A stretch of 56,840 nucleotides of DNA. It comes from Octopus bimaculoides. Taxonomy: Eukaryota. The notes beneath the pieces are model-generated. The model ran no database searches. It saw nothing but the letters and a program-made list of their open reading frames with translations, and had not been told where the DNA came from. Location: contig NC_068996.1 of NCBI RefSeq assembly GCF_001194135.2, positions 45,234,813 through 45,291,652 of the forward strand, written 5' to 3'. The position numbers and the translations under genes are program-made. This document shows, piece after piece, positions 1 through 56,840 of this stretch. The stretch's first letter is position 1, and the number at the start of each line of letters is the position of its first letter.

Positions 1-2
1 AT

Positions 3-392
3 GCAGTAGATTAGATTTCTACTTTTGCAGTTCATGTTCGCATTGGTGAATATTTTCCCTGTTTTTGTGTTCATATATGGGCCGGTATGGATTGATCGGC
101 ATGTGCCGCATCGGCTATCATTGCATTTGGATACAGTGAATGTTTGATTTTTGTTGCTGAGGTCAAACCTTGCCTTTGTTAATAGTTTTTTCAAGTTTTT
201 AGGTTGTCTCTTACTGAGAGTTATATTTTGATCAGTAATGATATTTCTCAATTCCTTACTTTGTGCAAGGATCGGTAAGTTCGCTTTGGCGATATTAAAG
301 ATGTTCTGGTGGCATGGATTTTGTGTCACTATAAATGGAATGATCTTTTCCTGTTTGTCTTTTCTTTGCGGTGTCCTCAATATAAACAAATA
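3..392 (-). mobile_element. Penelope-like retroelement (PLE) relic: RT-to-GIY-YIG linker and start of the endonuclease, running off the window edge
   Basis: Manual minus-strand translation (no ATG, so absent from the ORF track): ...KIIPFIVTQNPCHQNIFNIAKANLPILAQSKELRNIITDQNITLSKRQPKNLKKLLTKARF...KCNDSRCGTCRSIHTGP...NANMNCKSRNLIYC. This matches the PLE pattern IPF-x-T-x-NP / KR-x-P-x-NLK-x2-L / C-x4-C-x2-C / C-x-S-x-N-x-IYC. Confidence 0.85.
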
Positions 393-444
393 TATATATA
401 TTCATATACATATATATATTGCATTGTTAGGAAATTATAAATTA

Positions 445-610
445 GGATTTTTATTACAGCCACAAGGGCCTAACGCAGAGGGGACAGTACAAGGACAGAC
501 AGGACTGCACAGTGGGGACAAAAACATAAAACGAATGAAAAATGGTAATACGTACAATGAAATTGGTGGAGAGGAAATGGCTGCATGCACCCCACTCACA
601 TGCAGTGCCA
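445..610 (-). mobile_element. Retroposon-type 3' end with AATAAA (probably the 3' UTR end of a Tx1/L1-type LINE)
   Basis: The reverse complement ctgtctgtccttgtactgtcccctctgcgttaggcccttgtggctgtAATAAAaat is closely similar to the SINE tail at 18471-18527. The Tx1 assignment is from recollection. Confidence 0.55.
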
Positions 611-706
611 TTTAAACGTTCTTACTGTCTGCTTTATAATCTATGTTGTTAGTCTCTTTGTACCTTTTGTTTTACTCTTTTTTTTATAAACACAAGTTAC
701 TCTTTT

Positions 707-1001
707 TTAAATCCTTTTTATATACGGCCTTAATTCATTTAGTTCGACCACTAATGGTAGTTCGTCGAACTCTACCAGGAAAGTTGGTTGTTCGAATCTG
801 CATTTTTCTTTCCACCTACTGTAGCTTTCCTTGTCTATTAGAATCGCCTTCACATTCTCACCGTAACTATCCTTTGGAAACTATAATAGATTTCTCTTTG
901 TAATCATCTTTTTCGTGCACACATTTTTGCCATATTTTACAAAACACCAATTGTGCTTTCTCCCTTCTTGCTCACTGTGTCACTCTACCCATTTCAGTCA
1001 T
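707..1001 (-). pseudogene. Disrupted paralog B of an unknown ~100-aa protein
   Basis: Manual translation: MTEMGRVTQ/(frameshift)EQEGRKHNWCFVKYGKNVCTKKMITKRNLL*FPKDSYGENVKAILIDKESYSRWKEKCRFEQPTFLVEFDELPLVVELNELRPYIKRI*. One frameshift and one TAG (881-883). Aligns to the ORF at 1153-1497. Confidence 0.7.
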
Positions 1002-1152
1002 TTGAACGTTTATATAAACTATTTACAATCGTTCTATTGTCTTATTGTTTTTTCTTAATCTCGTTTTTTCCTCTCTCTTTTTTTTTTAATGAAACAATTT
1101 TACTTTTTTCCTTCTTTCTTCAATAAAACAATTTTACTTACTTTTTTCCTTT

Positions 1153-1497
1153 TTAATCTCTCATGAAACGTTCTAAATCTTTTAGCTCCACTACTGGTGG
1201 CAATTCATCGAACTCCACCATCACTCCAGGCGGGTCAATCCCTTCTCCACACATGTCTTTTAGTCTGTTGTAGGTGTCTTTGTCAACCACGATGGCCTTC
1301 ACATTCTCGGAATACACATCCGTGGGCAACTTTACTCTTATAGTACATTTAAACTTTAATACTTTCTTTTCAGTTTCTTTGCTTTTTGCGTACGTCACAA
1401 CATTCCATCGAAATTTTCTTTTTCTTATTTGTTTTCTCTTTTCTTGCTCCGCTCCTGGTACTTTCTTTTCTTCCATCACTTTGGACAGTCTCTCCAA
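1153..1497 (-). CDS. Hypothetical protein, paralog A (107 aa from the ATG at 1476); probably part of a mobile or viral element
   Basis: Intact, non-repetitive ORF. Coding status is supported by amino-acid conservation with the neighbouring copy (LPTDVYSENVKAIVVDKDTYNRLKDMC vs FPKDSYGENVKAILIDKESYSRWKEKC; VEFDELPPVVEL vs VEFDELPLVVEL). Confidence 0.55.
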   Translation of the reverse strand: MERLSKVMEEKKVPGAEQEKRKQIRKRKFRWNVVTYAKSKETEKKVLKFKCTIRVKLPTDVYSENVKAIVVDKDTYNRLKDMCGEGIDPPGVMVEFDELPPVVELKDLERFMRD

Positions 1498-2468
1498 TTT
1501 CTAAATTTTCTTTCTCCACTGGAACAACCGGTGTCTTCAGCAATGTCTCTTCCTTATACAATTCCTCATTGAACACTTCAAGTTCCCTAATTATAATGTG
1601 AAGTAAACAGAAAAACAGTTTTCATGCTGCACTGTAAGAGTGAAGTCCATTGTTAAAATGGGGGACGCTATAGTTATTATCCCAAACTTTGAAACTATGA
1701 AAAATTGGCTAGACCCTGGCAAACTTAATAAGCAGAATTTTACCCGACAGTTTTTTTCTGTGAGACAAAGTTGTTCAATTGGTGCATTGTTCGAGTTAGT
1801 GAGTTGAAAGTATATACGCTCCATGTGAGTACTGTAATTCTTAACCTGTTATTGTAAACCTGTTAATTCCTGAATTGTTAAATTTGTTGGAATTTTTATT
1901 TGTCTTCCCCATTCATGGGTGAAGTAATGAATAATAGACCAGTACCGAATTTGTACTAAAATGGAAATCTGGATTTTATGATATCCAAAATTTTTGGAAT
2001 GCATATTTTTGAAAAAAACAAATTTGTGTGAGGCCAATTTTGGTGAAACCAAAAACCGGGATATGGAGTCCAAATTTCTGAACTGTGTATATATGTTACC
2101 CTTGTAACTTTTGACTGCACGTCTGGTGTAGTATTTGGGTGTTTGTTTGTGCATATATTTGTTTGTATGTAAGCTATTTTTATGCTGATTATTAATAATA
2201 TTTTACAAAGATTCATGGTATGGTGGTGTTTTGAATTCACCCTATCCTCGTCGATTTTGTAAATTCGAGTTATGGCCACCANNNNNNNNNNNNNNNNNNN
2301 NNNNNNNNNNNNNNNNNNNNNNNNNNNNNNNNNNNNNNNNNNNNNNNNNNNNNNNNNNNNNNNNNNNNNNNNNNNNNNNNNNNNNNNNNNNNNNNNNNNN
2401 NNNNNNNNNNNNNNNNNNNNNNNNNNNNNNNNNNNNNNNNNNNNNNNNNNNNNNNNNNNNNNNNNNNN

Positions 2469-2504
<36 letters not shown>

Positions 2505-3295
2505 GATTCCTTATATATATATATGGTTCTTACTCTCTTATCTATCTCATGTATTATATGTGTGTGTGCGTGCGTGCGTGCGCGTGTGTGTTTGCGTGTG
2601 CGTGTGTGCGTGCGCGTGCGTCCATGTTGTTATATTTTTACGTGTTTCTCCACGGCATATAGATGTGTACATATATATATTTATACAGACTCATACAACC
2701 GAATGCTTTCATATTTTCATTTACATACCTACATATATGCCTTTGTATATGTGTGAGAGAAAGTGTGCGTGCGCGCGTGCGTTCATGTGCATACATAAAT
2801 CCCATCTATATACACAATTATTTTTTTTTGTCCTCAAGCAATCCATTGTCCTTATGATTAAGTTCCCCGCTTTTTTGACATCTTCTTTCCAAAACTCTTT
2901 TATGTATCATATTGCTTCCAGCTCTACACGTGTTTTCATTTCTTACATTCATTTGATTAAGCTTTTTATTTTACGCTTTCATAATTTTATCATCAATTTT
3001 ATACATACCCATAATACTCACCTATTTCTGTCTGTTTAAGCTATATCTTCTCACACACCCTTTACTCCTCCCCACTCCCCCCTCTCTCTCTCTCTCTCTC
3101 TCCATATATATATACCATCCCCTCGATATGATTCTGTGCCTTACCTTCCATGACGTGTGTGCCTGCATATCTGTGTGTATGTGTGTGTGTGTGGACGTGT
3201 GGGCGCGTACACACATATACACGTATATACATCCATGTACATATACATATACGCATATATTCATATGTATGTATGCGTATATGTATGTGCACATG

Positions 3296-3366
<71 letters not shown>

Positions 3367-3550
3367 ACGCACACATGTATGTATGTATGTATGTATGTAT
3401 GTGTGTGTGTACATATATAAATCACAGATTATTCATTGGTCCTTTTCTCATTTCAAAAGAGGTAAATATCTAGTTAGATATATTATTTTCTATTTTACTC
3501 AGAAATGGAATGAAGAAAAGGGAAGTTGAATGAAGTACATCATATAATCG

Positions 3551-3925
3551 TTATATACTTGCCTTCCCTAAGGCAGAGGTATTGTTTTCAGTTGTGTTTA
3601 TTTGTTTGTTTGTTTGTGGACAAGATATCTCAAAAACCGCTGGATAGATTCGGATGAAACTTTCAGGGATGTCTAACTTCGTGACTGGTACGAACTGATT
3701 AGATTTTGGGATCGATCCGATACCGGACAAGGAATCTGGATTATTTTTCCAGTTTTTTTACTTAATTTTTTAGAGCGGTCGGGTTTATTCTCATTAGCAT
3801 TCTCGTTTGTGGGAGCATTCGAGTTTATTTCAGACATTCTCATTTTAAAAATCCTCTCTGGCTAATCATTGACAGGACGTTGGTGTTGCCTTGGTGGAGA
3901 TTTGCGCTCTTTGAGTGCTCTTGTT
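3551..3925 (+). mobile_element. Non-autonomous Helentron/Helitron2 (HINE, DINE-1-like)
   Basis: 5' inverted motif tgcctt-ccct-aaggca followed by gaggtattgttttc, a (TTTG)n microsatellite, the gatatctcaaaaaccgctggatagatt...atgaaactt core, a 3' subterminal ccttggtggagat, a hairpin gcgctc-ttt-gagtgc (3904-3918) and a terminal TT. This is the HINE architecture. Confidence 0.75.
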
Positions 3926-4748
3926 ATGTAATTTGATCTTTTTCATTTTCTGTTTTTCATCATATAGTCTATAATATTCAAGCTAGAATACGTTATTTCG
4001 AGTATAATTTCATCGCTTAATGTCAAGGTAATTATGTGTCTATCGGTTAAATATATTTACATTACAAATGAAAACATTTTGCAAAGGAGAACGTTACAAA
4101 TTGACAGCTGATGGTATAGAATATTTAACCAAGATATATTTAACAAAAAGGAAGTCATTTTAATTTATATATCTATATTTATATCTTTCTTTATCAGTTA
4201 ATCTGTTTATACATACATAGATATACAGTGTGTTCGGGTTTAATTTGACGACAGTATTGCTGAAATTTATGCATCGCAGAGAATACACACACATACACAG
4301 ACTCACGTACACATATTATTTATATTGTGTAATCTTTGTACTAAAACTATATAGATCGTTGTTATTAATCGAAAAATGGTTCTTAAATACTGCTATTATC
4401 ATAAACGGGAAGACAATGTTCTTAGTGTTTTTGTTTTATTTCCGCTTTTTATATATATATACACTTTTTTGTTTTCTGACAAACGTTATAAATGTGACAC
4501 CAGGTCAAATCATCATATTTGTTGAAAATCATATTTGTGTGAGATTTTAAGGAGATCATATTCTGATATTATTTCTACCGTGAGATCCCTGAAGTAGCAC
4601 ATTCGCAAAACTGCAGAGTTTGATGTCTCTGATATATGCTTGACGTACATAAGATAAACAGGAAGCCCTTGGTCCGGATATGTCATCCTGTTAACCTCAC
4701 ATATGACAAACGCACACTCACGCGCAGTCAGCCTCTAGACATACATGA

Positions 4749-4793
<45 letters not shown>

Positions 4794-5431
4794 GTTTGTA
4801 TCTCTCTATATATACATATATATGCAGATATATGTGTGTGCATATATATATATATANNNNNNNNNNNNNNNNNNNNNNNNNNNNNNNNNNNNNNNNNNNN
4901 NNNNNNNNNNNNNNNNNNNNNNNNNNNNNNNNNNNNNNNNNNNNNNNNNNNNNNNNNNNNNNNNNNNNNNNNNNNNNNNNNNNNNNNNNNNNNNNNNNNN
5001 NNNNNNNNNNNNNNNNNNNNNNNNNNNNNNNNNNNNNNNNNNNNNNNNNNNNNNNNNNNNNNNNNNNNNNNNNNNNNNNNNNNNNNNNNNNNNNNNNNNN
5101 NNNNNNNNNNNNNNNNNNNNNNNNNNNNNNNNNNNNNNNNNNNNNNNNNNNNNNNNNNNNNNNNNNNNNNNNNNNNNNNNNNNNNNNNNNNNNNNNNNNN
5201 NNNNNNNNNNNNNNNNNNNNNNNNNNNNNNNNNNNNNNNNNNNNNNNNNNNNNNNNNNNNNNNNNNNNNNNNNNNNNNNNNNNNNNNNNNNNNNNNNNNN
5301 NNNNNNNNNNNNNNNNNNNNNNNNNNNNNNNNNNNNNNNNNNNNNNNNNNNNNNNNNNNNNNNNNNNNNNNNNNNNNNNNNNNNNNNNNNNNNNNNNNNN
5401 NNNNNNNNNNNNNNNNNNNNNNNNNNNNNNN

Positions 5432-5478
<47 letters not shown>

Positions 5479-5509
5479 TTGAAGATTCTTTTCTTAAATT
5501 AAATGTTCA

Positions 5510-7600
5510 TTATACCAAAATATATTTGAATAACAGAATGGCACGAACACTTTGGAATGAAGTTTTCGCATTGTATGTGAGCGCTTTCGCCGTTTTCACC
5601 TTACCAAACAACCGTGTCAACCGTGTTACAAGGTTATTCGTATAGAAGTCGTTGTTCTTAGTAGCGTTGTTAACTAATGCCGGTTTAGATTCCGACTTAC
5701 TATTCCTATAAATTAATCTTCTTTTGTCTTTCCTAGTTGATAATTTTCCACTTTTATTTTGAAAAATTTTAATATTTCGAATTTTCCATATGCAATATGT
5801 CTACATATTCACTAAATGGGACATTTCTAAGGTATGACATTCTGGTTTGGTGTGTAGGTATTTTAAGTAGATGGATTAATTTTGATACTATGTAGCCGAT
5901 ATAACTCTCATTGAATTGTAGTCATGTAATGCAGTAAATGAGAGCTTTTGTTTACCATTCATATTTGCATTCGCCTTCAATTCCTTCCCATTCTTGACTT
6001 CTTTGGTTATTCCCGAATCAACTGTTCCACAGCAAAGTGTTCCGTAATTTGCTACTTGTATTATTTCTTCCTCTAGCATGAATTTCGCCTTTGCTAAAAG
6101 TCTTTTAACAATTGTTTTCTTCGACTGTTGATAATTTGTGATTTTTTTTTTTATTTTTCAGAGATTTGGATCCTTTAGCCGAATGAAAGATGTTATGGTT
6201 TCAAAGAATATGAGTGACTATAAAAGGAATATTAATATTGTGTTTTTGTCTTCGCGCTCATTGTGACGGTTTCTCTTTAAGACAGAGATTGAGGTCTCTT
6301 TTGCTTTGGTTATGACACTATTCACTAAGATTTTAGGATCTATTTTTCCAAAGGAATATTTTTATTTCAACCAGTTGTTCTTCTCGTCTATTGGTGTCCG
6401 TACACTTGAATATATATCTCTTGTCATATTGAATGAAATGTTCCTTATAATATGGGATGGGTTGCCAGTGCTAAAATCTAAATATTGACGTGTGTCCATT
6501 TGTGTCTTTCAAGTAGAAATCGGTTGTAACCCTCTCATTCTTTTTAATTACCAGATTTGCAGTTAAGGAAGTTCTTTGACATCCATTTCCATAGTAAAAT
6601 GGATCAATTCGCGAATGTCATTTATTAATTTAAAGAATCTTGTACGGTCTTCCTTACTTCTGTTCTAAAATATGAAGCAGTCATCCAGGAATCATTTTTC
6701 CGGTTTCTCTTTAAAAAGTATTTGAAATGCTGATCAAAAGTAATTCCGGAAAAGGTATAGATTTTTTTTCCTTCGAGGAATCCCATTACATGTGTTACAG
6801 GCGTTGGTGCAATTTCCGTTCCCATCGCCGTGCGTTGTATCTCTCAAGTTAATATTGGTTATCAAAGAAAAAAATAGATGTATTCTTGCACCAATCGTAA
6901 TACTTCAAGTATATGATTTTGGGTGAGGTGGGGAGACTATTTCCTGAATTATATGTGGGTATCTAGAATTCTACTTCTTCTAATTCTAATCTATGAGGAA
7001 TATGCGTGTAGCATCTGGTCATATCGAAACTAACCAGGATCGTCTCTATATTCGCTGTTTCGGGAACACGATTTAGAAAACCAGGAACCAATTTGTAGAA
7101 TGGCTTCGAAATTACGTCAAGTAAATTACTTAATCGTTGGGTGCTTGATATTGTTCCCGCAAGATTGATCGAAATTTTAAATGAGGCGGTTTGGTGATCT
7201 TTACATACGGTGCATAGAGATCCTTTGCAATGGGTCTCTTCAGCTTTACAGACCTTTGGCTGTCTATGAAAGCTGCTTCATTTTCCCCCAAATTGGTGAG
7301 GTGATCCAACTTCCTTTCCTTTAAATTACTTTTGCCTTTGCTCGTTAATTTATTTATTGTTTCCATAGTTTATCTTTACTAATTACAAATTTTTTGAAGA
7401 AATGTTGGTCATTTAGTTGTGTTAAGACCACTTTCCTGCAATGGTACCATCCATTGTTACAATGGATTATCTTTTGTCCCCTTCTTCAATGCCTAGAGGA
7501 ATGGTTCTGCAGACATTCCAGTGCCTTTTGCTCTTCATTTGTAATGTTTGCTTTAATAAGATGTGTTAGAATGTTATGTAGTCTTCTAAGTGTTTGTTCC
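5510..7600 (-). mobile_element. Degenerate Penelope-like element (RT + GIY-YIG pseudogene)
   Basis: Colinear minus-strand motifs with stops and frameshifts: NITNEEQKALECL (~7540), YVKITKPPHLKFRSI (~7190), ILVSFDMTRCYTHIP (~7030), TAMGTEIAP (~6820), CCGT...NANMNGK (~5960-6040), then a GIY-YIG C-terminal-like segment. Confidence 0.85.
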
Positions 7601-7907
7601 GGTTCATTACATATGTTCGCGCGCGGTGCGTGTGCCTATGTAAAAAATATTTTAAAATATATAAACACACACAGACACACATACACACGCACTGCAAAGA
7701 TGTCGTCAACCTAATTCCACTAAACGGGCAGTGGTCAACCTGAAGCAACAATACAGAGGCATTTGCTCAAGTGTCTCGGAAAGAACGAATTCAGAATCAA
7801 GTGATTGAGAAGCGACAACAAATCCATGTTCACGGAAACAAAATATGCAAAGACAAATTCGTTGAGACGTTGTCCTCAAGTAAAAACATCAAGAGGTATG
7901 TTTCTCA

Positions 7908-7948
<41 letters not shown>

Positions 7949-9809
7949 ACGACGCTAATTTACACAGAAACTGTCTTCCACTACTCTCCCCCTTTCCCCT
8001 CCTCCTCCTTTCTCTCTCTCTCCCTGCTTCATCTTTCATTATTTTCGCACCAAAGTTACTTGGTTTATGTTTCTTTCCAGCTCCCATTTTCATCTTTCTG
8101 TCATTTTCTGCCATTTCTGTCGTTCTTGTTCCTCTCAATTTCTCTTTCGTTTATTTTCTTTCTCTTCTCAAATCATCACTTTTACTATTTTTTCCTTCCC
8201 TATCTTTCTCATTCGCACCCCCACCATCAGCTTCGTTTTACTCCTCACGTTTTTTTTGTTTCTTTTCTGTTTCTTTCCTTACTCCTCCATCACTTAATCC
8301 TCTTTCTATTACTGCCGCCCTCTATTTCCGTTCTCTTTCTCTCATACACGAACACGAAAATAAAAAATCTGCACACATACACAAGTACATACAAGTACGA
8401 ACGCATGTGTACACACATACGGACACACACTAACAACTGCACGTGCACACATATGGATAAACTCTATTAATAGCCTTCGTTCTAAATATCGATATAAAAA
8501 ATTCACAACTCTACAAAAACTGAAAGGTTGACTATCCATATATATGTGTGTCTGGGTGTGTGTATACATATATATATATATATATATATATANNNNNNNN
8601 NNNNNNNNNNNNNNNNNNNNNNNNNNNNNNNNNNNNNNNNNNNNNNNNNNNNNNNNNNNNNNNNNNNNNNNNNNNNNNNNNNNNNNNNNNNNNNNNNNNN
8701 NNNNNNNNNNNNNNNNNNNNNNNNNNNNNNNNNNNNNNNNNNNNNNNNNNNNNNNNNNNNNNNNNNNNNNNNNNNNNNNNNNNNNNNNNNNNNNNNNNNN
8801 NNNNNNNNNNNNNNNNNNNNNNNNNNNNNNNNNNNNNNNNNNNNNNNNNNNNNNNNNNNNNNNNNNNNNNNNNNNNNNNNNNNNNNNNNNNNNNNNNNNN
8901 NNNNNNNNNNNNNNNNNNNNNNNNNNNNNNNNNNNNNNNNNNNNNNNNNNNNNNNNNNNNNNNNNNNNNNNNNNNNNNNNNNNNNNNNNNNNNNNNNNNN
9001 NNNNNNNNNNNNNNNNNNNNNNNNNNNNNNNNNNNNNNNNNNNNNNNNNNNNNNNNNNNNNNNNNNNNNNNNNNNNNNNNNNNNNNNCATTCATATCTAA
9101 ATATGAATCATATATTATTCATATATTATATATGTATATAATACTAGCGCGCGCGCACACACAGAGACACACACACACACATATATATAGATAGATAAGA
9201 AACTATACACATACATATATGCACTATTTAATTGTATGCTTACTCGTGTGTATGTTTTTGTTCGCGTTTATATTCGTATATATATATATACAAACACACT
9301 CACAAAAATATAGCCTTACATACATAACATTTAGTAGTAAGTGCTGGACCTGAATCTCTGTTTCGAGTTAAGATGTTGGTCGAAATAAATCCACATGAGC
9401 AATACCTACGTATAGCTATATAAGTGTCTAGTAACTCTTTTTGGATGTAGGTGGGAAACAAATCTTGAGAAGGTATTTGATTATGGCAGATCTCCGTTCT
9501 GACTCGTTTTGTATTATGTTAATGCCAACTGTTTGACCGTATATTATTTTACGGTTTTGTTGTTATTTCTTCATTTACTGAATGTGCATGCTGCATTGTA
9601 AGAGAGTAAAATACTGTTTAACCCCTCTAATGATAACACTTCGCATGTCCCTTGAAGAAACAGGCCATACTAGTGCATAATTTTTCTGAAATTATTTCAT
9701 GTCTTTTAGCATTTTTTGCTCAAGGAACAGGGAAAAAATATCTCAAAATATTATATGCGCACAAACACTGCAATAGCTTCTAGAAATAGTTTCAGATTAG
9801 AGAAATATT

Positions 9810-10027
9810 ATTTTCTCCTCTAGGGGCAAGGCCCGAAATTTTGGGGGAGGGGACCAGTCGGTTACATCGGCCCCAGTACGCAACTGGTACTTAATTTATC
9901 GACCCCGAAAGAAAGAAAGAAAGGCAAAGCCGACCTCGGTGGAATTTGAACTCAGAACGTAAGGACAGACGAAACACCGCTAAGGATATTGCCCGGCGCG
10001 CTAACGTTTCTACCAGCTCGCCGCTTT
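9810..10027 (-). mobile_element. tRNA-derived SINE family A, full length, with a 16-bp target-site duplication
   Basis: Reverse strand has A-box-like TGGTAGAAACG and B-box GAGTTCAAATTCC. Flanked by agattagagaaatatt (9794-9809) and agattagggaaatatt (10028-10043). Confidence 0.85.
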
Positions 10028-11004
10028 AGATTAGGGAAATATTGTACTTTGGACAACCAAGAAAATTAGTACAGTATTAAGGAGGGGAAAAAAGCATGTT
10101 TAAAAAAACAGGAAAAAGATAAAAGAAGACAGAAAGAAATAAAGAAACAAAGAAAGAATATCTATAAGTGTAACTTTGTATTTTAGGTTTTGTATTATTT
10201 TTTTCTTTTTACCATCTTTTCAACGATTTGCATGCAATAATTCTGAATAAATCAATATTTTCGAATAAACCGAAGTTTGTCAGTATCTTTTNNNNNNNNN
10301 NNNNNNNNNNNNNNNNNNNNNNNNNNNNNNNNNNNNNNNNNNNNNNNNNNNNNNNNNNNNNNNNNNNNNNNNNNNNNNNNNNNNNNNNNNNNNNNNNNNN
10401 NNNNNNNNNNNNNNNNNNNNNNNNNNNNNNNNNNNNNNNNNNNNNNNNNNNNNNNNNNNNNNNNNNNNNNNNNNNNNNNNNNNNNNNNNNNNNNNNNNNN
10501 NNNNNNNNNNNNNNNNNNNNNNNNNNNNNNNNNNNNNNNNNNNNNNNNNNNNNNNNNNNNNNNNNNNNNNNNNNNNNNNNNNNNNNNNNNNNNNNNNNNN
10601 NNNNNNNNNNNNNNNNNNNNNNNNNNNNNNNNNNNNNNNNNNNNNNNNNNNNNNNNNNNNNNNNNNNNNNNNNNNNNNNNNNNNNNNATATATATGTATG
10701 TATGTATATTTATAAAGAAAACAAGTCCAAATCACGTGAACTTACAAGTTAAATGCTGAACAGTTTTTCAAAACATTCTTCAACATTCTGGCATTAGAAT
10801 GTCTAATCTTAAGCTCTTTATCTGGTTCTTATACTCACACCAAACAACGTACAAATTTTTTATTTTTTATTTTTTCTATTCTCAGACATGAAAACGAGCT
10901 TTCACCCAAAACACTTACTGTTTTCCTTTCCTGCACTTTTATGCTTTCATAGTACATTTCTTTTGTACACACGCACTTGGTATGCACACACACACACACT
11001 GAGA

Positions 11005-12075
11005 ATATTTTATAACCAGTTGATCTACCAAACGGAGCCTAATGTCAGTGAGGTGGAGGCCGGTCCACAATGATGTCGTCGGGAGGTAGGCCCGAAACGG
11101 CGCGCATTCTTTCCTGATGACCCCACACACGTGCTGGCTTCCTGTATGCGGAGCTCTCAACTGGTGGAACTTGCGTGTGCTAATTGTTTGCAAAGCATCA
11201 CGTATTTCCTCAACAAGTTTCTTTAATGGAGCTTCAGTCCTGGGTAAAGTAGAGACCAAGGGGAAGCATTTGGAAAGTCGAATGTTTTCAAGTGCTCACA
11301 ACGTCCAGCCAATCGGACTGTGCAATAGATGGAACGCTCACTTTAGCTTTTTACAGAGGATTAGTGGAGGAAAAGTGCGACGACGTTCTTGGGGACACCT
11401 TGGACGTCGAAGAAGATCAGCTACTTGCTCTTTCCGGAGAACTTTCGAGCCGAAATAATTTCCAAAATCCTCTGGCCTGGCAGTGCTACCGGGGAGGTTT
11501 GCCTGTTTGAGATAAACTTTACAAGCAATGAAGTGCTATCAGTAGAGAATATCTGAGATGTGAGCAGGACGACGAGACGGTCCTGCATGCATTGGTTCAG
11601 TGCCCGAGCATTGCTGATTGTGGGTTTATATCGATCACCTGCTGTCGCGTGTGAGACGGTTCCAGTTGAATCCATCGTGAAGATCGCCCCGCCGTCTTAC
11701 TTCAACCGGGCTGTTTTTATATGCCTGGTCGCCATGGCGAAAGAGGTTGTATGGTGGGCGAGGTTGAAGGGACTGAAGACAAACGATTTTCTCTTTGACC
11801 AATCCCTGGCGAACTTGAAAAGAAAAATAAGCGTAGAGAAGGAAGTGTTATCTTCTAACCCATTTGCTGAAAGTTGGATGGAAGTAGAGAGAATGGTGCG
11901 AGTGAACGGGCTTGTCCTGAGCATACGTCCGTAGTTGGAAAAAAGGAAAGGAAAAAAAGCATCTGCACCAAAAGTTAGGGCACCCATGATTTTTTATGGG
12001 TTTTTCCACGGGCAACCCCCGAACGTCTCCTCCATATTGAGGATAACACATTGTTGATATTTTTAAAAAAGTTTT
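11005..12075 (+). mobile_element. Tx1/L1-clade LINE, 5'-truncated (ORF2 C-terminus + 3' UTR)
   Basis: GC-richer island. Translation gives LAWQCYRGGLPV*DKLY, the CCHC remnant RCEQDDETVLHALVQCP (~11555-11605) and AVFICLVAMAKEVVWWARLKGL...FAESWMEVERMV, typical of the L1/Tx1 ORF2 C-terminal zinc-finger region. Confidence 0.8.
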
Positions 12076-12209
12076 TGTTAGTCTTATTTTCACGCAAAAT
12101 CCTCACGACAGTACGCTCACTCACACACATACACACACACATTGTTTGGCTTGACCATAATGTTTTCCTTAATGTAAACCCTTGTGGTTAATAAAGAAAT
12201 CATTATTAA

Positions 12210-41847: not shown

Positions 41848-42260
41848 NNNNNNNNNNNNNNNNNNNNNNNNNNNNNNNNNNNNNNNNNNNNNNNNNNNNN
41901 NNNNNNNNNNNNNNNNNNNNNNNNNNNNNNNNNNNTGTGCGTGTGGGTATACATACATGTACACGCACAAATGCTTATATACATGTATGTATGTATGTAT
42001 GTATGTATGTATCTATATGCGCTGTCTTCAGAAACTTCCATTTCGGTTGATGAGTTGTTCATGTTGAATATGTTGGTAGTGTTAATTAGGTTGCTGTTAA
42101 TCACATTGATGTTAATTAAGTTGTTTCATTCATTGTCAACTAACTTAATTTGCAAACAGATCACGAACAAACAAAAAAGATTCTACGTGGTCACTCGACC
42201 TGCTTGAAACAGCAGCCAAGTCTCCATTAAAATCAGCTTATTGTCCTCAACATTTATTAT

Positions 42261-42472
42261 CTTTTATCTTCTTGTTTGAGTGCGGCCATGCTGGGGTACC
42301 GCTTGAAAATGTTTTAGTCGAATGAATTGACCGCAGTACTGATTTTTCTTCAAAACCTGGTGTTTATTTTATTACCCCTCTTTTTGCCGAACCGCTAGGT
42401 TGCTGGGACGTAAACACACTAACACCAGTTATTGGGACACACACAGCGCTACTGGGACACAGAGACACACAC

Positions 42473-42571
<99 letters not shown>

Positions 42572-42648
42572 TGTATGAGTTAGAGGCTAAGTAACCATCT
42601 TAGGGAACCATGTGGTTGGGAAGCAAGATTCTTACCACACAGTTACGC
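42261..42648 (-). mobile_element. SINE family B with expanded internal (TA)n(TG)n
   Basis: Tail (gcggccatgctggggtaccgc) at 42280-42300 and head remnant (gaaccatgtggttgggaagcaag) at 42605-42640. Confidence 0.75.
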
Positions 42649-44759
42649 CAGCGACGATAGCAACCATTGTTTACATAATATATCTTCGGTCACATGTCTA
42701 CCTGTGATCGAAGACAGACACGTGATCAACCCGTCTACTTGAAGAGCAACAGCAACGACGTCAGGGTCAGGAACATCAGCATCAACAGCAACACTAATAT
42801 TCGTATAGTGAAATTGATTTGAAAAACTGGTGTGAAATTTCGAAGAGATCAAATGTGAAAACTTCTTTTTCGGTCTGTTGTTTCATTCAGACGTTATATT
42901 GCCATTATGCTGGAGCAACCTCTTAAGGGATTTAGCCGGAAGAATTTAGACTAGTGCTTTTAATTCTTTAATTTCATTTAATTTTTTTTTTAATGTTTTT
43001 GAAGTCGGGGTNNNNNNNNNNNNNNNNNNNNNNNNNNNNNNNNNNNNNNNNNNNNNNNNNNNNNNNNNNNNNNNNNNNNNNNNNNNNNNNNNNNNNNNNN
43101 NNNNNNNNNNNNNNNNNNNNNNNNNNNNNNNNNNNNNNNNNNNNNNNNNNNNNNNNNNNNNNNNNNNNNNNNNNNNNNNNNNNNNNNNNNNNNNNNNNNN
43201 NNNNNNNNNNNNNNNNNNNNNNNNNNNNNNNNNNNNNNNNNNNNNNNNNNNNNNNNNNNNNNNNNNNNNNNNNNNNNNNNNNNNNNNNNNNNNNNNNNNN
43301 NNTATATATATATATATATATTTATATATACGCCGAGCTTCCACACTGTTTCCAGCTAACAAGTTCACTTACAATGTATTGGTAAGCTCGGAGTAGCGGA
43401 CTTCTTAACCAGGAAGCTATGCCTAGCCTGGAATTTCCGGACATGGTATACACACACGGTAGTTACGATGATGTTGAAAATGAGGAAGACAGGAATGTTG
43501 GAAATGATGAAAAAGACAATGGCAATTATGAAGACGGCGATGACAACGACAATGACAACGACGACGCTCGTGGTGGTGGTCGTGGTATGCATGCATGTAT
43601 GTATGTACGTATGTATGGTGGTGATGATGATGATTAGGAGGAGGAAGGAAGGAATCGAGAATGACAGGATGGAAGCTAATGATAAAAGATGGGGAGTAAC
43701 ACTACGACTGTGGGGGCGAATATATATTTACGATAGAACAGGTGATATTCTGAAACAAAAGGATTCACAACCTTTCTCTTAATTGCAGGACATCTGGATT
43801 TCTTTTTTTTCTTTTTTTTTTTTTTACTATTAACTAATACACATTAGAGCCGCAATAAAATCTTACAAATTCTATCTTTATTTCTGAAACTCTCATTAAC
43901 ATTTAGCACCCTGTGATGTGTGAAGTATAGCAAGTGAGAGCAATCATTCTTAATAATGATTTTGTAAAAATATTATTTTATCAATTTTAATAACGATTTT
44001 TTTTTAATACGAATTATCTTGCACTATTTTTTTTAATCTCTAACCTGCTGACTTATGCATTCCTACAGCTGCGCTAGTATAACAATTTTGCTGCTTAGTA
44101 TTCACTCACAAGCGTGAACTATATTACACGAAGTCTTTTTGTGTTATTGCTATTCCAACTATTAAGACGGAGCGGTTACTACACTGTCGTCTACGTGCTA
44201 CTTCAAGCTGCTAGAAATAAGTTTTAGAATGCCCCTCATATCAGACTTACCTGTCTTATGCATGCATGTACATACGTTGGAGCAAAAAGTCAGTTTCTAC
44301 ATGTTAAATCATATTGTTATAGTAGCCAAATATCTATTAAATCACGCCCTACTGCCTGATATGAGTGTATGTATGTATGTATGTATGTATGTATGTATGT
44401 ATGCATGTATGTATGTATGCATGCATGCATGTATGTATATATGTATTTATGTATATATGTATGCATGTGTGTGTATTATTCAGTTTTATTTCAAGATTTC
44501 TTTCCAATAGAGAAAGAGCTGGTTTCTAACCTAGATCCAAGTTTCCTTCATTGGAATTTCAACACTAACAACAGGGTATTTTTGTTTGTTTGTTTATGTA
44601 TGTATGTATGTATATATTTATGTATGTATGTTTGTATGTATGTATGTATTCATGTATGTATGTATTCATGTATGTATGTATGTATACGTACAGATTTGTA
44701 TGTTTAGTTTTATGTATGTATTCTCATGCATATAGTTACATATCTAGACATGCTCATAT

Positions 44760-45063
44760 ATACTTAAACGATAAACTTCTGGAAAGTTCTACAGATTTTT
44801 ACAGTTCCAGTGATGGATTGGATCTGTAGTTTTCGAATCAGTTTTCACTTTTCTGGTTTTGAGAAGCCTAATTTCTCAAGTGTGTCACATATCCAAGTGT
44901 CTCAATAATTACAGGTATAAACCTGAACTTGTAATCTGGATAGAGTAACTGCAGATTTCTTAATAGTTCAGCATAGATGTTCTCTTTCTCACTGACCTTC
45001 AGCTTTATGCTAACATCCGCTGGGTAGTTTCATTTCTCTATCCCAAATGATTATATCAGGTCT
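44760..45063 (-). mobile_element. REL-endonuclease non-LTR element, 3' fragment including the PD motif
   Basis: Minus translation RPDIIIWDRE/PADVSIKLKVSEKENIYAELLRNLQLLYPDYKFRFIPVIIETLGYV is a PD-(D/E)xK restriction-like endonuclease of R2/R4/NeSL-type elements. Confidence 0.8.
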
Positions 45064-45234
45064 CTGTATATATGTATGTATCTATTTATGTATGTATGTA
45101 TGTATGTTCGTATGTATGTATGTATGTATGTATGTATGTATGTATGTATGTATATATATGTATGCTTGATTGTAAGCATGTAAGTATATATGTATGTGTG
45201 TGTGTGCATGTATATGTGTATGTATGTGTCTATG

Positions 45235-45309
<75 letters not shown>

Positions 45310-45382
45310 ATGTGTGTGTGTATGTATGTATGTATGCTTGAATGTAAGCATGTAAGTATACATGTATGTATATACAAATCCA

Positions 45383-45702
45383 CTCCAGGACTTATTCTTC
45401 GTAAACCTAGTACTTATTCTATCGGTTTCTTTTGCCGAACCGCTAAGTTACGGGGACGTAAACACACCAGCATCGGTTGTCAAGCTATGTTGGGGGGGGG
45501 GGGGCAAACACAGACATACAAACACAGCCACAAACATATTTATACATATATACGACGGGCTTCTTTCAGTTTCCGCCTATCAAATCCACTCACAAGACTT
45601 TGGTCAGCCAGAGGCTACAGTAGAAGATACTTGCCCAAGGTGCCACACAGTGGGACTGAACCCGGAATTATGTGATTGGTAAGCAAGCTACTTACCACAC
45701 AG
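45383..45702 (-). mobile_element. SINE family B
   Basis: Colinear match to the reverse complement of 53596-53935. Confidence 0.85.
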
Positions 45703-46059
45703 AATTGATCAATTAAGGTTCCACTAATCATTTATAATCATAATATCAAAAGGAGAAAAAATGACGTAAGGCAAAGGAGACTGGCGATGGTCAGCATTGG
45801 CAAGATTAACGAAGGTTACTGAAATACCACATGACAGTGATCATTAGTACTATAATATGTTCGTGTTGGTGCGTTATAAGACCGCCGTAGTTAACTGGAT
45901 TGACGCAAACATTTGTTCCGTGGTTTGTTTCAACGAATCGTTTCCGAGAAAAGTTGACATGATTTGTACGAAGCGGAATTGGAACGTTGAATGTAAAACG
46001 AAATACCAAGATGATTAATGGGAGGTATTCTTACATGTTCTAAGAATCCGCTTAACGAA

Positions 46060-47240
46060 AATAAGGAAAGAGTGAGAAGGCGGAAGAGGAGGAGGAGGAG
46101 GAGGAGGAAGTGGAGAAGAAGCTAAGAAGATGCTGATGATGATAATGAGGAGGTGGAAGATGATGATGACGTTCAGGAGGAGGAGAATGAGGAAGAGGAG
46201 GGGATGGAGGTGATGATGATGATGATGATGATGATGATAATGAGGAGGAGGTGGAGGTGGAAGATGATGGGCAGGAGGAGAAGGAGGAAGAGAAGAGAAT
46301 GGAGCTGATGATGATGATAATGAGGAGGAGGCGGAGGTGAAAGATGATGGTCAGTAGGAGGAGGAGGCTGGCAGAGGAAGAGGACACAGCTGATTATGAT
46401 GAGGTGGAGGAGGGGGAAGAAGAGCTGGGCACAGTTGATGATGATGAGGCGGAGGACGAAGTGGAGGAAATCAGTTGATGATGCGGTGGAGGAGGAGGCG
46501 GAGGGGGAGGAGGAAAAGAGGAGTAAGAGGATTAAGAGGAGGGGAAGAGGAGTAAGAGGAGGGGAAGAGGAGTAAGAGGAGTAAGAGGAGGAGAAGAGGA
46601 GTAAGAGAAGGGGACGGGGAGTAAAAGGAGGGGAAGAGGAGTAAGAGGAGAGGAAGAGGAGTTAGAGGAGGGGAAGAGGAGTAAGAGGATGGGAAGTGGA
46701 GGAGGAAGGGAGGTGGACACAGTGGTTAATGAGGTGGAGGAGATGGAGGAAGTGGAGATAGACACAATTGACGATGAGGTGGAGGCGGAAGAAGAGGAGG
46801 CAGAAGTGGAGGTAGAGGAGGAGGAAGCAGAAGATGAGAAAAAGGAAGAAGATGAGAAAGAGGAAGAGGAAGAAGAAGATGAGGAAGAGGAAGAGGAGGA
46901 AGAAGATGAGAAAGCGGAAGAGGAGGAAGAAGTTGAGAAAGAGGAAGATGAGAAAGAGGAAGAGGAAGAGGAAGATGAGAAAGAGGAAGAGGAGGAAGAA
47001 GATGAGAAAGCGGAAGAGGAGGAAGAAGTTGAGAAAGAGGAAGAGGAGGAAGAAGTTGAGAAAGAGGAAGAGGAGGAAGAAGTTGAGAAAGAGGAAGAGG
47101 AGGAAGAAGTTGAGAAAGAGGGGGATGTGGAAGGAGGTGCAGCAGCAGCAGCATCATGAGGAAGAGGAGGGGAAGAGGGTTAGATGGTGGAAGAGGGGTG
47201 GATTGTGGAGGAGGAGGAGCAGCGGCAGCAGGTGGAGAAG
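46060..47240. repeat. Polypurine low-complexity tract with 9-bp (gaggagtaa) and 27-bp (gaagaggaggaagaagttgagaaagag) subrepeats
   Basis: Direct reading. The frame 46689-47159 gives repeated VEKEEEEEE/DEKEEEEEE units. Confidence 0.9.
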
Positions 47241-50200
47241 CTCGGGAATGAATAAAGAGATTGCGTGTAAAAGGAAAGGAAAAAAATCAGAACACACATG
47301 TTATTACATATTTACCGAAAACATGAACGAGAATGATGACTTTCACTTGGATATTATATACATATTTTTTCGATTAAAATGTTTTAGTTTGCCTTACTTA
47401 TTTATAGATTTGTATTGATTATGAAAAGATTGCTGTTCTAGCAGCAATTAAGATTATCGAAACAAAATTTTACATAATAAAGAAATTTAGTATCAAGAAA
47501 TAAAGAACGAAGACGAAAATAAATAAAAACATACATCAACATACAGTGTTGCACAAAATTAATATGAACCCAACTAAAATAAGGAAGGGAAAATAATTTT
47601 AAATATTTAAAAGTTACACACAAAAATAATAACAGTTTCTGAACATTAGCGTAATAATCACAAAACAGTGACAATCAAAACAAATAAATAAATAAAGAGT
47701 AACATGGGGAATAAATAAAATACAGACAGAAATTATGAAATGGAAAAGAATATCAAGAAATCAGCTCTTAAAATTATGAAGGAAATGCGGGAAAATTTAC
47801 ATATATAAATTTATATAAATCAAAGAATATAAATACCTAAATATACTTTTTCTTTTCTTTCTATTAAAATATAAATATTCCCTCCTTTTCACAAAATTAT
47901 TCCTAATTTTAATTTTATCGACGACGATGATGATGCGGTATAAAAATGAAAAAAAAAGTGAGAATAAGTGATATGTGTGTGAAATAAACACTGGTTAGAT
48001 AAAGTCAAATAAGCTTTTGATTTCTGTTTCTTAAATAGAATAAATATGTCTGCTGTTATTATGATCAAAGACAGTTCAATTTATAGCTTTCTTTTTCCAA
48101 CCTCACTTTCCCGACCTTAATAACAATGCACATTTCCACTCGCATATACAGGCTAAAACTATTCTCACAAACAACAAACACAGACACACAATTCATAGTC
48201 ATATTAAACAATCAAATACACAATACTTCCATCAAGCTCTTTCTCAATCTCTTGCTCCTTCTCCCTCTCTATCCCTCTTTCTCTCTCTTTCAGACAAACA
48301 GACTGTCGCACATGCTCACATACACAAAGATATGCGCGCACACACGCACACACACACACACACACTCACAGACCCTATACATTTACAGACGCATTATTTT
48401 ATACAAACAGCTCTAAAGACATTCCCTTCATATACGCAATGAAAAATGCGAGCATTCATACGCAGTGCTGCATCACGTAAAAAATAGTTCTTGTGTCGAC
48501 CTTAGATCACAACACAAAATTAAATTAAACTCTCCAACGCCTCTTTTTCTCTCACTCTCCTATCATTTATGTGTACGCATATATATGCACGTGTATGTTT
48601 GTATGTATATGCATGCATACATACATGCAAACAGCATACATGTATGTATATATACCACACACAGAATATATATATATCTATATATATATTGTTTCGAATC
48701 TAACTACCATTCCAATAATTCGGGAAAAATAAGCTAGTCGATGAAACCTACCTCATTACATATCTGGTAGTTTAATTTAGCAACATTTAAAACCAAACTC
48801 CGCAACGTTGAAAACCAAAGTTGACTTCGACAGGATTTGAACGCGGAAAGTAGAAGACGAGAACAAATACTGCAATGCAATCGGTCTTTTTCTCTAATGC
48901 TTTTATGCATAATCGTGTTCTTAAGTAACTTATTTGTATGGTCGTACTCGAAGTATATAACGTTATAAATAATAGCGTATAGGATTTTGGAAAAACAAAA
49001 GCTTTGGATGGAAAAAGTCAACGTCTACTCGTTAAAAATAATTTCTTTCATTTTTCTAAGTTTCTAAAGTTTTATAATTTAAATATCTTACAATTTTTGC
49101 AGGTAAGCTTCTAAAATGTTTAAAACAAGCCCGAAGTATTGCTTTGGTAAAATGGTTCCATGCTTGTCTTGTTTCATGAAATAAGTTATTTCAGGTCCCA
49201 CAGGCAACCACTATCTTTTTTTTTTGTTGTTCTGTCCAAGAGGGTTTCTTAAATCTAATATTCCACAAGTTATTATTTATACTTTTATCTACTTCGACTT
49301 TCACCATAAAATATAATTTAATACATATATATATATATANNNNNNNNNNNNNNNNNNNNNNNNNNNNNNNNNNNNNNNNNNNNNNNNNNNNNNNNNNNNN
49401 NNNNNNNNNNNNNNNNNNNNNNNNNNNNNNNNNNNNNNNNNNNNNNNNNNNNNNNNNNNNNNNNNNNNNNNNNNNNNNNNNNNNNNNNNNNNNNNNNNNT
49501 GTATAGTTGTACTTCAAAATATTCTTTTCACTAGCGTTATACTAAAAACGTTAACAGATGTTTCTTCAGGCAAACTGAATTGTATGCGACTGTCTTGAAA
49601 ACATCTGTATATTGTTTTTTGTATTAATACACATTGACTTTTATTATGTCTGGACATCTGCTCAATGTATTTATAAAGTTATATAGTTATTGGTGTCGGC
49701 CTTAATGAAGCCACGACCATCTCATCAATTTTCTTCAGAAATACTGTGTTCTTCTTTAGTTTATATTTTCCACTATGTACTTTTAAATGAATGCAGAATA
49801 TGGTGATTTGTCTAATATTGCAAGCTTGTTCTGTATAATTGTATATTTATATTTGTAGGCGTCTACTTTGCCCATCCTCCTTCTGCCTCCTTTTGTCGAT
49901 ATATTCATGTATCTCTCAATCATTCACTCATTCACTCACTCACCTGCTCTTTCCCTCTCTCTCTTTTCTTTCCCTCTCTTTCTCTCCCTTCCCCTCTCCC
50001 CCTTTCTCTCTCGTTCTTAAGCTTGGTACATTACTGCATACATTACCGACGGTCGTTTCTATTTTGCCAGTATATTTAGATATAAGGAAAAGGTGCAAAA
50101 TACCTGTCAAACCAATATAACCAAAATTTTATGCTAAAACAATATTTTCAAGGTAACCCAAAACAACTTAAATTCAAAGTGAACTGAGATAGTATCTCTA

Positions 50201-52280
50201 ATATATGAACGCATACAAAATGAAAGTTAAGAAGAAATATAATATTCTAAGAAAAGTCAGTTTAGTATTTGAACTTATGATGATGTCAGCAAGTAACGAA
50301 AGAATAAAAAATAAACATAGAAATTCTACGTATTGGCATTTAGCTTTCGAGCTCTTCATATATGCTAAAAATGTTGAAAGGTTATGCCTATTAGATTATA
50401 GGAAAAGCAATTATGATTAAGGTATCATTTACTTAAATGTTTATATATATATATATGGGAACACTTCAACGTAAGTCTGGTTCTTAAATTTAATAATTTA
50501 ACATTGAAGTAATTATGTAATGGATTTCCTCTAGGCAAAGGTGCCTAGGTAATAATGGACCACTTTATATCGTAATTCCTGTCTTTCAAACCCCAAATAT
50601 ATTTACAAACATCCGGAGATTATACATCTATATACAACTTACGTCCTTTGCCATTTCTGTTCACATATGTTGATGGTGATTCTCTTGATGACAGCTTCAC
50701 TTGTGTGCATAACTTAATTTTTATAAGCACCTTTGTGGAGAAAGTTCAGTTTCACAACCCTGCCTGGCGTGAAGGATTAAAAGAAAATTGACCGTATTGA
50801 ATCACTTAATTTGTAAAAGTGTTTACTTTGTTTGGAATAAAATATGTAGAATACATTTTTCGAGATGGATCTTTGTATTAGTGTTGCAGAACGACAGCGA
50901 CAGGAATTAACTTAGTATTTGTCATCCTGCAAAGACTAATAACGTAAGAAAAAGCAAAACTATAATCAATAATTATCACTGTTGTTTCTATGAGACTACA
51001 CGTTATATTTTAAAATACGAACCAGTGGGGAGCTTCTATTTAGTCGATCGCTTTTGTAGATATAGCAGTCAAATTCCCCAAAAAATCAAACCTATCTTAT
51101 TTTAAAATGACATATTGCATGATGTAGACTAGGATACATTATATCTAAAAGATACGAGACGTGATTGTTATACCTTGAATGTCTTTCATCAAAGGTTTGC
51201 TAATTCATCGAATCAACATTCAATAAACAACAACAAAAGTAACAACTAACTTAAAATGGCGTGCAGTCTGCAATCAGCAAAATCAACGGGGGCTAAAAAA
51301 TATTTGTACTTTTAATAACAGGAAGTATATCCTTTCTTATCCTCTTTCTGTGAAGAACGTGCGATCACAATAACAAAAAGATAAATCAAATGCAGTAGAA
51401 TACTGCTCTTCTACAATGTGTGAGCTTATTGTTGTTATTTTGCTGATATTGTCATTGTAACTGTTATTTGTTGTTCAATCAATCCCATATCAATTTTGTT
51501 CGAACTGATTAGAAATCATTGTTGCTGTTACCAAAATCTGCTTTCAATAATATTATGCCGTTGACTACATAGCTTAATTTGACAAAGTTTCGTGATTTGG
51601 AGTTAAATTTAGTTTCTATTTCTTGCAGATCTATAAACCATTTGGAGACTTACTCCCTGGTTTGCAAACATTTCAGTTTGATTTGTTGATACCTGTAGCA
51701 TTTTAGTTCTATTCACTGATTATCTATACGTTGTTGATTTTTGGAGAAAGTTCTCTGATGCCAGTCCACGAAGGCTACAGGTTTATATGAATGAGAAATG
51801 TATGAGAATATATAAATATATAATCTTCATAAGAATGAACGATAACCATCGGGATTCCTATGAATATAACGGATTCAATTGAAAGTTAAAAATACATAAC
51901 CCTGAAACCCGCTCTCTTTGATTAACTGGGACTCCTAAAGAATTCTATCAAACTACATGCGCGCATACATAAAAACGCCGTGATGGAGTATCTCATTTTG
52001 GAATAAAATGTTAATCTATGTACATAGTGACAGATGAAGACCAAAATCAGGATCATTTTCAGATAGTTGAAACAATCAAAATCTCGTTCTGATGCCAAAT
52101 GCTACATGCAGTCTGGTTCTGCTCAAAGCACCAGTCTGTTGAATGTTCGTGCATGTGCCGCATGAGGCATACGCACGTCGTCATCTTAATTGACACCAGC
52201 TCGTTGTATCCCCATATATACTTCATATCAACATGCTGTATGAAGAAACAGTTGGTACCACTATATTTTTGTATTCGTTC

Positions 52281-53232
<952 letters not shown>

Positions 53233-53595
53233 ACATATCGTATTTATATGATACAGACTCATCACTAAATCATAGGCTTACAGAATCAGGTAATTTAAAT
53301 TATTGCATGTTTATAAATACATGTAACGTGATTTTTGATTAGGCATTTTTTCTTTAGTAGTTTGTTTTATTAAAAATATATACATTCATGGCTTTCGCGG
53401 AGTTTATCAAGGTAATACTTTTTAATATGATTATTTATAACTCTATGAGATCTGGAATTGCTTGTACATTCTCTCAGACGTAACAGTTAAAATGTTTGTA
53501 TCAATTTATTTTCAAGCTATCTATTCTTATGTAGATTTCATATTTATCACAGCAAGTCCTTTCAAGGTAATCGTTTTCAAGATAACTTAATAGCC

Positions 53596-54023
53596 GCGGG
53601 ATTGGCTGTGTGGTAAGTAGCTTGCTTACCAACCACATGGTCCTGGGTTCAGTCCCACTGCGTGGCACCTTGGGCGAGTGTCTTCTACTATAGCCTCGGG
53701 CCGACCAAAGCCTTGTGAGTAGATTTGGTAGACGGAAATTCGAAGAAGCCCGTCGTATACGTATATGTATATGTATATATATATATATATGTGGAGGGGT
53801 GTATGCATGTGTCTGTGTTTGTGCCCCCAACATCGCTTGACAGCCGATGCTGGCGTGCTTACGTCCCCGTAAGCTAGCGGTTCGGCAAAAGAGACCGATA
53901 GAATAAGTACTAGGCTTACAAAGAATAAGTCCTGGGGTCGATTTGCTCGACTAAAGGCGGTGCTCCAGCATGGCCACAGTCAAATGATTGAAACAAGTAA
54001 AAGAATAAAAGAATAAAAGAATA
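53596..54023 (+). mobile_element. tRNA-derived SINE family B, full length
   Basis: A box tggctgtgtgg (53603-53613), B box ggttcagtccc (53646-53656), internal (TA)n, and a tail ending gactgaaacaagt-type followed by (aaaagaat)n. Confidence 0.9.
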
Positions 54024-54394
54024 TCACTTCATCGATTCTTTCCTTTATCGTTCTCTTTTTCATTCCCCAATTATTTTTTCCTTTCTTTGAGACGACAGGT
54101 AAAATGAAGCATTTCTCAGTTTTCTTGTCCGGACTAGAATTAAAATTCAAATCAACGGGAGCGGACACCTAGGCATTCAGTCGGATCAATAATAACCTGT
54201 AAAGAACAGTCAGTAATAGTATTTATTTTTGTAAACTATACTTAACATAAAAAACAAGATGTAAAGAAATGATGCCATGGTAAAAGTACCTCACACACAC
54301 AAAAACATAAGAATTATTATAATTATTATGGGCGCATATATTATATTTACATAAAGTTATATGTTATATTATTCTTATAACACAGATGTGACTG

Positions 54395-54787
54395 TGTTAT
54401 AGGAAGCTTGCTCTCCAGTCACATGGTTCCGGGTTCAGTCACACTATATGGCACCTTGGGCACGTTTCTTCTAGCTTCGGGCGGATCAAAGCCTTGTGGG
54501 TGGATTTTGGTGTACATACAAACATATTTACACACATATACATTTGTATGTGTGTCTTTGTGTCTGCATGTCTTTGTGTCTGCGTTTGTTCCCCCCACTA
54601 CCGCTCGGCAACCGGTGCTGGTGTGTTTGCGTCCCCGTAACTTAACAGTTCAACAAAAGAGCCGATGGAATAAGTACTAGACTTAAAAAAAAAAGTCCTG
54701 AAGTCGATTTATTCAACTAAAACCCTTCAAGGTGGTGTCCCAGCATGGCCACAGTCTAATGACTGAAACAAGTAAAAGATAAAAGAT
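54395..54787 (+). mobile_element. SINE family B, diverged; parent of the downstream tandem array
   Basis: ggttccgggttcagtcacact head, body, and tail cttcaaggtggtgtcccagcatggccacagt. Confidence 0.85.
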
Positions 54788-55826
54788 ATACTGGGATTGA
54801 TTTGTTCTACTAAAACCCTTCAAAAGCAGTGCCCCAGCATGGCCACAGTGCAATGACTGAAACAAGTAAAAGATAAAAGATATACTGGGATTGATTTGTT
54901 CAACTAAAGCCCTTCAAGGTGGTGCCCCAGCATGGCCACAGTGCAATGACTGAAACAAGTAACAGATAAAAGATATACTGGGATTGATTTCTTCAACTAA
55001 AACCCTTCTAGGTGGTGCCCCAGCATGGCCACAGTACAATGACTGAAACAAGTAAAAGATAAAAGATATACTGGGATTGATTTGTTCAACTAAAGCCCTT
55101 CAAGGTGGTGCCCCAGCATNNNNNNNNNNNNNNNNNNNNNNNNNNNNNNNNNNNNNNNNNNNNNNNNNNNNNNNNNNNNNNNNNNNNNNNNNNNNNNNNN
55201 NNNNNNNNNNNNNNNNNNNNNNNNNNNNNNNNNNNNNNNNNNNNNNNNNNNNNNNNNNNNNNNNNNNNNNNNNNNNNNNNNNNNNNNNNNNNNNNNNNNN
55301 NNNNNNNNNNNNNNNNNNNNNNNNNNNNNNNNNNNNNNNNNNNNNNNNNNNNNNNNNNNNNNNNNNNNNNNNNNNNNNNNNNNNNNNNNNNNNNNNNNNN
55401 NNNNNNNNNNNNNNNNNNNNNNNNNNNNNNNNNNNNNNNNNNNNNNNNNNNNNNNNNNNNNNNNNNNNNNNNNNNNNNNNNNNNNNNNNNNNNNNNNNNN
55501 NNNNNNNNNNNNNNNNNNNNCCACAGTACAATGACTGAAAGAAGTAAAAGATAAAAGATATACTGGGATTGATTTGTTCAACTAAAACCCTTCAAGGTGG
55601 TGCCCCAGCATGGCCACAGTACAATGACTGAAAGAAGTAAAAGATAAAAGATATACTGGGATTGATTTGTTCAACTAAAACCCTTCAATGTGGTGCCCCA
55701 GCATGGCAACAGACCAATGAGTGAAACAAGTAAAAGATAAAAGATATACTGGGATTGATTTGTTCAACTAAAACCCTTCTAGGTGGTGCCCCAGCATGGC
55801 CACAGTCTCATGACTGAAACAAGTAT
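54788..55826 (+). repeat. 93-bp tandem array derived from the SINE B 3' tail, interrupted by a 401-N gap
   Basis: The motif ctgggattga recurs at 54791, 54885, 54978, 55071, 55563, 55656 and 55749 (spacings 94, 93, 93, gap, 93, 93). There are no unique spacers. Confidence 0.95.
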
Positions 55827-56379
55827 AATCTAAAAATATAAAAAGTAAATAAAATGGCGACTACAAACACAATTTAGCAGTCACCTTAAGATCAACCTAA
55901 ATTCATAAACACAAGGAAGTACAATTCATGATTATATTTCAATAAAATCTATCCCATGTATAACCTCATTTTTCTCTCAATTCTCACCCTCGCATAAAAA
56001 AAAATCAATAGAACATATTCATTTAAATCCCAAATATACTTCTCACCAAACAAAGCATAATATAAACTTGTTTTTTTCTCGCAGCAAGACTCCATATTGG
56101 CATTATTTGAAGGAAATAACTACTAACATGTTCAGTCAGGTTCACATACCCGAAATACATTGTTTATCTATTTCATCCTTTTATAATATTTTTCTTTCTT
56201 TTTTAAATTTTACCTCTCCATTTTTATCCTATTCTTTAACCAATATAACCGCTGAACTTAATTCAATTTTAACCTATATTTCCAGTTATTCTCAAGATAA
56301 CCCTTCTTCAAACAATCCCATCGCAAAATGTAATATCATTATTTATCAAATACTCACAGACATAGATATGTATATGTTA

Positions 56380-56441
<62 letters not shown>

Positions 56442-56553
56442 ACGTTCATTTCTAGTAATATATATGTATATTTTATATATATATATTTATATATCATGTT
56501 CTATGTATGTACGTATTTATCTAATCTTCTCACTTTCTGTCTGTTACTCTTTT

Positions 56554-56589
<36 letters not shown>

Positions 56590-56643
56590 TGTATAAAGAA
56601 AACGGGAGATATCAGAGAATCAGGGAGAAACACATGCAGACAA

Positions 56644-56678
<35 letters not shown>

Positions 56679-56808
56679 CATACATACATACATACATACA
56701 TACATACATACCTACATATATACATAAATACATACATACATTACATACATAAATAGATGCATGCAAACGTACATATATGTATAAATACATGCACGCATGC
56801 ATTCATAC

Positions 56809-56840
<32 letters not shown>

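What the first reader, a model, noticed from the sequence alone, without database searches (positions are those of the whole stretch)
707..1497. Tandem pair of paralogous unknown ~100-aa ORFs; the second is hidden from the ORF track
Seen: an intact minus-strand ORF (1153-1497) is followed after ~150 bp by a disrupted copy (707-1001) that I found by manual translation. Over one 27-aa block 15 residues are identical (P.D.Y.ENVKAI..DK..Y.R.K..C), and 11 of 12 are identical in VEFDELPxVVEL. An N-terminal EQExRK...W..V.Y.K motif is also shared. The substitutions are largely conservative and the nucleotide match is weaker, which suggests protein-level selection after duplication. I do not recognise the domain. 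Inference: intronless, closely spaced, same-strand paralogs in TE-rich animal DNA suggest cargo of a mobile element or endogenous virus, not a host gene. The C-terminal V-x-F-x-x-LPP-x-V-x-L-x-DL pattern weakly recalls an RRM beta1-alpha1, as in LINE ORF1 proteins.
Basis: partly seen in the sequence, partly recalled or inferred. Interest (0 to 1): 0.72.

Follow-up and report, generated by a model that had tools for sequence, protein, structure and literature searches.

The report
Decayed octopus retrotransposon accessory-gene fragments
The two small look-alike reading frames are real, but they are broken tail ends of a larger zinc-knuckle, RNA-binding-type gene that rides with an octopus-specific LTR retrotransposon. 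They are ordinary transposon debris, although the family they belong to has not been described.

Summary
ORF A (1153-1497, minus) and a disrupted copy B (about 707-991) share 41% identity over 98 aa (tblastn E 3.6e-16). Replacement differences are 0.25 per site; synonymous sites are saturated.

They are not complete 100-aa genes and not an in-place duplication. Each is the 5'-truncated C-terminal domain of a roughly 390-aa protein family seen only in Octopus (O. bimaculoides, O. sinensis, O. vulgaris). The full architecture is an RRM-like domain, one CCHC zinc knuckle, a disordered charged linker, and this C-terminal alpha/beta domain. A and B belong to different subfamilies: A is 74% identical to P0001, B is 78% identical to P0009, and A and B are 50% identical to each other over the same stretch.

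In seven fetched genomic loci the family ORF sits just upstream of a short TG...CA block with an internal AATAAA. Window B has this block at 425-610. In three loci the block, or the ORF itself, is followed on the same strand by Ty3/gypsy-like gag or pol sequence.

Best reading: A and B are decayed accessory ORFs at the 3' end of an LTR retrotransposon. No Pfam, PDB or viral-structure match exists for the C-terminal domain. Interest is moderate to low.

The parts
1153..1588 (-). Copy A. A 5'-truncated fragment of the family ORF holding part of the charged linker plus the whole C-terminal domain. It includes the intact ORF 1153-1497. It carries one frameshift and lacks the RRM-like domain and the CCHC knuckle.
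   Evidence: tblastn of family proteins covers 1156-1588 in two frames. It is 72-78% identical to O. bimaculoides P0001, P0002 and P0004 and groups with P0001, P0002 and P0003 in the tree.
1075..1152 (-). A-rich trailer after A's stop codon, with a 34-nt tandem duplication at 1077-1144. The first ~55 nt are shared with other copies. The conserved downstream block is missing, so A is 3'-truncated.
   Evidence: the repeat finder family D2. P0004 reads through into 1084. blastn matches window 1220-1098 to L005 33081-33192. No match to the conserved block.
707..991 (-). Copy B. A 5'-truncated fragment holding the C-terminal domain only. It has one in-frame stop, no frameshift and no start codon, and belongs to a different subfamily from A.
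   Evidence: tblastn: P0009 64% over 81 aa with no gaps (E 3e-28), P0008 58% over 89 aa. 78% identical to P0009 against 50% to A over the domain core.
611..706 (-). A- and purine-rich spacer between B's stop codon and the conserved block. It sits where a polypurine tract would be expected.
   Evidence: Alignment of five copies: weakly conserved and A-rich, with conservation starting sharply at TTAAA|TGG.
425..610 (-). Conserved non-coding block that behaves like a short LTR. It starts TGGCACTG, contains AATAAA, and ends ...ATTTCCTAACA. Unrelated simple repeats follow it.
   Evidence: 72-84% identical to blocks downstream of family copies in L004, L005 and L003 (two copies), and found nowhere else in about 180 kb held. 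It has the same terminus as L004. In L003 the equivalent block ends ...ATATAACA at both ends of a gag-pol interval. Coordinates.
1972..2281 (-). Upstream region collinear with the region upstream of the O. vulgaris copy in L004 (7742-8403). It may be part of the same element variant. It abuts the assembly gap at 2289-2468.
   Evidence: blastn 74-75% over 207 nt and 96 nt.

Best explanation
A and B are dead, 5'-truncated remains of an accessory protein gene that belongs to an Octopus-specific lineage of LTR retrotransposons.

The intact protein is about 390 aa. In the element the gene lies after pol. It is followed by an A/purine-rich spacer and then a short TG...CA terminal repeat with an internal AATAAA. 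The window keeps only that 3' end: A, then B, then the spacer, then the terminal block at 425-610.

A and B come from two diverged subfamilies. Their resemblance reflects long purifying selection on active element lineages, not a duplication at this site.

Inferred, not shown:
- The head-to-tail join (A cut at its 3' side, B at its 5' side) arose by non-homologous recombination or template switching between two element RNAs or copies.
- The protein acts as a nucleic-acid-binding or chaperone partner of the element's RNA, like LINE ORF1p or retroviral nucleocapsid.
For: Family and architecture:
- A profile search of 1.84 billion proteins found 22 representatives. Every source name recovered is Octopus bimaculoides, O. 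sinensis or O. vulgaris.
- Long members carry Pfam zf-CCHC.
- The AlphaFold2 model of P0005 has two confident domains, residues 41-135 and 295-386 at pLDDT about 85-90, joined by a disordered linker.

Truncation and decay:
- A covers only the last third of the protein and B the last quarter. A has one frameshift and B has one stop.
- None of six genomic units has a single open frame spanning the first to the last domain.

Subfamilies.

Link to an LTR element:
- A conserved 150-190-nt block lies 90-130 nt after the stop codon in window B, L004, L005, L003 c1 and L003 c3.
- Independent copies share exact termini, after which the sequences become unrelated.
- In L003 the block occurs at 3014-3261. 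It is followed by G plus TGGCGACGAGGTTTCGAA, a gag-like region, CCHC-PR-RT (3947-5245), RNase H, and integrase H2C2 plus rve (Pfam). Family copies c2 and c3 come next, and then the block again at 10530-10762.
- L007 has a family copy, then the block, then a gag-like region with DUF7083 that is homologous to L003 3381-3740.
- L006 has a family copy joined directly to RT, RNase H and integrase homologous to L003 5246-7088.

Head-to-tail chains of copies recur: L003 c2 to c3, L005, and gene models P0004 and P0016.
Against: - Only seven loci were seen, and all were chosen because they hold a family gene model.
- The window itself has no gag-pol and no second terminal block.
- In three loci the ORF lies upstream of a block that is followed by PBS-like, gag or leader sequence. 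This requires either elements in tandem sharing a repeat, or an ORF inside a long LTR.
- The L003 block pair is only 75-82% identical, and c1 and c2 are only 69% identical. That is low for the two LTRs of one insertion.
- The PBS-like sequence could not be matched to any tRNA.
- No target-site duplication was found.
- The RRM assignment rests on one Foldseek hit at E 9.5e-3.
Confidence: 0.55

Rival explanations
1. The family ORF lies inside a long LTR of about 2.2 kb (leader, ORF, conserved block). Every complete element would then carry it twice, as MMTV carries sag in U3. A and B would be pieces of two such long LTRs joined together.
For: - In four of four cases where the block is followed by internal sequence (L003 c1, L005, L006, L007), a family ORF sits just upstream.
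- In L006 a leader-like sequence recurs both upstream of the ORF (8590-8664) and after integrase (11617-11689), next to a purine-rich run and TGTGGAA.
- L003 c1 and c2 are collinear over 911 nt on either side of gag-pol.
Against: - Cross-subfamily conservation starts sharply at TTAAA|TGG, just before the short block, not at the leader.
- In L006 similarity runs on upstream of TGTGGAA, so that is not a clean boundary.
- c1 and c2 are only 69% identical, and the 3' side carries an extra copy, c3.
- No 5' terminus of such a long LTR is shared among loci.
Confidence: 0.2
2. The family is an independent retroposon that encodes only an ORF1/Gag-like protein, comparable to HAL1 or Drosophila HeT-A. 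It would be copied by some other element's reverse transcriptase. The variable 5' truncation and head-to-tail chains would come from target-primed reverse transcription, and the proximity to gag-pol would be secondary.
For: - 5' truncation points vary: A, B, the second copy in P0004, the second copy in P0016, and L004.
- The trailer after the stop codon is A-rich.
- The AATAAA signal near the unit end is conserved.
- The RRM-like plus CCHC grammar matches type I ORF1p (PMC4120745).
Against: - No poly(A) tail follows the shared terminus.
- Three independent loci have the same type of gag or pol directly downstream on the same strand. In L003 there is no room for a separate LTR between the unit terminus and gag.
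- The same block bounds the far side of gag-pol in L003.
Confidence: 0.1
3. A and B are members of a host multigene family arranged in tandem clusters, possibly domesticated gag-like genes. B would be a pseudogene, and the pair would have arisen by ancient tandem duplication at this locus.
For: - Same-strand clusters exist: L003 holds four copies.
- pN is much lower than pS between A and B.
- P0005 and P0023 are full-length gene models.
- RefSeq annotates some members as genes.
Against: - A and B each have closer relatives elsewhere than each other.
- Their flanks are unrelated.
- All six genomic units examined are broken.
- Gene models are chimeric with an RGS gene, with an integrase and with each other.
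- Copies are scattered on at least three O. sinensis chromosomes.
- There is a direct structural link to an LTR-like terminus and gag-pol.
Confidence: 0.07

Closest known systems
Type I ORF1 proteins of non-LTR retrotransposons (RRM(s) directly upstream of CCHC knuckles; I, Jockey, R1, Tad1, some L2 and CR1; Khazina and Weichenrieder classification as summarised in PMC4120745)
   Same: Full-length relatives have a beta-alpha-beta-beta-alpha-beta domain directly followed by a CCHC knuckle. They are highly charged and plausibly bind nucleic acid.
   Different: No endonuclease/RT ORF2 follows any copy. The copies are linked to a TG...CA repeat and to PR-RT-RH-IN. There is one knuckle rather than the usual three. 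There is a long disordered linker and an extra C-terminal domain with no detectable relatives.
Additional ORFs carried by Ty3/gypsy-type LTR retrotransposons between pol and the 3' LTR (the env-like position)
   Same: The position in L003: integrase, leader, family ORFs, purine-rich spacer, terminal repeat.
   Different: The protein is not membrane-type. The maximum Kyte-Doolittle 19-residue mean is below 1.6 and 32-41% of residues are charged. It looks like an RNA-binding protein. Two diverged paralogues can sit in that position.
LTR-encoded genes such as the MMTV superantigen gene in U3
   Same: Under the rival reading, the ORF would lie inside the repeated terminal unit and so appear on both sides of gag-pol.
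   Different: There is no sequence or structural relation. The long-LTR boundary could not be shown.
L1 ORF1p (coiled coil, RRM, CTD; Pfam Transposase_22)
   Same: It is an RNA-binding module made of an RRM-type fold plus a further C-terminal domain that assists it, according to PMC4120745.
   Different: There is no Transposase_22 hit for A, B or nine long relatives. No L1 ORF1p structure appears among the 50 best Foldseek matches listed. A CCHC knuckle is present.

Membership tests
LINE ORF1p, type I | [quoted passage not shown] | tested here: inconclusive
   CCHC is confirmed by Pfam in P0005, P0006 and P0007, and just under threshold in P0008 and P0010. The preceding domain has RRM-like topology at pLDDT 85-90. 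The best Foldseek match, IMP3 RRM12, is only E 9.5e-3, and no Pfam RRM hit exists.
LINE ORF1p, type I | Encoded upstream of an ORF2 with endonuclease and reverse transcriptase in a non-LTR element | tested here: not met
   No copy in the window or in the seven loci is followed by such an ORF. Three are followed by LTR-type gag or pol.
L1-type ORF1p (Transposase_22) | Pfam PF02994 match, or structural match to the L1 ORF1p RRM-CTD | tested here: not met
   No Pfam hit. No such PDB chain appears among the sequence matches or the 50 best Foldseek matches listed.
Ty3/gypsy-like LTR retrotransposon (the larger element) | Gene order: gag with CCHC, then protease, RT, RNase H, integrase | tested here: met
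   In L003 3947-6905: zf-CCHC, RVP/Asp_protease, RVT_1, RT_RNaseH, Integrase_H2C2, rve_3. The gag-like region carries DUF7083 in L007.
Ty3/gypsy-like LTR retrotransposon (the larger element) | Direct terminal repeats starting TG and ending CA on both sides of the internal region | tested here: met
   L003 3014-3261 and 10530-10762 are 75-82% identical, and both end ...ATATAACA before diverging. The window and L004 blocks start TGG and end ...TAACA. The 5' copy in L003 is incomplete at its start.
Ty3/gypsy-like LTR retrotransposon (the larger element) | Primer-binding site complementary to a tRNA 3' end just after the 5' LTR | tested here: inconclusive
   TGGCGACGAGGTTTCGAA lies one base after the L003 5' block, and a degenerate version follows the L005 block. 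No tRNA gene was available to match it against.
Ty3/gypsy-like LTR retrotransposon (the larger element) | Polypurine tract before the 3' LTR, and a target-site duplication | tested here: inconclusive
   An A/purine-rich spacer precedes every block. No clean tract could be defined and no duplication could be sought, because no locus has both outer flanks clearly defined.
Retroviral or errantiviral env-type accessory gene | Signal peptide or transmembrane segments | tested here: not met
   No hydrophobic 19-residue window reaches 1.6 on the Kyte-Doolittle scale in five long members. There are no significant BFVD structural matches.

The most novel reading that the evidence does not exclude
Octopuses harbour a previously undescribed LTR-retrotransposon lineage that carries, besides its normal gag-pol, one or two copies of a LINE-ORF1-like RNA-binding gene (RRM-like domain, CCHC knuckle, and a new C-terminal fold). 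This gene would sit either in the env position or inside the LTR itself. That would be a modular exchange between the two great classes of retrotransposons, and some intact copies (P0005, P0023) may be expressed or co-opted by the host.
Probability: 0.3. Interest if true: 0.6.

Novelty: new variant of a known kind. Interest (0 to 1): 0.38.

Why it matters
For this window the result is mostly housekeeping: the pair is transposon debris, not a hidden host gene pair or a virus.

The family behind it is more interesting.
- Its C-terminal domain folds confidently yet has no Pfam, PDB or viral-structure relative.
- Its RRM-like plus CCHC grammar is that of LINE ORF1 proteins, yet it travels with a Ty3/gypsy-type element.

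If a genome-wide census confirms this, it would add a case of module sharing between non-LTR and LTR retrotransposons. It would also give cephalopod genome annotators a profile for masking a family that is currently annotated as "uncharacterized protein" genes and that creates chimeric gene models.

Tried and rejected
Searches that found nothing for A or B:
- Pfam, PHROGs and PDB sequence searches with A, with B and with family profiles returned only CCHC knuckle hits.
- The first AlphaFold2 model of A alone, from 4 sequences, reached only pLDDT 59. Its Foldseek hits were generic ferredoxin-like folds, all non-significant.
- Profile-profile comparison of the C-terminal domain with the N-terminal RRM-like domain showed no relation (probability 1%).
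- IMG/VR viral contigs and JGI metagenome contigs held no relatives.
- Rfam found nothing in 1-2300. RNAalifold on the conserved block gave no supported structure and no covariation.

Limited or unproductive steps:
- The second and third word-indexed protein searches were swamped by the low-complexity linker and added little.
- The look-up of encoding contigs found nothing for P0001, P0005 or ORF A itself.
- No convincing target-site duplication was found around A plus B.
- Literature searches found no description of this family.

Ideas considered and dropped:
- An A-rich poly(A) tail directly after the stop codon. Homology in fact continues about 270 nt further.
- The family ORF being the gag of the L003 element. 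That element has its own gag-like region and its own knuckle.
- A link between A/B and the open frame at the left edge of the window. That frame is absent downstream of other copies.

Full report
**1. The observation**

On the minus strand, ORF A (1153-1497) is intact for 114 codons. A second copy, B, lies 165 bp downstream. tblastn of A against the whole window finds only B, at 716-976, with E 3.6e-16 and 41% identity over 98 positions.

B reads in a single frame. It has one in-frame stop and no start codon. At DNA level only two coding patches of 40-47 nt, at 77% identity, are detectable, and the flanks do not match. Over 54 aligned codons pN is 0.25 and pS is 0.89, which is saturated. The resemblance is therefore old and was maintained at protein level.

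**2. What the ORFs belong to**

Pfam, PHROGs and PDB sequence searches do not recognise A or B. A word-indexed search found two Octopus bimaculoides proteins, P0001 (72% identity) and P0002.

A profile search of 1.84 billion representative proteins found 22 hits. Several are longer proteins with this domain at their extreme C-terminus: P0005 (386 aa), P0023 (404 aa), and P0006, P0007 and P0010. Every source name recovered is O. bimaculoides, O. sinensis or O. vulgaris. A few hits come from unnamed sequencing-run assemblies. Nothing was found in viral or metagenome contigs.

The long members carry a Pfam CCHC zinc knuckle and align over an N-terminal domain that ends in the knuckle. An AlphaFold2 model of P0005, built from a 10-sequence alignment, gives two confident domains:
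- Residues 41-135 (pLDDT 85-90) have beta-alpha-beta-beta-alpha-beta-beta topology and run into the knuckle.
- Residues 295-386 (pLDDT about 88) have beta-alpha-beta-beta-alpha-beta followed by beta-alpha-beta.
- A disordered charged linker joins them.

Foldseek finds nothing at E <= 0.001. The best match is an RRM pair of IMP3 at E 9.5e-3, and the rest are generic ferredoxin-like folds. The viral structure library gives nothing. The two domains are not detectably related to each other.

**3. A and B are truncated members of different subfamilies**

Homology of A to long relatives runs from 1156 to 1588. It uses two frames, so there is one frameshift, and it stops inside the linker. The RRM-like domain and the knuckle are absent from the whole window. 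B covers only about the last 90 residues.

Over the domain core A is 74% identical to P0001 and P0002. B is 78% identical to P0009. A and B are 50% identical to each other. In a neighbour-joining tree they fall in separate groups. A local duplication therefore does not explain the pair.

**4. Genomic context elsewhere**

Seven loci were fetched. Family copies are scattered on three O. sinensis chromosomes and also occur in O. vulgaris and O. bimaculoides. None of six units has one open frame from the first to the last domain. Gene models are often chimeras, with an RGS gene, with an integrase, or with a second copy.

A conserved non-coding block of about 150-190 nt lies 90-130 nt after the stop codon, beyond an A-rich spacer. 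It is present in:
- window B (425-610);
- L004;
- L005 (84% identical to the window);
- L003 c1 and L003 c3.

It occurs nowhere else in about 180 kb held.

Conservation among subfamilies begins sharply at TTAAA|TGG. The block contains AATAAA. The window and L004 copies end at the same ...ATTTCCTAACA, followed by unrelated simple repeats.

**5. Link to an LTR retrotransposon**

In L003 the block ends ...ATATAACA twice. After the first copy (3014-3261) come, in order:
- one base and then TGGCGACGAGGTTTCGAA;
- a gag-like region;
- a knuckle, protease and RT (3947-5245);
- RNase H;
- integrase H2C2 and core;
- a leader and family copies c2 and c3;
- the second block (10530-10762), followed by unrelated DNA.

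In L007 a family copy and block are followed by a region homologous to the L003 gag-like region, which carries Pfam DUF7083. In L006 a family copy is joined directly to RT, RNase H and integrase homologous to L003.

Three independent same-strand juxtapositions, together with shared exact termini, are hard to attribute to chance. The simplest reading is a Ty3/gypsy-type element whose short TG...CA repeats bound gag-pol plus one or two family ORFs in the position after pol.

The window retains only the 3' end of such an element: A (cut at its 3' side), B (cut at its 5' side), the spacer, and the terminal block.

**6. What remains open**

- In L003 c1, L005 and L007 the ORF lies upstream of a block that is followed by internal sequence. 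This needs either tandem elements sharing a repeat or a long LTR that contains the ORF. L006 gives some support for the long-LTR reading, but no clean 5' boundary was found.
- The L003 repeats are only 75-82% identical.
- The PBS-like sequence could not be matched to a tRNA.
- No target-site duplication was found.
- Head-to-tail joins between copies recur: window A to B, L003 c2 to c3, L005, P0004 and P0016. Their junction points vary. I infer non-homologous recombination or template switching between element RNAs. This is not shown.

**7. Function (inferred)**

The inference rests on three features: an RRM-like fold followed by a CCHC knuckle, a high charge (32-41% charged residues) and the absence of hydrophobic segments. 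Together they suggest that the protein binds or chaperones the element's RNA. This is analogous to type I LINE ORF1p and to retroviral nucleocapsid (PMC4120745). The role of the C-terminal domain is unknown. By analogy with the L1 ORF1p CTD it may assist RNA binding or oligomerisation.

**8. Novelty and score**

I found no description of this family in the literature searched. I could not consult repeat libraries such as Repbase or Dfam, where a consensus may already exist. I rate the family as a new variant of a known kind. The window feature itself is ordinary decayed transposon sequence. The overall interest is 0.38.

Noticed in passing
window 3-401 (-), 5891-6157 (-), 6966-7277 (-): An open frame runs off the left edge (…IPFIVTQNP…KNLKKLLTKARF…Cys-rich…NLIYC). 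A related fragment and an RT-like ORF lie 6-7 kb away. From memory these resemble the RT-to-GIY-YIG region of Penelope-like elements, but Pfam gives no hit. They are not found next to family copies in other loci.
   Followed up: partly
window 38960-39250 (+): A reverse-transcriptase fragment (Pfam RVT_1, E 2.7e-6, just under the gathering score). It belongs to another retroelement about 37 kb from the finding and is unrelated to it.
   Followed up: partly
window 19612-20079 (+): A Cys-rich 156-codon open frame that from memory resembles the N-terminal region of Helitron proteins. Pfam gives no support.
   Followed up: partly
window 20968-21333, 45356-45679, 52923-53195, 53629-53979: A recurrent short interspersed repeat that produces look-alike spurious ORFs ending …VGLNPE.C.W. 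It is probably the abundant octopus SINE.
   Followed up: no
window 1861-1935: A 75-nt stretch matches, in inverted orientation, the leader just upstream of family ORF starts in L003 (7525-7600) and L005 (33589-33668). This hints at a further rearranged element fragment upstream of A.
   Followed up: partly
window 2289-2468 and elsewhere: There are assembly gaps, 6297 N in total. One lies immediately upstream of the region homologous to L004, so the upstream part of the element may be missing from the assembly rather than from the genome.
   Followed up: no
L002 10435-10686; L004 7271-7732; L003 19510-19634: The intron in the RefSeq model of P0006 (O. sinensis LOC118764025) coincides with a SINE-like insertion that is also present at other loci. 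The gene model appears to splice around a transposon insertion in a decayed copy.
   Followed up: partly
P0008 (O. bimaculoides A0A0L8FRC8), P0017 (O. sinensis XP_029636848.1), P0004, P0016: Public gene models fuse family fragments to an RGS domain, to an integrase, or to a second family copy. These are likely annotation chimeras caused by this repeat family.
   Followed up: partly
L003 5590-5742 and 7167-7306: A 150-nt direct repeat (89-94% identical) lies within the pol region and after the integrase of the L003 element. It is unexplained.
   Followed up: no
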